Part shown: positions 1-14,367 of the stretch, in pieces
How positions within the stretch are numbered: the stretch's first letter is position 1
Layout of the letters: the number at the start of each line of letters is the position of its first letter
Source of the DNA: a virus
Taxonomy: Duplodnaviria; Heunggongvirae; Uroviricota; Caudoviricetes
Reading direction: 5' to 3' (one strand)
Length of the DNA: 14,367 bases
IMG/VR virus record: IMGVR_UViG_2654587792_000011
Translations under genes and position numbers: made by a program
Notes under the pieces: model-generated
The model's input: only the letters and a program-made list of their open reading frames with translations
Databases searched by the model: none
What the model was told of the DNA's origin: nothing

Positions 1-34
1 CCGCCCTGACAACATCATAGTGTTTAAATGCCAT
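1..34 (-). CDS. Partial CDS (5' end only); gene continues beyond the left edge of the window; product unknown
   Basis: Minus-strand ATG at 32-34 preceded by GGGAGG (complement of 41-46). Only 11 codons (MAFKHYDVVRA) fall inside the window. Not stx-like. Confidence 0.25.
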   Translation of the reverse strand, partial: MAFKHYDVVRA

Positions 35-227
35 GAATCCTCCCGGCCGGGATAATATTGTGAGTAAAATGAGGAGCGGGCTGAAGTCCGGAAGTTACAG
101 GACAATGGCAGAAGAGAGACAACAGCCCGCAATACGAAAAAGGCCGCGCTATTGCGCAGAGTGATTACTGTCGGATATTATTCGCCAGCTGAAATATTAC
201 TTCACGTTTTGTTGTTTATTCCTTGCC

Positions 228-256
228 GCCCGCGTCTCCCTGCGCGGGCTTTTTTT
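228..256 (+). terminator. Intrinsic terminator-like hairpin on the plus strand
   Basis: Stem GCCCGCG (228-234) / CGCGGGC (243-249), 8-nt loop, then seven T (250-256). No plus-strand gene is evident upstream of it. Confidence 0.4.
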
Positions 257-483
257 GTCCATAAGAAAGCCCCTCCGGAGAGGGGCTGGAGAGTGGCGCT
301 ATGTGCCATTGCATGGTGCCGGGTGCCTCCCGGTGAATTCAGTACCAGCACCTGAATCCGCGATTATCCCATATACCTACTCGCTGATTGCCCCTCCGCA
401 CAGGGGGATTCACCATGCCAGTTTCTTTTAACAAACTCCCCGCAAAACAGACAACAGTCAACCGCCTGAATTGTGAGACATTT

Positions 484-509
484 AAAAAAAAGGCCCGCAA
501 AAGCGAGCC
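484..509 (-). terminator. Intrinsic terminator downstream of the tRNA cluster
   Basis: Read on the minus strand: GGCTCGC-TTTT-GCGGGCC hairpin (one G-U pair) followed by eight U (complement of A484-A491). Lies 15 nt past the 3' end of the last tRNA. Confidence 0.5.
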
Positions 510-523
510 AGGGAAAATAAGTG

Positions 524-600
524 TGGCGCGTTGTACTGGATTCGAACCAGTGACCGATTGCTTAGAAGGCAATTGCTCTGTCCGGCTGAGCTAACAACGC
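524..600 (-). tRNA. argO: tRNA-Arg, anticodon UCU (reads AGA)
   Basis: The reverse complement gives a 77-nt cloverleaf: acceptor GCGTTGT/ACAACGC, D-stem GCTC/GAGC, anticodon loop CTTCTAA, T-arm with GGTTCGAAT, 3' CCA. The symbol follows the ileZ-argN-argO convention for phage tRNA trios from memory. Confidence 0.85.
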
Positions 601-613
601 ATGATGCAGATAA

Positions 614-690
614 TGGACCGCCATCGGGGACTTGAACCCCGCGCAGCCAGCTTCGAAGGCTGGCGCTCTTTCCTGATGAGCTAATAGCGG
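614..690 (-). tRNA. argN: tRNA-Arg, anticodon UCG (reads CGA)
   Basis: The reverse complement gives a 77-nt cloverleaf: acceptor CCGCTAT/ATGGCGG (one G-U pair), D-stem GCTC/GAGC, anticodon stem CCAGC/GCTGG with loop CTTCGAA, T-loop GGGGTTCAAGTCCCC, 3' CCA. Symbol by convention only. Confidence 0.75.
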
Positions 691-697
691 TATGTGA

Positions 698-773
698 TGG
701 TGGCCCTTGCTGGATTTGAACCAGCGACCTGGCGATTATGAGTCGCTCGCTCTCACCACTGAGCTAAAGGGCC
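698..773 (-). tRNA. ileZ: tRNA-Ile2-like, anticodon CAT (lysidine type, reads AUA)
   Basis: The reverse complement GGCCCTTTAGCTCAGTGGT...ACTCATAAT...GGTTCAAATCC...GGGCCACCA is a 76-nt cloverleaf closely resembling E. coli ileX-type tRNA. Confidence 0.85.
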
Positions 774-822
774 GGAAGCAGAATAATAATGGTGCGTAAT
801 TAATTCTGCAATCTCATCCGTT

Positions 823-1872
823 TCAAACGATTAAATCCTGAACTTCCCTGACTGTCTGCTCAAAACGTCCGGTCTCCAGCTCAACACCAATCGCACGACG
901 CCCCAGTGCCATCGCCGCTTTTACCGTTGAACCCGACCCCATGAAAAAATCCGCAACCAGATCACCAGGACGACTACTTGCGCTGATTATCTGCTGCAGC
1001 ATTTCTGCCGGTTTTTCGCACGGATGTTTCCCTGGATAGTACTGCACCGGTTTATACGTCCACACATCGGTGTACGGCACCTGCACCGTCACACCGAAAT
1101 ACCGCCGCAAATTTTTATATTCACTCAGCAGTTCCATATACTGCCGGTTCAGCTCACTGTATGTGCTGACCAGCTGGTGGTGTGGCTTTTCCAGTTCCCC
1201 GCGCTGATGTTTCTCTTCTGCCACCCGGGCAAACAACGCCTGCAATTTGTTGTAATCACCCTCGTTCGGTAACTGCCACTGACTGGTACCAAACCAGTGC
1301 GAAGCCATGTTTTTCTTTCCGGTGGCTTCCGCTATCTGTTTTGACGTTATTCCCAGTGATTTACGCGCATCACGAAAGTAAGAAATCAGCGGGGCCATGA
1401 CGTGCTGTTTTAGCTCGCGCCCCTGTGCCACATAGCCATCATCTTTCGGGCGATACGGTCCCTGATAATGTTCTGCAAACAGAATGCGCTCTGTTGCCGG
1501 AAAATACGCCCGCAGACTTTCCTTATTGCACCCGTTCCAGCGTCCGGACGGCTTCGCCCAGATAATGTGGTTCAGCACATTAAAGCGCTCACGCATCATG
1601 ATTTCGGTGTCAGATGCCAGGCGATGACCACAGAACAGGTAAAAACTTCCGGCAGGCTTCAGTACCCGCCAGAACTGCGCCAGACACTGGTCCAGCCATT
1701 TCAGGTAATCATCGTCGCCCTCCCACTGGTTATCCCAGCCCTCGGGCTTCACTTTAAAGTATGGCGGGTCTGTGACTATCAGATCGACAGAGTTTTCCGG
1801 TAAGGTCTGGATAAATTCCAAGCAATCAGCGTTGATTAACTCACAACTGGATATTTTTACAGTATTAACCAT
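823..1872 (-). CDS. DNA methyltransferase (amino-MTase, N6-adenine or N4-cytosine, beta-class)
   Basis: 349-aa ORF. Motif IV DPPY (IVTDPPYF) lies near the N-terminus and the SAM-binding motif I FxGxG (FFMGSGST) near the C-terminus, which is the beta-class order. No restriction-enzyme partner is adjacent. Confidence 0.85.
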   Translation of the reverse strand: MVNTVKISSCELINADCLEFIQTLPENSVDLIVTDPPYFKVKPEGWDNQWEGDDDYLKWLDQCLAQFWRVLKPAGSFYLFCGHRLASDTEIMMRERFNVLNHIIWAKPSGRWNGCNKESLRAYFPATERILFAEHYQGPYRPKDDGYVAQGRELKQHVMAPLISYFRDARKSLGITSKQIAEATGKKNMASHWFGTSQWQLPNEGDYNKLQALFARVAEEKHQRGELEKPHHQLVSTYSELNRQYMELLSEYKNLRRYFGVTVQVPYTDVWTYKPVQYYPGKHPCEKPAEMLQQIISASSRPGDLVADFFMGSGSTVKAAMALGRRAIGVELETGRFEQTVREVQDLIV

Positions 1873-2022
1873 AGATCAATAAGCACTTCTCTGATAGGCT
1901 CATACCGCTTTTGCGCAAAGCAGATGGGCCTGAGGTTTGCTTGTGACCCCAACGCATGAGCAGATGGCTGGCAGGTGCCGCTAACACCCACCAGCCGCCC
2001 ATTACCACAAATTAAAAAACCT

Positions 2023-2220
2023 TCACTGAGGAAGGCGTCTGTAACAACCGAACTGATAATCTGCCAGACCCGCCATAACAAGCTGAGTCAGTATTAACTG
2101 GCAGCGTTCGCGTGAAAGGTAAGTATTCTGCGCAATTTCCCCGACGGTCGCCGGTTCGGTGACGCTTAATTCATTAAACACCACTCTGGCGGTTTCGGTC
2201 ATATCCTGCTGTTTTAGCAT
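2023..2220 (-). CDS. Small hypothetical protein, possibly winged-helix
   Basis: The track ORF is 2023-2343, but its first 41 codons run into the terminator hairpin. An internal ATG at 2218-2220 with an AAGGGA-like SD upstream gives a 65-aa product (MLKQQDMTETARVV...). Confidence 0.35.
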   Translation of the reverse strand: MLKQQDMTETARVVFNELSVTEPATVGEIAQNTYLSRERCQLILTQLVMAGLADYQFGCYRRLPQ

Positions 2221-2343
2221 GCCTTTTTCCCTTTTCCGGTTAACGTGACATACCAATACCTCTTGTCGAAAAAGCCAGCAAGCTGAAAGACCGGCATTCG
2301 CAACCACCAGCGCATTTAACGTCCTGTACCGCTTTTCGGGCAC

Positions 2344-2371
2344 AAAAAAACCCGCATAAAGCGGGTTCTTT
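2344..2371. terminator. Strong intrinsic terminator, tR'-like for the minus strand
   Basis: A-run 2344-2350, stem CCCGC (2351-2355) / GCGGG (2361-2365), loop ATAAA, then TTCTTT. On the minus strand the hairpin is followed by seven U. About 85 nt downstream of the Q-like stop. Confidence 0.6.
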
Positions 2372-2455
2372 CAGGTGTCCATGTCTGCTATTCGCCTCGC
2401 GGTATAGCTTTGCGAAGCGTAGCTGGATTGAAACAGTTTATGCGTAAAAAATCAA
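2372..2455 (-). promoter_or_regulatory. Candidate late promoter and antitermination (pR'/qut-like) region
   Basis: Sits between the Q-like stop and the terminator. On the minus strand there is a TTGATT (-35-like) overlapping the Q stop, then 17 nt, then TTCAAT (-10-like). Assignment is by position and analogy only. Confidence 0.3.
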
Positions 2456-3006
2456 GACATTTTTTGAGCAAACGATTCTCGCATAGGGATGTATAGCGCA
2501 TATTCAGCAACAGCCAACCAATTAGCAATTCGCTTTTCGCATGTACTAAAACACCATTCCGGGTGCACCTCATTCAACAATTCAGCCATTTTGCGTTTAC
2601 TCATCCCCCGCCCTTCGTATCTTTGCCGCAGGATATCAATCAATCCAGGATAACGTGCAAGCGCTTTACTTATCACCCCATCAATGCGTAACGCCTCTGC
2701 ATCAGTACAGTGAGACAACCAGCTCTTCTGTCTGCCAGCGATCATCTCTCGCAAGAATGCTTCCAGCTCTGGTTTATCAATCCCTGACTCCCTGATTCTA
2801 CGCAGGGCTTCATTGATCGCGGTTTTTGTCAGTTTTTTGGATGTCAGCAACTGATTGAACATATTTCCTGGTTTGCCACCACCTATGTACGACCAACGCC
2901 CCCACATCCGTAATTTCCCCTGGATCCAGACGGCTTCCAGCGTTTTTAGACGTAAATGCTCGCCGCTTTTGCCTGTAATTTCCGGGTATATCATATTTAC
3001 GATCAC
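2452..3006 (-). CDS. Putative late-gene antiterminator (Q-like), called by position
   Basis: 184-aa ORF coupled to rusA by a 4-nt overlap and followed by a terminator, which is the usual rusA-Q-pR'-tR' arrangement in lambdoid phages. I cannot verify sequence homology. Confidence 0.45.
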   Translation of the reverse strand: MIVNMIYPEITGKSGEHLRLKTLEAVWIQGKLRMWGRWSYIGGGKPGNMFNQLLTSKKLTKTAINEALRRIRESGIDKPELEAFLREMIAGRQKSWLSHCTDAEALRIDGVISKALARYPGLIDILRQRYEGRGMSKRKMAELLNEVHPEWCFSTCEKRIANWLAVAEYALYIPMRESFAQKMS

Positions 3007-3362
3007 TCACTCTCAATTTTGTAAATCTTCACGCCCAGCCGCCCCCCAGGAACGAGCTGACCGCGCACAATATTAATTTCATCAAACTGCTCGTCGTCTA
3101 TGAGAAGTCCGGCATGCGTCAGCGCATCCAGTGGTGCTTTCAGGATATTGTCCAGGTCACGACGACGCTTATCCGGTGGCTCTGCAATAATCTTTATCGC
3201 CAGCCGTCCGGACAGGTTTAATTTCAGCCGCTGCTCGCGAACAATTAGCGCCACATCCCGGCGATAACGCTCACCGGCTTTTGATACAAAATATGTGTTG
3301 TCACGACGTCGCCAGTAGGTGTTCACCGTTGGCGGGTAAGGCAAAACAAACTCTATACGCAT
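3003..3362 (-). CDS. rusA: Holliday junction resolvase RusA
   Basis: 119 aa. Size and motifs (PPxxN near the N-terminus, RRRDLDN, GxLxDD) match the RusA family. Confidence 0.85.
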   Translation of the reverse strand: MRIEFVLPYPPTVNTYWRRRDNTYFVSKAGERYRRDVALIVREQRLKLNLSGRLAIKIIAEPPDKRRRDLDNILKAPLDALTHAGLLIDDEQFDEINIVRGQLVPGGRLGVKIYKIESE

Positions 3363-3374
3363 CAGTAACCTCTT

Positions 3375-4370
3375 TTACCCAAGCACGCCGGTTGCAAAGG
3401 CGTGATCAAGAAAATGAAAAATTAAATCAACCTGGGAACCATGCTTTTCTTCGAATGCCAGCGGATCCGCATGAAGCTCGTTGTGATGTTCCCGACACAG
3501 CGGTAGTGTGAAAATATCGTGGGATTTTGTTCCCATTCCACCCTGACCGTGGCCTATCAGGTGGTGGGCATCATCAGCAGGCTTTCCGCAACATGCGCAC
3601 GGCTGCGTCTTAACCCAGCGCGTGTACTTTTCATTAACCCAGCGGCGACGTTTTGGGCGTAACATAAAAGACTCCGGCGACTCCGGATCCACTTTCAGCG
3701 CCAGCACCTTTTTCGCCTTATCCTGGATGATGCTGGTGGCAGTAACCGAAGGCACAAGGTCACTTTCCCGGGTAACAGACGGCACAACAGGCTTCGGTAA
3801 TCTCAGTGCCTTACGGGCTGCACTTTCCGATAAGGCATCCGCCAGATCATTACGAATCAGCCACCAGCACAGTTCCGGCATTGTCACAACGTGACTGTCG
3901 TCAAAACCGAGCTCCCGACGCACAACAGACAACACCCAGCGGGCACAGTTATCCGTTGCCATTGATTCCAGCCGTTCCGTGAACTGATCGCGCAGCTGGT
4001 TATCGCAGTGCCAGCACAGACGGATTGCGCCCGGAGCGTGTCGCATTGTGGTCATGTTCTCGCTGTGCCAGTTGGAATGAGGCCACTGACAGCCCTTTTC
4101 ACGAAGTAACCAGCTTTCAAGACATTCCACGCCACCAGCACGACGGATCACTGCCTCATTGCGGAACACGGCCCGAACGGCAGGATCATCCGCCAGCGGT
4201 TGTGATGCCGCCGGAACGGCACCACTGGCAAAAGATGAATAACGTTCCGGCTCAGGCTCCAGCAGGACACGCCCCTGCATAAACAGGGGCATCAGCTCTG
4301 AACCGGGCCTGAACAATACGATCCCCATACGCGGGGCAATTTCAGGGGTCAGTAGTGCTCTCACGGTCAC
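3375..4370 (-). CDS. Conserved phage protein with C-terminal HNH-like Cys/His motif (DUF968-like)
   Basis: 331 aa. C-terminal CACCGKP...HHLIGHG...LCREHHNELH looks like a zinc-binding HNH nuclease-like motif. Sits between the helicase and rusA as in many enterobacterial prophages. Confidence 0.55.
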   Translation of the reverse strand: MTVRALLTPEIAPRMGIVLFRPGSELMPLFMQGRVLLEPEPERYSSFASGAVPAASQPLADDPAVRAVFRNEAVIRRAGGVECLESWLLREKGCQWPHSNWHSENMTTMRHAPGAIRLCWHCDNQLRDQFTERLESMATDNCARWVLSVVRRELGFDDSHVVTMPELCWWLIRNDLADALSESAARKALRLPKPVVPSVTRESDLVPSVTATSIIQDKAKKVLALKVDPESPESFMLRPKRRRWVNEKYTRWVKTQPCACCGKPADDAHHLIGHGQGGMGTKSHDIFTLPLCREHHNELHADPLAFEEKHGSQVDLIFHFLDHAFATGVLG

Positions 4371-4415
4371 CTCAGCGAACGGTATTGCATGAACGCAGAA
4401 GAAAAAATTCAGCCA

Positions 4416-4673
4416 TCACGCAGTAAACTCCTTCACCAGTATTTCAAACTGGCTTACCTGGCCTTCCAGTTCCGCCACGCAATCCACCAGCTCATCCACC
4501 GCCTTTTGTGTGCGGTGTTTTGCCAGCAGCAGATCACGCAGCGCCGGAGTAAGCTGCTTGCGGAGCGTATCCTTTGCCACGCTCGTTTTTTCCATCTGTT
4601 CAGCACAACGAAGCATCTCCTGCGCCTGCCGACGAAGTTGTTCCGGTGAAACAGTGATTGCTCTGTTGTTCAA
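4416..4673 (-). CDS. Hypothetical phage protein
   Basis: 85-aa ORF whose start overlaps the helicase stop by 4 nt. No recognisable motif. Confidence 0.45.
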   Translation of the reverse strand: MNNRAITVSPEQLRRQAQEMLRCAEQMEKTSVAKDTLRKQLTPALRDLLLAKHRTQKAVDELVDCVAELEGQVSQFEILVKEFTA

Positions 4674-6070
4674 AATAAACGCTCCGTTTTACTGCCCGAC
4701 ATGCGGTTATTGCTGTATCTGCGCGGATTGCCCGGCGTCATGGGTGTGGAAAGAACCCGGGCACTCTCCTGGTCCACAGGCAGAAAATGTCCGTTATGAA
4801 AACGCCGGTAAATGGTCCCGAGCGTGCCATTACGCTGTTTCGTGATGTTGATTTCTGCTATGCCTCTGGCCTGAGTTTCCGGGTTGTATACCTCATCCCT
4901 GTAAAGCATCAGAATGATGTCGGCATCCGCCTCGATTTCCCCGGAGTTTTTCAGGTCCGAGTTCATTGGGCGTTTATTGGGTCTGGATTCCACGCCGCGG
5001 GAGAGTTGGCTCAGAGCAATCAGCGGAAAACCGCCGGATTTTGCCAGGCTTTTAAGTCCCTTTGAGATTTCCCCCACAGCAAGGTCGTGACGCCCCGTGC
5101 TGCGGGTTTTAATCAGGCCGAGGTAATCGACCACAACCAGCGCCGTTTCCGGGTGTTTCATCCGGTGGTGCTTCGTGGTTGCACATATCTCATCAATGGT
5201 CAGGTTTGCCTGGTCCACCATCCAGATATTACGCCCCGTCATTCGTCCCACGCCCTGCGAGAAACGCGCCCAGTCTTCATCTTCAAAACGGGCAACAGAC
5301 TTAAGACGGGATACCGGCATTCCACCGGCAGCAGACACCATACGTTCACCAATCTGGATGTTCGCCATCTCCATGGTGAACAGAAGCACGCCATGCCCCT
5401 GCTCAGTCACCTTGTCGATGATGTCCAGCGCAAGTTCGGTTTTCCCCATCGAAGGACGGGCGGCAATGAATACCAGGTCTCCGGGCTCCATACCGCCCGT
5501 TTTTGCGTCCAGTTCATCAATACCGGTCATCAGCGCCCTGGATTTCTCCAGTCCCTGATTGCGGCATTCAACACGGTCGACCACTTCCGGAAGGACATCA
5601 TCAATGTGAACCGGCTGAATGACGCCCTTTCCGGTCGACAGTGAGGCCATCATGTTCTGCGCATCCTTCAGGGCATCCTCGGCTGCTTCACAGGTATACG
5701 CATCACGTAAATTCTGTAATGCTTCAGTCAGTGTTTTTTCTGCATCGCGCAGTGCGGCATTGCGCCGCAACGCTGCGACATAGTGCTCCAGTGAAGACTT
5801 CACCCAGGTTTTGCGTCCGGTGTCGGTAATCACCGGGGCAAGTTCCGGCATCTCATTGCACAGCAGTACGGGGTCAATGACGCCGGATATGCGAGCCTGT
5901 CTGCAAATCCCCGCGTAAATATCCCGGTACTGACGCACAAAAAATACATCCGCCGGAAGTGTGGCCAGAATATCCATCACTTCCGGATCGGCCCCACGCA
6001 GAAAAAACGCACCGATGACAGCGCCTTCCAGGTCATCGTTACGCCATGCCGGGGTGTTCTGGCTGGTCAT
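4670..6070 (-). CDS. Replicative DNA helicase, DnaB family
   Basis: 466 aa. Walker A ARPSMGKT, Walker B-like VVVDYLGL, overall DnaB-like RecA-fold C-terminal domain. Confidence 0.9.
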   Translation of the reverse strand: MTSQNTPAWRNDDLEGAVIGAFFLRGADPEVMDILATLPADVFFVRQYRDIYAGICRQARISGVIDPVLLCNEMPELAPVITDTGRKTWVKSSLEHYVAALRRNAALRDAEKTLTEALQNLRDAYTCEAAEDALKDAQNMMASLSTGKGVIQPVHIDDVLPEVVDRVECRNQGLEKSRALMTGIDELDAKTGGMEPGDLVFIAARPSMGKTELALDIIDKVTEQGHGVLLFTMEMANIQIGERMVSAAGGMPVSRLKSVARFEDEDWARFSQGVGRMTGRNIWMVDQANLTIDEICATTKHHRMKHPETALVVVDYLGLIKTRSTGRHDLAVGEISKGLKSLAKSGGFPLIALSQLSRGVESRPNKRPMNSDLKNSGEIEADADIILMLYRDEVYNPETQARGIAEINITKQRNGTLGTIYRRFHNGHFLPVDQESARVLSTPMTPGNPRRYSNNRMSGSKTERLF

Positions 6071-6954
6071 GCGGCAACACCTCCGATACGAGAACGGTAG
6101 CTGGGCCAGTTAAACGACAACCAGTTGCGCCCGCCATCGGTGATCCTGTCGGCAATCCGGGGACTGATGAACGCCCACAATTCTTCCGGTGAAAGGTTGC
6201 TGATCAGGATAGTTGGCAAAATACCCTCATACCGGGCATTGATAATTTCCTGCAAAATGGCCATTTCAGCCGCACTGCCAAACTGAACGCCGACTTCGTC
6301 GACAATCAGCAAATCCAGTGACGCATAATGCTCAATGACGTCATCCGCTGTTTTTTCACTGTCATTCCGCCAGCAGTTTTTCACAGCCCGGGTAAGGCGC
6401 ATCACGTCGGTGATCTCCACACTGGCCAGATAGTTACGGATGATGTGTTTTGCCATTGATACCGCCAGATGATTTTTCCCGGTACCGCAACTGCCGGTCA
6501 TAACAAGACTGGTACCGTTCTCCAGCATATCTGGCCAGTTCTCCGCATAGCGGCGACAGGCCGCAAGATTTCTGGCTGCGTCAGGATTAACCTCCAGATA
6601 ATTATCAAACTCGCAGTCCCGAAAACGCAGAGCAATTCCGGCGTTATCAGTCAGTTCTTCCGCCTTGAGGGACGACAGTTCCATGGTCAAATCACTGGCC
6701 TCAGCGATCAAGCAGTCAGGGCAGCATGAAATTTTTTCTCTGTCCTCGCCATTACGATCGATCCACACCAGTATATGCGTACGATATTTACCGTGTTTTT
6801 CGCAATATCCGCGACCTTCACGCATCAGGCAGGAACGATAAGGCCATGGCTTTTCGCCCTTCTGAGCAAATGCAATCTCTGCCCGTAACTCATCCATTCG
6901 CGCCTGTAGTCTTGTTTGTTTCTCACGTTGGTCAATCGTCATCATCGCTGTCAC
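6067..6954 (-). CDS. Helicase loader, DnaC/IstB-like AAA+ ATPase
   Basis: 295 aa. Walker A GSCGTGKNHLA, Walker B LLIVDEVG. Start overlaps the helicase gene by 4 nt. Confidence 0.85.
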   Translation of the reverse strand: MTAMMTIDQREKQTRLQARMDELRAEIAFAQKGEKPWPYRSCLMREGRGYCEKHGKYRTHILVWIDRNGEDREKISCCPDCLIAEASDLTMELSSLKAEELTDNAGIALRFRDCEFDNYLEVNPDAARNLAACRRYAENWPDMLENGTSLVMTGSCGTGKNHLAVSMAKHIIRNYLASVEITDVMRLTRAVKNCWRNDSEKTADDVIEHYASLDLLIVDEVGVQFGSAAEMAILQEIINARYEGILPTILISNLSPEELWAFISPRIADRITDGGRNWLSFNWPSYRSRIGGVAA

Positions 6955-6955
6955 C

Positions 6956-7948
6956 TCAGAATGTCAATTTGTTACTGGATTTACCGAATTTGTCAGACAT
7001 GGCTCCCAGGCCAGCCAGGACATCGACCTGTCGCTGTCGCCCACCTCCGTGAGCGGCTGGCTGTTGCCAGTAATCTTCGAAGTGACGATCGGGTCCAAAG
7101 AACGTCGCAGCCTGCTTCACGAACTGTGTGCCGATATTTCCTGTAGCACGTACCCAGGCGGCATACCGCTTCACGCCATCAAGCATGGTCTCCGGTTTTA
7201 TTCCCTCCCTGATACGGGCTTTCCAGGCTTTGAAGGCTGCTGACTTGGAATTGCCACCAGCACGTTTGGGATATTCCTGCCAGGCCTGTTCAAATTCCGG
7301 TGAATATTCCTGTCGGGCAGAACGCGCTGGCGCAGACGCGTCAGCGGATGCATCAATAGTGTTTTTAGTCTCCGTTGTAATCTCTGTAGTAATCTCTGTA
7401 TTTGTATCAACATTCGGCGTATCCCCTGTTCCGTTATGACGTCGGGGGGTGTTCCGTTTTAACGTAATAGCTGTATCGCTGATTGCATTATTGCTGTTAC
7501 TTTCTGGCGAAACAGAAGAAGGTGTGGTGATGGCCGCAATTGCCTGTGGGTTGATCCCGACAAACAAAATATTGCTGCATTTCACCCCATCGAGCATTTC
7601 CACCGTGCGTAAATCCAGAGTAATAAACCCTGCATCGCGCAGACGCTTCAGCGCATCTGCGGTTTCCCTTTTCCCGAAACCAAACTGCTCAGCAAACGCC
7701 TGGTAGCTTCTTTGCAGTTTGTCGCCCTGAAAACGCTTGCGATATCCCAGCAACGCTCCGGTGTGCTCATCCCTGACCTCTGTCGGGCGGTACCAGTAAA
7801 CGATCTCTGAAAGCAGAGCGATAGCCGTCGCATCCGGACGCCCACTGGGTAGTCGAATATATTTCCACCAGTTCGCAGGTGTAACATTGCCGGAAATATT
7901 AATTTGACCAATAGCCATAACTTCCGGTGTGGGGGCGTAACGGCTCAT
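6956..7948 (-). CDS. Replication initiator (lambda O-like replisome organiser)
   Basis: 330 aa directly upstream of the loader and helicase. Has a Ser/Thr/Asp-rich central linker with repeated peptide TEITTEITTE, and DNA direct repeats inside the gene (ori inside O, as in lambda). Confidence 0.55.
   Translation of the reverse strand: MSRYAPTPEVMAIGQINISGNVTPANWWKYIRLPSGRPDATAIALLSEIVYWYRPTEVRDEHTGALLGYRKRFQGDKLQRSYQAFAEQFGFGKRETADALKRLRDAGFITLDLRTVEMLDGVKCSNILFVGINPQAIAAITTPSSVSPESNSNNAISDTAITLKRNTPRRHNGTGDTPNVDTNTEITTEITTETKNTIDASADASAPARSARQEYSPEFEQAWQEYPKRAGGNSKSAAFKAWKARIREGIKPETMLDGVKRYAAWVRATGNIGTQFVKQAATFFGPDRHFEDYWQQPAAHGGGRQRQVDVLAGLGAMSDKFGKSSNKLTF
7377..7400. repeat. Tandem 12-bp direct repeat (GTAATCTCTGTA x2) with degenerate flanking copies; candidate origin iterons
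   Basis: Exact tandem copies at 7377-7388 and 7389-7400, flanked by related CTCCGTTGTAA and TTTGTATCAA. Located in the linker-coding part of the O-like gene. Confidence 0.4.
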
Positions 7949-8244
7949 ACAACCTCCTTCCGCGGCATGAGAATTGTGTAGCCACGCGCAGGTTGTAGTC
8001 TGGCTTTTGCATCAATAGTAAGCGTTGCAATTTTTCGGATATGAAGATAACCAGCTCTTTCCAGTGCCAGGGTTTCCCTGAATATCGCTTGCTTAGAACA
8101 ACAGCAGAAATCAGCAAGCACCCGATGATCAATAACTCTCTCGCCTTCACCGTCTGAAGAACCCGACATCAAAACACGCAACATAATCAGGCGCTGAATC
8201 GGGTTATCGAAAGCACATCCGCACACAAACTGAAAACAGTTCAC
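7945..8244 (-). CDS. Hypothetical phage protein, possible DNA-binding
   Basis: 99-aa ORF with 4-nt overlaps to both neighbours. Confidence 0.45.
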   Translation of the reverse strand: MNCFQFVCGCAFDNPIQRLIMLRVLMSGSSDGEGERVIDHRVLADFCCCSKQAIFRETLALERAGYLHIRKIATLTIDAKARLQPARGYTILMPRKEVV

Positions 8245-8465
8245 GCCACACCTCCCAGACGCTTAAACATTTTTCCAGACAGAAATACCGCCAGAGGGTA
8301 ACTGATGGTGTAGCTACGCCCCTGTAGTTCGCACACGACTTTCTGGCTTTCAGCGTTGACTAGGCAAACCCGCAGAACGTGACCGTTGCTGGTGGCGAAC
8401 CACTGCCCCACACGGGGGCAACGGTTGTATCGGTGATACAGGGAATTAACGATGTGGCGGATCAT
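8241..8465 (-). CDS. Hypothetical phage protein
   Basis: 74-aa ORF with 4-nt overlaps to both neighbours. Confidence 0.4.
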   Translation of the reverse strand: MIRHIVNSLYHRYNRCPRVGQWFATSNGHVLRVCLVNAESQKVVCELQGRSYTISYPLAVFLSGKMFKRLGGVA

Positions 8466-8656
8466 GGACGCACCTCCGCCGTAGTTACGTATTTAACCGG
8501 GCTACCTTTCATTGAGATGGTTTCACACATCTCTGCCGCTTTCAGTTCCGCTGTTTTTCTGGATTTATAGCGACGGTGCCAGACAGATACATCCGTGCAA
8601 ACTGATACATCGTTTCTGTATTCCGTAGTGGAGATGATGATTTCGTAACTAATCAT
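8462..8656 (-). CDS. Hypothetical phage protein
   Basis: 64-aa ORF with 4-nt overlaps to both neighbours. Confidence 0.4.
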   Translation of the reverse strand: MISYEIIISTTEYRNDVSVCTDVSVWHRRYKSRKTAELKAAEMCETISMKGSPVKYVTTAEVRP

Positions 8657-9204
8657 GGGCGAACCTCCTTGTCAGAACCATTCAGCCTGGAATCAACAAG
8701 TGCAGCGCCAAAAACAGCATCACCAACACGGTCGTACAGTTTGCTAGCCAGCGGAGATTCAACGGCCTTAAGCATTGGATAAAGCTGGCTTGTCCAGATT
8801 TGATGGATTTCACGCAAATGCAGGTATACGCCTCTGGCGTTTCGTGCGACAGCTGACATATCAACCGCGTCAGCACCAGATAAATTCTTCTCCATCTGGT
8901 TAAAGGCGTTGATGTATGCCTCTTTGAACCGGGCTGCACGTTTGCCAGTAAAGCCCATAGCAAGGAACGCGAAGCCATCGCGGGTGATTTGATAGCAAGG
9001 TAGTTTGCGGCCTGTGCAATCGGTGTAATCACTGGGCTGAAAATTCAGCTCAGTGAATTCAACAGAGCACTCAAGCGTCTGGATTTTTTGAATAACGTTT
9101 TTGTGCTGCTTGCAGAAATATTCGGCAACGGCCAAAGAAGAGGTAACAGCCTTCCCATGGATAACATCAATTTTAGGGTGAGTTTGGGTAGGGGTGGTTG
9201 CCAT
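8653..9204 (-). CDS. Phage regulatory protein, Rha family
   Basis: N-terminus MATTPTQTHPKIDVIHGKAVTSSLAVAEYFCKQHKNVIQKI matches the Rha N-terminal signature. Start taken at the internal ATG 9202-9204 (GAGGA SD upstream), because the 9501 start would read through a terminator and a repeat-rich region. Confidence 0.65.
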   Translation of the reverse strand: MATTPTQTHPKIDVIHGKAVTSSLAVAEYFCKQHKNVIQKIQTLECSVEFTELNFQPSDYTDCTGRKLPCYQITRDGFAFLAMGFTGKRAARFKEAYINAFNQMEKNLSGADAVDMSAVARNARGVYLHLREIHQIWTSQLYPMLKAVESPLASKLYDRVGDAVFGAALVDSRLNGSDKEVRP

Positions 9205-9367
9205 AGTGACATCCTCATGTGCGAATTTTGAAAACTCACCACATGGGACGCCAATCACAGAGGTGGTGAGACGTACAGGGTTGGCGTAACCGGTCGCACA
9301 TGACCCCGGCGCATCTTTCGATGCCCCTGCACGCCCCACCATAATTTGGATGTGAGGAAACGTGCGC

Positions 9368-9389
9368 AAAAAAACCGCTGAAGCGCGGT
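9368..9389 (-). terminator. Intrinsic terminator inside the early-right operon (tR1-like)
   Basis: On the minus strand: stem ACCGC/GCGGU with 6-nt loop, followed by a U-run (complement of A368-A373 on plus). Confidence 0.45.
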
Positions 9390-9488
9390 TATGCGCATGT
9401 GCGAATTTCAGGACGCCAATCCCGGCACCCGCTTTATAAGGTGCGGAGACAGTGTAACGTCCCGAAATTGCAGAATCAATATTTGGTC

Positions 9489-9518
9489 TTGAAATGATCA
9501 TATAGCTGCTGATATCTT
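9489..9518 (+). promoter_or_regulatory. Candidate sigma70 promoter for a short plus-strand antisense RNA
   Basis: TTGAAA (9489-9494), 18-nt spacer, TG-extended TATCTT (9513-9518). Confidence 0.3.
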
Positions 9519-9524
9519 TAGAAC

Positions 9525-9610
9525 TGTTCTTGGATGTTTCGGAGCCGTTTTATGCGAAACAGCTCCCCGTTATTGATGTTGAGTGAGCCGGGTTACTCCC
9601 GGCTTTTTTT
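9525..9610 (+). ncRNA. Candidate OOP-like antisense small RNA, about 85 nt
   Basis: Runs from the predicted start after the 9489-9518 promoter to the intrinsic terminator at 9587-9610. Antisense to the 3' UTR of the minus-strand gene 9610-10317. No plus-strand ORF. Confidence 0.3.
9587..9610 (+). terminator. Intrinsic terminator on the plus strand
   Basis: Stem GCCGGG (9587-9592) / CCCGGC (9598-9603), loop TTACT, then seven T (9604-9610). Abuts the stop codon of the convergent minus-strand gene. Confidence 0.55.
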
Positions 9611-10317
9611 CATCGCTGCCAACCAATAACCTGAAATAACCCCATTTTCGGGTGATACCAGCGAGTCCCTCGCGGTTCTGCTTCCTCCATAACCCGATAA
9701 AAAGCAGCCATAAACGGTTCCACAGCAACAATTGCGCGACGTGACAACAATCCGTCCGGCGTCATGAACTCATGTGTGTCTGTAGGAATTTGATAGGCGT
9801 TCACCAGATTGCGGCATTTATCATCTGACAAACCGGTTTTTGCTTTCAGTTGGCGATATCCGGCATAGCCCTCACGAATAGTGCCCTTTTTAATTTGCTC
9901 GACTGTTTCAGCAACGTGGCTGACTTTTTCTTCCACCTGAGTGATCCGTTTCTGTTGGCGAACGGCTTCAAGAGCCATCGCGGCAACCATTTCGATTTCG
10001 CTCATTGGCTTACGGATCTGTTCTTCCAGTTCGCGCCAGCGATCTACCAGGCGAGCTGTGAATTCAGGACAGAGCTGTGCGACGACAATGATGCTGTCGC
10101 GCTTACCTCGTTCACCTTCGAATACATACGCGCTAGAAAATCGGCGAGGCCCAAGTGATTGTTTATTCTCAATTTCCACAGTCTGTGGAAATTGGATGAT
10201 TCCCTTTTTAGCCAGTGTTTCAATAGTTCTCTTAACACTATCTGGTCGGCTTCCCACCAGCTCTGCGATCTCAACGCTGGTCATGGATGCTTTGCCGTTA
10301 AAAATTGCGGTGTTCAT
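9610..10317 (-). CDS. Phage regulatory protein with Rha/antirepressor-like N-terminal HTH, in the cII position
   Basis: 235 aa. N-terminal MTSVEIAELVGSRPDSVKRTIETLAKKG resembles Rha/KilA-type phage regulator N-termini. Overlaps the cro-like gene by 4 nt. Not CII-like in size or sequence. Confidence 0.45.
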   Translation of the reverse strand: MNTAIFNGKASMTSVEIAELVGSRPDSVKRTIETLAKKGIIQFPQTVEIENKQSLGPRRFSSAYVFEGERGKRDSIIVVAQLCPEFTARLVDRWRELEEQIRKPMSEIEMVAAMALEAVRQQKRITQVEEKVSHVAETVEQIKKGTIREGYAGYRQLKAKTGLSDDKCRNLVNAYQIPTDTHEFMTPDGLLSRRAIVAVEPFMAAFYRVMEEAEPRGTRWYHPKMGLFQVIGWQR

Positions 10318-10604
10318 TGTTTATCTCCTGCGTGTATTCCATCCGCTCTGTGTGGTGAACTTGGATTTAGGCTTTTGCGTAACAAGTTAGGAATTCCATC
10401 TTCAGGGTGAGGATAAAGATCTGGCCTTAAGCCATGAGGCGTAACCTTCCATGCAACTACTTCACATACTCGTAAAACGAAACGAGCAGGAATTGTGCTT
10501 TTTGAAAACCACTGATTCACCGCTTGCGGCGTCACACCAAGATTTCGCGCTATGGCATTTTGCGCAATTAATGCACGAAGTTTGTCGTAATCATTTCCTT
10601 CCAT
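10314..10604 (-). CDS. Cro-like HTH regulator (Cro/YdaS type)
   Basis: 96 aa with HTH LGVTPQAVNQWFSK, divergent from the CI repressor gene across a 130-bp operator-like region. Confidence 0.6.
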   Translation of the reverse strand: MEGNDYDKLRALIAQNAIARNLGVTPQAVNQWFSKSTIPARFVLRVCEVVAWKVTPHGLRPDLYPHPEDGIPNLLRKSLNPSSPHRADGIHAGDKQ

Positions 10605-10737
10605 AACAAAGCACCAATATTAACTTTATAAATCAAGAATACATCAAGTTTAAATTAACATGCAAATTACAAAAGGATCGAATACACTAAAATCAAGTAA
10701 AGATTTATCCTTGTAAAGAAACCCACAGGATTTGGTC
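10605..10737. promoter_or_regulatory. Divergent promoter/operator region between the cro-like and cI genes (oR/pR/pRM-like)
   Basis: AT-rich. ATCAAG occurs three times (10632, 10643, 10692) and GTAAAGA twice (10697, 10713). Individual operators are not resolved. Confidence 0.5.
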
Positions 10738-11427
10738 ATGAAGAACGTCAAAAACACGGAAAATCGAATAGCCGCGATGCTGAAAGCAAAAGGATGGACT
10801 CAGGCTCAACTGGCCCGCAAGTTAGGTGTGAGTGCGCAATCAGTGCAGTACTGGACAACAGGAAAAACATTTCCACGGAGTGATAAGCTCGCGCATTTAT
10901 CAGAGATTAGCGGTTATCCACAATCCTGGTTCTTAGGTGAAGACTCCTCACCAACCTTTTCCTCGCAAGAGAAACACCAGACAAGAACAGATAGCGTCGT
11001 ATTTAATGTCCTTGATGTTGAGTTTAGTTGCGGTGATGGAACTCATGTCCGTGGTGACTTGATAGATGTAGTGCGCTCAATAGAACTTGATCCTGAATAT
11101 GCCCGACGTCTTGTTGGAAATCGGGCATTCAAAAATATAGAAATAGGTAACGCCAGAGGAGACAGTATGGCTCCCACAATCTCACCTGGCGACCTTCTTT
11201 TTCTTGATAAGACAGTAACTTATTTTGATGGCGATGGTATTTATGCATTTTGTTTTGATGGAGAATGCTACGTGAAAAGGCTTCAAAAAATTGGAAGCAA
11301 AATCATGGTGTTATCTGATAACCCCAATTATCAACCATGGAGCATCGAAAAAGAGGGGTTAGCTCTGCTTTATATCCAGTCTAAAGTGATCTCATCAGTA
11401 CCATTCAACATAAACAGATTTGGTTAG
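10738..11427 (+). CDS. cI: CI-type prophage repressor (HTH_XRE plus S24 LexA-like peptidase)
   Basis: N-terminal HTH GWTQAQLARKLGVSAQSVQYW; C-terminal peptidase motifs GDSMAPT (Ser) and YVKRL (Lys). ATG 10738 with AGGA SD is preferred over the track's TTG at 10732. Confidence 0.85.
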   Translation: MKNVKNTENRIAAMLKAKGWTQAQLARKLGVSAQSVQYWTTGKTFPRSDKLAHLSEISGYPQSWFLGEDSSPTFSSQEKHQTRTDSVVFNVLDVEFSCGDGTHVRGDLIDVVRSIELDPEYARRLVGNRAFKNIEIGNARGDSMAPTISPGDLLFLDKTVTYFDGDGIYAFCFDGECYVKRLQKIGSKIMVLSDNPNYQPWSIEKEGLALLYIQSKVISSVPFNINRFG

Positions 11428-11439
11428 TCTTTGATTTTA

Positions 11440-11461
11440 ACGGGCTTTGCCCGTTTTTTTT
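11440..11461 (+). terminator. Intrinsic terminator after cI
   Basis: Stem ACGGGC/GCCCGT with 3-nt loop (11440-11454), followed by eight T through 11461. Confidence 0.6.
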
Positions 11462-11491
11462 CTGCCTGAAATATACGATATCAATTTTTTC

Positions 11492-11543
11492 TTGACAGCC
11501 TGTTTCCCAAAACATAATATCGCACCATCAATTATAACTTGAT
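11492..11543 (+). promoter_or_regulatory. Strong sigma70 promoter with operator-like palindrome at the start site
   Basis: TTGACA (11492-11497), 17-nt spacer, TAATAT (11515-11520). Palindrome ATCAA-N7-TTGAT at 11527-11543 overlaps the predicted start. Confidence 0.55.
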
Positions 11544-11573
11544 TTGATTCAATTTAAAATTGTTGGCGGATAT

Positions 11574-12122
11574 ATGAAGACACTAAAAGCAACTCCAGAA
11601 ACAACTAATTTTATCAACTGCGGCTGTGTTACGCTTAAGGGCTTAGAACTTGATTCCTTTGCATTAAATATTGCAAATTTGCTAAGTGCTGTACGCACAT
11701 TCCATCTTCTGGATTGTGCTCGCTCAAAGGAACTGGGCATTGAGGTAATGGAATTTATCCATGAATATGCTCTATCTGCTGCTTCTCCTGCACAACAAAA
11801 ACAATCCTTCCCTGAAAGCTGGCTGGTTAACCTTCGCACCCAACGCGAAGCCTGCGGCTTAACAACCGCCGAACTCGCCAGGCTGCTCGATCTCGATGAA
11901 GAAATTATCATCCAGTGGGAGAGCGGAGAGTATGAACCAACTATCAGTATGCTTATCCCACTGGCAAATATTCTTGGCTGCGATCCGATGTGCCTGTTAA
12001 CTGGTGAGGTTACTCCTCCGGAGCAACCAAAAAGTGAGGAGCAGCAACACCATGACGCATCTCAACAAGTTTGCCCCTTATCTCGCGAAGCTCTTCTGCG
12101 GAAGAACCAATACCAATGGTGA
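11574..12122 (+). CDS. Two-domain protein: unknown N-terminal domain plus C-terminal XRE-family HTH
   Basis: Start taken at ATG 11574, because the track's TTG 11544 has no SD and lies too near the start site. HTH GLTTAELARLLDLDEEIIIQWESGE. N-terminal domain is homologous to the C-terminus of the next protein. The 3' end is uncertain because of overlapping alternative frames. Confidence 0.5.
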   Translation: MKTLKATPETTNFINCGCVTLKGLELDSFALNIANLLSAVRTFHLLDCARSKELGIEVMEFIHEYALSAASPAQQKQSFPESWLVNLRTQREACGLTTAELARLLDLDEEIIIQWESGEYEPTISMLIPLANILGCDPMCLLTGEVTPPEQPKSEEQQHHDASQQVCPLSREALLRKNQYQW

Positions 12123-12250
12123 CATAATCGCCGCTTCGCCCTTCAAGGTACATGCGAACATTTTTATCAATCATTGCGGAAACAGTCTCAATATGAAAAC
12201 ACTTCTGAGACTCGCTATATAGCAGAACATATAAGTCAGCTGAGGAAGCC

Positions 12251-12616
12251 ATGAAAAAGTTCGAAAACATAACTGTTCTCCATGTTGATGACTTTGATTA
12301 TACAAACCCGGAACTTCTCCCGGAGGTTGTAAAGGCAATGGATGTTGCCGATATAGTGATTAGAGAAAAGAGAATTGTCAAAAACAGGCTCGCATGCACT
12401 TCAGGAGCAATGACAGAAACAACCTCACAGCAAGATAATTACGAAGGCATTTGTCTGGAGCCTGATTCATTTGCGGTAAATGTTTATCATTTATTGCATG
12501 CAACACAGGTATTACATATGTCCAGTAATCACGAAACGAAAACACTCGGCAGCGAAATTCTGAGTTTTGCATGTGAGTATACAAAAGCTGCTGCCGAAAA
12601 AGAATTAGCGCAATAA
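12251..12616 (+). CDS. Hypothetical protein whose C-terminal domain is paralogous to the N-terminal domain of the 11574-12122 product
   Basis: 121 aa with good SD GAGGA (12242-12246). About 42% identity over a gapless 48-aa stretch (LEPDSFAVNVYHLL... vs LELDSFALNIANLL...). Confidence 0.55.
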   Translation: MKKFENITVLHVDDFDYTNPELLPEVVKAMDVADIVIREKRIVKNRLACTSGAMTETTSQQDNYEGICLEPDSFAVNVYHLLHATQVLHMSSNHETKTLGSEILSFACEYTKAAAEKELAQ

Positions 12617-12694
12617 CAACAAATATGCCCTGAACGTTTATTGCGGTTTTATCGCCGGGGATTGTTACAACCTTAATCCACAGGAGGCTTTATT

Positions 12695-12808
12695 GTGACT
12701 TTTATAAAGAATATGGCATCACACAAGACCGCCTGCCTTATTGCACAATACGGTGAAAATTACATGCATATTGCCTGCTTATTTCTGCGTAAAGCATACG
12801 GGAGATAA
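12695..12808 (+). CDS. Small ORF (37 aa) with strong SD, coupled to the downstream gene
   Basis: AGGAGG (12683-12688), 6-nt spacer, GTG 12695; product MTFIKNMASHKTACLIAQYGENYMHIACLFLRKAYGR; stop TAA 12806-12808 two nt before the next ATG. Too short for the ORF track. Confidence 0.3.
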   Translation: MTFIKNMASHKTACLIAQYGENYMHIACLFLRKAYGR

Positions 12809-12810
12809 TA

Positions 12811-13023
12811 ATGCATCAGAAAACAGCAGAACACGAACAAACCAGAATATTGCTGACCATCAAAAACGGGAAAGTAATATTCATTCTCCATGTTCATGAC
12901 GATGAACTTGTAGGAACTCTTTCAACATTCCTGTTTATTGCAGAAAAGGCAGGATATGACGTTATTGCACCAGCAGATGAAGATGAAGATGAAGATGAAG
13001 ATGAAGATGAAGATGAGGAATAA
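12811..13023 (+). CDS. Small protein with C-terminal (Asp-Glu)7 acidic tail
   Basis: 70 aa with SD GGGAGA (12800-12805). Hydrophobic beta-like core followed by the tail DEDEDEDEDEDEDEE. Confidence 0.55.
   Translation: MHQKTAEHEQTRILLTIKNGKVIFILHVHDDELVGTLSTFLFIAEKAGYDVIAPADEDEDEDEDEDEDEE
12976..13017 (+). repeat. In-frame hexanucleotide tandem repeat (GATGAA)6 plus GATGAG
   Basis: Seven consecutive hexamers read directly from the sequence; they encode the (DE)7 tail. Confidence 0.9.
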
Positions 13024-13028
13024 ATATC

Positions 13029-13610
13029 ATGCAATACGATGAATTCCAGGCTGAAGCAACAGCCAATGGTATACGAACTGGCAGTATGACGATTGATTAT
13101 CACGACGCCATACGTCGTCTGGATGCCGGAGAATTCGATACTCCTAATGTGCGAGGTTTACGTATCCTTCAGTGTCTGGCGCAAGCCGACGAAGCAGGAT
13201 TACTGGGTAAACTTCCGGTTGAGATGAAGGTTGCTCAGTGGCGATGGTTGTATGTGACGACATTCATCAACGAAGAAGAAGACAAGAACGGCACAATTGA
13301 TATCCTGAATGAACACGGAACAACTGAACACGCCGTGGTATATAACGGGATGTATGGGTTTATGACGATATATCCCGGCCCCATTCGATTTGCCTTACAA
13401 CAGTATATTGAATGGAATTTAATTCAAAAATACGGCGAAGCTGAAGGAATGGGAAGAGCGCTGTTTCTTTATCAGAAAATGCTCACTACTTCCCCTGATA
13501 AAGGTTTCATTCTTTCAGATATGGGTCGAGAAGGGCTTGAAATCCTTCTGGATGAAATTATTAACGAAATGAATACTCATGGCATGCAATCCGAAACAGA
13601 TATTAAGTAA
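13029..13610 (+). CDS. Hypothetical protein, no recognisable motif
   Basis: 193-aa ORF starting 5 nt after the preceding stop, with GAGGAA upstream. Confidence 0.55.
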   Translation: MQYDEFQAEATANGIRTGSMTIDYHDAIRRLDAGEFDTPNVRGLRILQCLAQADEAGLLGKLPVEMKVAQWRWLYVTTFINEEEDKNGTIDILNEHGTTEHAVVYNGMYGFMTIYPGPIRFALQQYIEWNLIQKYGEAEGMGRALFLYQKMLTTSPDKGFILSDMGREGLEILLDEIINEMNTHGMQSETDIK

Positions 13611-13620
13611 AAGGGACCAC

Positions 13621-13806
13621 ATGACCGTTATCGAGTATATCCAGGAAAATCCAGATTGCAGTAGAGAAGATATATCCCTCGCACTTGGAAGAAGCGCAAC
13701 TTCTATCAGTAATGAATTATCACGGTTATTGTGGAATGGGTTAATAGTACGAACTGGAGAAAAAAACAAAATGATTCTGTACTGCGTAAACAATCTGCCG
13801 TTTTGA
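13621..13806 (+). CDS. Small winged-helix-like protein whose stop codon is supplied by the IS terminus
   Basis: ATG 13621 with SD AAGGGA (13611-13616), 61 aa. The stop TGA 13804-13806 is the first three bases of the IS inverted repeat, so the native C-terminus may have been replaced. Confidence 0.45.
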   Translation: MTVIEYIQENPDCSREDISLALGRSATSISNELSRLLWNGLIVRTGEKNKMILYCVNNLPF

Positions 13807-13875
13807 AGTGGCACACTGAATTTGGCCACCTGAACAGAGGTGATATGCTCACCTCAGAACAACACAGGTGCTCCA

Positions 13876-14367
<492 letters not shown>

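Follow-up and report, generated by a model that had tools for sequence, protein, structure and literature searches.

What occupies the place of the Shiga toxin genes in a lambdoid prophage that has the neighbourhood of a toxin locus but no toxin? The question is raised by a 14,367-nucleotide viral sequence (IMGVR_UViG_2654587792_000011; hereafter the window, whose numbering is used throughout), in which a trio of tRNA genes of the kind found upstream of stxAB is followed by a hairpin-dense stretch at positions 35-523. An earlier note, made from the sequence alone, had suggested that this might be a cargo-free version of a cargo locus. We followed it up by alignment, ORF calling, a terminator scan, folding and Rfam covariance models.

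Phage genes in the window read from high to low coordinates, on the minus strand, and ORF calling placed all nearby large ORFs on that strand, among them a Q-like ORF (3006..2452) and a DNA methyltransferase (1872..823). The tRNA trio (524-773, minus) was identified by ARAGORN, by Rfam tRNA matches and by the RefSeq annotation of a near-identical locus (L001). ARAGORN resolves it into an ileZ-like tRNA with anticodon CAT (698-773), an argN-like tRNA with anticodon TCG (614-690) and an argO-like tRNA with anticodon TCT (524-600), all on the minus strand; it assigns the anticodon-CAT gene to Met, and RefSeq calls it tRNA-Ile (ileZ). At the opposite end lies the start of a nanS-p-like esterase gene (1..44, minus), recognised from the sequence, with a GGAGG ribosome-binding site at 44..40 and an ATG at 34..32, and from homologues in four loci (L001, L002, L003 and L004). 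The gene extends past the window edge and is of the SASA/DUF1737 or SASA/DUF6645 type, judging by homologues in near-identical genomes. The trio and the roughly 490 bp of non-coding spacer that the earlier note described are both present, with the orientation corrected: ‘downstream’ of the tRNAs runs from 523 down to 35 on the minus strand. Its view that the spacer holds no credible ORF was upheld, the longest ORF being 77 aa and six ORFs giving no Pfam match at E ≤ 0.1, and the terminator scan, folding and Rfam alignment located all five of the hairpins it had listed.

Alignment with Stx phages showed where the toxin genes would lie. The stx2AB cassette sits exactly between the argO terminator and TCACAATTCAG, at window position ~477 (alignments A1 and A2), which bears out the idea of a cargo-free stx locus. 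Window 484-523 aligns to the argO-stx2A interval, and the part from position 1 to about 477 aligns to the spacer that follows stx2B (A1, A2), leaving an empty site of about 9 nt (TTAAATGTC, 477..485, minus). In Stx2 phages this 485..477 site is occupied by a Pstx2-stx2A-stx2B cassette of ~1.3 kb, the whole of which is absent from the window, and the argO terminator is kept upstream of stx2A (A1). The order in the Stx2a phage Stx2a95 (L002) is methylase, tRNA trio, stx2A, stx2B, a 510-bp spacer and esterase; Sakai prophage Sp5 (L003) has the same order from the trio onward, with Q before the trio and no methylase annotated between them. The comparison of empty with filled sites places the stx2AB insertion between the argO terminator and the candidate promoter of the sRNA described below, and defines the slot within about 9 nt.

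The suggestion that the spacer is a deletion scar did not survive this comparison. The spacer is intact downstream of stx2B, in Sp5 and Stx2a phages, and downstream of stx1B, and because it persists beside both toxin genes it is not a remnant of the toxin slot. About 1000 of 5426 complete E. coli genomes carry it as their usual tRNA-to-esterase interval. In Sp5 a match to the Rfam RNA family STnc100 (EcOnc27/sRNA103, 207.7 bits) abuts AsxR (88.1 bits) on the opposite strand; Stx2a95 carries STnc100 together with the window's plus-strand variant beside the toxin genes; and the order in a Stx1 phage is stx1B, STnc100 (176.7 bits), the window's plus-strand variant and esterase. A short direct repeat brackets the stx2 cassette of Stx2a95, with TATATCTG followed by CGCC on the left and TGTAATCTG followed by TGTCAC on the right (L002 about 2660-2675 and 3990-4000); its right copy provides the downstream sRNA with a -10-like hexamer, TGTAAT. 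Such a repeat would fit insertion as well as microhomology-mediated loss.

The contents of the spacer were identified by comparison with E. coli O157:H7 Sakai. Window 1-530 differs by one mismatch, at window 447, from the argO1-ECs1088 spacer of prophage Sp4 (alignment A3), where the order is ileZ1-argN1-argO1, a 489-bp spacer and ECs1088. Crosslinking and northern blots have located Hfq-bound RNAs in Sp4 (Tree et al. 2014, Mol Cell; PMC4104026). Table S2 of that study gives EcOnc05 (Sakai 1179806-1179914, plus, ~222 nt on northern blots), EcOnc08 (1179938-1180010, minus) and EcOnc21 (1180016-1180101, minus, ~271 nt, with a probe common to EcOnc08 and EcOnc42). From A3, the window position is 1180192 minus the Sakai coordinate; the published coordinates were taken from an earlier Sakai record and in Sp5 differ from NC_002695.2 by about 137 nt, and the zero offset used for Sp4 is validated only through the probes and the coincidence of a T-run. 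Converted in this way, the EcOnc05 Hfq peak falls at 386..278 on the minus strand, within the STnc100 match of the window, and the EcOnc08 peak at 182-254 on the plus strand, its 3′ end in the T-run 250-256. The EcOnc21 peak falls at 91..176 on the plus strand, an Hfq-binding region in a longer plus-strand transcript antisense to the esterase leader. The northern probes match with zero mismatches: that for EcOnc05 is window 355-389 of the plus strand and detects minus-strand RNA, and that for EcOnc08/21/42 is window 148-182 of the minus strand and detects plus-strand RNA.

These assignments bear on the plus-strand terminator, which had been said to have no obvious gene to terminate: it ends EcOnc08, an RNA already published (Tree et al. 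2014, PMC4104026, Table S2). That the terminator implies a plus-strand transcript holds for the Sakai Sp4 copy, where EcOnc08 is published and its peak maps to 182-254(+) of the window; expression and Hfq binding of the EcOnc05-type and EcOnc08-type RNAs in the present phage would follow by carry-over from that copy. Convergent sRNAs are found at the moron site of Sp3, 4, 5, 9, 10, 11, 15 and 17 (PMC4104026), and a review terms such pairs dyads of unknown purpose (PMC7873438). The plus-strand segment of the window is 99.1% identical to VT1-Sakai, a Stx1 phage said in PMC7547250 to carry EcOnc42 3′ of stx1AB, with which the gene order of the Stx1 phage given above agrees.

On the minus strand, Rfam STnc100 (RF02076) matches window 447..257 at 139.2 bits, against a gathering score of 47 (E 6e-32), and the match spans the full covariance model (positions 1-206 of 206). 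The hairpins at 391-406, 319-333 and 268-287 are the internal stems and the terminator of this one known RNA, of STnc100/EcOnc05 type. They comprise the 5′ stem-loop CCCCCUGUGCGGAGGGG (391..406, minus), seen in the Rfam consensus structure and in the minimum-free-energy fold; the internal stem-loop CCGGGAGGCACCCGG (319..333, minus), seen in the Rfam alignment and part of an invariant core; and the terminator (259..287, minus), an 8-bp stem at 287..268 followed by UUUCUUAUG, found by the scan and forming the last helix of the Rfam model. The hairpin at 264-291(-) folds at -17.3 kcal/mol (z -3.4), with 0/200 shuffles as stable. From the Rfam match, the identity with Sp4 and the probe match we place an EcOnc05-type Hfq-binding sRNA (STnc100/EcOnc27/PasD family) at 257..476 on the minus strand. 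STnc100 lies in the late region, flanked by Q, the tRNA trio and esterase/holin genes, and does so equally in Sp5, Sp4, Stx2a95 and the Stx1 phage.

The start of this sRNA can be approached through conservation. A set of 120 IMG/VR loci was retrieved using the invariant STnc100 core as the search pattern, and the core is accordingly identical across all of them. The motif TTAAAT-N5-CACAATTCAG is conserved behind unrelated upstream sequences, of which there are 58 distinct variants, and TTAAAT (485..480) is a candidate -10 element, with no clear -35; in Sp5 its place is taken by TGTAAT, where the stx2 cassette ends. With a predicted 5′ end at about 472-476, the RNA would measure about 215 nt up to its terminator, near the ~222 nt seen on northern blots. 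The EcOnc05-type sRNA has its own terminator and probably its own promoter. TTGACT (461..456) was considered as a minus-strand -35 and rejected: no acceptable -10 follows it, and the hexamer falls within the stretch that is conserved although the sequences upstream of it are unrelated. Northern sizes of ~222 nt, and of 235/247 nt for EcOnc27, count against it as well, since they place the 5′ end further upstream. Tandem pairs of STnc100-type copies occur in some IMG/VR phage contigs (L013, L020, L027, L040 and L083, with cores 484 bp apart), and in L068 the cores are 275 bp apart, the second copy having its own TCACAATTCAG...TTGACG leader. Overexpression of the relative sRNA103/EcOnc27 raised fimZ and espA transcripts.

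The plus-strand element converges on this sRNA. Its terminator has a stem at 228-249 and T7 at 250-256 (terminator scan), and the hairpin at 224-256(+) folds at -16.7 kcal/mol (z -3.6), none of 200 shuffles being as stable. We aligned 21 distinct variants of the window's plus-strand type, four of which (L050, L052, L067 and L072) are divergent with unrelated flanks. TTGCGC is kept in the alignment (TTGCAA in one variant), followed by a spacer of exactly 18 nt but variable sequence and by an invariant TATTAT; after this come a variable 16-19 nt, the invariant CUUCACGU, then UUCCUUGCC, the terminator and a U-run. In L050 and L052 compensatory changes preserve the terminator stem; this was checked by folding each variant singly, since in alignment A4 indels put the 3′ terminator arm of these two out of register. 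The conservation in the alignment points to a putative plus-strand promoter at 152..181, with -35 TTGCGC at 152-157, the 18-nt spacer and -10 TATTAT at 176-181. The arrangement TTGCGC, 18 nt, TAAAAT lies in Sp5 upstream of the mapped 5′ end of AsxR (read from A2). Against the promoter, TTGCGC matches the -35 consensus at only 3/6 positions. A sigma-70 scan of the window called neither of the two sRNA promoters.

From this promoter a plus-strand sRNA of ~70 nt is predicted, starting near 187-189 and agreeing with the EcOnc08 crosslinking peak at 182-254. The published peak and the fold together place the EcOnc08-type Hfq-binding sRNA, convergent with EcOnc05, at 187..256 on the plus strand. Its 5′ part is unstructured and U-rich, with a conserved CUUCACGUUUU. 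Since the published northern band is ~271 nt and its probe (148-182) covers the promoter, upstream of the predicted start, the ~70-nt form remains a prediction. No Rfam family matches the plus-strand element. AsxR and AgvB were considered and rejected, with no match to either model (RF02703 and RF02702), whose conserved ~42-nt 3′ region was part of the comparison, at E ≤ 10 in window 100-300; in the positive control, Sp5, AsxR scored 88.1 bits and AgvB 40.9 bits. We tentatively propose, at somewhat less than even confidence, that the element, rather than a by-product of a long antisense transcript, is a self-contained Hfq sRNA of ~70 nt that has a conserved promoter and a conserved seed-like motif, CUUCACGUUUU, and forms a third, uncurated allele class of the AsxR/AgvB slot. 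The host target of the EcOnc08-type RNA could be another core sRNA. An 11-mer, UUACUUCACGU, is common to window 197-207(+) and Spot 42 in the same sense (MG1655 spf, L127 240-250), and the plus-strand sRNA also has GCUGAAAUAUU, resembling GCUGAAUAUU of Spot 42. We set this similarity aside as evidence, about 0.15 such matches being expected by chance over known sRNAs, and regard it as a non-significant lead for seed mimicry only.

The remaining hairpins belong to the flanks of the dyad. The terminator scan found 12 terminator-like sites in window 1-3200, against 3.3 ± 1.9 in shuffles, and five of these lie inside 35-523. The argO intrinsic terminator (484..509, minus) has its stem at 509..492 and T8 at 491..484, and the hairpin at 484-512(-) folds at -13.8 kcal/mol (z -4.2; 0/200 shuffles as stable). 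In the esterase leader, a terminator-like hairpin CTGCGCAATAGCGCGG followed by CCTTTTTCG (135..159, minus, stem 159..144) reaches -9.1 kcal/mol (z -2.1) and is kept in Sp4, Sp5 and Stx2a95. Read on the opposite strand, this hairpin holds the -35 of the plus-strand promoter.

The 490-bp interval is, very probably, the standard non-coding sRNA dyad module of lambdoid E. coli prophages, here without a Shiga toxin insert. This reading is based on sequence identity with the Sakai locus, the covariance-model match and the exact probe matches. The module lies between the Q, late-promoter and tRNA region and the esterase-lysis genes, and its order on the minus strand is the terminator of the tRNA cluster followed by a ~215-nt STnc100-family sRNA, the ortholog of EcOnc05. 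EcOnc08, which probably starts at its own conserved promoter and measures ~70 nt, meets the STnc100-type sRNA tail to tail from the opposite strand, their 3′ ends one base apart, and longer plus-strand transcripts (the EcOnc21 region) are antisense to the esterase leader. We suppose that lysogens express both RNAs, which would work with Hfq on host RNAs in trans, like AsxR/AgvB, that the back-to-back terminators would stop the two sRNA genes from reading into each other, and that Q-modified polymerase would read through all the terminators during lytic growth.

Other explanations of the same hairpins lead away from two trans-acting RNAs. One assigns them a role in cis: the minus-strand terminators at 509-484, 287-259 and 159-135 would, in the lysogen, shield the esterase and lysis genes from the promoters of tRNAs and morons, only Q-modified polymerase would override them, and the short RNAs would be by-products. 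Three terminator-like sites do stand in series on the late-gene strand, between Q and the tRNAs and the late genes, and StxS is a precedent in these phages for a terminated late-promoter by-product (PMC7547250). However, such an array leaves the plus-strand promoter, the plus-strand terminator and Hfq binding on both strands unexplained, and STnc100 has a structured body of ~190 nt, found conserved in many contexts, which far exceeds what a terminator needs. We consider it quite unlikely as the whole account, and it is compatible with the sRNA dyad rather than exclusive of it. It is also improbable, if less so, that the plus-strand RNA is mainly a cis-antisense RNA, a ~271-nt form arising near or inside the esterase start that represses the esterase leader and ribosome-binding site, with no short trans-acting sRNA. 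The ~271-nt band detected with probe 148-182 and the EcOnc21 peak at 91-176, antisense to the esterase 5′ UTR, favour this, and a promoter-like site at 28-56 (plus) overlaps the esterase start; yet a start at that site would yield 194 nt, not 271. Moreover, in L050, L052, L067 and L072 the sequence upstream of TTGCGC is unrelated, yet the promoter, CUUCACGU and the terminator are kept, and this retention behind unrelated flanks indicates that the conserved unit is the short one. Both the terminator array and the cis-antisense role may add to the functions of the dyad.

The remaining two readings deny the region a regulatory RNA altogether. That it encodes one or more small proteins is suggested by ORFs of 43-77 aa, by phage records that annotate hypothetical proteins there and by a partial ‘hypothetical protein’ pseudogene in RefSeq on the plus strand at window 303-428 (L001 3403-3528). 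Against this, the six ORFs lack a Pfam match, the annotated ORF runs opposite the structured STnc100 core and conservation follows the pattern of RNA stems, all of which makes a coding function very improbable; the RefSeq pseudo-CDS at 303-428(+) is probably a mis-annotation over the STnc100-type sRNA. An inert scar left by deletion of stxAB or other cargo, its hairpins incidental, would account for stx2AB being missing at exactly this point and for the 5-bp repeat ATCTG that flanks the cassette in Stx2 phages, but the spacer is complete beside stx2B and stx1B, recurs almost unchanged in about 1000 genomes, fits a curated RNA family and corresponds to published Hfq-bound RNAs. We hold this reading to be extremely improbable.

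The sRNA dyad is widespread and recombines with its surroundings. The contiguous tRNA plus spacer is found at ≥ 80% query coverage in 1006 of 5426 complete E. coli genomes, and the plus-strand segment in 991 of the 5426 (about 18%). The convergent partner of STnc100 is of the window's type in 34 of the 120 IMG/VR loci and AsxR-like in 13, and these partners are combined with varied upstream neighbours, including argO, stx2B and others. EcOnc08-type elements occur next to stx1 and many stx2a genes, and other phages carry other cargo in the Q-to-lysis interval, such as an IraM-like anti-adapter. The gene upstream of the tRNA trio varies, being a DNA methyltransferase in the window (823-1872(-)) and in Stx2a95 and an AraC-family regulator in Sp4 (L004 1304-1891). 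As this gene differs between otherwise identical spacers, mosaic exchange has taken place to either side of the block of tRNA and sRNA genes.

The dyad, the binding of its RNAs to Hfq and its place at the moron site are already known, having been published in 2014, reviewed since and extended in 2020-2026; the predicted window-type plus-strand promoter and ~70-nt sRNA are the refinement offered here. The EcOnc08-type segment is without annotation in the RefSeq genomes listed. There is also a gap in family annotation, the EcOnc08-type RNA having no Rfam family though 991 of 5426 complete genomes carry the segment, and related copies of the EcOnc05-type and EcOnc08-type RNAs adjoin both toxin operons.

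Elsewhere in the window, a C4 antisense RNA (75.1 bits) and an isrK Hfq-binding RNA (62.3 bits), both above the Rfam gathering score, adjoin at 9259-9346(-) and 9368-9444(-); the pair resembles a P1/P7-style antirepressor-control region, here within a lambdoid prophage. A weak isrK-like match (21.6 bits, E 0.11) lies at 2345-2418(-), between the Q-like ORF (3006..2452) and the next ORF, and the gap that holds it is the expected place of a StxS-type late-promoter/terminator short RNA.

Among known systems, the EcOnc05/EcOnc08/EcOnc21 locus of Sp4 in E. coli O157:H7 Sakai has the same sequence and the same flanks, argO upstream and esterase downstream; it differs in host strain and in the upstream gene, which is an AraC-family gene in Sp4 and a DNA methyltransferase in the window. 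The stx moron locus of Stx1 and Stx2 phages (933W/Sp5, Sp15) shares the order Q-(methylase)-ileZ/argN/argO-[slot]-sRNA dyad-esterase-holin. In contrast to that locus, the window has neither stxAB nor the stx promoter, and the argO terminator directly abuts the sRNA module. [quoted passage not shown] The Sp5 copy of STnc100 differs in the central variable region (about window 345-390), scoring 208 bits against 139 for the window. A 2026 preprint links PasD to STnc100 and puts PasD2 beside the esterase gene (doi 10.64898/2026.05.13.724894), and the kinship of the window's sRNA with PasD is drawn from this link rather than from a comparison with PasD sequences.

The plus-strand element finds its closest counterpart in the prophage anti-sRNAs AsxR and AgvB, sponges whose 5′ region pairs with the seed of a core sRNA; they have the same slot, orientation and promoter layout and the same short, U-tailed, Hfq-type architecture. 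Like the EcOnc08-type element, they converge on an STnc100-type sRNA with 3′ ends about 1 nt apart, whereas their body and terminator sequences differ from it and their length is 51-60 nt, as against the predicted ~70 nt. With its start site and length estimated from conserved sequence features, the EcOnc08-type element is a positional analog of AsxR/AgvB.

Follow-up and report, generated by a model that had tools for sequence, protein, structure and literature searches.

An M.EcoGII-type orphan adenine methyltransferase gene in the late region of a lambdoid prophage, preceded by a conserved leader

The closest described relatives of the gene analyzed here are M.EcoGII and M.EcoGI, which methylate any A in dsDNA, ssDNA and RNA (PMC5778455; PMC12707154). 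Murray et al., who also mentioned phage 1720a-02, described two C227-11 methyltransferases as completely non-specific for A, and M.EcoGI and M.EcoGII as promiscuous adenine methyltransferases (PMC5778455). Both enzymes are unexpressed in the lysogen and deleterious if constitutive, and an anti-restriction role has been proposed for them (PMC5778455; PMC12707154). Reconstructed ancestors of the clade retain non-site-specific activity, assayed on RNA, and size-exclusion data that bear on dimer formation, the active state in the beta class, exist for M.EcoGII only (PMC11551740). Promiscuous dA methylation is also known from a second architecture, that of M.HaeV and its relatives (Drozdz et al., cited in PMC5778455); however, these are alpha-class enzymes, with FxGxG before DPPY, and M.HaeV has a BA preference (PMC5778455). 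Another 'DNA adenine methylase', M.EcoPA8orf6770P-PNB-2 of Stx2a phages, has a small adjacent partner and is a precedent for redirected substrate choice; it differs in belonging to the MT-A70 family, in being encoded at the left (early) end and in preferring 16S rRNA (PMC10810198). Phage Mu Mom is likened to them through a review that pairs the two.

The window, i.e., the whole stretch of 14,367 nucleotides analyzed here (IMG/VR record IMGVR_UViG_2654587792_000011), carries a gene of the M.EcoGII family (Table 1). Its product is identical to WP_059111223.1. PF01555 (N6_N4_Mtase) is the sole Pfam family matched (E 8.7e-45; 153.8 bits, with a cut-off of 26.7; aa 29-340), and the PADLOC profile MTase_II PDLC03265 matches at 5.8e-161. 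Because DPPY is N-terminal and FxGxG is C-terminal (motif order IV-TRD-I, where TRD is the target-recognition region), the enzyme is of beta class. The solved relatives identified by sequence and by fold, M.BceJIV, M.RsrI, CcrM, M.MboIIA, M.PvuII and M1.HpyAVI, are all beta-class amino-methyltransferases, and the designation as a beta-class DPPY amino-methyltransferase in the initial annotation is borne out by the Pfam match, the motif order and these relatives. An AF2 model of moderate confidence (mean pLDDT 68, pTM 0.58) was used for the fold class alone, its input alignment being shallow, with every member at 74% identity or above; a Foldseek comparison to the PDB gave 41 matches at E<=0.001 (best E 4e-9), which are DNA amino-methyltransferases, nearly all named beta-class. 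The first five solved enzymes listed above share the catalytic Rossmann core and the motifs with our protein (E 1e-24 to 1e-8 by sequence) and rank at the top of the Foldseek matches, but they are site-specific and have about 15-22% identity to it, with only two core segments alike; in sequence comparisons nothing in the solved beta-class enzymes aligned with the helical TRD (aa ~135-265).

Table 1. Coordinates of the features in the window
Feature	Coordinates (nt)	Strand	Remarks
Intrinsic terminator after the tRNA cluster, strong	492..509	(-)	dG -13.8 kcal/mol, z -4.3
tRNA Arg(TCT)	524-600	(-)	
tRNA Arg(TCG)	614-690	(-)	
tRNA Ile2-type (ileZ)	698-773	(-)	CAT anticodon
M.EcoGII-family beta-class adenine-N6 methyltransferase, CDS	823..1872	(-)	349 aa, ATG start; end coordinate includes stop
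Motif I	945-931	(-)	DFFMGSGST aa 308-316; FxGxG (FMGSG) aa 310-314, to which the coordinates refer
Helical TRD of the methyltransferase	about 1395-1162	(-)	
Motif IV	1770-1759	(-)	TDPPYF aa 34-39; DPPY aa 35-38, to which the coordinates refer
Conserved non-coding leader	1873..2007	(-)	~133 nt; abuts methyltransferase ATG
Leader, 3' part	1873-1919	(-)	GCUUU/AAAGC hairpin and start region without Shine-Dalgarno sequence
Leader, 5' core	1920-2007	(-)	Candidate three-way junction (P1, P2, P3)
Terminator-like hairpin and U-run over small-ORF stop codon	2019..2036	(-)	Scan match
65-aa ORF (phrog_331, HTH-like)	2023..2220	(-)	First gene after tR'
tR'-like intrinsic terminator 3' of Q-like gene, strong	2344..2369	(-)	Hairpin 2369-2344
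Presumed pR' and Q-utilisation region	2370..2451	(-)	TTGATT-17 nt-TTCAAT read by eye
Q-like late antiterminator gene (DUF1133 / Phage_antitermQ)	2452..3006	(-)	Profile matches

The reading frame was examined for disruption of the catalytic motifs and found to be whole, with all motifs present; DPPY and FMGSG are intact here and invariant in family alignments. Purifying selection acts on the coding sequence: among 52 relatives, codon positions 1 and 2 are 81% identical, compared to 46% for position 3. The gene had also been called an orphan, and this is upheld by two results. When six proteins of the window were scanned against PADLOC profiles, the methyltransferase alone matched, whereas its five neighbours did not; and no restriction gene is present in the RefSeq annotation of the RM12579 prophage (99.5% identical). 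The conserved module (486-2355) contains just the tRNAs, the methyltransferase, the leader and the 65-aa ORF, and the adjacent endonuclease gene of a Type II restriction-modification system is absent.

We compared the protein to M.EcoGII of E. coli O104:H4. The reference was taken from the supplement of PMC11551740, in which machine-reading errors (NHHIWA, TKVP-Q, GRRRAIG) were corrected, and the corrected sequence, one of two variants, proved in an exact look-up to be AFS73976.1 / AKE83937.1 / A0A0E0Y1D5_ECO1C. When the gene of phage 1720a-02 was searched against E. coli genomes, the 60 best matches included no O104:H4 record. The two proteins, both of 349 aa, are identical at 325 of 349 positions (93%) without gaps, and share the beta-class order and the lack of any extra domain (M.EcoGII of C227-11 / 2011C-3493; PMC5778455). 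The full-length similarity, with no domain gained or lost, and the same neighbourhood in a lambdoid prophage or Enterobacterales phage fit the M.EcoGI/M.EcoGII clade. The placement and class given in the initial annotation are supported, but its claim that the sequence does not reveal the target is not, in view of the full-length identity to an enzyme that methylates adenine in any context. By this identity, the present enzyme is expected to methylate adenine in any context, in dsDNA, ssDNA and RNA, and its "motif" is likely to be any A.

A different reading, assumed in the initial annotation, is that of a sequence-specific orphan methyltransferase that recognizes a motif of its own, with a specificity arising from substitutions in the TRD. 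Indeed, 12 of the 24 differences from M.EcoGII fall inside the 78-residue TRD (aa 160-237), which is 15% divergent compared to about 4% elsewhere, and every solved beta-class relative is site-specific. However, M.EcoGI, which differs from M.EcoGII at 16 positions (333/349 identical), is also described as non-specific; the far more divergent reconstructed ancestors remain so, in RNA assays; O111 homologues (92-93% similarity) are classed as non-specific by prediction, with no detectable motif; and most of the differing TRD residues agree with the consensus of the family and with the reconstructed ancestors, rather than being novel. We consider a motif-specific enzyme highly improbable, although the 12 TRD substitutions could have changed its preference to some extent, relative to M.EcoGII. 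Because the non-specific relative is 93% identical, the methylome of an active enzyme would be expected to show diffuse m6A without a motif; consequently, taking the absence of a new motif as a refutation would wrongly reject an active enzyme.

It can also be asked whether the main substrate is RNA (late transcripts, rRNA or the adjacent tRNAs), so that the enzyme would regulate the lytic programme and would not act against restriction. In vitro, M.EcoGII also accepts RNA and DNA:RNA hybrids as substrates, and the other Stx-phage methyltransferase introduced above was once thought to be a DNA enzyme, yet favours 16S rRNA once complexed with its small partner protein (PMC10810198); the present gene, too, has a conserved small upstream ORF, as well as neighbouring tRNA genes. 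On the other hand, M.EcoGII in vitro methylates some 90% of A or more when the substrate is DNA, compared to about 30% when it is RNA. The identification of our gene with the rRNA enzyme of PMC10810198 was ruled out, as that enzyme is of a different family: the MT-A70 type (M.EcoPA8orf6770P / M.EcoGV) is not seen here, with PF01555 as the only match and a late-operon position. Furthermore, the tRNA cluster accompanies the methyltransferase in just 3 of the 77 loci from other species, and 21 of these 77 loci have an intact methyltransferase but lack the small ORF. RNA as the main substrate is therefore unlikely, in our estimate, and we return to an adenine methyltransferase acting on DNA.

The gene is not rare. 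The family is present in 1,939 of 5,426 complete E. coli genomes, in many Stx phages and in many Enterobacterales; as such it is a common, already known prophage gene, ordinary in itself. Across other Enterobacterales species its usual place is between Q (65 of 73 loci) and the lysis genes (57 of 67), as it also is in phiP27, mEp460 and a Providencia phage. The order in the window is Q, presumed pR', tR'-like terminator, 65-aa ORF, weak terminator, leader, methyltransferase, tRNAs (a trio named ileZ/argN/argO in RefSeq and phage records), terminator, nanS-p esterase and lysis genes; the annotated coordinates confirm the earlier placement of the methyltransferase, with the Q-like gene on one side and the tRNAs on the other. 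Synteny extends to the M.EcoGII locus (RusA, DUF968, Q, a 67-aa ORF, the methyltransferase, tRNA Ile2/Arg/Arg, nanS-p, holin, lysozyme), which shares the conserved leader 5' of the methyltransferase. The two loci differ in the upstream Q, which is of DUF1133 type here, whereas in the O104:H4 locus a 113-aa Q of PF06530 type precedes two genes on the opposite strand. In Stx phages (phiP27 L24, 1720a-02 and Stx2a/2c/2d-converting phages) the gene order is the same, with ~90% nucleotide identity over ~486-2355, which covers the tRNAs, the methyltransferase, the leader and the small ORF. Unlike these phages, this prophage has no stx genes, their position being occupied by an STnc100 sRNA, and, beyond a mosaic joint at about 2355, its Q and pR'/tR' sequences bear no relation to theirs.

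The Q-like protein matches DUF1133 (1e-102), Phage_antitermQ (28.1 bits, with a cut-off of 26) and the PHROG 'anti-termination protein Q-like' (8e-78); no sequence match to solved Q structures was found. Downstream of this gene, the hairpin GAAAGAACCCGC-UUUAU-GCGGGUUUUUUU has a dG of -22.4 kcal/mol (z -6.1), and none of 200 shuffles folds as well; a position of the methyltransferase downstream of a tR'-like terminator, proposed previously, agrees with this folding. The consensus terminator scan missed this hairpin. The region between it and Q is presumed to contain pR', by analogy of position to the annotated pR'/qut of HK620 and P22. On the strand of the gene, a promoter scan from Q to the methyltransferase ATG found no sigma-70 consensus promoter, the candidate listed in Table 1 being below the threshold. 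The hairpin over the small-ORF stop codon is weak in the window (dG -6.9 kcal/mol, z -1.8), but its stem is preserved in other genera by compensatory changes (GCCTTC/GAAGGT, GCCTCC/GGAGGC, GCTGTC/GGCAGT, GCCGCC/GGTGGA). The terminator after the tRNAs would be a further barrier that Q-modified polymerase has to read through.

The position behind Q and the terminators suggests late, Q-dependent expression of the methyltransferase, and fits an enzyme that is silent in the lysogen and deleterious if constitutive; non-specific activity, silence and toxicity are all projected here from what has been published on M.EcoGII, its 93%-identical relative. Alternatively, a defective prophage could carry the gene as a silent passenger that, in this strain, is not expressed at all or yields an inactive enzyme. 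In favour of this, no methylation was detected for M.EcoGI, M.EcoGII and the O111 homologues in the strains that naturally carry them, the late promoter is weak by consensus, and no Shine-Dalgarno sequence precedes the start codon. Nevertheless, the ORF is whole with all of its motifs and is under strong coding constraint across genera, the nearly identical RM12579 prophage retains integrase, excisionase, replication, lysis and terminase genes, and silence without induction is what the late-operon placement predicts. A dead or permanently silent passenger is thus extremely unlikely.

The leader that abuts the methyltransferase ATG is strongly conserved: its mean pairwise identity is 82%, versus 46% at the third codon positions of the methyltransferase, and its conservation equals that of the non-synonymous sites of the methyltransferase. 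An nhmmer search with the leader gave 179 matches in 178 of 210 sequences, and 174 of the matches are directly 5' of a methyltransferase ATG. Covariation points to a folded RNA: both sides vary in 13 of 23 pairs, a value that none of 500 shuffles reaches, and 93% of cells are paired, compared to 25-51% with the partners slid. The covariance model (R1) has a single match in the window (77.5 bits, E 2e-17); in Xenorhabdus/Photorhabdus, which retain a P2-like hairpin in a shorter leader, it scores just 15-18 bits (E 0.1-0.5). The strands of the candidate helices P2 and P3 are GGCUGG/CCAGCC and UCUGCU/AGCAAA. Helix P1 is ambiguous, as the 5' AUGGGC can pair with either GCCCA or GCUCAU; the sole compensatory case (L015) suits both, and the HK620 leader core has the GCUCAU partner alone. 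The leader, the 65-aa ORF and the second terminator-like hairpin are absent from the initial annotation.

Several identities of the leader were considered. A SAM/SAH riboswitch or another known RNA was ruled out, since no Rfam family matches at E<=10. A 47-aa upstream ORF (1865-2008) was ruled out by 1-nt indels in relatives, an unconserved ORF end and a closed ATG frame in one locus (L109). A regulator specific to the methyltransferase is tenable only in part, since the 5' core is also found in front of holin genes, at the head of the lysis operon, in phages without the methyltransferase. We found nothing relevant in the literature on a late-operon leader RNA.

The 65-aa ORF matches phrog_331 (1.4e-37; PHROG category, unknown function). 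Its NCBI name is TrmB-family HTH regulator; the TrmB match is weak (E 0.005) and comes from a longer, 106-aa reading (2026-2343). Homologues are found 5' of the methyltransferase in phiP27 (100%), 1720a-02 (97%), mEp460 (52%) and a Providencia phage (42%), and the ORF lies on the same strand, 85-160 nt 5' of the methyltransferase, in 56 of the 77 species loci. The leader and the small ORF may have a regulatory role. Tentatively, and with rather less than even confidence, we suggest that the methyltransferase, rather than being an independent late gene, could be the output of an undescribed conserved three-part control module, comprising an HTH-like protein, an intrinsic terminator and a structured leader RNA (which would be a new RNA family). 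The leader RNA would then gate or meter the translation or transcription of a toxic enzyme, and its 3' half may alternatively pair with the methyltransferase start region; given the structured leader and the lack of a Shine-Dalgarno sequence, translation may be weak or conditional. Alternatively, the RNA would serve the late transcripts of lambdoid phages more generally, at their 5' end.

Taken as a whole, the locus most probably encodes an orphan DNA adenine-N6 methyltransferase of the M.EcoGI/M.EcoGII type, acting without regard to context and placed in a Q-dependent late unit of a lambdoid prophage. In the lysogen, transcription from pR' would halt at the terminators, and the toxic enzyme would not be made. 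Upon induction, Q-modified RNA polymerase would read through the terminators, and the methyltransferase would accumulate during phage DNA replication and packaging, giving progeny genomes with dense, incomplete m6A. In the next host, such m6A could blunt the many restriction enzymes of Types I, II and III that adenine methylation blocks. Self-protection of phage DNA against restriction, also put forward in the initial annotation, is a reasonable interpretation and has already been published for this family. Heavy methylation could harm the phage as well, because an M.EcoGII-modified plasmid (80% m6dA) transforms E. coli 10^4-10^5-fold worse (PMC5778455).

The gene itself adds one allele (WP_059111223.1) to a family whose prototype, M.EcoGII, is widely used for chromatin footprinting and m6A writing. 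The late-operon position would account in a simple way for the published silence in lysogens and, in practical terms, motif-free m6A should be expected in post-induction phage DNA. The leader could matter more than the methyltransferase, since a toxic non-specific enzyme needs tight control; if functional, it would represent an RNA element of phage late transcripts not described before.

The methyltransferase gene (MTase), annotated initially as a beta-class DPPY enzyme, was described correctly in its coordinates, class and motifs. Its translation matches Pfam N6_N4_Mtase (E 8.7e-45, 153.8 bits; cut-off 26.7), and motif IV precedes motif I, from which it is separated by ~270 residues; the order is therefore that of the beta class. 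A sequence search of the PDB returned beta-class amino-methyltransferases exclusively, with M.BceJIV as the best match (1.8e-24) and further matches to M.RsrI, CcrM, M.MboIIA, M.PvuII and M1.HpyAVI, the likeness being limited to two core segments. An AF2 model of moderate confidence (alignment of 46 family members; pLDDT 68.4, pTM 0.58) shows a Rossmann core with a helical middle region, and its Foldseek neighbours are the beta-class enzymes already found by sequence. Public databases already contain the exact protein (WP_059111223.1), whose contig of 14,367 bp is the window in full. The gene is intact and selectively constrained, codon positions 1 and 2 being 81% identical, compared to 46% for position 3, among 52 relatives.

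Features of the late region around the methyltransferase gene
Feature	Position	Strand	Details
Q-like gene	2452-3006	minus	DUF1133 1e-102; PHROG 'anti-termination protein Q-like' 8e-78
Candidate pR' (presumed late promoter), TTGATT-17-TTCAAT	~80 nt between Q-like gene and tR'	minus	weak, read by eye
Strong intrinsic terminator (tR'-like)	2369-2344	minus	dG -22.4 kcal/mol, z -6.1
Small ORF, 65 aa	2220-2023	minus	3' of tR'-like terminator
Weak hairpin + U-run	2036-2019	minus	overlaps small-ORF stop codon; terminator scan
Leader, ~133 nt	1873-2007, core 1920-2007	minus	abuts MTase ATG
MTase CDS	823..1872	minus	349 aa, ATG start (ORF list)
TDPPYF (motif IV)	aa 34-39 of MTase
DFFMGSGST (motif I)	aa 308-316 of MTase
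Three tRNA genes	773-524	minus	Ile2-type CAT, Arg TCG, Arg TCT
Strong terminator after tRNA cluster	509-492	minus
nanS-p-type esterase gene	starts at window 34, continues past window end	minus

The position of the gene was borne out as well: the Q-like gene and a tR'-like terminator precede it, and the tRNAs follow. The Phage_antitermQ match of the Q-like gene is just over threshold; the promoter scan reported no site on the minus strand in the Q-to-tR' stretch and no consensus promoter of the MTase's own. The hairpin at the small-ORF stop codon is followed by a 150-nt spacer and then the MTase. Its stem, weak in the window, is preserved via compensatory changes in other genera; therefore, the MTase sits 3' of Q and behind two terminators. 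The tRNA gene at 698-773 (-) is called tRNA-Met (CAT) by ARAGORN and tRNA-Ile (ileZ) in RefSeq and phage records, where ileZ is an isoleucine tRNA with a CAT anticodon.

The closest complete genome is that of E. coli O55:H7 RM12579 (99.5% identity over 96% of the window), in which the counterpart is a prophage beside mlrA with integrase, excisionase, immunity, replication, lysis and terminase genes; its annotation contains no restriction gene. In a PADLOC scan of six window proteins, the MTase alone matched (Type II MTase model, 5.8e-161), and no restriction partner was found among the five others, none of which had a match. On these two grounds, the MTase is an orphan, as had been claimed.

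M.EcoGII is a 349-aa beta-class enzyme borne on a prophage of E. coli O104:H4 (Murray et al., PMC5778455). It methylates adenine irrespective of the surrounding sequence, in dsDNA, ssDNA, DNA:RNA hybrids and RNA; the lysogen does not express it, and constitutive expression slows growth (PMC5778455). M.EcoGI of the same strain (333/349 identical) is treated as promiscuous too, and phage 1720a-02, which is also among the DNA matches to the MTase region of the window, carries a very similar gene (PMC5778455). We took the M.EcoGII reference sequence from the SUPREM supplement (PMC11551740), with machine-reading errors corrected; by exact look-up, the corrected sequence is the O104:H4 protein AFS73976.1 / AKE83937.1 / A0A0E0Y1D5_ECO1C. 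The window MTase is identical to it at 325 of 349 positions, with no gaps. The target-recognition region (TRD, aa 160-237, limits as in PMC11551740) accounts for 12 of the 24 differences, the N-terminal core for 7, the linker for 4 and the C-terminal core for 1. The literature on this 93%-identical enzyme suggests that the MTase would methylate adenine non-specifically, be silent in the lysogen and be toxic; that half of the differences fall in the TRD is a caveat for the predicted specificity. According to the initial annotation, the sequence cannot reveal the target, whereas homology to M.EcoGII predicts no motif at all; the annotation also took the absence of a new methylated motif as disproof, a criterion by which an active non-specific enzyme would be misjudged.

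The late-operon position offers a concrete reason for silence in the lysogen, where late-promoter transcripts would end at tR'. Upon induction, Q-modified polymerase would pass the terminators into the MTase, which would then modify phage DNA during replication, so that progeny may resist restriction systems blocked by adenine methylation. This anti-restriction mechanism is essentially the published interpretation already, and the self-protection role proposed at first stands as a reading in agreement with it. Plasmid DNA treated with M.EcoGII transforms 10^4-10^5-fold worse (PMC5778455); methylation in vivo must therefore be partial or tolerated in some way.

The arrangement is conserved. In the O104:H4 locus, the genes follow one another as RusA, KilA-N, DUF968, Q, two opposite-strand genes, a 67-aa ORF, M.EcoGII, tRNA Ile2/Arg/Arg, nanS-p, holin and lysozyme. 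Phage phiP27 has the same order, with stx2e after the tRNAs; mEp460 (81% identity) has the holin immediately 3' of the MTase, and a Providencia phage (63% identity) keeps the gene order. A survey that took a single genome for each species covered 80 loci, which range from Escherichia albertii to Xenorhabdus, Photorhabdus, Providencia and Serratia. A Q homologue on the strand of the MTase precedes it in at least 65 of 73 loci, lysis genes come after it in at least 57 of 67, and tRNAs do so in just 3 of 77, all of these counts being lower bounds because the seed protein set was limited. Among 5,426 complete genomes of E. coli, 1,939 have the gene, in up to 5 copies per genome; it is also present in 304 phage records, chiefly of Stx2-converting phages. 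Identity among full-length relatives in the phage collection falls abruptly from 55% to 28%; phages and prophages of Enterobacterales thus make up a compact clade, and the SUPREM authors likewise remarked on the compactness of the M.EcoGII clade (PMC11551740).

Two mosaic joints were observed. One lies at the tR' hairpin (window ~486-2355 versus 2356-3100): the segment that spans the tRNAs, MTase, leader and small ORF has ~90% identity with Stx phages, which do not share the Q gene or the presumed pR' region. The last ~560 bases (13804-14367) do not align to the otherwise 99.5%-identical RM12579 prophage, which indicates another boundary near the early-left region. Many short-tailed Stx2a phages of the 933W type (e.g., KP682380 PA27, HG792105 P14437) retain the MTase 3' end alone, i.e., the last 33 codons (aa 316-348, 85-88% identity), which looks like a recombination scar. 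In the IMG/VR contig L108 (2141-2446), a deletion has placed codon 283 of the MTase immediately after the leader (to ~column 115), so that the gene survives as an inactivated remnant.

Other RNAs were also detected in the window. Rfam STnc100 sRNA (257-447 (-), 139 bits, E ~3e-31) separates the tRNAs from the nanS-p esterase gene, at the place where Stx phages have stx; thus, the window prophage is stx-negative. C4 antisense RNA (9259-9346 (-), 75 bits) and isrK (9368-9444 (-), 62 bits), both above the gathering score, fall within the 5' part of a 282-aa 'Rha family' ORF (8653-9501), which suggests a P1/Gifsy-like antisense-controlled antirepressor module with a shorter true CDS. The presumed short pR'-to-tR' transcript (2344-2420 (-), ~75 nt) has no more than a sub-threshold likeness to isrK (21.6 bits, E 0.1); in Stx phages, the sRNA StxS has been described at this position.

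The leader profile gave 179 matches in 178 of 210 sequences, one per locus, and 174 of them directly adjoin the MTase ATG. Mean pairwise identity of the leader is 82% across genera, versus 46% at MTase third codon positions. A coding function was rejected because indels of 1 nt separate relatives and, in the IMG/VR contig L109, the ATG frame is closed. The structure was tested with 55 distinct sequences, a three-helix model and 500 shuffles: 93% of cells are paired, 13 of 23 pairs changed on both sides, none of the shuffles equalled the covariation, and sliding the partner gave 25-51% pairing. In helix P2 (GGCUGGUGGGUG / CACCyrCCAGCC), 9 of the 12 pairs covary, and G-U pairing is used on the sense strand; helix P3 covaries too, one of its pairs being CG 25, UA 12, AU 9 and UG 6. 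P1 is almost invariant, and an alternative partner exists for its 5' strand, so that either of two candidate pairings may apply. The leader had no Rfam match at E<=10, and its covariance model found one match in the window (77.5 bits, E 2e-17). The 5' 87-nt core is also present in two MTase-less IMG/VR contigs (L109, L101), just 3' of a P22-like pR'/qut/tR' region and ~95 nt 5' of the holin, and in diverged form before holin S of HK620 (25 bits, E 6e-5); it is therefore a late-operon leader element and not specific to the MTase. MTase loci alone have the 3' half, which contains a GCUUU/AAAGC hairpin between GGCCCAC/GUGAGCC flanks; two lineages show compensatory changes there. The MTase start region, which comes next, has no Shine-Dalgarno sequence and, in minimum-energy folds, is paired with the P3 3' strand. 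A plausible role of the leader would be to limit expression of the toxic MTase.

The small ORF belongs to phrog_331, where function is unassigned; NCBI names the protein a TrmB-family regulator (annotated HTH), and the Pfam TrmB match is weak (E 0.005, on a longer 106-aa reading). All four reference phages carry the ORF 5' of the MTase, with the N-terminal MLKQ.DMT and RCQL.LTQ..AGL motifs invariant, and so do 56 of the 77 species loci, where its distance from the MTase is nearly constant (85-160 nt). The protein could regulate the MTase or act as its partner.

The MTase finding is real and correctly located, and it concerns a family that is very common and has been characterised before. The leader RNA and the small ORF seem to be the sole undescribed parts, and they merit separate study.

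Follow-up and report, generated by a model that had tools for sequence, protein, structure and literature searches.

What occupies the very short interval that separates a Q-like antiterminator gene from a strong hairpin in a prophage-derived stretch of 14,367 nt (IMG/VR record IMGVR_UViG_2654587792_000011, Caudoviricetes; hereafter, the window)? A sequence-only reading of this DNA had proposed a compact unit of the pR'/tR' type. Our comparisons lent support to the proposal, through the relationship of the encoded protein to Q21, the recurrence of the promoter-like motif in 26 of 30 related loci, the presence of terminators in all 23 distinct RNAs that could be delimited, and a match to the pause element of phage 21. 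We consider it probable, with odds of roughly three in four, that the interval after the Q-like gene comprises the late promoter, pause site, and terminator of a lambdoid prophage, built like the corresponding unit of phage 21.

Genomic context of the Q-like gene

The genes in this part of the window are all located on the minus strand, in the order DnaB-type helicase, DUF968, RusA, DUF1133, a small ORF, a DNA methyltransferase, and three tRNAs. Over 1.3 kb, the window shared 99.8% identity with a prophage of E. coli O55:H7 RM12579, and its identity to a prophage of ETEC H10407 was approximately 99.4%. Beyond the end of the window, the prophage context continues with an esterase, a holin, and a lysozyme, and the 99.8% identical prophage has DnaB, DUF968, RusA, Q, cargo, holin, and lysozyme genes, in that order. 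The DUF1133 gene is placed as Q is, after DUF968 and RusA at the end of the early right operon and upstream of the lysis genes.

In the near-identical prophage, the interval of 4.7 kb between Q and the holin contained 14 terminator-like sites, against 5.6 expected, and promoter-like sites in the same interval were at chance level. This combination of many terminators and chance-level promoters ahead of the holin fits what would be needed if the lysis genes were reached by a terminator-resistant polymerase arriving from upstream.

Relationship of the DUF1133 protein to the Q21 family

The Q-like antiterminator gene (2452-2994, minus strand) encodes 180 aa from an ATG at 2994 to a TGA stop at 2454-2452. 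The protein belongs to the DUF1133 family (Pfam match at 1e-102) and to PHROG 753, 'anti-termination protein Q-like' (7e-78), and it also matched PF06530, the family of Q21 and Q933W, at 28.1 bits, just above the curated cut-off of 26. When a profile built from 11 DUF1133 sequences was compared to PDB sequences, the Q21 structures 6JNX and 6P18 were the best two matches, each weak (E ~0.03) and collinear from the N- to the C-terminus. Alignment of 17 DUF1133 proteins to three Q21-family proteins using hhalign gave a probability of 96.2% (E 2.5e-9), and spanned 96 columns in which the WGxW and C-DDDG motifs were included. Confirmation of the fold failed, because the AlphaFold model of a DUF1133 protein (from an 11-sequence alignment) reached a mean pLDDT of only 47. 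On the basis of these profile comparisons, DUF1133 is best described as a diverged branch, or distant relative, of the Q21 family, a relationship to which HHpred had already pointed in a survey of Stx phages (PMC8136144).

Our search of the literature recovered no published transcript 5' end, pause, or readthrough measurement for any DUF1133 Q. The Gifsy-1 AntQ, which has been the subject of antitermination experiments, was considered as a DUF1133 protein and rejected, given that the antQ cloning primer encodes MNTQYLQ and not MIYP. The AntQ work (PMC4825925) therefore concerns another protein, and its experiments cannot be borrowed for DUF1133.

Promoter-like and pause-like elements

All elements of the putative promoter are on the minus strand. 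A -35-like hexamer, TTGATT (2455-2450), overlaps the TGA stop codon of the Q-like gene (2454-2452), and a -10-like hexamer, TTCAAT (2432-2427), follows it after 17 nt, exactly as the sequence-only reading had described. The spacer, TTTTACGCATAAACTGT (2449-2433), has the form N14-TG-N, such that a TG (2435-2434) is positioned one base before the -10-like hexamer, the mark of an extended -10 promoter. Five variable nucleotides, CCAGC (2426-2422), correspond in position to a discriminator region and separate TTCAAT from a second -10-like hexamer, TACGCT (2421-2416). With TTCAAT as the -10, transcription is predicted to start at A2420, which would place TACGCT at about -1 to +5, as a candidate sigma-dependent pause element at which the polymerase may be held. 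The complete motif, TTG-N17-TG-N-TTSAAT-N5-TANGCT, had a single occurrence in the window and none in 200 shuffles.

A consensus scan of positions 1800-3100 for promoters and terminators called neither. The promoter scanner rejects TTCAAT because this hexamer has no A at position 2. The resulting T in place of A at -11 is rare among sigma-70 promoters and forms the main weak point of the promoter reading.

A strong terminator close to the stop codon

The candidate tR' is an intrinsic terminator located at 2372-2344 on the minus strand. Its hairpin core, CCCGC/GCGGG (2365-2361 and 2355-2351), encloses a TTTAT loop; with additional A-U and G-U pairs, the stem reaches 12 bp (2372-2344). Its T7 run is at 2350-2344, in agreement with the U7 tail reported earlier for this strand. 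The hairpin folded at -17.1 kcal/mol (z = -5.9), and 0 of 200 shuffles were as stable. The consensus scanner probably missed this terminator because maximal extension of the stem consumed the T run. Between the stop codon and the base of the AACCCGC stem we counted 84 nt (2451-2368), so that the earlier figure of about 85 nt for this interval was accurate. The hairpin had also been called bidirectional and strong. The strength was borne out on the minus strand, but 'bidirectional' is a weak description, because the plus strand offers just a 7-bp stem (-11.5 kcal/mol) and a broken U tract (UUCUUUC). There is, in addition, no convergent gene that would need plus-strand termination at this hairpin.

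Comparison with the late units of phage 21 and lambda

The late cassette of phage 21 has been defined by experiment, and consists of Q21, pR', a Q-binding element, a sigma-dependent pause element, and tR' (OL657228; Yin et al. 2019, bioRxiv 10.1101/651190). In this record, the Q stop is at locus position 1974 and the -35 (TTGACA, 1981-1986) begins 7 nt after it. The Q-binding element, ATTGAGCA-AATGAGCA, fills the promoter spacer, and is followed by the -10 (2004-2009), the start site (2016), the pause element TAAGCTG (2017-2023, +2 to +8), and a terminator (2018-2065) ending approximately 50 nt from the start, after which come tRNA genes and then the lysis genes.

The window shares with phage 21 a related Q, a promoter (predicted in the window) at or just after the Q stop, a spacer of 17 nt, a TA.GCT hexamer at the transcript start (TAAGCT in phage 21) inside which an RNA stem begins, a terminator within tens of nt, and tRNA genes followed by lysis genes downstream. 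The two differ in that DUF1133 proteins have an insertion of about 30 aa and constitute a separate Pfam family, in that TTCAAT, preceded by a TG, takes the place of the phage 21 -10 (AACACT), and in that the pause-like hexamer of the window is 3 nt closer to the start. Further, the window spacer TTTTACGCATAAACTGT has no obvious direct repeat like the ATTGAGCA/AATGAGCA of phage 21, and its predicted RNA has a 5' hairpin of its own and a 20-nt linker ahead of the terminator, bringing it to approximately 77 nt versus 50 nt. The phage 21 elements were defined by experiment, whereas those of the window are predicted from sequence. From the position of the Q-binding element in phage 21, and from conservation of the spacer, we infer that the spacer of the window is the candidate region for Q binding.

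In lambda, a constitutive promoter lies right after Q, a -10-like pause element is present at the start of the transcript, and the Q-modified polymerase ignores the terminator. The window unit would follow the same logic, with promoter, pause, and terminator after Q, but lambda Q belongs to an unrelated family (PF03589), its pause element is AACGAT, and its terminated 6S RNA is 194 nt long. The expectation that the window transcript would be shorter than 6S RNA (a predicted ~77 nt versus 194 nt) was upheld, but the novelty that it implied was not, because the terminated transcript of phage 21 is only about 50 nt, making a very short promoter-terminator unit a known state of this Q family.

Conservation across DUF1133 loci

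Scanning one genome for each bacterial species revealed 32 loci that encode relatives of the DUF1133 protein, 30 of which had a usable Q-like gene (L004-L033). These 30 loci come from other species, with protein identities of 50-84%, and were searched with the pattern TTG-N3-N17-[C/T]TNAAT-N5-TANGCT; because TTG is itself part of the pattern, the fixed spacing and the hit rate constitute the evidence. The pattern was present at the gene end with exact spacing in 25 of the 30 loci, and further downstream in a Salmonella locus (L009), that is, in 26 of 30 overall, and a Pantoea locus (L015) had a close variant downstream of Q. The TG at -15/-14, absent from the first search pattern, was kept in at least 90% of distinct loci. 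The first hexamer read TTSAAT or TTAAAT, and the second TA[A/C/G/T]GCT, in all matching loci. The nucleotides between the two hexamers were the most variable part, their number always being five (83 variants and 24 distinct loci), and this free variation is as would be expected of a discriminator region.

More than 120 loci, comprising 83 distinct variants with the same upstream architecture, were recovered when viral contigs were scanned with the conserved transcribed core. In these variants, the 3' half of the spacer (ATAAACTG[C/T]) was nearly constant and the 5' half variable. Among the DUF1133 relatives, the spacer was conserved within subgroups, and some had an octamer, A[G/T/A]TGAGC[A/C], right after the -35 that is like the ATTGAGCA of phage 21; in these relatives the octamer is part of coding sequence. 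The viral-contig variants had at least four linker types, unrelated to one another, after the same conserved 5' block, together with two terminator types, and the hairpin always started 44-57 nt past the hexamer. Among the related loci, a terminator with hairpin and T run was found in 23 of the 23 distinct RNAs that could be delimited, and the predicted RNAs, measured from the A of TA.GCT through the last base of the T run, were 61-110 nt long (median 71, 23 distinct sequences). Within E. coli, the unit was found in a third of complete genomes (1803 of 5426), at 1-5 copies each.

Several individual loci were informative regarding the placement of the motif. In Kluyvera (L018), Q and the motif are followed by terminators, two holin genes, and an endolysin gene, the first holin starting approximately 160 nt past the Q stop. 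The Salmonella locus has an isrK-C4-antirepressor module directly after Q and the motif just beyond this module, and the Pantoea locus has a hok/sok module inserted after Q and the close variant of the motif just beyond the insert. These arrangements support the view that insertion of other modules after Q leaves the motif together with the late region. Lastly, Rac-SA53, an ETEC prophage with a DUF1133 gene annotated as Q, reads TTGATT-17-TATCTT-5-TAAGAT, with the same spacings of 17 and 5 and unrelated hexamers, of which TATCTT is a better -10 than TTCAAT.

Cargo module and mosaic joint

The terminator is followed, still on the minus strand, by the conserved non-coding leader of a cargo cassette (2221-2343), within a stretch that is 90-95% identical to phiP27 and Stx2 phages. 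A 106-aa GTG ORF in the leader region has its frame broken by a 1-nt indel relative to phiP27. The first cargo gene is a small TrmB-like (winged-helix-like) ORF of 65 aa (2023-2220, minus strand), for which the Pfam TrmB match (E 0.0026) was below cut-off; it was placed in PHROG 331 (function unknown) at 1e-37, and its phiP27 homologue is named a TrmB family regulator by RefSeq. The prior reading had noted a small winged-helix-like first gene, rather than a lysis gene, and a non-lysis gene in this position is the usual situation of a 'moron' cargo slot. The second cargo gene is the DNA methyltransferase (823-1872, minus strand; Pfam N6_N4_Mtase, 9e-45), after which the three tRNA genes are found (527-773).

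Similarity to phiP27 and many Stx2 phages begins at 2355, inside the terminator, and continues through the small ORF and the methylase, and similarity to phages sharing the Q type of the window extends to 2342 and no further. Based on these boundaries, the terminator therefore represents the junction at which a 'Q plus promoter' module meets an exchangeable cargo module. The Stx2a phage EH2201 has the same cargo cassette after a 126-aa Q21-type Q and before stx2AB, and in phiP27 a GIY-YIG nuclease gene is located between Q and the shared terminator.

The predicted short RNA

The terminated RNA predicted from A2420 to approximately 2344 would be about 77 nt long (75-79), and the estimate of about 60 nt made in the sequence-only reading needs to be replaced by this value when TTCAAT is taken as the -10. 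The RNA folded at -29.3 kcal/mol (z = -4.5), into an 8-bp 5' stem-loop, a 20-nt unpaired linker, and the terminator. The predicted 5' stem-loop (2419-2393, minus strand) has the arms CGCUUCGC and GCGAGGCG and an 11-nt loop, with a folding energy of -12.7 kcal/mol (z = -2.65), and the linker AAUAGCAGACAUGGACACCU (2392-2373, minus strand) is predicted to be single-stranded and is exchangeable between relatives. A stem starting at nt 2-3 of the predicted RNA recurred with unrelated sequences in other groups, namely GCUCGG/CUGAGC in the group with a 192-aa protein and AGAUGC/GCAUCU in Rac-SA53, and the stem at the RNA start of phage 21 is the terminator stem itself. The core of the window type had three variable positions, all within the loop of the 5' stem-loop, and a stem of 7-8 bp with an 11-nt loop agrees with this observed variation. 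A smaller hairpin, GCUU-CGCA-AAGC, was rejected, as one variable position would disrupt its pairing. The 5' stem is likely to be real.

Two known RNAs are comparable in layout and position. StxS of Stx1 and Stx2a phages is a by-product of a terminated late promoter in the lysogen, a pR' leader as well as a small RNA, that is made as 258 nt, cut to 74 nt, binds Hfq, and targets rpoS and stx1B (PMC7547250). The predicted window RNA would be like StxS in being positioned directly after Q and ending in the tR' hairpin, and StxS differs in following a 144-aa Q. IsrK (RF01394, Gifsy-1) is also about 77 nt long, and in Gifsy-1-like loci is found directly after a Q-like gene with a promoter that overlaps the stop codon, but it belongs to a P1-type c4/antirepressor module. 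We rejected membership of the short RNA in the IsrK family, since the match (2345-2418, E 0.009) reached 21.6 bits against a family cut-off of 50 and the alignment reflects the shared layout only. A true IsrK copy is present elsewhere in the window, at 9368-9444.

No family, AgvB, AsxR, and Esr41 included, reached threshold at the short RNA in an Rfam scan, and there was no match to its position in papers on the Pas and EcOnc small RNAs, nor to its core sequence in a full-text literature search. The best duplex between the linker and pairing targets within the prophage had an energy of -26.0 kcal/mol, compared with -19.4 to -26.6 kcal/mol for 30 shuffled linkers; because shuffled linkers reach equal energies, there is no signal for a linker target. 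Support for a small-RNA role is limited to the predicted layout, which resembles that of Hfq-dependent small RNAs, for which a hairpin, an open stretch, and a terminator are usual. We therefore only tentatively raise the idea, which seems rather doubtful, that the ~77-nt late-promoter leader might itself constitute a family of small regulatory RNAs widespread among prophages and, like StxS, expressed constitutively in lysogens, with a constant 5' stem-loop and with the exchangeable linker as a swappable targeting region.

Proposed mechanism and alternatives

What we directly observed are the sequence elements, their conservation and spacing, the stability of the terminator, the relationship to Q21, and the gene order, and from these we infer the start site, pause, Q binding, and readthrough. 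In the proposed mechanism, a sigma-70 promoter formed by TTGATT over the Q stop, the 17-nt spacer with its TG, and TTCAAT would start an RNA near A2420. The -10-like TACGCT (about -1 to +5) would allow sigma to re-engage, pausing the polymerase after approximately 12-18 nt, and Q bound at the spacer would then load onto the paused polymerase and render it terminator resistant. Without Q, transcription would stop at the hairpin and U7 tail (2372-2344), yielding the ~77-nt RNA. With Q, the polymerase would read through this and several later terminators, cross the TrmB-like, methylase, and tRNA cargo, and arrive at the lysis genes some 4.7 kb downstream.

One alternative is that the real -10 is TACGCT (2421-2416), in which case transcription would start near A2409 and produce an RNA of about 64 nt without the 5' arm of the hairpin, and TTG...TTCAAT would be a site of protein binding, by Q or another protein. 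TA.GCT does have, at positions 2 and 6, the canonical A and T that TTCAAT lacks, and a TG occupies the extended -10 position before TA.GCT in 14 of 14 members of the 192-aa subgroup, but this TG is missing in the window and in many variants. Moreover, no -35-like hexamer is found 16-18 nt upstream of TA.GCT in any subgroup, no -10-like pause element would be left after the start, and the conservation of TTG, of the 17-nt spacing, and of the TG preceding TTSAAT would have no explanation; it is because of these shortcomings that we rate TACGCT as an unlikely -10. In phage 21, too, the TA.GCT hexamer is the pause element and not the -10, and in Rac-SA53 it is the upstream hexamer, TATCTT, that is a good -10.

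A different possibility is that the hairpin merely ends the early or Q operon and marks a module boundary, the block before it being an independent small-RNA gene, or an element on which Q does not act, with the late promoter located elsewhere. The coincidence of the terminator with the recombination joint would be in keeping with this, as would the resemblance of the predicted RNA to a typical small regulatory RNA and the presence of isrK, another small-RNA gene, at the same place after Q in Gifsy-1-like loci. Yet there is no room for another late promoter in the Kluyvera locus, where the holin comes about 160 nt after the Q stop, and in the near-identical prophage promoter-like sites ahead of the holin are at chance level with many terminators in between. 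The layout also corresponds to the phage 21 pR' element by element, leading us to view a simple operon end as quite improbable. It is, further, partly compatible with a late promoter at this position, as StxS combines the two, being a pR' leader as well as a small RNA (PMC7547250). As for a chance juxtaposition of hexamers and hairpin in an AT-rich intergenic region, which would accord with the promoter scanner finding no site, the odds appear negligible: the full motif was seen in 0 of 200 shuffles, the hairpin has a z of -5.9, and the arrangement, its spacing unchanged, recurs in 26 of 30 distant loci and in over 100 viral contigs, such that the comparative data already contradict this explanation.

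Implications for late and toxin gene expression

Taken as a late promoter, pause site, and terminator, the unit would be an ordinary, so far undescribed member of the Q21-type late cassette, the compactness of which is not new, and the picture of how Q proteins act is unchanged. Many prophages of E. coli, Shigella, Salmonella, Klebsiella, and their relatives have DUF1133 proteins as their Q-like regulators, and a defined promoter, pause site, and terminator would offer a concrete template for experiments on how these prophages switch on their late and toxin genes. The short RNA may be made by lysogens all the time. DUF1133-type prophages with Stx behind the terminator include 13 Stx phages (PMC8136144). 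Other toxin genes were found in the same slot, with pertussis-like toxin genes in Rac-SA53 and an ArtA-like toxin gene downstream in the Salmonella locus (L009).

Leader, terminators and insertions around the proposed late promoter unit

Between the terminator and the small TrmB-like ORF lies a 123-nt stretch on the minus strand (2221-2343), and the region containing it shares 90-95% identity with phiP27 and Stx2 phages. Owing to a 1-nt indel, this stretch is out of frame relative to the small ORF. The 106-aa GTG ORF at 2023-2343 is therefore an over-call, and 2221-2343 is a conserved non-coding leader. At the end of the TrmB-like ORF, a second terminator-like hairpin on the same strand (GCCTTC...GAAGGT followed by a T run, 2019-2036) overlaps the stop codon. 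In the near-identical prophage of E. coli O55:H7 RM12579, the interval from Q to the holin gene (L003, 6600-11600) was enriched in terminator-like hairpins, with 14 found versus 5.6 ± 2.4 expected; one of them was located right after the tRNAs and two right before the holin gene.

In phiP27, a GIY-YIG nuclease gene region (L001, 2689-3918) separates the Q-like gene and the promoter-like sequence accompanying it, TTGATT-16-TAAAAT, from the terminator that is shared with the window, and the nuclease gene may be a mobile insertion within a late promoter-terminator unit. In the Pantoea locus (L015), a hok/sok module at 3699-3847 (Rfam sok, 129 bits) is inserted after the DUF1133 gene and ahead of the late promoter motif (4135-4174). 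Toxin genes were also present: the Salmonella prophage L009 has a pertussis-toxin S1-like (ArtA-like) gene (5128-5892) downstream of its late promoter motif, and likewise in Rac-SA53, an ETEC prophage, the eplBA toxin genes were situated between the DUF1133 Q and the holin gene.

Small RNA modules

Adjoining matches to isrK and the C4 antisense RNA (Rfam, 62 and 75 bits, respectively) were located on the minus strand of the window at 9259-9444, both within the 5′ part of a 282-aa ORF (8653-9501), the counterpart of which is annotated as a Rha-family regulator in the RM12579 prophage. The pair resembles an early-region immunity module of the P1 c4/antirepressor type, and the start of the ORF may be over-called. 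In two Gifsy-1-like loci, the same isrK-C4 module was present immediately 3′ of the DUF1133 gene (L007, 3575-3776; L009, 3588-3768), the stop codon of which is overlapped by TTGACT-18-TATATT. The DUF1133-type late promoter motif of L009 was placed past the antirepressor gene, at 4390-4429, and the terminator there was disrupted.

The antQ cloning primer encodes MNTQYLQ (PMC4825925, supplementary file 7), which rules out Gifsy-1 AntQ of SL1344 as a DUF1133 protein. In other strains, though, isrK does come after a DUF1133 gene.

Directly beyond the three tRNA genes, the window also had an Rfam match to STnc100 (257-447, minus strand, 139 bits), in the same slot that holds stx in Stx phages. STnc100 has been connected with the EPEC PasD small RNAs (2026 preprint).

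Follow-up and report, generated by a model that had tools for sequence, protein, structure and literature searches.

A tandem 12-mer repeat within a prophage replication initiator gene as a candidate element of an in-gene origin

Results

The initiator gene and its surroundings

The window, by which we mean the whole stretch of 14,367 nucleotides that was analyzed, contains a replication initiator gene located in the early-right operon of a lambdoid prophage (Table 1). Upstream of this gene are a cI-like repressor, a cro-like gene and Rha/Ash-type regulators, and downstream of it are the DnaC/IstB-like and DnaB-like genes. The initiator protein is composed of an N-terminal winged-helix domain, a linker in whose coding DNA the cis element described below is found, and a C-terminal module linked to helicase-loader recruitment. 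It matches the PHROG 270 profile, 'replication initiation protein', with an E value of 7.3e-78 across aa 2–329. No matches at E<=0.01 were obtained for it in Pfam or NCBIfam, and no PDB chain matched the full-length protein in a sequence search. The product of the neighboring loader gene also matches the NCBIfam DnaC model (E 4e-36, under the curated cut-off), and the helicase gene is labeled 'replicative DNA helicase' in RefSeq. The 1.1 kb surrounding the 12-mers has a 100% identical counterpart in a prophage of E. coli O55:H7 RM12579, and matches to this segment were found in 480 of 5426 complete E. coli genomes.

Table 1. Coordinates of the genes and sequence features at the initiator locus
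Feature	Position	Strand	Sequence or basis
DnaB-like replicative helicase gene, presumed trans-acting partner	4670-6070	-	Pfam DnaB_C E 8e-74
DnaC/IstB-like AAA+ helicase loader gene, presumed trans-acting partner	6067-6954	-	Pfam IstB_IS21 E 4e-14
Replication initiator gene, 330 aa	6956-7948	-	ORF and translation; phrog_270
C-terminal module	6956-7358	-	begins ..IDASADASAPARSARQEYSPEFEQAW..; 92-99% DNA identity with phiP27, PhiR49_2 and many Stx phages
Degenerate third 12-mer unit	7365-7376	-	coding AACGGAGACTAA, + strand TTAGTCTCCGTT; 8/12 identical to word
Invariant-word units (two)	7377-7400	-	coding strand TACAGAGATTAC; + strand GTAATCTCTGTA
Degenerate third iteron position and leader GAnACAAA	7401-7420	-	coding ACGCCGAATGTTGATACAAA
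Iteron candidate 2	7427-7442	-	coding ACGTCATAACGGAACA, read R-H-N-G-T; 23 bp from candidate 1
Iteron candidate 1	7450-7465	-	coding ACGTTAAAACGGAACA, read T-L-K-R-N-T; direct repeat pair, 23-bp spacing
N-domain coding DNA, aa 1-142	7523-7948	-	alignments; AlphaFold2

The tandem 12-mer

Two exact tandem copies of GTAATCTCTGTA are present on the plus strand, at 7377–7388 and 7389–7400, as the first-pass annotation of this DNA had reported. Tandem Repeats Finder is in agreement (7369–7400, period 12, 2.7 copies, 90% matches, score 50). By our own arithmetic, the chance expectation of an exact tandem 12-mer in such a window is about 14367 x 4^-12 = 9e-4. The same annotation had described degenerate copies flanking the pair; one of these was confirmed (Table 1), but the opposite flank has no convincing further copy. 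Elsewhere in the 14.4-kb window there are zero copies of the 12-mer at 0–1 mismatch, and the next-best matches have two mismatches (at 3797, 5221, 5707 and 7464).

The 12-mer pair encodes TEITTEIT inside the linker peptide TNTEITTEITTETKNTIDASADASAPA (longer excerpt DTNTEITTEITTETKNTIDASADASAPA), and the repeats do lie in the linker-coding part of the gene, as had been claimed. The 'DASADASA' stretch (~7326–7349), previously assigned to the same linker, is real, but it belongs to the C-terminal module that the window has in common with phiP27 and Stx phages and has nothing to do with the repeat element. Close E. coli relatives carry 2 or 3 of the 12-mers, and an adjacent 6-bp unit is polymorphic too; in relatives PU-1 and AF6 a third exact unit is inserted at the position of 7365–7376.

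The 12-mers were also considered as a DnaA box, a possibility that was rejected since the best match to TTATCCACA is just 4–5 of 9 positions by eye. An Rfam scan of 6900–8300 (E<=1) returned a chance snoRNA as its sole match, and the 12-mer block has no obvious structure. A full-text literature search for the word and its peptide (TEITTEIT and variants) found no account of either which, given the limited coverage of the search, is weak evidence of novelty.

Phased repeats beside the 12-mers

Two 16-nt direct repeats, 23 bp apart, are followed in the window by a degenerate third copy and then by a block of 32% G+C, which is the layout of an in-gene iteron origin. A period of 23 bp is not a multiple of 3 and the copies are therefore in different reading frames, so that the repeat is one of DNA and not of peptide. 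The repeats of Serratia are likewise read in different frames (..TPPTLKR / NTPLRSD..). Candidate 1 is alike in position and sequence theme to the 22–23-bp repeats of relatives, for example Serratia TACGTTGAAACGTAA, and the degenerate copy at 7401–7420 shares its register with the last iteron of Serratia, ACGTTGAAACGTGAGACGTA-TACAGAG, with 13 of 20 positions identical by eye. The leader directly before the 12-mer block of the window is GATACAAA.

In almost every member of the family to which this initiator belongs (see below), the DNA from the N-domain to the 12-mers contains 2–7 repeats with a sequence particular to that member. The spacing of these repeats is 22 bp in 39 intervals, 23 bp in 21 and 44–45 bp in 17, with 22 or 23 bp accounting for 60 of the 88 intervals, and the final upstream repeat begins 16–30 nt ahead of the first 12-mer. 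Judged by their spacing and type-specific sequence, they appear to be better iteron candidates than the 12-mers.

Conservation of the word at the DNA level

The linker contains 1–4 tandem TACAGAGAWTAC units in 43 of 47 non-redundant family members (window included), and the units are preceded by a leader of the form GAnAC(A/G)(A/T)A. The 16.9 kb of linker DNA contains 50 exact copies of TACARAGAHTAC, and the other 283 kb contains none, with both strands searched (47 members, 300 kb total). Ten of the 12 positions of the word show almost no variation among Enterobacteria, Firmicutes and Cyanobacteria although, as with the other initial word statistics, this count is partly circular because the units were picked by their similarity to the consensus.

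Circularity was avoided in a codon test, for which the sites were T[EK][INT]T motifs defined from the peptide and the background consisted of the same genes outside the linker. The first Thr codon of the motif is ACA in 55 of 58 cases, compared with 227 of 605 in the background (p 1e-18). The ratio of GAG to GAA for Glu is 37:5 in the motif and 290:495 in the background (p 3e-11), that of AAG to AAA for Lys is 15:1 and 300:583 (p 1.3e-6), and that of ATT to other Ile codons is 24:1 and 373:512 (p 2e-8). Moreover, several members (e.g. L032, L060, L061, L063, L068, L070 and L078) have the same DNA word in another reading frame, where it is translated as YRDY, NRDY or DRDY. Synonymous codons that are almost fixed, together with a word that is kept in other frames, point to selection on the DNA (or RNA) sequence rather than on that of the peptide. 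The 12-mer repeat is real and, from these comparisons, functional at the DNA level. The loci are unlikely to be recent horizontal copies of one segment, because their N-domains are just 35–55% identical at the protein level.

Duplex stability and GC skew

The G+C content of the 50 nt at 7360–7409 is 32%, the minimum within 6900–8300. The stretch 7356–7406 is the least stable 50-stack duplex of the replication cluster at 4670–8244 (rank 1 of 3531); in the whole window its instability rank is 158 of 14317, and intergenic DNA of the immunity region near 10617 is less stable. In the family, the 12-mer block is at the median 5.4th stability percentile within its own gene. The lowest duplex stability of the region, combined with tandem AT-rich repeats beside candidate iterons, is what would be expected of a DNA-unwinding element.

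Cumulative GC skew was inspected for three plasmids. In Protochlamydia plasmid pPNK (145 kb) the minimum is at 1189–1190, 50 bp from an in-gene gacaaaTACAGAGATTTC at 1239, which is a single case with an estimated chance of coincidence within +/-1 kb of ~1–2%. The other two plasmids gave no support: the minimum of Megaera plasmid p1 is 25 kb away from the gene, and Deinococcus pDAETH-4 is phage-like and has a gene-orientation skew; the gene lacks the 12-mer in both of these plasmids.

The N-domain family

The N-domain was modeled by AlphaFold2 (pLDDT 91.7, pTM 0.84) as a winged helix into which a beta-hairpin is inserted, and has the invariant motif ..EIVYWYRP..DE..G..F..D.LQ... Fold searches with this model found generic winged helices only and no specific solved relative; replication proteins (RepA 4pta, DnaB 5wtn and DnaD 8ojj) were among the matches without standing out. 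As defined here by its sequence motif, the EIVYWYRP winged-helix N-domain is a large family absent from Pfam. The initiator of the window has the features of this family, namely residues G20, N21, P24 and W27, Y51, W52, Y53, R54 and P55, D76, L78 and Q79, followed by phased repeats and TACAGAGAWTAC units.

A total of 345 N-domain loci from many phyla were confirmed in species-representative genomes, one per species, with hosts that include Enterobacterales, Acinetobacter, Rickettsiales, Clostridia, Bacilli, Chloroflexi and Cyanobacteria. Homologues are widespread at 35–70% identity. Members of the family are also found in phages of Acinetobacter, Bacillus, Geobacillus and Eggerthella, and on plasmids of Vagococcus, Bacillus, Nostoc, Deinococcus, Protochlamydia and Megaera. 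The N-domain is paired with various C-domains (LvrA-C-like, Phg_2220_C, DUF6017, DnaB_2/DnaD-like and DnaA_N), and the architecture is conserved across hundreds of elements.

Mosaic structure and other N-domain types

With regard to the C-terminal module, relatives carry the RefSeq name 'LvrA C-terminal domain-related', and aa ~182–301 of the window protein match phrog_1701, 'DnaD-like helicase loader' (E 1e-38). The shared start of this module (..IGASADASAPARSARQEYSPEFEQAW.. in relatives) is seen behind other N-domains. Homology to the window stops at 7399 in Stx1/Stx2 phages and at 7358–7360 in phiP27, PhiR49_2 and others. In phiP27 and PhiR49_2 the C-domain of the window is present and the 12-mer word is absent. 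The linker repeats that precede the shared module differ from phage to phage: PhiR49_2 has two copies of GAACCAGTCAAA, phiP27 has three repeat families, and the linker of Stx1_14040 has GGGAAA-type repeats and then four degenerate copies of the window 12-mer. By these sequence comparisons, it is the N-domain, not the C-domain, that the 12-mer word accompanies.

The exact 24-mer TACAGAGAWTACTACAGAGAWTAC is present in at least 120 IMG/VR stretches. Eighty of them were analyzed, of which 56 have the focal N-domain, 21 have other types and 3 are truncated. In all 77 untruncated stretches the 24-mer is within an initiator-like ORF, directly behind the N-terminal domain. In the 21 ORFs of other types it is found at aa ~135–180, and their N-domains, of ~100–130 aa, comprise the Stx1 type and three or more further types. 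None of the N-domains of seven scanned representatives of the 24-mer ORFs is in Pfam. The Stx1-type N-domain could be remotely homologous to the focal one, as suggested by an hhalign probability of 70% (E 4e-5). In the ORFs with other N-domain types too, 3–6 repeats end at the 12-mer block, with a spacing of 23 bp in 31 of 49 intervals, and each N-domain type has its own repeat sequence and unchanged 12-mers. The presence of the same word behind at least four or five N-domain sequence types argues that the 12-mer is not a type-specific iteron.

Discussion

It is likely that the 12-mer repeat has some role in the replication origin of this prophage. More specifically, we consider it fairly probable that the 12-mers are the invariant, AT-rich and easily melted block of a bipartite replication origin located within the initiator gene. 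An origin in the linker region had been suggested by the first-pass annotation, and selection at the DNA level across phyla, the AT-rich composition and a constant position just behind the N-domain all agree with that placement. However, the candidate iterons (7427–7465) fall outside the interval that it had named, and probably are 30–90 bp further into the gene than the 12-mers.

In the coding direction, the order of elements in the proposed origin would be N-domain (7948–7523), iterons (7465–7450 and 7442–7427), the degenerate copy (7420–7401), the leader, the 12-mer block (7400–7365) and the C-module. We infer protein binding, strand opening and origin activity at this element. N-domain dimers would occupy the phased iterons along a single helical face, and the adjoining 12-mer block, where duplex stability is lowest in the replication gene cluster, would melt. 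Because it is conserved far beyond simple AT-richness, the block probably also makes sequence-specific contact, perhaps through one strand, with a conserved part of the initiator; a simple unwinding element needs no invariant sequence, and melting alone is thus not a full explanation of the block. The C-terminal module would then recruit the phage DnaC-like loader and the DnaB-like helicase. Since the element is inside a gene, transcription from the early right promoter would traverse the origin, as is the case in lambda. Points that count against the bipartite arrangement include the number of good iterons, which is two in the window compared with 3–4 as the family norm, the less stable intergenic DNA elsewhere in the window, and the lack of support from GC skew in two of the three plasmids.

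An alternative is that the 12-mers are themselves the iterons, as duplex sites that are bound by the N-domain and nucleate an origin complex in the way lambda O does on its four iterons. This is the reading of the first-pass annotation, which had called them iteron-like. The word is tandem, in 1–4 copies, and is always directly behind an initiator N-domain while being absent from genes with unrelated HTH N-domains; the many invariant residues of the focal N-domain could read an invariant site, and the Stx1-type N-domain, which also goes with the word, is perhaps a remote homologue. Nevertheless, we regard this assignment as unlikely. An identical word behind several N-domain types that share little sequence would provide no replicon specificity, and the 22–23-bp-phased repeats that each type has of its own fit the definition of an iteron better. 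In addition, the 12-bp period places successive sites on different helical faces, and the block is the most AT-rich and least stable part of the gene, which is usual for the region that is opened and not for sites that anchor a protein.

Still less probable is that the block is kept mainly as a recombination joint for module swapping, or as an RNA signal such as an mRNA site for translational autoregulation. Mosaic breakpoints are indeed found exactly at the block (7399 in Stx phages, 7358–7360 in the phiP27 type), and the same block links many N-domain types to many C-domain types. Evolvability alone, however, cannot hold 10 of 12 positions nearly invariant across Enterobacteria, Firmicutes and Cyanobacteria, and service as a joint does not conflict with a role in replication and would probably be secondary to it. 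An RNA signal is not favored by the Rfam scan, which found no family match, or by the lack of obvious structure. Finally, the variation between 2 and 3 units among close E. coli relatives, the polymorphism of the neighboring 6-bp unit and a peptide typical of flexible linkers would suit a slippage-prone, low-complexity Thr/Glu-rich linker that is conserved as peptide and has no cis function. This explanation is hardly credible in view of synonymous positions that are nearly fixed against the codon usage of each genome, and of a word that is retained in other frames and occurs nowhere else in 300 kb of flanking DNA.

Beyond the bipartite origin that we favor for this prophage, a much wider proposal can be put forward tentatively. 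Tandem TACAGAGAWTAC could be a universal origin word, a sequence-specific opening or second-contact site, possibly for single-stranded DNA, that is common to a large uncurated superfamily of winged-helix initiators in phages, phage-plasmids and plasmids of Proteobacteria, Firmicutes, Cyanobacteria, Chloroflexi and Chlamydiae. Specificity would reside in the 22–23-bp iterons, and the word would double as a joint for module exchange. Should the interpretation favored here be correct, one short DNA word would predict origins, to the base pair, in hundreds of unannotated prophages, phage-plasmids and plasmids, and two separable functions, type-specific iterons and an invariant opening/contact block, would be independently mutable. 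The positions of the module boundaries in these initiator genes would be accounted for, and 7365–7470 would be marked as the region in which to seek the origin of the O55:H7 lambdoid prophage with its replication module of the DnaC/DnaB type. The linker also presents a clear case of coding sequence whose synonymous sites appear to be fixed by DNA function.

How does this locus compare with known origins? In lambda, iterons and an AT-rich tract are found in the middle of gene O, and the window resembles lambda in having the putative origin between a DNA-binding N-domain and a loader-recruiting C-domain, in the order of iterons and then AT-rich tract, and in the expected read-through transcription (PMC7466680). 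In contrast to lambda, the initiator of the window is without sequence homology to O, its partners are DnaC-like and DnaB-like and not P, its candidate iterons are spaced by 22–23 bp and have another sequence, and its AT-rich part is an ordered tandem 12-mer that is conserved across phyla and initiator types. We know of no cross-phylum sequence conservation of the AT-rich tract of lambda. The hhalign probability of the N-domain profile against lambda O is 0.3%, blastp found nothing meaningful, and the initiator has no Pfam match, the lambda O family there being Phage_rep_O (PF04492). Weak matches were obtained to 'O-like' PHROGs (phrog_391, E 6e-7). With these results and with partners that are not of the P type, the O-like name given in the first-pass annotation holds as an analogy only. 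Lambda-type O/P modules are present also in Stx phages 933W and P27, and the number of iterons varies between phages.

Repeats within initiator genes are a feature of plasmids as well, as the RepA_N initiators of Gram-positive plasmids (pSK41, pAD1, pLS32) have their oriV repeats in the center of repA. The unwinding elements of oriC and of iteron plasmids (RK2) consist of AT-rich tandem 13-mers beside initiator-binding repeats, and the sequence of these 13-mers is important since the initiator contacts one melted strand. Compared with these 13-mers, the repeat of the window has a period of 12 and another sequence, is inside a coding region, and is conserved across unrelated hosts and initiator types.

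[quoted passage not shown] The SPP1 initiator is the replisome organizer G38P, which binds oriL. The window protein gave no match at E<=0.01 to NCBIfam, including TIGR01714, or to Pfam (PF09681), and SPP1 was absent among the tblastn matches. To our knowledge, the repeat sequences of SPP1 are unrelated to those of the window. A homologue from Bacillus phage 0105phi7-2, with 42% identity to the window N-domain, is annotated as 'replisome organizer and ori-binding protein', and the HHpred match given by its annotators is TIGR01714.

Mosaicism at the 12-mer block

The comparison of DNA identity between the window and related phages placed two recombination breakpoints at the edge of and within the block of tandem 12-mers in the initiator gene (see table), one for phiP27 and PhiR49_2-type phages and the other for Stx1/Stx2-type phages. 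The N- and C-terminal modules of the initiator may be swapped with the invariant 12-mer word as the joint. The length of this part of the gene is also variable among the close E. coli relatives that were compared (L002, L003, L008 and L009). Strains PU-1 and AF6 have a third exact 12-mer (at window 7376/7377), strains R14 and S6 are missing 6 bp of the stretch coding for DASADASA (window about 7326–7331), and the initiator gene of S6, annotated as a pseudogene, has in addition an extra A near 7566 that causes a frameshift.

Features located in the window
Feature	Window position	Strand	Remarks
Three-tRNA-gene cluster	524–773	minus	prophage late region
Recombination breakpoint	7358–7360		limit of the DNA identity shared with phiP27 and PhiR49_2-type phages
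Recombination breakpoint	7399–7400		end of DNA identity (at 7399) to Stx1/Stx2-type phages
99-aa ORF	7945–8244	minus	match to phrog_4617, 'replication initiation protein', E 1e-28
AGATGA x7, perfect hexamer array	12975–13016		TRF score 84

Initiator tail and neighboring genes

Four E. coli prophage loci (L006–L009) have the same N-domain and origin region as the window and a different extreme C-terminal tail; their homology to the window begins only at about 7037–7067 (window region concerned: 6956–7100). The gene that follows the initiator in L007–L009 encodes a PerC/YfdN-type regulator in place of the DnaC- and DnaB-like genes, and in L006 it encodes an ATP-binding protein. Contact with the DnaC/DnaB-like pair may be made by the extreme C-terminal tail of the initiator.

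At the other end of the gene, there is a 4-nt overlap between the start codon of the initiator and the 99-aa ORF, whose match to phrog_4617 spans positions 1–93 of that family. This ORF accompanies the initiator in most of the E. coli relatives and is absent from OkiPb01706 (L005).

Domain insertions and fusions

In the initiator-like gene of an IMG/VR locus (L109), an inserted HNH endonuclease domain separates the N-domain from the 12-mer block; the block is retained despite the insertion, at aa 266. The DnaA N-terminal domain (PF11638) is fused, at either end, to the family N-domain in Rickettsiales (Megaera and others) and in some metagenomic members (loci L076 and L095, proteins P0018 and H111–H115). 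These fusions tie the family to recruitment of the DnaB helicase via a different route.

Comparison with pPNK and lambda

In the 145-kb chlamydial plasmid pPNK (L097), the 12-mer unit is within the initiator gene of a family member, and the cumulative GC-skew minimum is 50 bp away from it (1189–1239). The AT-rich ori tract of lambda (L096, 39119–39165; GACACAAAAGACACTATTACAAAAG..AAAGATTAT, peptide DTKDTITKEKRKDY) superficially resembles GAGACAAA-TACAAAGATTAC / TNTKNT..NKDY of the family; the best 12-mer match, judged by eye, is only about 8/12.

Other features of the window

The DnaC-like gene differs in length by 21 bp, within window 6070–6900, from that of NC_017656.1 (strain RM12579), as implied by the gene coordinates, and the coordinate offset between the two sequences is 80 below and 101 above this region. 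The window and the RM12579 prophage are therefore closely related but not identical. The tRNA cluster consists of Arg-tct, Arg-tcg and a tRNA with a CAT anticodon, which was assigned to Met by ARAGORN and to Ile by RefSeq. The strongest tandem repeat found by TRF in the window is the AGATGA array, which is contained in a small plus-strand ORF (12811–13023).

Follow-up and report, generated by a model that had tools for sequence, protein, structure and literature searches.

A putative c4/IsrK-type riboregulatory unit upstream of a Rha-family gene in a lambdoid prophage

Immunity switches built around small antisense RNAs have been known from the phages P1, P4, and Gifsy-1 for decades. In P1 and P4, RNase P releases the c4 or CI RNA, about 77 nt in its mature form, from a longer transcript, and the immunity factor of P4 is the CI RNA and not a protein. 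For Gifsy-1, the promoter and the transcript start of isrK were mapped experimentally, some transcripts were found to read through the isrK terminator, and compensatory mutations (G28A/C162U and G31A/C159U) were described; the authors could not assign a role to STnc1160, the c4 homologue (PMC4825925). Salmonella lysogens express both IsrK and STnc1160 at high levels (PMC7067206).

Here, we analyzed a 14,367-nt stretch of phage DNA (the window). According to our analysis, the minus-strand region 9202-9479 is very probably a riboregulatory unit of the P1 immI, P4 immunity, and Gifsy-1 isrK type, which gates a Rha-family gene (Table 1). It is a known kind of phage immunity switch, of low novelty, and it is unannotated in RefSeq. 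A previous interpretation made from the letters of the window (the sequence-only reading) had regarded this stretch as regulatory and not as the N-terminus of Rha, and our analysis supports that view.

Table 1. Coordinates of the features in and around the proposed riboregulatory unit (positions in the window; for sites on the minus strand, read 5' to 3').
Feature	Position	Strand	Remarks
Rha-family regulatory gene, 183 aa	8653..9204	-	Pfam Phage_pRha, residues 21-106, E = 1e-32
Rha leader	9202..9257	-	a2, b2, Shine-Dalgarno sequence, and AUG; complementarity to c4
Shine-Dalgarno sequence GAGGA	9216-9212	-	7 nt upstream of AUG 9204-9202
b2 UCGCACAUGA	9224-9215	-	Rha leader; overlaps GAGGA by 2 nt
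a2 UUGGCGU	9254-9248	-	Rha leader
c4/CI-type antisense RNA	9259..9346	-	Rfam C4, RF01695
a' ACGCCAA	9287-9281	-	single-stranded joint of c4, 3' of the hairpins
b' UCAUGUGCGA	9303-9294	-	loop of c4 hairpin 2
Intrinsic terminator of the IsrK-like RNA	9366..9390	-	stem 9390-9373, seven U to 9366; terminator scan
IsrK-like small RNA/leader	9368..9444	-	Rfam isrK, RF01394; two 5' hairpins; a1 and b1
b1 UCGCACAUG	9404-9396	-	within the IsrK-like RNA
a1 UUGGCGU	9419-9413	-	within the IsrK-like RNA
Predicted sigma-70-type promoter of the IsrK-like RNA	9451..9479	-	-35 TTGATT 9479-9474, 17-nt spacer, -10 TACACT 9456-9451
N-terminal extension of the annotated 282-aa ORF	9205..9501	-	RefSeq WP_000587264.1, "Ash" domain
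Segment between the Roi-like gene stop and the IsrK promoter	9483..9609	+	promoter-like site, hairpin, terminator
Promoter-like site	9489-9518	+	within 9483-9609
Hairpin	9541-9566	+	within 9483-9609
Intrinsic terminator	9585-9605	+	followed by seven T; within 9483-9609

Both halves of a direct repeat, the CATGTG/CACATG inverted repeat, and a minus-strand terminator are present where they had been reported. The half ATGTGCGAATTT occurs at 9217-9228 and 9397-9408, and the half GGACGCCAATC occurs at 9246-9256 and 9411-9421. In the upstream copy, the halves stand 2 nt (CA) apart; the other copy is indeed split, but by 17 nt (TGAAAACTCACCACATG) and not by the 16 nt given previously. The arms of the inverted repeat lie at 9216-9221 (CATGTG) and 9240-9245 (CACATG). 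The key to the region is an element absent from the sequence-only reading: between the two direct copies, each repeat half occurs a third time as its reverse complement. The sequence CATGTGCGA has three copies in the whole window, at 9216 and 9396 on the plus strand and at 9294-9302 on the other strand, compared with a mean of 0.18 copies in shuffled sequences, and three copies appeared in 0 of 200 shuffles. These copies are the sites b2, b1, and b' (opposite strand), respectively, and there are none elsewhere; the labels a1/b1/a2/b2/a'/b' follow the phage P1 record. The exact 9-mer GACGCCAAT is confined to the two repeat copies.

The IsrK-like RNA matched the full Rfam isrK model with 62.3 bits (cut-off 50; 9444 to 9368 on the minus strand), and the model places its 3' end at 9368. 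The overlapping c4-a1b1 model (RF03163) gave 23.9 bits, which is under its cut-off of 46.7, and the assignment to the IsrK family rests, therefore, on the isrK model. In 23 relatives, hairpins 1 and 2 were fully (100%) paired, and their pairs included changes on both sides. The transcript is predicted to start at about G9444, and its promoter aligns with the TTGACA-N17-TATATT promoter preceding Gifsy-1 isrK. The promoter-like hexamers and the terminator are both present as predicted elements aligning with those of Gifsy-1; the promoter at 9479-9451 was not among the sites listed by a simple consensus promoter scan. Similarity to many other phages extends from 9482-9480, just upstream of the -35 hexamer, through 9262, the 3' end of c4. 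The minus-strand terminator appears to be real, as it was recovered by the terminator scan and a hairpin with a T-run occupies the same position in most related loci. Its proposed likeness to lambda tR1 was not borne out: it forms the 3' end of the IsrK-like RNA, which holds the upstream target copy.

The c4/CI-type antisense RNA matched positions 1-87 of the 87 in the Rfam C4 model with 75.1 bits (cut-off 45; 9346 to 9259). From the alignment to the P1 c4 ends, which were taken from the P1 record, a mature RNA of 79 nt (9340 to 9262) is predicted. The computed fold (-46.5 kcal/mol, z = -5.1) and the Rfam alignment agree on a long closing stem, two hairpins, b' in the loop of hairpin 2, and a' in the 3' joint. 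In 23 relatives, 98.2% of the cells were paired and 13 pairs had changes on both sides.

The a1/b1 and a2/b2 sites are exactly complementary to the joint (a') and the loop (b') of c4, with duplex energies of -16.6 kcal/mol for b':b2, -16.2 for b':b1, -16.6 for a':a1, and -10.4 for a':a2. Co-variation was assessed in 23 aligned relatives with different loops, collected with a search pattern that fixed a', so that the a-site columns are invariant. In these loci, b1:b' was 93.6% paired, with both sides changed in 9 of 9 pairs, and b':b2 was 86.7% paired, with both sides changed in 9 of 10. The covariation score for b1:b' and the invariant a1:a' helix together was 0.56, compared with 0.14 in shuffles and at most 0.10 in slid controls. 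The c4 loop co-varies with both target copies, and the earlier suggestion that the copies of the repeat function together is supported.

The same relationship was seen among 39 distinct loops from IMG/VR loci, where the complement of the loop was far commoner in the flanks of its own locus (longest match, mean of 7.2 nt upstream and 8.2 nt downstream) than in the flanks of other loci (5.0 and 4.8 nt). These matches lie at fixed distances and usually end in the GGA of the Shine-Dalgarno sequence. The a sites co-vary between the window and P4 (ACGCCAA/UUGGCGU vs. UUCUCAC/GUGAGAA). The duplex of c4 with IsrK was better than shuffles (1/300), and the duplex of the whole c4 core with the Rha leader was not better than with shuffled targets (44/300); because of the latter, our case rests on the exact matches and the co-variation.

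In the Rha leader, a hairpin is predicted (-26.3 kcal/mol, z = -4.4) in which the a2 side pairs with the Shine-Dalgarno region and the CATGTG/CACATG inverted repeat forms the middle. Relatives mostly retain the outer part of this hairpin, for which variation provides weak evidence. A conserved loop copy between a2 and b2 was considered as the source of CATGTG and rejected: own and cross-locus matches were 4.2 and 3.9 nt. Since these values are alike, CATGTG is a feature of the window's copy and not of the family.

The match to the Rha family profile TIGR02681 begins at residue 10 of the protein translated from ATG 9204, and on sequence grounds we favor this start. A start at 9501 is, as had been argued before, unlikely, given that the IsrK-type promoter and the transcript start at about 9444 lie downstream of it and ATG 9501 has no Shine-Dalgarno sequence. 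In other members of the group, the cargo position is taken by Rha, by Bro-N, by ORF6N plus P22 antirepressor C-terminal domains, or by ORFs of 62-88 aa. No similarity was detectable between AnrP of Gifsy-1 and the window's Rha, and for this reason we infer a putative antirepressor function of Rha from its position.

Taken together with the homologues, which suggest how the RNA is processed, in which direction regulation acts, and what role Rha plays, these data lead us to propose the following scheme. The unit would comprise, from 5' to 3', the promoter, the IsrK-like RNA (a1, b1), the terminator, the c4/CI-type RNA (b', a'), and finally the Rha leader with a2 and b2. Transcription starting at the IsrK promoter, and probably also that of the early operon upstream, would either stop at the terminator, yielding a 77-nt IsrK-like RNA, or read through it, and c4 would be cut out of the read-through RNA, as by RNase P in P1 and P4. 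The a' and b' sites of c4 would then pair with a2 and b2 and block the Rha ribosome-binding site, already partly closed by the leader hairpin; therefore, Rha would not be made in the lysogen. The IsrK-like RNA, having the same sites, would compete for c4, and in cis it may pair with the c4 region of the long RNA. As shown for Gifsy-1, it would thereby relieve the block, so that the antirepressor-like cargo is made. Whether IsrK is seen as an activator or a decoy, the presumed direction of its action comes from one Salmonella study.

Other explanations of the repeats have to be weighed against RNA pairing. The sequence-only reading had envisaged an antitermination or activator-binding site, at which a protein, either an activator or an N-like antiterminator, would bind the repeats in DNA or RNA and control read-through of a tR1-like terminator. 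The repeats do flank a real intrinsic terminator within the early operon, with a cro-like/Roi-like gene pair on one side and the replication genes on the other. However, the reverse-complement third copy of each half sits in a structured RNA between them, no boxA-like sequence was found in 9205-9609, and, from relative to relative, the three copies change together in the manner of Watson-Crick partners. Such co-variation is predicted by RNA-RNA pairing and not by a shared protein site, which makes a protein site very improbable; the repeats are instead RNA target sites of the c4/CI-type RNA encoded at 9346 to 9259. We give practically no credence to a chance match or a functionless remnant of a local duplication, for which nothing speaks beyond the general frequency of short repeats. 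Comparison with other phages already refutes this explanation, as dozens of unrelated phage contigs show the arrangement built from different sequences; in addition, the shuffles never produced three copies of the 9-mer.

Another explanation holds that the stretch codes for protein; the 282-aa ORF (9501 to 8653) would then be a genuine Ash-Rha fusion and the RNA matches a coincidence. RefSeq lists this open frame as a single CDS, residues 16-110 of its product match Pfam Phage_ASH (PF10554; E = 3e-14, 53.8 bits vs. a cut-off of 26), and many relatives have a Shine-Dalgarno sequence and an ATG upstream of isrK in this frame. Of 78 diverged loci, all 78 have this frame open across IsrK and the spacer (expectation, 41%), and 74 have it open over the interval between AUG 9342 and b2 (expectation, 42%). 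The variable spacers contain no stop among 405 in-phase codons, compared with 9 in 399 and 9 in 376 when read out of phase. In Gifsy-1, anrP expression needs the orf45 part in translated form (PMC4825925). Nevertheless, the PF10554 profile also matches the historical P4 "cI ORF," which overlaps the CI RNA gene; the match tracks the RNA genes and is no proof of a protein. The nucleotide diversity over IsrK and c4 has no clear codon periodicity, and the third codon position is the one that varies least in IsrK; the downstream control for periodicity was unusable because the cargo genes are not homologous. In addition, the variation is compensatory at the RNA level, the peptides encoded by the spacer are not conserved, the ORF contains both a promoter and an intrinsic terminator, no Shine-Dalgarno sequence precedes ATG 9501, and the P1 frame closes 14 codons past the AUG in c4. 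A genuine fusion protein thus appears improbable. The extension of the 282-aa ORF is most likely an over-annotation, and its "Ash" domain is the conceptual translation of the c4/IsrK RNA genes.

What an RNA-only model leaves unexplained is the frame kept open over these genes, which reaches from a point preceding the IsrK promoter across the terminator, the spacer, and c4 and, in this prophage, on into Rha. The sub-frame from AUG 9342 corresponds to Gifsy-1 orf45 but meets no stop ahead of ATG 9204 and continues in frame into Rha; a short orf45-type ORF ending at the cargo start, as in translational coupling, was not found at this locus. It is conceivable, if rather unlikely, that in the lambdoid/IsrK branch selection keeps the frame open and that early-operon ribosomes translate through IsrK and c4. 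These ribosomes would melt the terminator and the c4 fold and bypass the antisense block, and the product would be an N-terminally extended Rha of 229 or 282 aa. In that case, "Ash" would represent a translated override within the riboregulator, neither a plain protein nor a plain mis-annotation.

The plus strand of the segment 9483-9609 carries elements of its own. Phage records are at least 98.6% identical over it, and no Rfam family matches it. The only diverged copies found, in two E. coli prophages, retain the -35, the extended -10, and the terminator, with the middle hairpin replaced by another hairpin. The part at 9525-9609 may encode a small RNA of some 85 nt on the plus strand, whose direction diverges from that of the IsrK promoter.

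The recognition of the c4/IsrK switch matters mostly for annotation. In RefSeq and GenBank, neither this prophage nor its relatives have an RNA feature recorded at the locus, and the translated RNA genes are labeled as "ash family protein" or as the N-terminus of the 282-aa Rha; a paper on Stx-phage regulatory regions refers to "Rha/Ash domain proteins" of unknown function (PMC8951638). If such loci are read as c4/IsrK switches, the likely Rha start shifts to 9204, and many Stx and other lambdoid prophages would have a second, RNA-based immunity layer with many specificities. Our sample contained at least 39 distinct loop sequences.

Among the described systems, P4 (seqA, CI RNA/seqB, and seqC) shares the RNA components: the isrK model matches the seqA region and terminator, and the C4 model matches the CI RNA (seqB). 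The IsrK-like RNA of the window is the equivalent of P4 seqA and of the P1 a1/b1 leader. Both the a and b sites of P4 are complementary, with sequences different from those of the window, and the P4 ORF overlapping the CI RNA belongs to the same Pfam "Ash" family as the window's ORF. P4 differs in its longer seqA-CI spacing and in that its RNA makes transcription of the replication operon terminate prematurely (PMC4825925) and does not gate an antirepressor.

In the isrK-orf45-anrP region of Gifsy-1, the IsrK RNA (RF01394) has its own promoter and terminator, the counterparts of those predicted here; the C4 model matches the orf45/STnc1160 region (69 bits), and the start codon of orf45 is the AUG within the 5' end of c4. 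The pairs G28-C162 and G31-C159, proven by experiment, map to a1:a'. The loop and b sites differ (CGGUGAU in Gifsy-1 vs. CAUGUGCGA here), as does the position of the module, which follows Q in Gifsy-1 and lies in the early operon after the Roi-like gene in the window. Furthermore, orf45 stops at an ATGA overlap with anrP, whereas here the frame enters Rha, a cargo not detectably homologous to AnrP, without a stop.

The immI region of P1/P7, in which c4 (RF01695) controls icd-ant, belongs to a plasmid prophage with a C1 operator at the promoter, whereas the window comes from a lambdoid prophage with a CI/Cro switch. P1 has icd, while here no icd-like small ORF lies between c4 and the cargo and b2 abuts the Rha Shine-Dalgarno sequence; the frame from the c4 AUG, open here, is closed after 14 codons in P1. 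The site sequences also differ, and therefore the specificity does as well. The order of elements is nevertheless the same, with a promoter, a1, b1, a hairpin with a T-run, c4, a2, b2 over the Shine-Dalgarno sequence, and the first gene. In the curated P1 record (a1, b1, c4, a2, b2, icd), the gaps are 7 and 22 nt, compared with 8 and 23 nt here. The c4 RNAs share the same fold, with b' in the hairpin-2 loop and a' in the joint, and the cargo of both units appears to be of the antirepressor type.

According to the curated Rfam models, the region 9205–9609, upstream of the minus-strand Rha gene, contains matches to the C4 antisense RNA and to IsrK, both on the minus strand. It belongs, as an ordinary example, to a curated class that has been studied experimentally, in which a c4/CI antisense RNA, of the type found in P1 and P4, is combined with target leaders of the IsrK/seqA type. 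The c4 RNA folds strongly (−46.5 kcal/mol, z = −5.1), with two hairpins, a single-stranded joint and a long stem that closes the structure. The halves of the direct repeat noted in the sequence-only reading are the target sites matching the two recognition sequences of c4, a' and b' (labels follow the curated P1 record).

Features of the window (coordinates of minus-strand RNA elements run 5' to 3')
Feature	Coordinates	Strand	Sequence	Remark
C4 antisense RNA	9346->9259	-		Rfam, 75.1 bits (cut-off 45), full-length match
IsrK RNA	9444->9368	-		Rfam, 62.3 bits (cut-off 50)
b'	9303->9294		UCAUGUGCGA	loop of c4 hairpin 2
a'	9287->9281		ACGCCAA	c4 single-stranded joint
a1	9419->9413		UUGGCGU	within IsrK-like RNA
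b1	9404->9396		UCGCACAUG	within IsrK-like RNA
a2	9254->9248		UUGGCGU	Rha leader
b2	9224->9215		UCGCACAUGA	Rha leader
Rha-family gene	8653-9204	-		downstream of RNA module
Roi-like Rha-family regulator, 235 aa	9610-10317	-		annotated Roi in PhiR49_2
cro-like gene	10604-10314	-		early operon
CI-like repressor	10732-11427	+		opposite strand to the early genes
Promoter-like site	9489-9518	+	TTGAAA, 18-nt spacer, TGaTATCTT	from sequence
Hairpin	9541-9566	+		predicted
Intrinsic terminator	9585-9605	+		predicted, of good quality; plus seven T, ending at stop codon of Roi-like gene
STnc100 small RNA and three tRNA genes	257-447, 527-773	-		far end of window; STnc100 139 bits

Both repeat halves were confirmed, ATGTGCGAATTT at 9217 and 9397 and GGACGCCAATC at 9246 and 9411, as was their split and contiguous arrangement, the halves being 17 nt apart in the first copy and 2 nt apart in the second. 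The reported inverted repeat (CATGTG 9216–9221, CACATG 9240–9245) and minus-strand terminator (hairpin 9390–9373, then seven T) were likewise found. The 14.4 kb contain just three copies of the 9-mer CATGTGCGA, one in each repeat copy and one on the opposite strand between them (9294–9302), a number reached by 0/200 shuffles. The duplex energies are −16.6 kcal/mol for b':b2, −16.2 for b':b1, −16.6 for a':a1 and −10.4 for a':a2. Site b2 overlaps the Shine-Dalgarno sequence GAGGA (9216–9212), which lies 7 nt before the AUG at 9204.

The pairing was examined in IMG/VR with a pattern of the conserved c4 parts in which the loop was free and a' fixed. Among the 120 stretches retrieved, 41 distinct loop sequences were present, of which 39 had full flanks. 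For these 39, the longest complement of a loop averaged 7.2 nt in its own upstream flank and 8.2 nt in its own downstream flank, against 5.0 and 4.8 nt in the flanks of other loci. These complements keep a fixed spacing, roughly 94 nt upstream and roughly 53 nt downstream, and the GGA of a Shine-Dalgarno sequence usually forms the end of the downstream one. In an alignment of 23 loci, Gifsy-1 included, 93.6% of the cells are paired for b1:b' and 86.7% for b':b2, with 9/9 and 9/10 pairs, respectively, changed on both sides; the corresponding values are 98.2% and 13 pairs for the internal c4 fold, and 100% and 7 pairs (5 and 2) for IsrK hairpins 1 and 2. The covariation score of b1:b' together with the invariant a1:a' helix is 0.56 versus 0.14 in shuffles (0/500 reach 0.56) and at most 0.10 in slid controls. 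The a sites had no freedom to vary in the IMG/VR sample; they differ in a complementary manner between the window (ACGCCAA/UUGGCGU) and P4 (UUCUCAC/GUGAGAA). This complementary variation of the loop and the a sites fits the prediction of RNA–RNA recognition, and the pattern differs from that predicted for a shared protein-binding site, one of the roles suggested for the repeats in the sequence-only reading.

Our analysis establishes the parts of the switch, their complementarity and their co-variation. By analogy with P1, P4 and Gifsy-1, c4 would be processed out of a read-through RNA and would pair with a2 and b2, blocking the Rha ribosome-binding site, and the IsrK-like RNA, with the same sites, would relieve the block by pairing, in cis or in trans, with the c4 region. 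The Rha leader also folds on itself (hairpin 9257–9202, −26.3 kcal/mol, z = −4.4), pairing the a2 side to the Shine-Dalgarno region, with CATGTG/CACATG as its middle; the outer part of this hairpin is found again in relatives, with weak support from variation. In other members the position of Rha is occupied by Rha, Bro-N, ORF6N plus P22-antirepressor C-terminal domains, or ORFs of 62–88 aa, a range compatible with a switch that may gate antirepressor-type or icd-like genes. The role of Rha itself is one that we infer, because the window Rha has no homology to AnrP of Gifsy-1.

In RefSeq, 9501->8653 is a single 282-aa protein, and in relatives the corresponding position carries an “ash family protein”, which would make 9501–9205 the coding sequence of a protein N-terminus. 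Residues 16–110 of this ORF (window 9172–9456, minus strand) indeed match Pfam PF10554. However, PF10554 also matches the historical P4 “cI ORF” (8584–8168 of the P4 sequence L123), which overlaps the CI RNA, so the Ash match is what results when IsrK and c4 are translated conceptually. One paper equates P4 epsilon with Ash and PF10554, but the Pfam family of that protein is another one, PF25738. Further points against coding are the promoter and the terminator inside the ORF, the lack of a Shine-Dalgarno sequence at ATG 9501, the lack of clear codon periodicity, compensatory variation at the RNA level, and a Rha profile that sets in at residue 10 when the protein is read from 9204. We share the earlier view that a start at 9501 is unlikely and consider 9204 the likely one.

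The RNA-only model nevertheless leaves an open frame unexplained. The frame of the 282-aa ORF stays open across IsrK and its terminator, the spacer and c4 in nearly all diverged relatives. It is open through IsrK and the spacer in 78/78 diverged loci (41% expected with independent columns), and from AUG 9342 to b2 in 74/78 (42% expected). The highly variable spacers hold 0/405 in-phase stop codons versus 9/399 and 9/376 out of phase; counted by group, the values are 0/16 in phase versus 6/16 and 5/16. The significance of these numbers is overstated, since the sequences are interrelated. Peptides encoded by the spacers showed no conservation among relatives. In many relatives, an ATG with a Shine-Dalgarno sequence precedes isrK in this frame. 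In P1 the corresponding frame is closed after 14 codons, and orf45 of Gifsy-1 (1298–1435 of sequence L126) stops at an ATGA overlap with anrP; unlike in Gifsy-1, the orf45-like frame of the window (9202–9342) continues without a stop and in phase to the Rha ATG at 9204. A 229-aa Rha with an N-terminal extension is thus possible from the reading frame, and translation across the RNA genes may be relevant in the branch of the window.

A prophage of E. coli O111:H8 strain 8E matches the window with 100% identity, and phage PhiR49_2 shares 99% identity with it. The early genes of the window, on the minus strand, follow the order cro-like, Roi-like, gap, Rha-family, small ORFs and replication genes. 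The RNA module lies between two Rha-related regulators; the Roi-like protein matches Phage_pRha weakly (25.6 bits, below the cut-off of 29.9). STnc100 and tRNA genes 3' of the late-gene regulator are common in Stx-type lambdoid prophages. Similarity to other phages extends from 9482–9480, just upstream of the −35 element, to 9262, the predicted 3' end of c4, which indicates that the RNA unit moves as a mosaic module. The segment 9483–9609 is a separate mosaic piece linked to the Roi-like gene. It has no Rfam family match, and in two diverged E. coli prophages its promoter elements and terminator are kept, with the middle hairpin swapped for another. A small RNA of some 85 nt, perhaps oop-like and running divergently from the IsrK promoter, may be encoded in this segment.

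The switch is without annotation in public records; its novelty is low, and its worth lies in the correction of annotation. The layout of one contiguous and one split copy is a family trait: the a–b gaps measure 8 and 23 nt in the window, close to the 7 and 22 nt of P1. The curated P1 record lists promoters P1c4 and P2c4, then a1, b1, c4 (77 nt), a2 and b2, followed by icd and ant1/ant2, and notes for b2 “repression of icd ant translation”; the P1 sequence has a hairpin and five T between b1 and c4. In P4, the C4 model matches the CI RNA (74.9 bits) and the isrK model matches the seqA region with its terminator (60.8 bits); the structural resemblance of IsrK to seqA has been pointed out (PMC4825925). 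In one viral contig (L072, IMGVR_UViG_2541047934_000020), two c4-type hairpin matches (5323–5355 and 6189–6221) lie about 870 nt apart and may represent two switches in tandem. In Gifsy-1, isrK (L126 1192–1268) is followed by a C4 match (1294–1377, 69 bits) that corresponds to the orf45/STnc1160 region of Hershko-Shalev et al. (2016; PMC4825925); the first AUG of orf45 (A107) is the AUG in the c4 5' end, and the published compensatory pairs G28-C162 and G31-C159 are located in a1:a'. There, anrP is driven by the IsrK promoter, a fraction of transcripts passes the IsrK terminator by read-through, STnc1160 is a stable processed RNA derived from the read-through transcript, and short IsrK turns on translation in trans (PMC4825925). 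Salmonella lysogens express both IsrK and STnc1160 at high levels (PMC7067206). Within this class, the window copy of the c4/IsrK switch has a specificity sequence of its own.

Follow-up and report, generated by a model that had tools for sequence, protein, structure and literature searches.

The window, by which we mean the whole 14,367-nucleotide stretch of DNA that was analysed, comprises the immunity and early region of a lambdoid prophage (Table 1). A CI-type repressor gene lies on the plus strand, and the minus strand carries a PR-type operon with a Cro-like gene and a Roi/Rha-type helix-turn-helix gene (hereafter roi), then a long ORF with an IsrK-family RNA and a C4 antisense RNA in its 5′ part and, beyond this ORF, small ORFs followed by O-like, DnaC-like and DnaB-like replication genes. 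All matches to the Rfam families C4, IsrK and c4-a1b1 fall on the minus strand, at 9259-9457, and none on the strand of the candidate described below. With its predicted RNAs, the IsrK/C4 arrangement belongs to the kind of antirepressor control found in P1 immI and Gifsy-1. The IsrK RNA of Gifsy-1 is transcribed from a promoter of its own; some transcripts pass its terminator and continue into the antirepressor gene, and from this read-through RNA a C4-like RNA is processed (PMC4825925).

Table 1. Features of the candidate unit and of its neighbourhood; positions count from the first nucleotide of the window.
Feature	Position	Strand	Basis or remark
O-like replication gene	6956-7948	-	about 1.5 kb from the candidate unit
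Long ORF holding IsrK and C4 in its 5′ part	8653-9501	-	ORF list, Rfam
C4 antisense RNA family member	9259-9346	-	Rfam RF01695, 75.1 bits (gathering score 45)
IsrK-family RNA, with its own terminator at 9390-9373	9368-9444	-	Rfam RF01394, 62.3 bits (gathering score 50)
IsrK promoter, TTGATT-17-TACACT	9451-9479	-	read from sequence; start at 9444 equals Rfam isrK position 1
-35 hexamer TTGAAA of candidate unit	9489-9494	+	sequence, promoter scan
Extended -10 TGa-TATCTT, 18 nt past the -35	9510-9518	+	TGa 9510-9512, TATCTT 9513-9518
Block GTTCTTGGAT at the predicted 5′ end of the RNA	9526-9535	+	predicted unpaired; 10/10 identical between classes
Hairpin 1, GGAGC-c-GTTTT / loop ATGC / GAAAC-a-GCTCC	9541-9566	+	folding
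Intrinsic terminator: 8-bp stem, loop TTACT, T7	9585-9610	+	scan, -14.5 kcal/mol
Predicted small RNA, about 83-88 nt	9526-9610	+	start G9526 (or A9523), end about 9608-9610
Roi/Rha-type helix-turn-helix gene, second of the PR-type operon	9610-10317	-	'Roi' in phage PhiR49_2; PGAP 'Rha family transcriptional regulator'
Cro-like gene	10604-10314	-	ORF list/annotation
CI-type repressor	10732-11427	+	ORF list/annotation

The subject of this analysis is a candidate unit on the plus strand between roi and the IsrK promoter. A sequence-only reading had placed here a promoter TTGAAA-18-TG-TATCTT with a strong intrinsic terminator about 70 nt downstream, and both are found: the promoter occupies 9489-9518, and the terminator stem, which starts 66 nt past the end of the -10, consists of the arms GAGCCGGG (9585-9592) and CCCGGCTT (9598-9605) and runs into a T-run at 9604-9610. 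Among the terminator-like sites of the window it ranks third; in the minus-strand sense the hairpin has no U-tract after it. The transcript of about 85 nt that had been proposed agrees with the length now predicted. It had further been described as antisense to the 3′ end and UTR of the 9610-10317 gene, of which the latter part holds: the stop codon of roi abuts the T-run, and T9610 is the first base of the complement of that stop codon, so that the overlap is restricted to the 3′ UTR and spacer and touches the coding end by at most 1 nt. The two flanking ORFs do lie on the minus strand, as had been noted, but the left neighbour proper is the IsrK promoter, with which the candidate promoter stands back to back (9 bp between the two -35 hexamers), and the unit thus belongs to the antirepressor control region. 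The position assigned to it earlier, that of cII, is apt insofar as the unit directly follows the second gene of the PR operon, but the place is not a cII/O junction.

Neither the -10 of the candidate promoter (TATCTT) nor its spacer of 18 nt is optimal, and under a loose promoter definition the window is not enriched in such sites (13 found, 16.2 expected). We therefore applied a stricter definition, in which the -35 matches at no fewer than 5 of 6 positions and a TGn-extended -10 has A2 and T6. By this definition the candidate is the sole site on either strand, where 0.69 are expected per shuffled window. From this shuffle figure, the chance that a given terminator has a strict site 50-120 nt upstream of it, on its own strand, comes to ~0.002 by arithmetic, or to ~0.01-0.02 once the handful of strong terminators in the window is allowed for. 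As in genes for terminator-ended (Hfq-type) sRNAs, the interval has a promoter, no conserved ORF, and a GC-rich hairpin followed by at least 7 U; a terminator with a tail of 7-8 U is the usual 3′ module of such RNAs.

The annotation of the region to the left of the unit is misleading, since two RNA genes are buried in a protein call. PGAP labels the ORF at 8653-9501 as an 'ash family' or 'Rha family' protein, and the Pfam Phage_ASH match (aa 16-110, corresponding to nt 9456-9171) largely coincides with the IsrK and C4 RNA genes; the Rha domain of the antirepressor begins near 9144. The ATG at 9501 lies upstream of the 5′ end of IsrK and lacks a Shine-Dalgarno sequence, and its first five codons show 4 non-synonymous and 0 synonymous changes between the sequence classes described below. 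It is unlikely to be a genuine start; the annotation probably extends this ORF too far upstream, and the 'Ash' protein family may owe part of its signal to RNA conservation. The region 9259-9501 need not be entirely non-coding, since orf45 of Gifsy-1, a short ORF over the C4-like region, is translated.

Three further observations concern the surroundings. The intrinsic terminator of IsrK, on the minus strand, sits between PR and the replication genes (4670-7948), so that transcripts from PR must read through it, or another promoter is needed. Within the coding sequence of roi there is a perfect palindrome with 12-nt arms, CAATTTCCACAG-T-CTGTGGAAATTG (10170-10194), for which we estimate a chance of ~0.001 per window and which was found exactly in 40 of the fetched loci; a promoter-like TTGAAA-16-AATCAT (10196-10223) directly precedes it on the minus strand, and the pair has the appearance of a protein-binding site or of an internal promoter under operator control. 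Finally, the late-region end of the window carries on the minus strand (257-447 and 527-773) an STnc100-family sRNA (139 bits) and three tRNA genes; recent work connects this cluster with the PasD/STnc100 sRNAs of pathogenic E. coli (bioRxiv 10.64898/2026.05.13.724894).

Positions 9440-9660 are 100% identical in E. coli O55:H7 RM12579 and ~99.5% identical in several Stx2a/Stx2d-converting phages, and phage PhiR49_2 matches the window at 96% over 2.1 kb. Other carriers of the unit are O111:H- 11128 and O157:H7 Z1836. Among 5,426 complete E. coli genomes this 221-bp interval was found in 324, and over at least 80% of its length in 237 (~4%). Pattern scans contributed ~100 further copies from IMG/VR and ~35 from metagenomes; the terminator pattern alone, scanned in genome contigs, proved too generic, returning unrelated terminators from many phyla. 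The copies of the unit fall into three classes, A (that of the window), B (the SE11 type) and C, and the pattern scans of IMG/VR and the metagenomes yielded no class beyond these. Classes B and C have a common promoter region and a different body, and class A differs from both throughout.

Comparing class A with B and C, we find conservation confined to particular elements. The -35 hexamer is identical (6/6; the sole exception among ~100 copies is TTGGAA, in L045), and the spacer keeps its length of 18 nt with 10 of 18 positions identical ungapped, or 12 of 18 with gaps. The TG of the extended -10 is kept and the -10 hexamer agrees at 5 of 6 positions, B and C both having TGg-TATTTT, so that 11 of the 12 hexamer positions are identical. 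The promoter is effectively represented by two independent versions, as B and C have it in common, and the significance of this hexamer conservation (p ~0.02, an estimate) is accordingly modest. The conservation of a CATAT within the spacer could be due to the ATG that the minus strand has at 9501. Right after the -10 the identity drops to ~50%, with a 6-nt insertion in class B, and then comes the block GTTCTTGGAT, identical at all 10 positions between flanks of ~50-60%, in which GTTCTTG is invariant in 25 of 25 unique sequences. The body again shows about 50-60% identity, with gaps, until the terminator is reached, where stem and T-run agree at 21 of 21 positions. The loop takes six forms among the unique sequences (TTACT, TTACTA, TCACTA, CCACTG, TCACTC and TGACTA), and the T-run is T7-8 in nearly all copies and T6 in 3. 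The promoter and terminator scans also call both elements in classes B and C, and the terminator accompanies the promoter in 98 of 98 copies, at a distance of 110-122 nt from the end of the -35 to the end of the T-run, which gives predicted RNAs of 79-91 nt over the classes. A kept seed and terminator with a variable body is a further property of Hfq-type sRNA genes. Taken together, the copies show the predicted parts of the unit, their constant co-occurrence and their selective conservation.

Between the block and the terminator the structure is retained where the sequence is not. Hairpin 1 starts 5-6 nt past the block GTTCTTGGAT in every class, with a different sequence in each: GGAGC-GTTTT/GAAAC-GCTCC in A, GGC-CTTC/GAAG-GCC in B and GGC-CTGC/GCAG-GCC in C, the last two being related by a compensatory change of T-A to G-C. 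These stems were compared by folding each class separately, the MAFFT alignment being out of register there between classes. The fold of the predicted RNA on the plus strand has a z-score of -2.66, and the interval on the minus strand one of -4.16; the plus-strand fold was the more stable in 12 of 12 variants tested. Changes that leave a wobble pair on one strand only are divided, with 4 favouring the plus strand and 2 the minus strand, and do not settle which strand is used. The former are both transitions in the terminator stem (L244 and L246, each giving U.G on the plus strand), a class B hairpin variant (GAGG) and L281, and the latter are two class A variants (L086 and L113) in which hairpin 1 is kept by G.U pairs that form solely on the minus strand. 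The conserved A-run after the stop codon of roi has no obvious use on the minus strand and corresponds to the U-tail on the plus strand, which favours a plus-strand unit.

We searched for partners of the predicted RNA in several ways. No second site complementary to the block GTTCTTGGAT occurs within the window; in the whole genome of a related phage the best trans target scores -20.4 kcal/mol, which does not surpass the mean best of -21.3 for shuffled queries; and no significant pairing was found with IsrK, C4 or the 5′ regions of ant, cI, cro and roi. An operator common to the unit and the cI-cro control region was also considered and rejected, as the two have only chance-level repeats in common. 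Inspection by eye likewise led us to reject a LexA box (there is no CTGT-N8-ACAG) and boxA/boxB (nut) elements, the hairpin loop varying in length and sequence.

The comparison favours a short non-coding unit, predicted to be transcribed from the plus strand and convergent with the PR-type operon. More specifically, we believe, with somewhat greater confidence than doubt, that the interval is a self-contained, moron-like unit that would make a functional non-coding RNA of ~85 nt. The flanks are in keeping with the comparison to morons, in that the unit has its own promoter and terminator and is present or absent between the same two flanks. In other phages the place between roi and the IsrK promoter is filled by a DUF4222 gene or a BRO-N gene, and since alternative fillers occur between the same flanks the unit behaves as an insertable module. 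Other phages with the IsrK module are homologous only up to the -35 of IsrK, upstream of which they carry a Lar gene, a DUF4222 gene or others, and those with such other upstream genes have no terminator on the plus strand.

The main rival to such an RNA gene is that the terminator serves as an insulator and nothing more, belonging to the 3′ end of roi and blocking the entry into roi, cro and cI of antisense transcription that arises in variable modules downstream, with a promoter that is weak, accidental or just tolerated and an RNA that, if made, is functionless. It gains weight from the phiP27-type phages, in which the same 3′ end of roi is followed by a different hairpin (GGCCGG-N9-CCGGCC and TTTCTTATTT) at the corresponding place and likewise in plus orientation, and after it by a BRO-N gene and then IsrK and C4. 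This hairpin was scanned as terminator-like with no promoter call upstream, which suggests that the terminator may belong to the roi module and not to an RNA gene, and BLAST homology between the window type and the phiP27 type begins at the hairpin. The negative target searches, in the related phage genome, the neighbouring RNAs and the 5′ regions, point the same way. However, a plus-oriented hairpin directly after roi is recurrent and not universal, and the existence of roi-carrying phages without any hairpin argues that an insulator is not obligatory. An insulator also leaves unexplained why diverged classes keep the promoter elements (-35, TG and -10) at a constant spacing, and why the 5′ block is invariant and hairpin 1 structurally conserved. 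We regard this explanation as unlikely, if by no means negligible, and the two that follow, which involve the minus-strand mRNA and a PRE-like promoter, as less likely still. (A separate observation on the phiP27-type phages, made in the region 1436-1530 of L002, which is phiP27, and in L008-L011, is that a TTGATT-18-TGaTATTGT lies inside the 5′ end of their BRO-N antirepressor gene; it is below the scan threshold, and the five aligned copies are identical across the site. Such a site would yield an RNA of ~58 nt antisense to the Shine-Dalgarno sequence and start codon of BRO-N.)

The conserved elements could instead act in the minus-strand mRNA that reads through from PR, the two hairpins being stabilisers or processing sites at the 3′ end of cro-roi, or part of a Rho-dependent stop before IsrK. 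There is no doubt that PR transcribes the minus strand, the interval folds well on it (by the z-score given above), the L086 and L113 variants retain hairpin 1 there, and for the variant with a Rho-dependent stop it can be said that the spacer is C-rich and G-poor. What makes this explanation improbable to us is that a run of 7-8 A before a hairpin with no U-tract after it has no known role on that strand, that the terminator-stem variants wobble on the plus strand, that the varying loop does not resemble a protein-binding loop of the boxB type, and that the promoter-like elements are left unexplained. A counterpart of the lambda establishment promoter PRE, attenuated by the terminator, where its transcripts would normally stop, would under some condition send read-through transcripts antisense to roi and cro and into cI. 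Geometry is all that speaks for it, in that the promoter follows the gene in the cII position and points at cI through cro; against it, the terminator is strong (with its T7-8), cI is ~1.1 kb away, the good -35 implies no activator, and neither an antiterminator nor an activator site was identified, so that we consider it very improbable. Least credible of all is a gene for a small protein on the plus strand, which we rejected. The sequence-only reading had stated that promoter and terminator enclose no ORF; this is true of conserved ones, but a 31-codon ATG ORF does start at 9534. It has no Shine-Dalgarno sequence and reads through the terminator; in the other classes it is absent or out of frame, class C having no ATG there, and the encoded peptides differ.

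Returning to the predicted small RNA, the unit would consist of a sigma-70 promoter with an extended -10, an unpaired 5′ block GUUCUUGGAU, a variable stem-loop and a Rho-independent terminator. Transcription from the candidate promoter would diverge from that of IsrK and run against that from PR, which drives the early rightward operon on the minus strand. As transcription from PR would run over the candidate promoter and occlude it, we infer that the RNA would be made mainly in the lysogen, where PR is repressed. It would be perfectly complementary to the roi-IsrK spacer of any transcript reading through from PR, and could base-pair with early transcripts, whether leaky or from a superinfecting phage, and cause them to be cut, following a logic like that of OOP and STnc6030, both discussed below. 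In this way cro-roi would be uncoupled from the IsrK-C4-antirepressor and replication genes that lie downstream. The 5′ block is conserved though it is not needed for antisense pairing in cis, which suggests an additional target in trans, probably in the host. The terminator may also prevent antisense transcription through roi and cro into cI.

A bolder and distinctly more doubtful proposal is that the RNA would be a third riboregulator of the IsrK/C4 switch, expressed in the lysogen, which competes with the IsrK promoter, cuts leaky or incoming early transcripts and regulates a host mRNA via GUUCUUGGAU. The separation of the two -35 hexamers means that the polymerase footprints of both promoters should overlap. 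If the proposal were true, the stability of these prophages, those of Stx2a phages among them, would be tied to host physiology. Antirepressor modules time the lytic switch of many lambdoid prophages, including Shiga-toxin phages, and control of the IsrK/C4 module by RNA is established; a further small RNA, transcribed divergently at its upstream border, would give this control one more layer. The unit could thus affect spontaneous induction, the release of toxin or immunity to superinfection.

The likeness to lambda OOP that had been proposed for this interval is one of organisation. According to the summary in PMC7067206 (references 40 and 41 therein), OOP is an RNA of 77 nt made from the promoter Po and antisense to the 3′ end of cII, and in the Salmonella prophage BTP1 an RNA in the OOP position has been detected by transcriptomics (PMC7067206). 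At the level of sequence, the candidate resembles it in being a short non-coding unit with its own sigma-70 promoter and intrinsic terminator, placed opposite to PR and after the second gene of the PR operon. It differs in its partner, which is a Roi/Rha-type helix-turn-helix gene in place of cII, and in its location between that gene and the IsrK promoter as opposed to the cII/O junction; whereas OOP acts on cII through an overlap with its coding 3′ end, the target mRNA being cut in an RNase III-dependent manner, the overlap with roi is at most the one nucleotide noted above. Similarity to oop itself is absent, the local alignment to lambda 38560-38729 scoring 16 compared to a mean of 16.1 for shuffled sequences. 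Nor does the plus strand of the unit belong to an Rfam family, the matches being only terminator look-alikes (the best, sroD, has 24.5 bits with a gathering score of 50); classes B and C likewise match no plus-strand family.

The closest neighbours, the IsrK RNA of Gifsy-1 and the C4 RNA of P1/P7, govern an antirepressor (PMC4825925). They are alike in adjoining the candidate in one control region and in being short RNAs that are terminator-ended or processed; they differ in lying on the opposite strand and in having unrelated sequence and structure, and in other phages the IsrK module occurs without the candidate unit. The sar RNA of P22 is a small antisense RNA in the arc-ant region, with its promoter inside ant, that covers the ant ribosome-binding site. 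It has in common with the candidate that a small RNA convergent with the operon promoter lies in an antirepressor control region with its terminator beside the upstream gene, but the candidate RNA, which lies upstream of the IsrK promoter, does not cover a ribosome-binding site. The layout of sar is resembled by the candidate ~58 nt RNA of the phiP27-type phages.

For an RNA expressed in the lysogen and antisense to the early operon, a plausible model is STnc6030 of prophage BTP1, an antisense RNA that acts in the lysogen on the transcripts of incoming phage and excludes superinfection (PMC7067206); it differs in its length of 786 nt and in lying in late genes. Stand-alone sRNA genes composed of a promoter and a terminator are also known from the lambdoid prophages of pathogenic E. 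coli, namely AgvB, AsxR, EcOnc and Pas (PMC4104026; bioRxiv 10.64898/2026.05.13.724894). These are located in late or tail regions and none maps to the candidate interval. Identity with particular members was ruled out: EcOnc22/23/24 (~85 nt) map to the tail region in Sakai prophages; EcOnc10 and EcOnc51 are hosted by Sakai prophage Sp12, whose early region is a different one and lacks the roi/IsrK module; and the Pas sRNAs lie in late regions, with flanks that have no C4 or IsrK matches. A literature search with the conserved block gave no relevant paper, and a string search of the supplement of Tree et al. gave nothing relevant. What the candidate has in common with AgvB, AsxR, EcOnc and Pas is that variant classes keep the seed and the terminator and vary elsewhere, and the unit described here is a plausible, so far undescribed, addition to this class of prophage sRNAs.

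Follow-up and report, generated by a model that had tools for sequence, protein, structure and literature searches.

Predicted left operator sites over the early-left promoter of a lambdoid prophage

The immunity region of the prophage described here contains a promoter downstream of cI that precedes the gene for an HTH protein and carries palindromes with the half-sites ATCAA and TTGAT, which are also found between cI and cro. This raises the question of which protein recognizes these sites, the phage repressor or the HTH protein encoded directly downstream. The first-pass annotation had offered both options, either CI half-sites on a pL/oL-like promoter that is repressed in the lysogen or binding by the HTH protein and hence an autoregulated cassette, and had pointed out that the two imply opposite expression states in the lysogen.

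Gene context and the two control regions

The window (the entire stretch of 14,367 bp analysed here) represents a lambdoid prophage: positions 10300-12700 are 99.5% and positions 8248-13803 97.4% identical to Escherichia phage PhiR49_2 from ECOR13, which is mentioned only as a test host by Vassallo et al. (PMC9519451). Its replication genes are located on the minus strand and come before a Roi/Rha-like gene (9610-10317, minus strand), next to which lies a cro-like gene coding for 96 amino acids (10314-10604, minus strand; Pfam YdaS_toxin, 1.4e-12, and P22_Cro, 1e-4). This gene is divergent from the repressor gene cI (10738-11427, plus strand), whose product of 229 amino acids consists of an N-terminal HTH (Pfam HTH_3, 4.9e-8) and an S24 self-cleaving peptidase domain (Pfam Peptidase_S24, 4e-17); the counterpart in PhiR49_2 is annotated as cI. 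A terminator scan revealed an intrinsic terminator behind cI (11439-11463, plus strand; 11439-11455 without the T-run), composed of AACGGGCTTTGCCCGTT and a subsequent T-run, which would stop the cI transcript ahead of the left promoter. The window type and the related locus L091 from Pseudocitrobacter share the GC hairpin of this terminator, which is missing in the types represented by Stx2a-converting phages and phage phi467 (L002, L003, and L008), in which unrelated AT-rich sequence, in some cases with extra ATCAAG copies, takes its place. The types may therefore differ in how well the left promoter is insulated from the cI transcript, and read-through from the repressor promoter pRM could express the HTH gene in lysogens carrying the types without terminator.

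The first gene behind the terminator (11574-12122, plus strand; Pfam HTH_3, 3e-10; PHROG 4836) codes for a protein of 182 amino acids with a variable N-terminal domain and a Cro/C1-type HTH (amino acids 87-145), and its ATG aligns in the relatives. It is followed by a phiP27 L08-like gene for 121 amino acids (12251-12616, plus strand; PHROG 5451, 4e-83). In PhiR49_2, all genes after cI are oriented on the same strand and continue via ea22 and eaA to xis (excisionase) and int (integrase), which places the promoter in the position of lambda pL, heading an early-left operon. Of the "cassette promoter" of the first-pass annotation, the promoter is therefore retained, while a separate cassette is not, since its supposed first gene heads this same-strand run to xis and int.

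The left promoter (11492-11520, plus strand) was recognized in a consensus scan by the hexamers TTGACA (11492-11497) and TAATAT (11515-11520), which are separated by 17 nt and match 10 of 12 consensus positions. Candidate operators were scored by their matches to the 12 defined positions of the pattern ATCAAG-N5-CTTGAT, and additionally with a position weight matrix (PWM) trained solely on sites from three other genera. The predicted operator ATCAATTATAACTTGAT (11527-11543; 11/12, the top score of the window; PWM 22.9) starts 6 nt past the -10 hexamer. A transcription start near 11527, as expected from the promoter hexamers, would place it at about +1 to +17. The presence of the palindrome ATCAA-N7-TTGAT over the predicted start, as reported in the first-pass annotation, agrees with both the direct reading of the sequence and the consensus scan, and the sequence given as following it, TTGATTCAATTTAAAATTG, was likewise read directly at 11544-11562. 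This stretch includes part of a weak third candidate site, TTCAATTTAAAATTGTT (11548-11564; 8/12; PWM 11.9), which is partly conserved and whose centre lies 21 bp, or two helical turns, downstream of that of the site at 11527-11543. A second strong site had escaped the first-pass annotation, namely the predicted operator ATCAATTTTTTCTTGAC (11480-11496; 10/12; PWM 17.7), the last five nucleotides of which (11492-11496) are identical with the first five bases of the -35 hexamer. The sigma-70 promoter is thus overlapped by the predicted operators over 5 nt of its -35 hexamer and at its predicted start site. The two strong sites, which bracket the core promoter at -35 and +1, are spaced by 47 bp or approximately 4.5 helical turns, a distance that does not obviously favour cooperative binding between them, and a middle operator at a spacing of approximately 24 bp was not seen by eye between 11480 and 11527 in the window. 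In the phi467 type, ATCAATCAAGATCTAAC is located within the spacer between the promoter hexamers.

The divergent control region between cI and cro (oR; 10605-10737) comprises 133 bp with a G+C content of 28% and contains ATCAAG on the plus strand at 10632, 10643, and 10692, consistent with the three copies counted in the first-pass annotation. Two of the three copies each provide the strong half of a 17-bp site (10643-10659 and 10692-10708), and the remaining one (10632-10637) is an orphan half-site that is missing from the corresponding stretch of L091. We infer the assignments of the promoters pR and pRM and the roles of the individual operators in this region from geometry, with lambda serving as the model. 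A plausible pR on the minus strand would consist of TTGCAT (10665-10660) and TATTCT (10641-10636) separated by 18 nt; this proposal is based on reading the sequence and on the parallel geometry with the left promoter, as the consensus scan did not settle the position of pR. A candidate pRM on the plus strand, composed of ATTACA (10666), 16 nt, and TAAAAT (10688-10693), came from a promoter scan. The weak OR1-like operator candidate ACCAATATTAACTTTAT (10613-10629; 9/12; PWM 11.9 bits) begins 6 nt past the -10 hexamer of the putative pR on the minus strand, i.e., at the same offset as at the left promoter, and its counterpart in L091, ATCAAGCTATAATTGAT, scores 11/12. The OR2-like candidate ATCAAGTTTAAATTAAC (10643-10659) is the best PWM match of the window with 25.0 bits; it is identical in L091 and L092 (the latter being another locus with an orthologous repressor) and would occupy the spacer of pR, whose proposed -10 hexamer overlaps the orphan half-site. 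The OR3-like candidate ATCAAGTAAAGATTTAT (10692-10708; 10/12; PWM 18.8) overlaps the -10 hexamer and the start of the candidate pRM.

Statistical support and conservation of the sites

Scoring of all 14,351 17-mers of the window for the pattern placed the sites at 11527 (11/12), 11480 (10/12), and 10692 (10/12) at the top, and those at 10643 and 10613 are among the nine 17-mers with a score of 9/12. The idea of half-sites common to the promoter and the cI/cro region is borne out by these values, as the three best 17-mers of the window lie in just these two regions. If one mismatch at most is allowed, ATCAA-N7-TTGAT occurs three times in the 14,367 bp (10692, 11480, and 11527), compared with an expected number of approximately 0.72. 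In contrast to the paired sites, the hexamer ATCAAG alone is not enriched window-wide (14 copies observed versus 8.9 expected); the signal consists of the clustering and the paired geometry of the half-sites. Both AT-rich intergenic regions were shuffled 20,000 times with their dinucleotide composition preserved. Downstream of cI, none of the shuffles yielded a pair of sites scoring 10/12 or better, and 6 yielded an 11/12 site. Between cI and cro, none yielded three or more ATCAAG copies, and 120 (0.6%) yielded a site scoring 10/12 or better; only this last, cross-region figure comes close to a fair test, because the pattern had been chosen after the data were seen. The PWM was run on both strands of the window (background mean -23.9 bits, standard deviation 8.1), and 12 of its 13 top matches fall on the six sites at 10613, 10643, 10692, 11480, 11527, and 11548, with a single outlier at 11374 (11.0 bits). 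This result is supportive rather than fully independent, since the training sites were picked by their similarity to the pattern.

Further evidence comes from an alignment of seven relatives, including the O103:H2 12009 prophage, Stx2a-converting phages, and phi467, whose cI genes are approximately 78-98% identical to that of the window at the DNA level. The first 50 or so nucleotides downstream of cI are unalignable between the types, and behind them the left half of the -35 operator (ATCAATTTTT), its TTGAC end, and the TTGACA hexamer are invariant in all seven relatives, as is most of the +1 operator (ATCAATT.TA..TTGATT), and the -10 hexamer is conserved. Likewise, positions 10613-10708 of the cI/cro region are almost invariant, compared with coding flanks of 78-82% identity, and divergence sets in again beyond 10708.

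These data bear on the view that the palindromes represent chance occurrences in AT-rich DNA and that the promoter is a constitutive one of the "moron" type, which would be on in the lysogen. Short AT-rich palindromes are indeed common, the region downstream of cI has a G+C content of 32%, and the missing enrichment of isolated ATCAAG would fit as well. However, the composition-matched shuffles without any pair of sites of at least 10/12, the conservation of the sites while their flanks diverge, and the perfect palindromes in other genera described below make this extremely improbable. The part of the explanation that concerns a moron promoter further suffers from the fact that the downstream genes are early-left genes. 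In a search with PADLOC for a defence or moron cassette, the matches were limited to generic HTH ones and did not include the neighbouring genes, and such a cassette was discarded as a candidate.

Two elements other than a phage-repressor operator, an RNA leader hairpin and a LexA box, were also considered and rejected. Although ATCAA and TTGAT could pair in a 5' leader, the segment 11527-11590 folds with -6.2 kcal/mol, which is no better than its shuffles (z = -0.17). As to LexA, CTGTTTCCCAAAACAT in the promoter spacer (11500-11515) matches seven of the eight core positions of CTGT-N8-ACAG, but it reads CTGT-N8-ACAT and thus lacks the CAG, and the core is not conserved in the relatives, which show CTAT...GCAT or CGCG...ACAT instead. 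The resemblance was judged to be fortuitous, and the probability of either element accounting for the palindromes may be regarded as practically negligible.

Exchange of repressors and of downstream genes

The two options of the first-pass annotation can be compared at loci in which either the repressor or the downstream gene has been exchanged. In 80 IMG/VR loci (viral contigs), the HTH domain of the downstream protein, comprising 60 amino acids, is 93-100% identical, and this conserved HTH gene is preceded by no fewer than six classes of repressors that show a distant relationship or none. The window type (41 loci) and the phiP27 type (37 loci), whose repressor shows no detectable similarity to the CI of the window, are accompanied by the phi467 type (88% identical to the window CI), the types of loci L058 (41%) and L030 (21%), and the short repressors without S24 domain of L064 and L085. 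The palindromes of the left promoter differ from class to class, and those of each class recur in the cI/cro region of the same phage: they read TTGCTAT/ATAGCAA in L030, ATCGG..CCGAT in L058, TTAGCA..TGCTAA in L064, and ATCAAT-TATA-ATTGAT together with ATCAAG-TATA-CTTGAG in L085, and the phiP27 type contains GTATCA repeats. In a 6x6 matrix of the k-mers common to the left promoter of each class and the cI/cro region of each class, the true pairing ranks first of the 720 permutations at k=6 and k=7 and within the top two at k=8. Autoregulation through an HTH that stays invariant cannot account for operators varying with cI. As the N-terminal domain of the same protein co-varies 1:1 with the repressor class, this first comparison alone still leaves a role for that domain.

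The half-sites of L085 (2208-2275 of that locus and upstream of 1722) are similar to those of the window, with a spacing of 16 bp rather than 17 bp, and are accompanied by a repressor of 161 amino acids whose recognition helix reads SMAAVSLW, compared with SAQSVQYW in the window CI. Because similar half-sites are found here despite a different helix, helix identity is not usable as evidence beyond close orthologues.

The reciprocal situation is represented by loci L091-L093 from Pseudocitrobacter faecalis, Citrobacter youngae, and an Enterobacteriaceae MAG, which contain CI orthologues with 74-79% identity. Their recognition helix is TAQSVQYW in the Pseudocitrobacter and MAG proteins, one residue off that of the window, and SAQTVVYW in the Citrobacter protein. 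The proteins encoded after these repressors (130-141 amino acids) show neither a Pfam HTH nor any BLAST similarity to the window protein. Nevertheless, the promoters of all three loci exhibit ATCAAGTTTAACTTGAC over the -35 hexamer and the perfect palindrome ATCAAGTTTAACTTGAT 47 bp later, 6 nt past the -10 hexamer, and the offsets between operators and promoter are identical to those of the window; in L091, the first operator starts at 2748, the -35 hexamer at 2760, and the second operator at 2795, with the -10 hexamer ending at 2788. Their cI/cro regions contain ATCAAGCTATAATTGAT, ATCAAGTTTAAATTAAC, and ATCAAGGTAAGCTTTAC. Since the sites are kept where the downstream gene is dissimilar, a role of the N-terminal domain is excluded at the loci of these CI orthologues.

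Both exchanges together indicate that the sites follow cI/cro and not the downstream HTH protein, and thereby support the CI-type operators on a pL/oL-like promoter proposed as the first option. Regarding the second one, small HTH regulators often regulate themselves from palindromes over their own promoter, and the 11574-12122 protein does possess a bona fide Cro/C1-type HTH and belongs to a family annotated as regulator (PHROG 4836, labelled "CII-like regulator"), which would allow it to bind the palindromes independently of CI. Against this stand the nearly identical HTH behind repressor classes with differing promoter palindromes, the persistence of the same palindromes and geometry in front of a gene without HTH domain, and the recurrence of the half-sites in the cI/cro region, which an autoregulator of a separate cassette would have no reason to target. 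An autoregulated cassette is therefore very improbable, and this option of the first-pass annotation is abandoned.

As judged from sequence evidence, the segment 11480-11564 very probably constitutes a left operator set (oL) over the early-left promoter of a lambdoid prophage. A dimer of CI would bind 17-bp sites of the consensus ATCAAG-N5-CTTGAT, and by analogy with lambda, Cro would bind the same sites. On the left side, these would comprise the strong sites over -35 and at about +1 to +17 and the weak one behind them, and the same consensus would supply the three sites of the cI/cro region. In the lysogen, occupancy by CI is predicted to stand in the way of RNA polymerase, so that the HTH gene and the remaining leftward operon would stay silent, and RecA-stimulated self-cleavage of CI via its S24 domain would derepress pL and pR together. 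The HTH gene and the leftward genes may thus be expected to be off in the lysogen and on with SOS induction. Binding, transcription start, and the repressed state of the lysogen are all to be read as predictions in this scheme.

The comparison of loci cannot separate binding of CI from that of Cro, as cI and cro travel together in all of them. A variant explanation would accordingly assign the sites to another factor of the immunity module, with Cro as the main ligand or with the N-terminal domain of the HTH protein contributing specificity either directly or via CI or Cro. It would be in line with the co-variation of cro and cI in every compared locus, including L091-L093, where the cro orthologue carries the same helix PQAVNQWF as that of the window, and with the 1:1 linkage between N-terminal type and repressor class, which holds across 86 loci. 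However, CI and Cro use the same operators in lambda, 434, and P22, so that recognition by Cro only would be unusual, and the N-terminal domain is a predicted two-helix hairpin without match to a DNA-binding fold. Considering also that the sites are kept in L091-L093 in front of genes for proteins without detectable similarity to the HTH protein, this variant appears quite unlikely.

The N-terminal domain itself shows unusual features. The AlphaFold2 model of the HTH protein, whose overall confidence is modest (mean pLDDT 67, pTM 0.38), consists of the two-helix hairpin (amino acids 21-70, pLDDT about 85) followed by a five-helix Cro/C1-type HTH. A Foldseek search against the PDB returned matches for the HTH domain only (P22 c2, 434 Cro, and C.AhdI) and none for the N-terminal domain, and a sequence search of the PDB likewise recovered HTH domain matches only. 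The N-terminal part of approximately 86 amino acids (11574-11831) is hypervariable, with six types among the analysed loci (seen in the window, L004, L030, L058, L064, and L085) and more in database homologues, while the HTH is almost invariant, and the boundary of the mosaic coincides exactly with the beginning of the HTH domain. Amino acids 24-70 (window 11643-11783) are 43% identical (E = 9e-10) to amino acids 69-115 of the protein encoded by the next gene (window 12455-12595), so that the adjacent gene encodes a paralogue of the variable helical domain; the two proteins are also linked by PHROGs 5451 and 4587. Many relatives of the HTH protein (L006, L007, L008, and L002/L005) are larger, with 230-265 amino acids and a second HTH after the first one, and those of the window and phiP27 have a single HTH and a C-terminal tail different from that of the larger proteins.

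One speculative and rather unlikely reading of this architecture is a two-part adaptor, in which the N-terminal hairpin would read its own immunity module (CI, Cro, or a site) and the invariant HTH would recognize a site shared by many phages. Such an adaptor would act as an immunity-specific switch component after derepression of pL, loosely resembling the N/nut specificity within imm21. The 1:1 linkage of the N-terminal types could equally be a passive effect of a recombination junction located at the conserved HTH-coding DNA.

Comparison with known immunity systems

A view on the lambda paradigm shows that the predicted left operator set shares its principal design with pL/oL. In both cases, a strong sigma-70 promoter follows cI and a terminator on the same strand and has pseudo-palindromic 17-bp sites overlapping it, whose consensus is that of three further sites between the divergent cI and cro. 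Both repressors combine an HTH with a self-cleaving S24 domain, and xis and int form the end of the leftward operon, as seen here in PhiR49_2. Along the 14 kb of PhiR49_2 through int, a score of at least 10/12 is reached only by the counterparts of the window sites at 10692, 11480, and 11527, and no second operator-bearing promoter was found further left. The differences concern the operator sequence, which is ATCAAG-N5-CTTGAT in the window, and the arrangement of the left sites: lambda has three adjacent operators about 24 and 20 bp apart, whereas two strong sites at the wider spacing described above and one weak site downstream are present here. Moreover, the first leftward gene codes for an HTH_3 protein instead of N, and Cro belongs to the YdaS/P22-Cro type. 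In lambda, 21, and P22, the first gene is one for an N-type antiterminator accompanied by a nutL site, which is not universal among lambdoid phages; this feature defines the lambda subtype and not oL as such.

The replacement of one immunity region by another is known from the imm21 and imm434 substitutions of lambda and agrees with the modular theory of lambdoid evolution. The exchangeable module likewise appears to be present here, consisting of cro, oR, cI, oL, and the 5' portion of the leftward operon's first gene. In imm21, the module carries its own N. In contrast to the imm21 and imm434 cases, the junction is located inside a gene, between the hypervariable N-terminal and the almost invariant HTH domain. 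The closest parallels are the L11-L10 region of phiP27 and Stx2a-converting phages (LC567818 and related ones), which show the same gene order of cro, cI, HTH protein, and L08-like gene. L10 of phiP27 has the HTH domain in common with the window, with a DNA identity of about 96-97%, but phiP27 differs by an unrelated CI and by GTATCA-type repeats in its two control regions. The Stx2a phages have cI, operators, and promoter in common with the window at about 78% identity, but their versions differ by the lack of a terminator after cI and by a second HTH domain.

A literature search with the operator strings and for PhiR49 and the repressor and operators of phiP27 did not retrieve a description of these sites. 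What would be new here, as read from the DNA, are the operator sequence, the spacing of the sites, and a first gene other than N on a pL/oL design of the lambda type. The immunity group is present in 136 of 5,426 complete E. coli genomes and in several Stx2a-converting phages, with orthologues in Citrobacter and Pseudocitrobacter. The predicted 17-bp consensus and its six candidate sites for this group may be useful for annotating immunity groups and for predicting superinfection immunity among Stx phages. Because the design is the standard one of lambda, it poses no new question by itself; the only possible exception is the variable domain, linked to immunity, that the first pL gene encodes.

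Two minor observations concern the distal part of the leftward operon in the window. An IS3-family element interrupts the operon from position 13804 onward, where the similarity to PhiR49_2 stops (last position 13803), and its orfA-like ORF (13840-14178, within 13804-14367) is recognized by Pfam HTH_Tnp_1. Further upstream, the hexamer ATGAAG is repeated five times in tandem (12977-13006) inside a small ORF (12811-13023) and would give rise to a (Met-Lys)n run if translated.

Follow-up and report, generated by a model that had tools for sequence, protein, structure and literature searches.

Does a phage-encoded DNA-binding regulator share a domain with the product of the neighbouring gene and, if so, what might the second copy do? 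The question was raised by the initial annotation of a stretch of DNA of 14,367 nucleotides (IMG/VR virus record IMGVR_UViG_2654587792_000011; the whole stretch is called the window here), in which the N-terminus of a helix-turn-helix (HTH) protein had been described as paralogous to the C-terminus of the next protein. The region of interest showed 99.9% identity with E. coli O55:H7 RM12579 and 98.8% with phage PhiR49_2, and the window represents the early region of an E. coli prophage that is lambdoid and resembles Stx phages. Both open reading frames were found where they had been placed, gene A at 11574..12122 and gene B at 12251..12616, each on the plus strand. Gene A (PHROG 4836) encodes a regulator of 182 amino acids from its ATG, annotated in RefSeq as 'helix-turn-helix domain-containing protein', while gene B (PHROG 5451) encodes a protein of 121 amino acids.

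The similarity between the two proteins was evaluated by pairwise alignment and by shuffled controls. BLASTP aligned residues 24-70 of A with residues 69-115 of B, with 20 of 47 residues identical, 29 of 47 positive and an E-value of 9e-10 (single comparison, compositional adjustment); this is the ungapped alignment with about 20 identities on which the initial annotation was built. The Smith-Waterman score of A against B was 94, compared to a mean of 28 (sd 4.7) and a maximum of 57 in 5000 shuffles (Gumbel p ~1e-8), and composition-matched shuffling of the two domains alone gave p ~2e-10. Both segments are alanine- and leucine-rich helices, which would speak for a chance similarity between two helical segments of like composition. 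Against this stand the E-value, the p-value of the domain shuffles, 10,000 shuffles of which none came near the observed score, and the many intermediates that connect both families in profile searches. The probability of a coincidence is negligible, and a chance origin of the similarity is thus refuted. At the DNA level, the aligned segments (141 bases) are 52% identical, and 47% identical at third codon positions. This low identity indicates that the duplication is old and that the similarity was kept at the protein level, with no recent gene conversion. Two side observations made alongside the alignment carry no weight. A shared ETT just upstream lies one residue off register in predicted disordered segments and has no statistical support, and an LHV-DD motif that the acidic-tailed protein has in common with B at the N-terminus, already called unconvincing in the initial annotation, corresponds to a BLASTP E-value of 7.3, i.e., to chance.

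Structure prediction, which had been proposed as a further check, led to the same result. AlphaFold2 models of both proteins contain a two-helix hairpin (residues 26-45/49-70 in A and 71-89/94-120 in B) with a pLDDT of approximately 90 and in the register of the alignment. A and B hence share a true paralogous two-helix hairpin of approximately 50 residues, which we named X. The first copy comprises residues 24-70 of A (11643..11783, plus strand), and the second, which matches the standalone family PHROG 4587, comprises residues 69-120 of B (12455..12610, plus strand). In both helices, core and flanking positions are conserved between A and B; in helix 1 the core (a/d-type) positions are F29/I33/L36/V40/F43, with A30/L37/H44 and N32/A39 on their flanks, and helix 2 bears two hydrophobic stripes. 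An Asn (N32 in A, N77 in B) and a Tyr (Y65 in A, Y110 in B) are near-invariant. As this conserved hydrophobic surface is larger than one hairpin can bury, X most likely pairs into four-helix bundles.

In the predicted model of A, a disordered segment (residues 1-22) is followed by X, a disordered linker (74-79), the HTH_3 domain (approximately 86-143) and a disordered tail (157-182). Besides the HTH, X is the sole structured part of the protein, and the two are joined by the flexible or disordered linker. The HTH_3 domain (11829..12002, plus strand; Pfam HTH_3 3e-10) is of the DicA/P22 C2 type. It consists of five helices and was matched best by Foldseek to P22 C2, C.AhdI, 434 Cro and SinR; target TM-scores were 0.8-0.9 for P22 C2, 434 Cro and SinR, the top match being P22 C2 with a TM-score of 0.88 on the target. 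With the DicA model NF007257, A scored 34.9 bits through the HTH only, and given the curated cut-off of 101 it does not belong to the DicA family. A relative with three HTH domains (P0060) scored 122.8 bits with the same model, through its repeated HTH domains. The label 'CII-like regulator' that PHROG 4836 carries was considered for A and found unsupported: there was no match to Pfam Phage_CII, and only families of the HTH_3 clan appeared at E ≤ 0.1. The position does not fit either, as A is located downstream of cI, on the cI strand and behind its own PL-like promoter, and not after cro. A literature search on the label led to a Gifsy-1/RtcR paper on unrelated genes.

The C-terminal tail of A (residues ~147-182; 12012..12122, plus strand) was modelled with a pLDDT below 50 and overlaps a gene on the minus strand. 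This gene (12010..12270, minus strand; 86 amino acids; phrog_6104 1.4e-49) overlaps A at the 3' end and reaches 20 nt into B, and a PHROG 6104 gene was found in 61 of 89 loci. Alleles of A elsewhere stop at 142-153 amino acids. Between E. coli and Klebsiella, the regulator tails are not conserved (score 29), whereas the antisense reading frame is conserved over its full length (score 234). The tail is probably unselected read-through over the minus-strand gene.

Protein B is acidic and combines helices with a small alpha/beta module. This module, E (residues 1-50; 12251..12400, plus strand), was predicted with strands at residues 9-12, 35-38 and 41-45 and a helix at 24-32 (pLDDT 86-92), and a disordered linker (50-67) connects it to X. 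RefSeq annotates only the X part of 68 amino acids, starting from an internal ATG at 12410, while 121 amino acids are annotated in PhiR49_2. The longer form is credible, since E is conserved in frame across genera, is preceded by a good Shine-Dalgarno sequence, is modelled with confidence and recurs as an N-terminal module of HTH proteins. Both isoforms, of 121 and 68 amino acids, may exist. Purifying selection acts on X in B (dN/dS 0.08-0.21), and E is less constrained (~0.5).

The genes surrounding A and B are those of a lambdoid early region. A cI-type repressor gene (10738..11427, plus strand; Pfam Peptidase_S24 4e-17, HTH_3 5e-8; annotated as cI in PhiR49_2) lies upstream of A. On the other side of cI, a cro-like gene with an HTH of the YdaS/P22 Cro type (10314..10604, minus strand; Pfam YdaS_toxin 1.4e-12, P22_Cro 1e-4; annotated as Cro in PhiR49_2) is the first gene of the rightward early operon. 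The other minus-strand genes include O-, DnaC- and DnaB-like replication genes, two Rha-family regulators, RusA, a Q-like antiterminator, a DNA methylase and three tRNAs. On the plus strand, cI is followed by an element resembling an intrinsic terminator (11439..11465), in which a hairpin at 11439-11455 with a 7-bp stem containing 5 GC pairs precedes a T-run (TTTTTTTT). Between this element and gene A lies a PL-like early-left promoter region (11480..11564, plus strand). It contains a strong sigma-70-like promoter, TTGACA-17-TAATAT, at 11492-11520, and operator-like sites at 11480-11496, 11527-11543 and 11548-11564 flank it; the site at 11527-11543 is a perfect 17-bp palindrome, ATCAATTATAACTTGAT. 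The OR-like spacer between cro and cI (10613..10708) also carries three operator-like sites, at 10613, 10643 and 10692 (ATCAA-N7-TTGAT with 1-2 mismatches). Together, the two spacers hold six such sites in 273 bp, compared to 0.33 expected from composition-matched shuffles (0 of 5000 reached six). Both the promoter hexamers and the operator-like sites are kept in phage PPyecE_EH1910, the cI of which is related. Judging from these sequence elements, the promoter and its sites appear to be the PL/OL equivalent, A and B would open the early-left operon, and cI would repress the promoter. As the promoter of A and B carries the operator-like sites of the cI-cro spacer, both genes are probably silent in the lysogen. 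They would probably be made right after derepression or infection. Since the minus-strand gene lies between A and B, their co-expression is assumed here.

Database searches were performed to see how widely the two modules occur. X had no match in Pfam, NCBIfam or PADLOC, the Pfam search at E ≤ 1 covering the N-domain of A, B and 29 X sequences; searched as a profile against PDB sequences, it gave nothing meaningful (top hit, a dynein coiled coil, E = 0.008). For E, too, the same resources (Pfam, NCBIfam, PADLOC, PDB sequences) gave no match. Among the PHROG profiles, A matched 4836 (4e-77), B matched 5451 (4e-83) and standalone X proteins matched 4587 (1e-35); residues 57-121 of B also matched 4587 (3e-28). 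The three PHROGs are kept as separate families with only weak cross-hits (8e-5 to 9e-4), and 5451 and 4587 are labelled as of unknown function. X and E are therefore two uncharacterized modules, and the domain common to the three PHROGs is unrecorded in PHROGs. When 1.84 billion representative proteins were searched exhaustively with HMMER, 52 proteins were retrieved. All source names that a separate homologue search gave for family members belong to Enterobacteriaceae (Escherichia, Salmonella, Klebsiella, Citrobacter, Raoultella, and Enterobacter).

Among the sequences inspected, X was found alone (58-72 amino acids), in X-HTH proteins (132-177 amino acids) and in X-HTH-HTH proteins (230-280 amino acids). 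The architectures with E were E-X (~121 amino acids), E-HTH-HTH (195-307 amino acids; P0054, P0058, and P0062) and E combined with other C-termini; in one further locus E bears a different helical C-terminus. A single protein, P0060, is an X-HTH-E-HTH-HTH fusion. Only HTH domains and E recur as partners fused to X. Phage PPyecE_EH1910 carries a diverged pair at the same position, an X-HTH-HTH regulator followed after a gap of 6 nt by an X-only protein of 66 amino acids, and in Klebsiella prophages two free X paralogues stand in tandem, the stop codon of the first overlapping the start codon of the second. Free X proteins and the N-domains of regulators interleave in similarity: several free/tethered pairs across genomes scored 149-204, compared to 94 for the pair in the window (regulator P0069 vs. 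free P0086, 203; P0080 vs. P0079, 204). X has thus passed between the free and the tethered state several times.

If A and B formed a strictly cognate pair, their X domains might be expected to vary together. We compared 83 loci, of which 80 were from IMG/VR and two were phage loci from GenBank, the remaining one being the window; 64 of the 83 had two X hits. In the E. coli loci, the HTH of the regulator and the E-X gene are near-invariant, with B being 91-100% identical. For the N-domain of the regulator, at least seven classes can be told apart, which switch together with the type of cI. Classes 3 and 4 are recognizably X-like. No similarity to X was detectable in classes 2, 5, and 6 (hhalign probability 0.2-2.7%), and a reading of these classes as divergent X was rejected, all values being ≤ 3%. 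The idea that each class has its own standalone paralogue was likewise discarded, as the class-2 N-domain and the 128-amino-acid protein encoded downstream of it (locus L083) gave no alignment. The stretch was matched by 321 of 5426 complete E. coli genomes; the full A-B pair is present in 48, and some matches comprise the HTH only. In most of the 321, the match starts only at query position 403 (= 11832), which places a mosaic junction at the boundary between linker and HTH. A second junction at ~12000 also coincides with a domain boundary. Finally, Klebsiella and Citrobacter prophages carry free X directly after cI and have no X-HTH gene. The free allele of X thus does not co-vary with the tethered one, and the prophages with no X-HTH gene indicate that X needs no tethered partner in cis to work. 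The initial reading of one domain used twice stands and extends across enterobacterial prophages, whereas the comparative sequence data argue against an obligate cognate pair, B being near-invariant, the N-domain classes variable, three of them not X-like, and free X occurring alone.

Our best, though tentative, reading takes X as an oligomerization module and B as a protein that would act on HTH regulators in the manner of SinI or of a microProtein. By analogy, heterodimerization or mimicry through X, as envisaged in the initial annotation, is plausible. X would be the oligomerization determinant of X-headed regulators, and the HTH-less protein B could form mixed oligomers with them and possibly, through E, with E-headed ones. 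Such mixed oligomers would alter the valency of the regulators on DNA. B could target regulator A of the same phage, or the regulators of related prophages that reside in the same cell. We infer the contact between A and B, the oligomerization and the direction of the effect from the features described above.

Other explanations would account for part of the same data. X might bind a third-party host or phage protein, an activity that free X, E-X, and X-HTH proteins would each deliver separately, the last at DNA, so that A and B never meet. Free X standing first after cI in prophages that lack the X-HTH gene suits this explanation, as does a B protein that stays invariant though the N-domain class changes, even to classes that are not X-like. 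Furthermore, small acidic helical proteins encoded at the start of an early operon often serve in host takeover. No candidate for the target emerged, however; the recurrent partners of X are those expected of a module intrinsic to regulators, and the tandem X-X genes and the broad hydrophobic stripes suit self- or hetero-association at least equally. We regard a third-party target as the main rival, possible if somewhat doubtful. A further explanation, which we consider unlikely, is that X merely homo-oligomerizes each protein, the two copies being products of module shuffling in a recombination hotspot beside the immunity region that have diverged (43% identity) and no longer cross-react. The age of the duplication, with its low identity at the nucleotide level and at third codon positions, agrees with such a history, and so do the mosaic junctions exactly at domain boundaries, the extensive shuffling of X, E, HTH, and other hairpins, and the missing co-variation of A and B. 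It leaves an HTH-less protein composed of two regulator-type N-terminal modules with no obvious job of its own, and it sits less well with the strong purifying selection on X in B and with the location of the residues common to A and B, which sit on those faces of the helices where interfaces would be expected.

The locus might also be read as a toxin-antitoxin or defence-type pair, in which an antitoxin-like HTH protein is titrated by its neighbour, a variant that the initial annotation had mentioned. The HTH_3 domain of A does weakly match the HipB, MqsA, and RmrA models, which reflects the generic HTH only; all scores of antitoxin models are sub-threshold and far under the curated cut-offs. 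Searches of Pfam and PADLOC revealed no toxin, effector or defence-system match in B, the acidic protein, the 193-amino-acid protein or the minus-strand open reading frame, and neither B nor its neighbours contain a toxin, nuclease, kinase or PADLOC family. As B is an acidic, helical protein with a small alpha/beta part, and the genes occupy the position of a PL operon behind operator-like sites, this explanation is very improbable. The variant of a sensor/regulator pair found no support, as no ligand-binding fold was present. Finally, X-only and E-X proteins could be phage microProteins directed against other lambdoid phages, co-resident or superinfecting, whose X- or E-headed early regulators they would poison. 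Interference of this kind would explain the invariant B beside variable N-domains, the lone free X and the repeated swaps between the free and tethered states, and the extreme, immunity-linked diversity of N-domains next to near-identical HTHs would reflect an arms race in which regulators escape the poisoning. We consider it improbable, albeit less so than a toxin-antitoxin pair.

What the locus offers is a well-supported paralogy with a plausible but hypothetical mechanism. If B modulates HTH regulators through X, a circuit similar to that of SinI/SinR or of microProteins would open the early-left operon of a prophage group that is widespread in E. coli, Salmonella, and Klebsiella and includes relatives of Shiga-toxin phages. 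Genes of the A and B type are at present annotated as 'hypothetical', and the step at which they stand decides between induction and lysogeny. Judged by a term search, a paper on the regulatory region of Stx phages (Eru) covers genes on the replication side of cI and makes no mention of A and B. In addition, the locus provides a clean and testable case of domain shuffling at the edge of an immunity region.

Several known systems are suited for comparison. With the DicA, P22 C2, and 434 repressors, A and its relatives share the HTH, which is recognized by Pfam HTH_3 and by the DicA subfamily model and can be superposed on P22 C2. In these repressors the HTH is N-terminal and the oligomerization or S24 domain C-terminal, whereas the order is reversed in A. 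Id proteins, which act on bHLH factors, and plant microProteins such as LITTLE ZIPPER keep only the interaction domain and thereby titrate or re-wire a family of DNA-binding proteins. The logic proposed for B is the same, but these proteins belong to eukaryotes, their folds are unrelated and their action is established by experiment, while the role of B is inferred only. In the SinR/SinI system of Bacillus subtilis, the two proteins heterodimerize through the common helices, and DNA binding is abolished by SinI (PMC3163267). As in SinR/SinI, and in SlrR/SlrA, an HTH regulator of the Xre/434-Cro type stands beside a small HTH-less paralogue of its helical domain, and the HTH of A is structurally near those of SinR, P22 C2, and 434 Cro. 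Unlike SinI, X has no match to the Pfam SinI family (PF08671) and is located N-terminal and not C-terminal to the HTH, and the A/B pair thus does not belong to the SinR/SinI family. Moreover, the hairpin of X is longer (~20 + 25 residues), and the small protein B carries the extra module E. The setting differs as well, being the early-left operon of prophages of Enterobacteriaceae, with no cognate co-variation and a pair known here from sequence and models. Among the systems compared, SinR/SinI nevertheless appears to be the closest functional analogue of A and B.

In the gene of the X-HTH regulator (A), a sharp mosaic junction was found at the linker/HTH boundary, near window position 11832, in a comparison with loci L003-L083 from other phages and prophages. 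Across these phages the HTH-coding DNA is nearly identical, while the N-domain, the variable region ahead of the HTH, falls into at least seven classes that switch in step with the cI type. The class 6 N-domain occurs with the same cI linkage in an E. coli locus (L034) and in two Klebsiella loci (L084 and L090).

The C-terminal tail of A (last ~35 residues; 12012-12122, plus strand) was assessed by predicted disorder, allele lengths, and cross-genus comparison. It is predicted to be disordered, regulator alleles of 142-153 amino acids lack it, and it is not conserved between genera. The tail appears to be read-through that is not under selection and runs antisense to a minus-strand gene. The latter, an 86-aa ORF of the phage protein family PHROG 6104 (12010-12270, minus strand), is situated between A and the E-X gene (B) and shares the last 113 nt of A. 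As it also overlaps the first 20 nt of B, the starts of the two genes lie head-to-head, and its Shine-Dalgarno sequence GGAG is located within the B coding region. The ORF was found in 61 of the 89 loci, and a Klebsiella prophage counterpart is ~47% identical over the full length; the RefSeq annotation of E. coli RM12579 omits it. One possibility is that the ORF is a moron whose expression runs antisense to the PL-like transcript.

The start of B is annotated in two ways. In GenBank, the PhiR49_2 version comprises 121 amino acids, whereas the RefSeq (PGAP) version has 68 and begins at an internal ATG (12410) preceded by AGGAG. Possibly, one gene gives rise to two isoforms, E-X and X-only. In two Klebsiella prophages, a second, divergent X-like gene (61 aa; L084, 3689-3874; L085, 3704-3889) directly follows the first with a 4-nt overlap. 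Next comes a third small helical protein family with a 'YF.DKD' motif, which occurs in L090 as a fusion behind E, the alpha/beta module.

Downstream of B in the window, a 70-aa protein of PHROG 340 (12811-13023, plus strand) ends in an alternating Asp/Glu run, DEDEDEDEDEDEDEE. PHROG families labelled 'anti-repressor' match it weakly (1e-4 to 2e-3) with their C-terminal portions. A comparable acidic-tailed gene is present in L090 (4608-4808).

A small MarR-like gene (13579-13806) directly precedes an IS3-family transposase OrfA (13840-14178, plus strand, to the window end; Pfam HTH_Tnp_1, 7e-14). Since PhiR49_2 and RM12579 carry further early-left genes (DUF4752, Ea22-like) at the position of OrfA instead, the left operon of the window copy is probably interrupted by an IS element.

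At 524-773 on the minus strand, the phage carries three tRNA genes: Arg-tct, Arg-tcg, and one of Met type (cat). They are located downstream of a DNA methylase (823-1872) and of a Q-like antiterminator with a DUF1133/Phage_antitermQ assignment (2452-3006). Stx phages carry an antiterminator/methylase/tRNA arrangement of this type upstream of the stx genes.

Follow-up and report, generated by a model that had tools for sequence, protein, structure and literature searches.

A short reading frame in an apparently intergenic gap of lambdoid prophages probably represents a widespread orphan microprotein gene

In the early region of a phiP27-like Escherichia coli prophage, two genes read in the same direction are separated by 194 nt, and this gap contains an open reading frame of 37 codons placed behind a canonical ribosome-binding sequence. 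The locus raises the question of whether this frame encodes a small protein whose product matters, serves as a leader whose translation controls the next gene, or lies by accident within a conserved non-coding element.

Genomic setting and start signals

The window (the whole stretch of 14,367 nucleotides that was analysed) comprises the part of a lambdoid, phiP27-like E. coli prophage that is concerned with immunity, replication and Q. Its minus strand carries three tRNAs, a methyltransferase, a Q-like antiterminator, RusA, an HNH protein, a DnaB-like helicase, a DnaC-like loader, an O-like initiator, Rha/Ant-type regulators and a cro-like gene. The features that bear on the gap lie on the plus strand:

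10732-11427, plus strand: LexA-family cI repressor
11439-11455, plus strand: terminator-like hairpin after cI, from a promoter/terminator scan
11480-11542, plus strand: pL-like promoter region of the early-left operon, with TTGACA-17-TAATAT at 11492-11520
11544-12122, plus strand: helix-turn-helix (HTH) "CII-like" gene
12251-12616, plus strand: upstream gene of 121 aa, phiP27 L08-like, phrog_5451, ending 78 nt before the start of the small gene
12641-12680, plus strand: conserved leader element linked to the small gene, a hairpin followed by the motif GGGGATTGTTACAACC at 12657-12672
12682-12687, plus strand: Shine-Dalgarno sequence AGGAGG of the small gene, 7 nt before the GTG
12695-12808, plus strand: putative small protein-coding gene, GTG start, 37 codons and TAA, from the sequence and the ORF list
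12800-12805, plus strand: GGGAGA, codons 36-37 (Gly-Arg) of the small gene and Shine-Dalgarno sequence of the next gene
12811-13023, plus strand: downstream gene of 70 aa with a poly-Asp/Glu tail, phiP27 L07-like, phrog_340, its ATG 2 nt past the stop of the small gene
13029-13610, plus strand: L06-like gene
After the L06-like gene, plus strand: IS-type transposase ORF

Two 16-nt operator-like palindromes (ATCAAnnnnnnnCTTGA, at 11480-11495 and 11527-11542) lie on either side of the promoter-like site, and the repeats D2, I1, I2 and I4 match sites in the divergent cI/cro region (10633-10708). Because this promoter is flanked by operators, the small ORF, about 1.2 kb downstream of it, would belong to a repressor-controlled, pL-like early-left operon; a consensus scan of the gap itself found neither an internal promoter nor a terminator. 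We infer that the small ORF is expressed on induction or infection and not in the quiescent lysogen, and given the repressor-controlled operon its expression is therefore to be looked for post-induction.

The preliminary description of this DNA had proposed a GTG frame of 37 codons, with its peptide, ending 2 nt before the gene with the acidic tail, and this is borne out by the sequence and the ORF list: the product is MTFIKNMASHKTACLIAQYGENYMHIACLFLRKAYGR and the TAA stop occupies 12806-12808. The Shine-Dalgarno sequence it had named is also present, but AGGAGG starts at 12682 and not at 12683, and the spacer to the GTG (CTTTATT, 12688-12694) measures 7 nt instead of 6. Only three AGGAGG hexamers occur on both strands of the whole 14.4-kb window, each immediately 5' of a start codon, and a Shine-Dalgarno-like 4-mer lies ahead of the small ORF in 120 of 123 loci. 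Length alone does not lift the small ORF above chance, as the ORF list contains 40 ORFs of at least 30 aa in 3.4 kb. The comparative evidence, drawn from aligned relatives, is decisive against a chance frame.

Distribution and codon pattern in related loci

The small ORF had been described as unannotated. This is correct for RefSeq/PGAP, in which the gap is empty in 14 of the 14 chromosomal relatives inspected, and the annotation by the phiP27 authors is likewise without it; it does not hold everywhere, as RAST calls the ORF in phage PhiR49_2 (FIG00644067) and it is also called in the Stx1_14040 record and in a number of further phage records. Standard annotation misses the small gene because it is short. 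E. coli small ORFs overlooked by annotation have been found through ribosome profiling (bioRxiv 10.1101/511675; PMC5597208). Such ORFs likewise have fewer than 50 codons, lie in "intergenic" gaps that PGAP skips and reveal themselves as genes by a Shine-Dalgarno sequence, a start codon and conservation, although the support for the small gene here is comparative and not experimental. The peptide was not found in the part searched of the supplementary text of the Sakai RIBOseq study (PMC5597208), which concerns uninduced growth and a strain that may lack the ORF, nor is the family reported in the papers searched on bacterial and phage small ORFs.

The gap is present in 340 of 5426 complete E. 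coli genomes (about 6%), in four identity bands down to ~76%. By tblastn and pattern scans, the family was also detected in Salmonella Fels-1, Cronobacter ENT39118, Klebsiella prophages and several Hendrixvirinae phages. It further occurs in genomes of Citrobacter, Enterobacter, Trabulsiella, Phytobacter, Atlantibacter, Kosakonia, Raoultella, Pseudocitrobacter and Superficieibacter and on more than 454 viral contigs, so that its hosts, besides E. coli, span ten or more further enterobacterial genera. Among 5.8 billion protein clusters the family amounts to 4 clusters (with a query padded with its natural upstream read-through). When 1.84 billion representatives were scanned exhaustively with HMMER, the true relatives proved to be short ORFs of 35-38 aa, mis-called fusions and one frameshift, and no larger protein containing the unit was found. 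Ankyrin-repeat matches in the same scan arose from summed short repeats and are spurious, not homology.

Conservation of the gap could alternatively reflect a non-coding RNA, or a DNA "boundary sequence" for the exchange of lambdoid modules, in which the ORF would be incidental. Such a reading draws on the mosaic structure of the region: the leader element and the small ORF persist while the upstream gene is swapped (an L08-like gene versus a gene of 66-80 aa) and the downstream gene as well (c1, c3), with junctions near 12612-12640 and exactly at the ORF stop. It also draws on the covarying hairpin in the leader. What it does not account for is the behaviour of the frame. The small ORF is intact in the window and in 127 of 127 related loci, with a premature stop in none of the 128 and with ATG or GTG at the start everywhere (71 ATG and 52 GTG among the 123 automatically matched loci, ATG in all five hand-checked ones). 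Its length is 32, 35, 37, 38 or 44 aa, and all indels are of whole codons. In an alignment of 16 E. coli sequences with 14 distinct alleles, there are no indels within the ORF, the position of the stop is constant and every lineage but that of the window starts with ATG; single-base and 2-4 nt indels occur just outside. Rare disrupted alleles are P0005, a frameshift, and P0003 and P0004, which have replaced N-termini.

Substitutions gather at third codon positions. Pairwise dN/dS by the Nei-Gojobori method is 0.06-0.18 in frame 0 versus 0.46-4.5 in the two shifted frames, with pS of about 0.5-0.7, near saturation, and pN of 0.13-0.21. A six-frame test was made on 46 of the 51 unique alleles, those with 35 or 37 codons, and frame +0 alone was stop-free in every one of them (31 alleles of 37 codons and 15 of 35). 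Family-wide pN/pS was lowest in this frame (0.26 and 0.33) and lay at 0.9-2.8 in the others, with the exception of the wobble-sharing antisense frame, which mirrors frame +0 as expected but contains stops in every allele. Variable columns are distributed 23/12/34 over the three codon positions. The Shine-Dalgarno sequence of the next gene overlaps the 3' end of the ORF and accounts for an uncertain share of the conservation there.

The substitution pattern shows the signature of purifying selection on the small ORF across at least eleven enterobacterial genera, and, short of direct detection, we regard its coding status as established by these comparisons. The preliminary description had suggested a micro-protein as one of two readings and had named conservation of the frame, judged by synonymous and non-synonymous changes in related prophages, as the way to check it. 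With the frame kept in all 128 loci and the low dN/dS given above, that check came out in favour of the gene, and the micro-protein reading is strongly supported.

A non-coding element, by comparison, appears largely refuted by the codon-position pattern and is very improbable as the reason for the conservation. Treating the gap as an RNA gene fares no better, as Rfam gave no match in 12400-13000 at the gathering threshold and only noise at E up to 10, and the folding energy of the ORF is without excess (z = -0.07). A role as a recombination linker is compatible with a gene, and the small gene may incidentally act as one, yet this leaves the codon pattern unexplained.

The junction with the next gene and the upstream hairpin

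If the small ORF is a gene, it could still be one whose act of translation, and not its product, is of use. The second reading of the preliminary description was a leader peptide through which translation would be coupled to the next gene, and the geometry of the junction fits an upstream ORF acting through translational coupling or attenuation. The distance from stop to start is 2-3 nt in 105 of 123 loci, with overlap in another 11; the last two sense codons of the small ORF contain the Shine-Dalgarno sequence of the next gene; and in the window both the MFE and the centroid structure contain a hairpin that pairs ORF codons 30-35 with the downstream AUG. This hairpin, however, scores no better than shuffled sequences do (z = -0.63), and 19 other lineages either lack it or have a different one (z from -1.2 to +1.3). 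Structure-gated translational coupling was rejected on these grounds, the AUG-occluding hairpin being insignificant in the window and not kept in lineages with another downstream gene.

Further properties of the locus also speak against a leader. The amino-acid sequence is kept over its full length across genera, a constraint to which a pure leader would not be subject. Downstream, the gene is equipped with a good Shine-Dalgarno sequence of its own and varies among three unrelated families, always being one of c1/phrog_340, c4/phrog_8959 and c3/phrog_1737, and adjacent genes of these operons usually lie 0-5 nt apart or overlap. Attenuator leaders and coupled upstream ORFs are likewise short, may end 2 nt before the next start and overlap the Shine-Dalgarno sequence found there, but the small ORF differs from attenuator leaders by purifying selection on its peptide and by having no alternative RNA structures, no terminator after it and no regulatory codon run. 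A leader function is thus unlikely, and as the main role it did not survive the comparison. We conclude that the product matters and not the mere act of translation. Ribosomes probably do reinitiate at the next cistron, but in a generic way that reflects ordinary phage operon packing: the last two sense codons would provide the ribosome-binding site of the next cistron, and ribosomes ending at the TAA would reinitiate 2 nt downstream.

This arrangement also bears on the rare codons. All four that had been listed in the preliminary description are present in the small ORF, namely ATA (codon 4), TTA (codon 29), GGG (codon 36) and AGA (codon 37), and ATA and AGA had invited a different explanation, in which rare codons were tied to tRNAs carried by the phage. 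The tRNA genes lie at 524-773 on the minus strand and comprise a tRNA-Arg(TCT), a tRNA-Arg(TCG) and one tRNA with a CAT anticodon; ARAGORN labels the latter as Met, and it is probably the AUA-reading ileZ type familiar from the Stx-phage literature. In the 16-sequence alignment neither ATA nor AGA is conserved among the relatives, and the proposed tie to the phage tRNAs is therefore unsupported. Rather, the rare pair GGG-AGA is present because it doubles as the Shine-Dalgarno sequence of the next gene. It would be better described as an embedded ribosome-binding site than as a link to phage tRNAs. In most lineages the 3' tail of the ORF reads GGGAGA or GGGAGG. Where these codons stop forming a Shine-Dalgarno sequence (tacggtcggtaa, tacggaaggtaa), the C-terminal YGR is nonetheless retained, which argues for constraint on the protein.

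Upstream of the small ORF lies the second conserved component of the gap. In the window, positions 12644-12647 pair with 12654-12657 around the loop TTTATC (12648-12653), and the motif can be summarised as GGGGATTCC..CAACC within 12641-12680. Loci with a non-coding upstream region (a gap of 67-82 nt in nearly all) contain a hairpin of 4-5 bp with a UUAAUC-like hexaloop, followed by GGGGAUUCC(U)GCAACC. Compensatory double changes are found in four of the four stem pairs (for example CGGY/GCCG, TGCC/GGCA, CACC/GGTG, CGCC/GGCG and CAGC/GCTG). In the stem 90.6% of the cells are paired, compared with 36-49% in controls with slid partners, and RNAalifold independently predicts the identical helix. 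A second helix, GGATT/AATCC, was discarded as it varies mostly on one side and has only 79.5% of its cells paired.

A covariance model of the leader element recovers one copy in the 14.4-kb window (45.7 bits). In lineages where a gene with an S24 domain or another gene abuts the small ORF, weaker same-strand matches precede that gene, at a distance of 300-450 nt upstream. An independent retrieval from viral contigs, with a 14-mer and the model, yielded seven elements, and six of them directly precede a member of the small-ORF family; behind the seventh come an S24 gene and then the end of the contig. The element thus stands at the head of a small module composed of the element, an optional gene, the small ORF and the c1/c4/c3 genes. 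Perhaps it stabilises the 5' end once the transcript has been processed in the AU-rich stretch upstream, or serves as a binding site for a protein; both are guesses. A nut-like role was rejected, since the element occurs as a single copy though the window spans both early operons, and there is no N protein: PHROG scans of 15 ORFs found a Q-like protein and no N-type antiterminator.

The tight linkage in those six of seven cases, the compensatory changes in all four stem pairs and the basic character of the peptide (net charge +2.6 to +4.7) could also be taken to mean that peptide and hairpin form a mini regulatory pair, in which the peptide would recognise the hairpin RNA much as N recognises boxB, or the hairpin would serve as a translational operator for autoregulation. 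The peptide, however, contains no arginine-rich motif, the loop is the UUAAUC-like hexaloop and not GNRA-like, the element is present once per phage with no nutR-like partner, some lineages place another gene between the element and the small ORF, and no homology supports the pairing. Such a pair is hardly credible on this balance. Scarcely more probable is the broader idea that the hairpin with GGGGAUUCC..CAACC and the basic peptide of 32-38 aa constitute an undescribed two-part regulatory module of enterobacterial lambdoid phages. In such a module the peptide would attach either to the RNA element or to a host factor recruited there, and binding would control the processing, stability or read-through of the early-left transcript. 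If true, this would be a minimal analogue of peptide-RNA control of the N/boxB type.

The predicted peptide and its possible role

The preferred reading is a gene that acts through its product, a small protein. Its family signature is M[TS]FI.D..A[YF]..A.L....G....IA.L[YF][LM][RK]KAYG[R]. In an alignment of 13 sequences M1, F3, A13, L15, G20, I26, K33, A34, Y35 and G36 are invariant, and these ten residues together with five near-invariant ones are spread along the whole peptide. The pI is 9.5-9.8. No stretch of transmembrane grade is present (maximum mean hydropathy over 19 residues 0.41-1.09, GRAVY about 0), and a membrane-active small toxin or type I toxin was rejected because there is no hydrophobic transmembrane helix.

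With an alignment of eight sequences, a shallow one, AlphaFold2 predicts a hairpin with a helix at residues 7-17, a turn at 18-20 and a second helix at 21-34 (pLDDT 85.6, pTM 0.53). A model from four near-identical sequences had given a single continuous long helix and was superseded by the more diverse alignment. The sole indel in the family sits just after the invariant G20, which fits a turn at this position. Together these data show a peptide that is helical, basic and not membrane-spanning, and the models suggest a soluble helix-turn-helix hairpin as its fold.

Databases add little to this picture. The family has no match in Pfam, PHROGs, NCBIfam or PADLOC, sequence searches of the PDB gave no significant match and Foldseek against the PDB found no fold match. 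Synteny offers no functional lead either: the neighbouring genes belong to families without an assigned function (phrog_340, 8959, 1737, 5451 and 27579), and the sole informative neighbour is a stand-alone gene with a Peptidase_S24 domain, in one lineage. The only PDB sequence matches of the peptide were designed TPR proteins, and these are insignificant (E about 0.04, fewer than 5 bits per domain). The TPR is a helix-turn-helix unit of 34 residues that acts in tandem arrays of at least three. The predicted hairpin of about 30 residues is similar in shape, and the 35-aa forms align without gaps, in a manually set register, to the TPR consensus, with small or aromatic residues at positions 8, 11, 15, 20, 24 and 27. 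In contrast to the TPR with its tandem arrays, the small peptide is a single unit of 32-38 aa. Membership in the TPR family is unsupported, as no Pfam model matches at E up to 1, there is no array and Foldseek returned nothing, whereas a single TPR-like hairpin would be a fair description of the shape that the models predict.

Taken together, the small ORF is very likely a real, translated small protein that acts in trans. It would be made after induction or infection from the repressor-controlled early-left operon, by translation from its own strong ribosome-binding site (AGGAGG, 7 nt and, here, GTG; ATG in most relatives). With low confidence, and by analogy, the peptide might bind a host or phage protein early in lytic development; any specific target that one might name is doubtful. 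This guess is made because other small proteins of pL operons act in this way, with CIII and Kil of lambda as functional analogies. Lambda CIII (54 aa) inhibits FtsH and Kil (47 aa) inhibits FtsZ. Like the predicted product of the small gene, they are very small helical proteins encoded in the early-left operon, packed closely with their neighbours, and presumably share its timing, being produced only after induction or infection. The small peptide, at 32-38 aa, is shorter, and the likeness is one of position and size only, not of membership: a profile comparison with CIII (hhalign) gave a probability of 0.07%, with no homology.

The comparisons made here point to a genuine and widespread orphan microprotein gene of lambdoid prophages, of modest novelty. 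The lambdoid early-left operon, also in Stx-converting phages and in Salmonella Fels-1, thereby gains a well-supported orphan microprotein family. Although carried by about 6% of complete E. coli genomes and by more than 454 viral contigs, the family is absent from RefSeq annotation and from family libraries, and what is treated as an "intergenic" gap of 194 nt in these prophages would not be intergenic. Time and again, small proteins from the early operons of temperate phages have proved to inhibit host machinery specifically (FtsH, FtsZ, RecBCD and restriction systems). With such precedents, a peptide of 37 residues with a predicted hairpin fold is a cheap candidate for synthesis and pull-down.

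Leader element of the small ORF

The element upstream of the 37-codon small ORF consists of a short hairpin and a motif on its 3' side, and is supported by conservation and by compensatory changes in all four pairs (4/4) of the 4-bp stem.

12641-12680, plus strand: leader element, hairpin followed by GGGGATTGTTACAACC

Each phage carries one copy, and linkage to the small ORF is tight and seen across genera. Rfam holds no family for this element. In one lineage of related loci (L020, L021, L033-L037, L042 and L043) the small ORF is preceded by a stand-alone Peptidase_S24 domain gene, whose end overlaps the small ORF start as ATGA. This gene is annotated as a 'CI-like repressor' but lacks a DNA-binding domain.

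Organization of the early-left operon

The operon lies downstream of a pL-like promoter flanked by operator-like palindromes, which are found again in the divergent cI/cro region (10633-10708).

11439-11455: terminator-like hairpin, 3' of cI
11480-11542: operator-like palindromes ATCAAnnnnnnnCTTGA, on both sides of the promoter
11492-11520: pL-like promoter
13840-14178, plus strand: ORF resembling IS3-family transposase OrfA

The HTH 'CII-like' protein (11544-12122, plus strand) matches phrog_4587 and phrog_5451 with its N-terminal part (residues 33-82), and the L08-like protein (12251-12616, plus strand) matches both families too, through its C-terminal portion. Based on these shared matches, a domain of ~50 residues is duplicated between the two adjacent genes. 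Downstream of the small ORF, the gene for a 70-aa product ends in a GAAGAT/GAT-GAA repeat coding for (DE)n (12960-13020, plus strand). As the product ranges from 60 to 77 aa among relatives, slippage in this repeat is suggested as the source of the length variation. The OrfA-like ORF breaks the operon 3' of the L06-like gene; in the closest relative (L001) an IS903B insertion is found instead at the matching place.

RNA genes elsewhere in the prophage

9259-9346, minus strand: C4 antisense RNA match (75 bits)
9368-9444, minus strand: isrK Hfq-binding RNA match (62 bits)
257-447, minus strand: sRNA STnc100 (139 bits)
524-773, minus strand: three tRNA genes, Arg-TCT, Arg-TCG and one with a CAT anticodon (called Met by ARAGORN)

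The C4 and isrK matches, both above the Rfam gathering score, lie within or beside a Rha/Ant-type regulator gene (8653-9501), and this location suggests that the prophage may carry a P1/P7-type antisense immunity module. STnc100 adjoins the three tRNA genes; Stx-type lambdoid phages typically show this layout in their late-promoter region.

Records with doubtful hosts

Enterobacterial-type small-ORF loci also occur in a Kocuria sabuli record (L032, 756-nt contig), a Chitinophaga MAG (L039, 1550-nt contig) and the phage record OM284015 ('Elizabethkingia phage EKP1'), all with unrelated hosts assigned. L032 and L039, both very short contigs, look like contaminants, and the host given for EKP1 seems questionable.

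Follow-up and report, generated by a model that had tools for sequence, protein, structure and literature searches.

A small early gene in the window (the whole 14,367-nucleotide stretch of DNA analysed here, IMG/VR record IMGVR_UViG_2654587792_000011) is a conserved gene of an E. coli lambdoid prophage of the phiP27 or Stx-phage-like kind, and its protein carries an acidic tail of variable length. The tail is encoded by a hexanucleotide array that has 2, 3, 4, 5, 6, 7, 8 or 9 units in complete genomes and IMG/VR contigs taken together, always pure and in frame. Given the array, its polymorphism, the recurrence of length changes on identical backgrounds, the conservation of the protein core and the genomic position of the gene, each of which is shown, the best explanation (probability about 0.6) is a young, slippage-driven coding microsatellite in the disordered, junction-encoded tail of a conserved early-left accessory protein. 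The features on which the account draws are the following, in coordinates of the window.

10314-10604, minus strand: divergent Cro/YdaS-like gene (profile search)
10732..11427, plus strand: CI-type repressor gene, HTH + Peptidase_S24 (Pfam Peptidase_S24 E 4e-17, HTH_3)
11439..11455, plus strand: putative terminator, a hairpin and T run just after the repressor gene
11480-11496 and 11527-11543: operator-like palindromes flanking the pL-like promoter
11492..11520, plus strand: putative pL-like promoter, TTGACA, 17-nt spacer, TAATAT (consensus scan, 10/12 positions)
11544-12122, plus strand: 192-aa HTH protein
12251-12616, plus strand: 121-aa protein
12682-12687: strong Shine-Dalgarno sequence AGGAGG of the 37-aa ORF
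12695..12808, plus strand: 37-aa ORF with a GTG start (ATG in relatives), ending 2 nt before the ATG of the tail gene
12800..12805, plus strand: putative Shine-Dalgarno sequence GGGAGA of the tail gene, in the last codons of the 37-aa ORF
12811..13023, plus strand: tail gene (phrog_340; phiP27 L07 family), 70 aa, ATG at 12811 and TAA at 13021-13023
12811..12975, plus strand: conserved 55-aa core (invariant columns; AlphaFold2 model)
12976..13017, plus strand: hexanucleotide microsatellite (GATGAA)6GATGAG, encoding (DE)7, 2-9 units between prophages
13015..13020, plus strand: putative Shine-Dalgarno sequence GAGGAA of the downstream gene, read in the last two tail codons
13029..13610, plus strand: 193-aa acidic protein (phrog_1515, phiP27 L06 family; phrog_1515 E 3e-90; pI 4.6)

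The 70-residue protein has the C-terminus AGYDVIAPADEDEDEDEDEDEDEE, with a tail of the form A(DE)7E. Tandem Repeats Finder reports 7.0 copies with 100% matches at 12976-13017, and this is the sole perfect array of more than 3 copies within the window. One GAA codon follows the array and adds a terminal Glu beyond (DE)7; apart from this residue, an earlier note made from the letters of the window had placed and described the (DE)7-tailed ORF correctly. The full protein contains 22 acidic and 5 basic residues (pI 4.16). The core accounts for 7 of the acidic and all 5 of the basic residues (pI 6.0), and the tail carries 15 carboxylates. A gap of 5 nt separates the stop codon from the start of the 193-aa ORF at 13029. 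On the minus strand, a 69-aa poly-Ser ORF (12894-13103) is the mirror image of the repeat.

The tail gene is present in 203 of 5426 complete E. coli genomes. The array has 3 units in 38 of these, 4 units in three, 5 units in 12, 6 units in four, and 7 and 9 units in one genome each; rows sampled among the remaining 144 genomes fit 2 units. An exact-pattern scan of IMG/VR adds 47 further contigs with 2 (8 contigs), 3 (23), 4 (5), 5 (5), 6 (1), 7 (4) and 8 (1) units. All 56 arrays compared (56/56) consist of pure GATGAA units and a GATGAG, and their length differences are all exact multiples of 6. In an allelic series of seven E. coli loci, picked by alignment length, arrays of 2, 3, 4, 5, 6, 7 and 9 units sit between identical junctions, and the corresponding PGAP proteins are 60, 62, 64, 66, 68, 70 and 74 aa long. 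A scan of species-representative genomes with the repeat pattern gave no matches, and limited literature searches on the locus, the repeat or phiP27 L07 returned nothing relevant.

The same array changes length repeatedly on backgrounds that are otherwise identical. Among 54 loci with full flanks (965 nt), the window's own flank haplotype carries 3, 4, 5, 6 or 7 copies, and other identical haplotypes carry 2/5/8, 3/5/6, 3/9, 4/5, 3/4 and 2/3 copies. Four further loci with 7 copies all lie on one haplotype. These comparisons require at least 12 independent length changes on zero-SNP backgrounds. The 965 flanking sites show 125 substitutions, or about 0.13 per site, so that the array changes at a rate at least ~90 times that of the average flanking nucleotide, a conservative bound that counts within-haplotype changes alone. 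The closest complete genome, O55:H7 strain RM12579, is 99.5% identical over 13.8 kb. Across 11547-13803 (2.26 kb) its sole difference from the window is 24 bp of the array, 3 units as against 7.

Slipped-strand mispairing is an established mechanism for whole-unit repeat changes, and there is hardly any doubt about the length polymorphism or about slippage as the mechanism that we infer for it. The earlier note had predicted from one copy of the gene that isolates would differ in frame by steps of 6 bp, and pure arrays of 2-9 copies between identical flanks bear this out. It had also proposed a comparison of copy number across related prophages; the number is not invariant, and eight length alleles are found. 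The purity of all the arrays points to a recent origin. Together with the predominance of short alleles, it suggests young expansions rather than long tails that have long been maintained.

The part of the protein upstream of the repeat belongs to a widespread family. Residues 2-67 match the phrog_340 profile (E 2.3e-22), and phiP27 L07 is a homologue with 49% identity. A query with the full protein was swamped by Asp/Glu words (8000 candidates, 23 matches), and the core and then a profile were used instead. This search yielded 255 clusters, all named 'hypothetical', from prophages of the Enterobacteriaceae Escherichia, Klebsiella, Salmonella, Enterobacter, Citrobacter and Raoultella. A protein-based scan of species representatives found seven loci, six of them in Citrobacter, Enterobacter, Trabulsiella and Pseudocitrobacter and the seventh a weak partial match in a Thermodesulfobacteriota MAG. 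Every one of the 114 aligned homologues (114/114) matches phrog_340, and H8, T16, I17, N19, G20, E32, F40 and P54 are invariant across them.

The structure prediction that the earlier note had called for was made with AlphaFold2 and the family alignment. The model has a beta-hairpin (residues 12-28) and a helix (residues 37-46), with a pLDDT of 92-96 over residues 11-50. The tail has a pLDDT of ~55 and no secondary structure, and is predicted to be disordered. The modelled monomer is not compact (pTM 0.47), and the working form of the protein is probably oligomeric. When a tandem two-domain relative (P0035) was modelled without an alignment, the pLDDT was 38, too low for the packing of its cores to be read. 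Searches of Pfam, NCBIfam and PADLOC gave no match to the tail protein, a PDB sequence search with the family profile gave nothing below E 0.06, and a fold search against solved and predicted viral structures gave no match to the core. Antitoxin DNA-binding or dimerisation domains (RHH, AbrB/MazE, Phd/YefM, HTH) were not found in it either.

The only PHROG matches of the tail protein other than phrog_340 are the C-termini of anti-repressors. The C-terminal part of phrog_4792 is matched by 109 of the 114 members (best E 4e-6) and that of phrog_2379 by 67 (best E 1e-4), and the N-terminal part of phrog_4792 is ORF6N-like. From these profile matches, the core resembles, in stand-alone form, the module found at the C-terminus of ORF6N-type 'anti-repressor' proteins. 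When the core profile was run against all ORFs of the fetched loci, no copy was found inside the local Rha/Ant proteins.

The position of the CI repressor fixes the orientation of the window, the plus strand being the 'leftward' arm. The minus strand carries genes for Rha/Ash regulators and for replication, three tRNA genes and the Cro/YdaS-like gene. Reading on from cI along the plus strand, one meets the genes for the 192-aa HTH protein and the 121-aa protein, then the 37-aa ORF, the tail gene and lastly the 193-aa gene, beyond which relatives carry ea22-type genes, xis and int. Half-sites related to the operator-like palindromes recur in the cI-cro intergenic region. Consensus-level promoter and operator matches thus suggest that the tail gene belongs to a repressor-controlled early-left operon. 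A left-arm position downstream of CI and co-oriented with it is found in E. coli, Klebsiella, Salmonella and Enterobacter, and in phiP27 and PhiR49_2.

Some features elsewhere in the window deserve mention in their own right. Residues 33-82 of the 192-aa HTH protein and residues 57-121 of the 121-aa protein match the same PHROGs (phrog_4587, 5451 and 4836), which suggests a common module of ~50 aa. The PGAP annotation of the 121-aa ORF covers only its last 68 codons, and an 86-aa minus-strand ORF (12010-12270, phrog_6104) lies between the 192-aa and 121-aa genes. The three prophage tRNA genes (524-773, minus strand) are Arg-TCT, Arg-TCG and one with a CAT anticodon, which is Met according to ARAGORN and Ile according to PGAP. 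Most of the 31 substitutions relative to RM12579 cluster in and around them, with SNPs at 360-805. In the minus-strand DnaC-like (helicase-loader-like) gene at 6067-6954, the window lacks 21 bp of RM12579 (TCTGCCCGTAACTCATCCATT) at ~6878, an in-frame indel. Beyond the 193-aa gene, IS911 enters with its left end (TGAAGTGGCACACTG...) at 13804 and gives a stop codon to a winged-helix (MarR-like) ORF at 13621-13806 (plus strand). This ORF is truncated to 61 aa in the window, has 82 aa in loci L006, L002 and L007, and is without PGAP annotation in the relatives. Strain 15A has IS903B at about the same place as the IS911 of the window.

The neighbours of the tail gene differ between genera. The phiP27-like phages of E. 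coli have the tail gene after the 121-aa gene and the 37-aa ORF and before the 193-aa gene; an identical 193-aa protein (WP_001199104.1) accompanies arrays of 3 to 9 units. The homologues of Klebsiella, Enterobacter and Salmonella lie between two basic genes, one of 115-121 aa upstream, with which they overlap, and one of 138-146 aa (frameshifted in one Salmonella prophage), which abuts them downstream. The 193-aa homologue lies further on in Klebsiella, with one or two genes between, and is absent from the Salmonella and Enterobacter loci that were read. The suggestion in the earlier note that the tail gene and the next gene are co-expressed is therefore plausible for the phiP27-like phages, where the pair is conserved with a 5-nt gap and a Shine-Dalgarno sequence inside the tail; the intervening genes in Klebsiella and the missing partner in the Salmonella and Enterobacter loci weigh against it as a general rule. 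The 193-aa protein has no match in Pfam, NCBIfam, PADLOC or a PDB sequence search, the 121-aa protein has none in Pfam, NCBIfam or PADLOC, and PDB sequence searches with the two neighbours of the tail gene found no match.

The conserved 37-aa ORF (VTFIKNMASHKTACLIAQYGENYMHIACLFLRKAYGR) is annotated only in phage PhiR49_2 and has no annotation in RefSeq E. coli genomes. Its codons differ from those of phiP27 by 13 synonymous and 11 non-synonymous changes (dN/dS 0.06), and it is probably a real small protein that is translationally coupled to the tail gene. The possibility that it is a remnant of the 115-121-aa upstream gene of the other genera was rejected, as there is no similarity.

The tails of the family are as variable as the core is constant. 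Divergent E. coli alleles (77-90% identity) all have the minimal tail DEDEE. In other genera the homologues end in 5-22 hydrophilic residues that are unrelated in sequence and as a rule mildly acidic (NTEKQ, AKEQTL, HQEEISGTNSNTHS and ADETAQEQNA are examples), and no (DE)n tail was seen among the relatives examined outside this E. coli clade. The tails are mostly net-negative even where their sequences are unrelated, which suggests possible selection for some acidity. Throughout the relatives read (the window and loci L008, L011, L013, L016, L018, L019 and L020), the Shine-Dalgarno sequence of the next gene lies within the last tail codons, whichever gene follows, in the variants AAGGAG, GGAGAAG, AGGAG and GAGGAA. 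The type of tail switches along with the downstream gene. Both observations point to the gene junction as the source of the tail. When translated, a purine-rich ribosome-binding site yields Glu, Lys and Gly, and in this E. coli clade the junction sequence GATGAAGATGAGGAA is a two-unit near-repeat.

These elements combine into the following proposal. The 55-residue core, modelled as hairpin and helix, would be the conserved functional part, acting as an oligomer subunit and protein-binding module, and the C-terminal tail would be a disordered appendage whose coding sequence comes from the junction with the gene that follows, the final codons doubling as the Shine-Dalgarno sequence of that gene. 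The purine-rich near-repeat GATGAAGATGAGGAA may have seeded a pure GATGAA microsatellite, to which slipped-strand mispairing during replication would add, or from which it would remove, whole 6-nt units. The tail could thereby range from (DE)2E to (DE)9E while the frame, the core and the ribosome-binding site of the next gene stay as they are. Expression would be early-lytic. The variation in length would then be tolerated, or nearly neutral, rather than tuned; the occurrence of long alleles in several unrelated strains, such as the 12 genomes with 5 copies and the four further loci with 7, counts against near-neutrality.

A different reading takes the tail as a functional polyanion. It would serve as a flexible DNA or RNA mimic, or as a decoy, on the nucleic-acid-binding surface of a host or defence protein such as a restriction enzyme, a nucleoid protein or a nuclease, and diversifying selection in an arms race would keep the variation in length. 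The early-left arm of lambdoid phages houses anti-defence and host-takeover genes, among them lambda ral and gam and P22 abc. The position of the tail gene in this arm agrees with such a role, as do the charge of the full protein (pI 4.16, 22 acidic against 5 basic residues), the net-negative tails that are usual in the wider family and the coexistence of eight length alleles. The earlier note had leaned in this direction, with DNA-mimic, anti-restriction and SSB-like proteins as models, and for these no support was obtained: there is no Pfam, NCBIfam, PADLOC or fold match, the core is near neutral with all the extra charge in the predicted disordered tail, and the relatives beyond this E. coli clade are without a (DE)n tail. 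A functional polyanion is an unlikely explanation. Its most specific form is a tunable decoy, in which the slippage-prone repeat varies the length of the mimic within a lineage and the protein blocks a DNA- or RNA-binding defence or nucleoid protein of the host early after induction. We regard this form as quite unlikely. If true, a temperate coliphage would have a contingency-type locus that sets how strong or far-reaching an anti-defence protein is, with no on/off switch.

The tail protein could also be an antitoxin-like neutraliser, or a chaperone, of the product of a neighbouring gene, with the variable tail in contact with the partner. In some Enterobacter and Klebsiella prophages a ParE_like ORF of 72-73 aa (PF24732, 69 bits, pI 11.8; L016:3685-3906 and L008:5185-5403) has its start in the final 29 nt of the homologue, and a 14-aa tail (...SNTHS or ...DTNS) occurs only in homologues that it overlaps. 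The tight packing of the homologue between a basic 115-121-aa and a basic 138-146-aa protein outside E. coli, and a tail type that changes together with the downstream gene, are in line with such a partnership. However, the downstream protein of the window is acidic (pI 4.6) and matches no toxin family, the homologue is commonly present without a ParE-like gene, no antitoxin DNA-binding domain is detected, and the fold matches to MazE and VapB are non-significant (E about 5). A tail encoded by a recombination junction and the ribosome-binding site of the next gene would account just as well for the association of tail and neighbour. An antitoxin-like role is improbable and we give it little credence.

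It is very improbable that the repeat acts on translation, either by tuning the downstream ribosome-binding site or through destabilisation of the ribosome by the Asp/Glu run, so that copy number would set the expression of both genes. The downstream Shine-Dalgarno sequence does lie inside the tail, with a gap of 5 nt, and runs of Asp/Glu can abort translation in E. coli by intrinsic ribosome destabilisation (10.1101/2021.02.02.429294). But the destabilisation is reported to be offset once some 30 or more residues lie ahead of the run in the exit tunnel (10.1101/2021.02.02.429294), and 55 residues precede the run here. The predicted mRNA structure and the accessibility of the downstream ribosome-binding site are the same at 2-10 copies, with an MFE of -29.9 kcal/mol throughout. 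An effect of copy number on this site via RNA structure was rejected on the strength of the constant predicted accessibility.

That the ORF is untranslated, or that the copy-number differences are assembly errors, is scarcely credible: against the PGAP product 'hypothetical protein' everywhere, the mirror-image poly-Ser ORF and one frameshifted allele stand a core with invariant residues that is conserved from genus to genus, strong profile matches and length differences that are every one an exact multiple of 6, and assembly error is unlikely because a sequencing read spans more than the 42-bp array and identical alleles turn up in many complete genomes and again in independent IMG/VR contigs.

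To our knowledge, hypermutable simple-sequence repeats are few in E. coli and its phages. The tail array is a clean example, with eight length alleles, repeated origin on identical backgrounds and a place in a conserved early gene. About 4% of complete E. coli genomes have the gene, with Stx-converting phages among its carriers, and the array can be used as a fast typing marker for these prophages. The alleles form a natural series of tails from 5 to 19 residues suited to asking what difference, if any, a disordered acidic tail makes to an accessory protein of a phage. Should the length of the tail prove functional, it would be an unusual phage route to the tuning of an early protein. The microsatellite reading, for its part, illustrates how an acidic tail may originate simply, the purine-rich ribosome-binding site of the next gene being read as Asp/Glu codons and then amplified by slippage.

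Among known systems, the type II antitoxins (e.g., MazE) resemble the tail protein in being small with a flexible acidic C-terminus, and some relatives adjoin and overlap a downstream gene with a ParE-like toxin domain. In the window, however, the product of the gene downstream matches no toxin family, and the tail protein itself gave neither an antitoxin domain match nor a significant match of fold. The DNA-mimic anti-restriction proteins (T7 Ocr, ArdA) are likewise small, strongly net-negative and encoded in the early region of a mobile element. The tail protein has no sequence, profile or fold similarity to Ocr or ArdA and no sequence or profile match to KlcA or ArdB, and its charge lies in a tail that is modelled as disordered (pLDDT ~55), in contrast to the rigid DNA-shaped surface of the mimics.

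The acidic tails of E. coli SSB, T7 gp2.5, T4 gp32 and HMGB1 are also disordered and appended to a folded domain. However, Pfam and the model detect neither an OB-fold nor an HMG core in the tail protein. The acidic tails of SSB and gp2.5 carry a hydrophobic or aromatic tip, whereas the tail protein ends in ...DEDEDEE without one. The C-terminal module of ORF6N-type 'anti-repressors' (phrog_4792, phrog_2379) shows weak but consistent profile similarity to the core, which stands alone in the tail protein, with no ORF6N part at the N-terminus.

The array itself shares with the phase-variable contingency loci of Haemophilus, Neisseria and Campylobacter a hypermutable simple-sequence repeat with heritable, reversible variants. 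In contrast to these, its unit is 6 nt and 56/56 alleles are in frame, so that it changes the length of a protein and not an on/off state, and its position upstream of the downstream Shine-Dalgarno sequence has no predicted effect on the ribosome-binding site, unlike in switching contingency loci. The coding VNTRs of enterobacteria are likewise perfect short repeats within an ORF that differ by whole units between close strains. They are used for MLVA strain typing, and their variation is attributed to slipped-strand mispairing. The tail array, a perfect head-to-tail repeat with whole-unit variation between close relatives, is a coding VNTR of this known sort, set apart from the usual ones by its place in a prophage early gene and by the purely Asp-Glu tail that it encodes.
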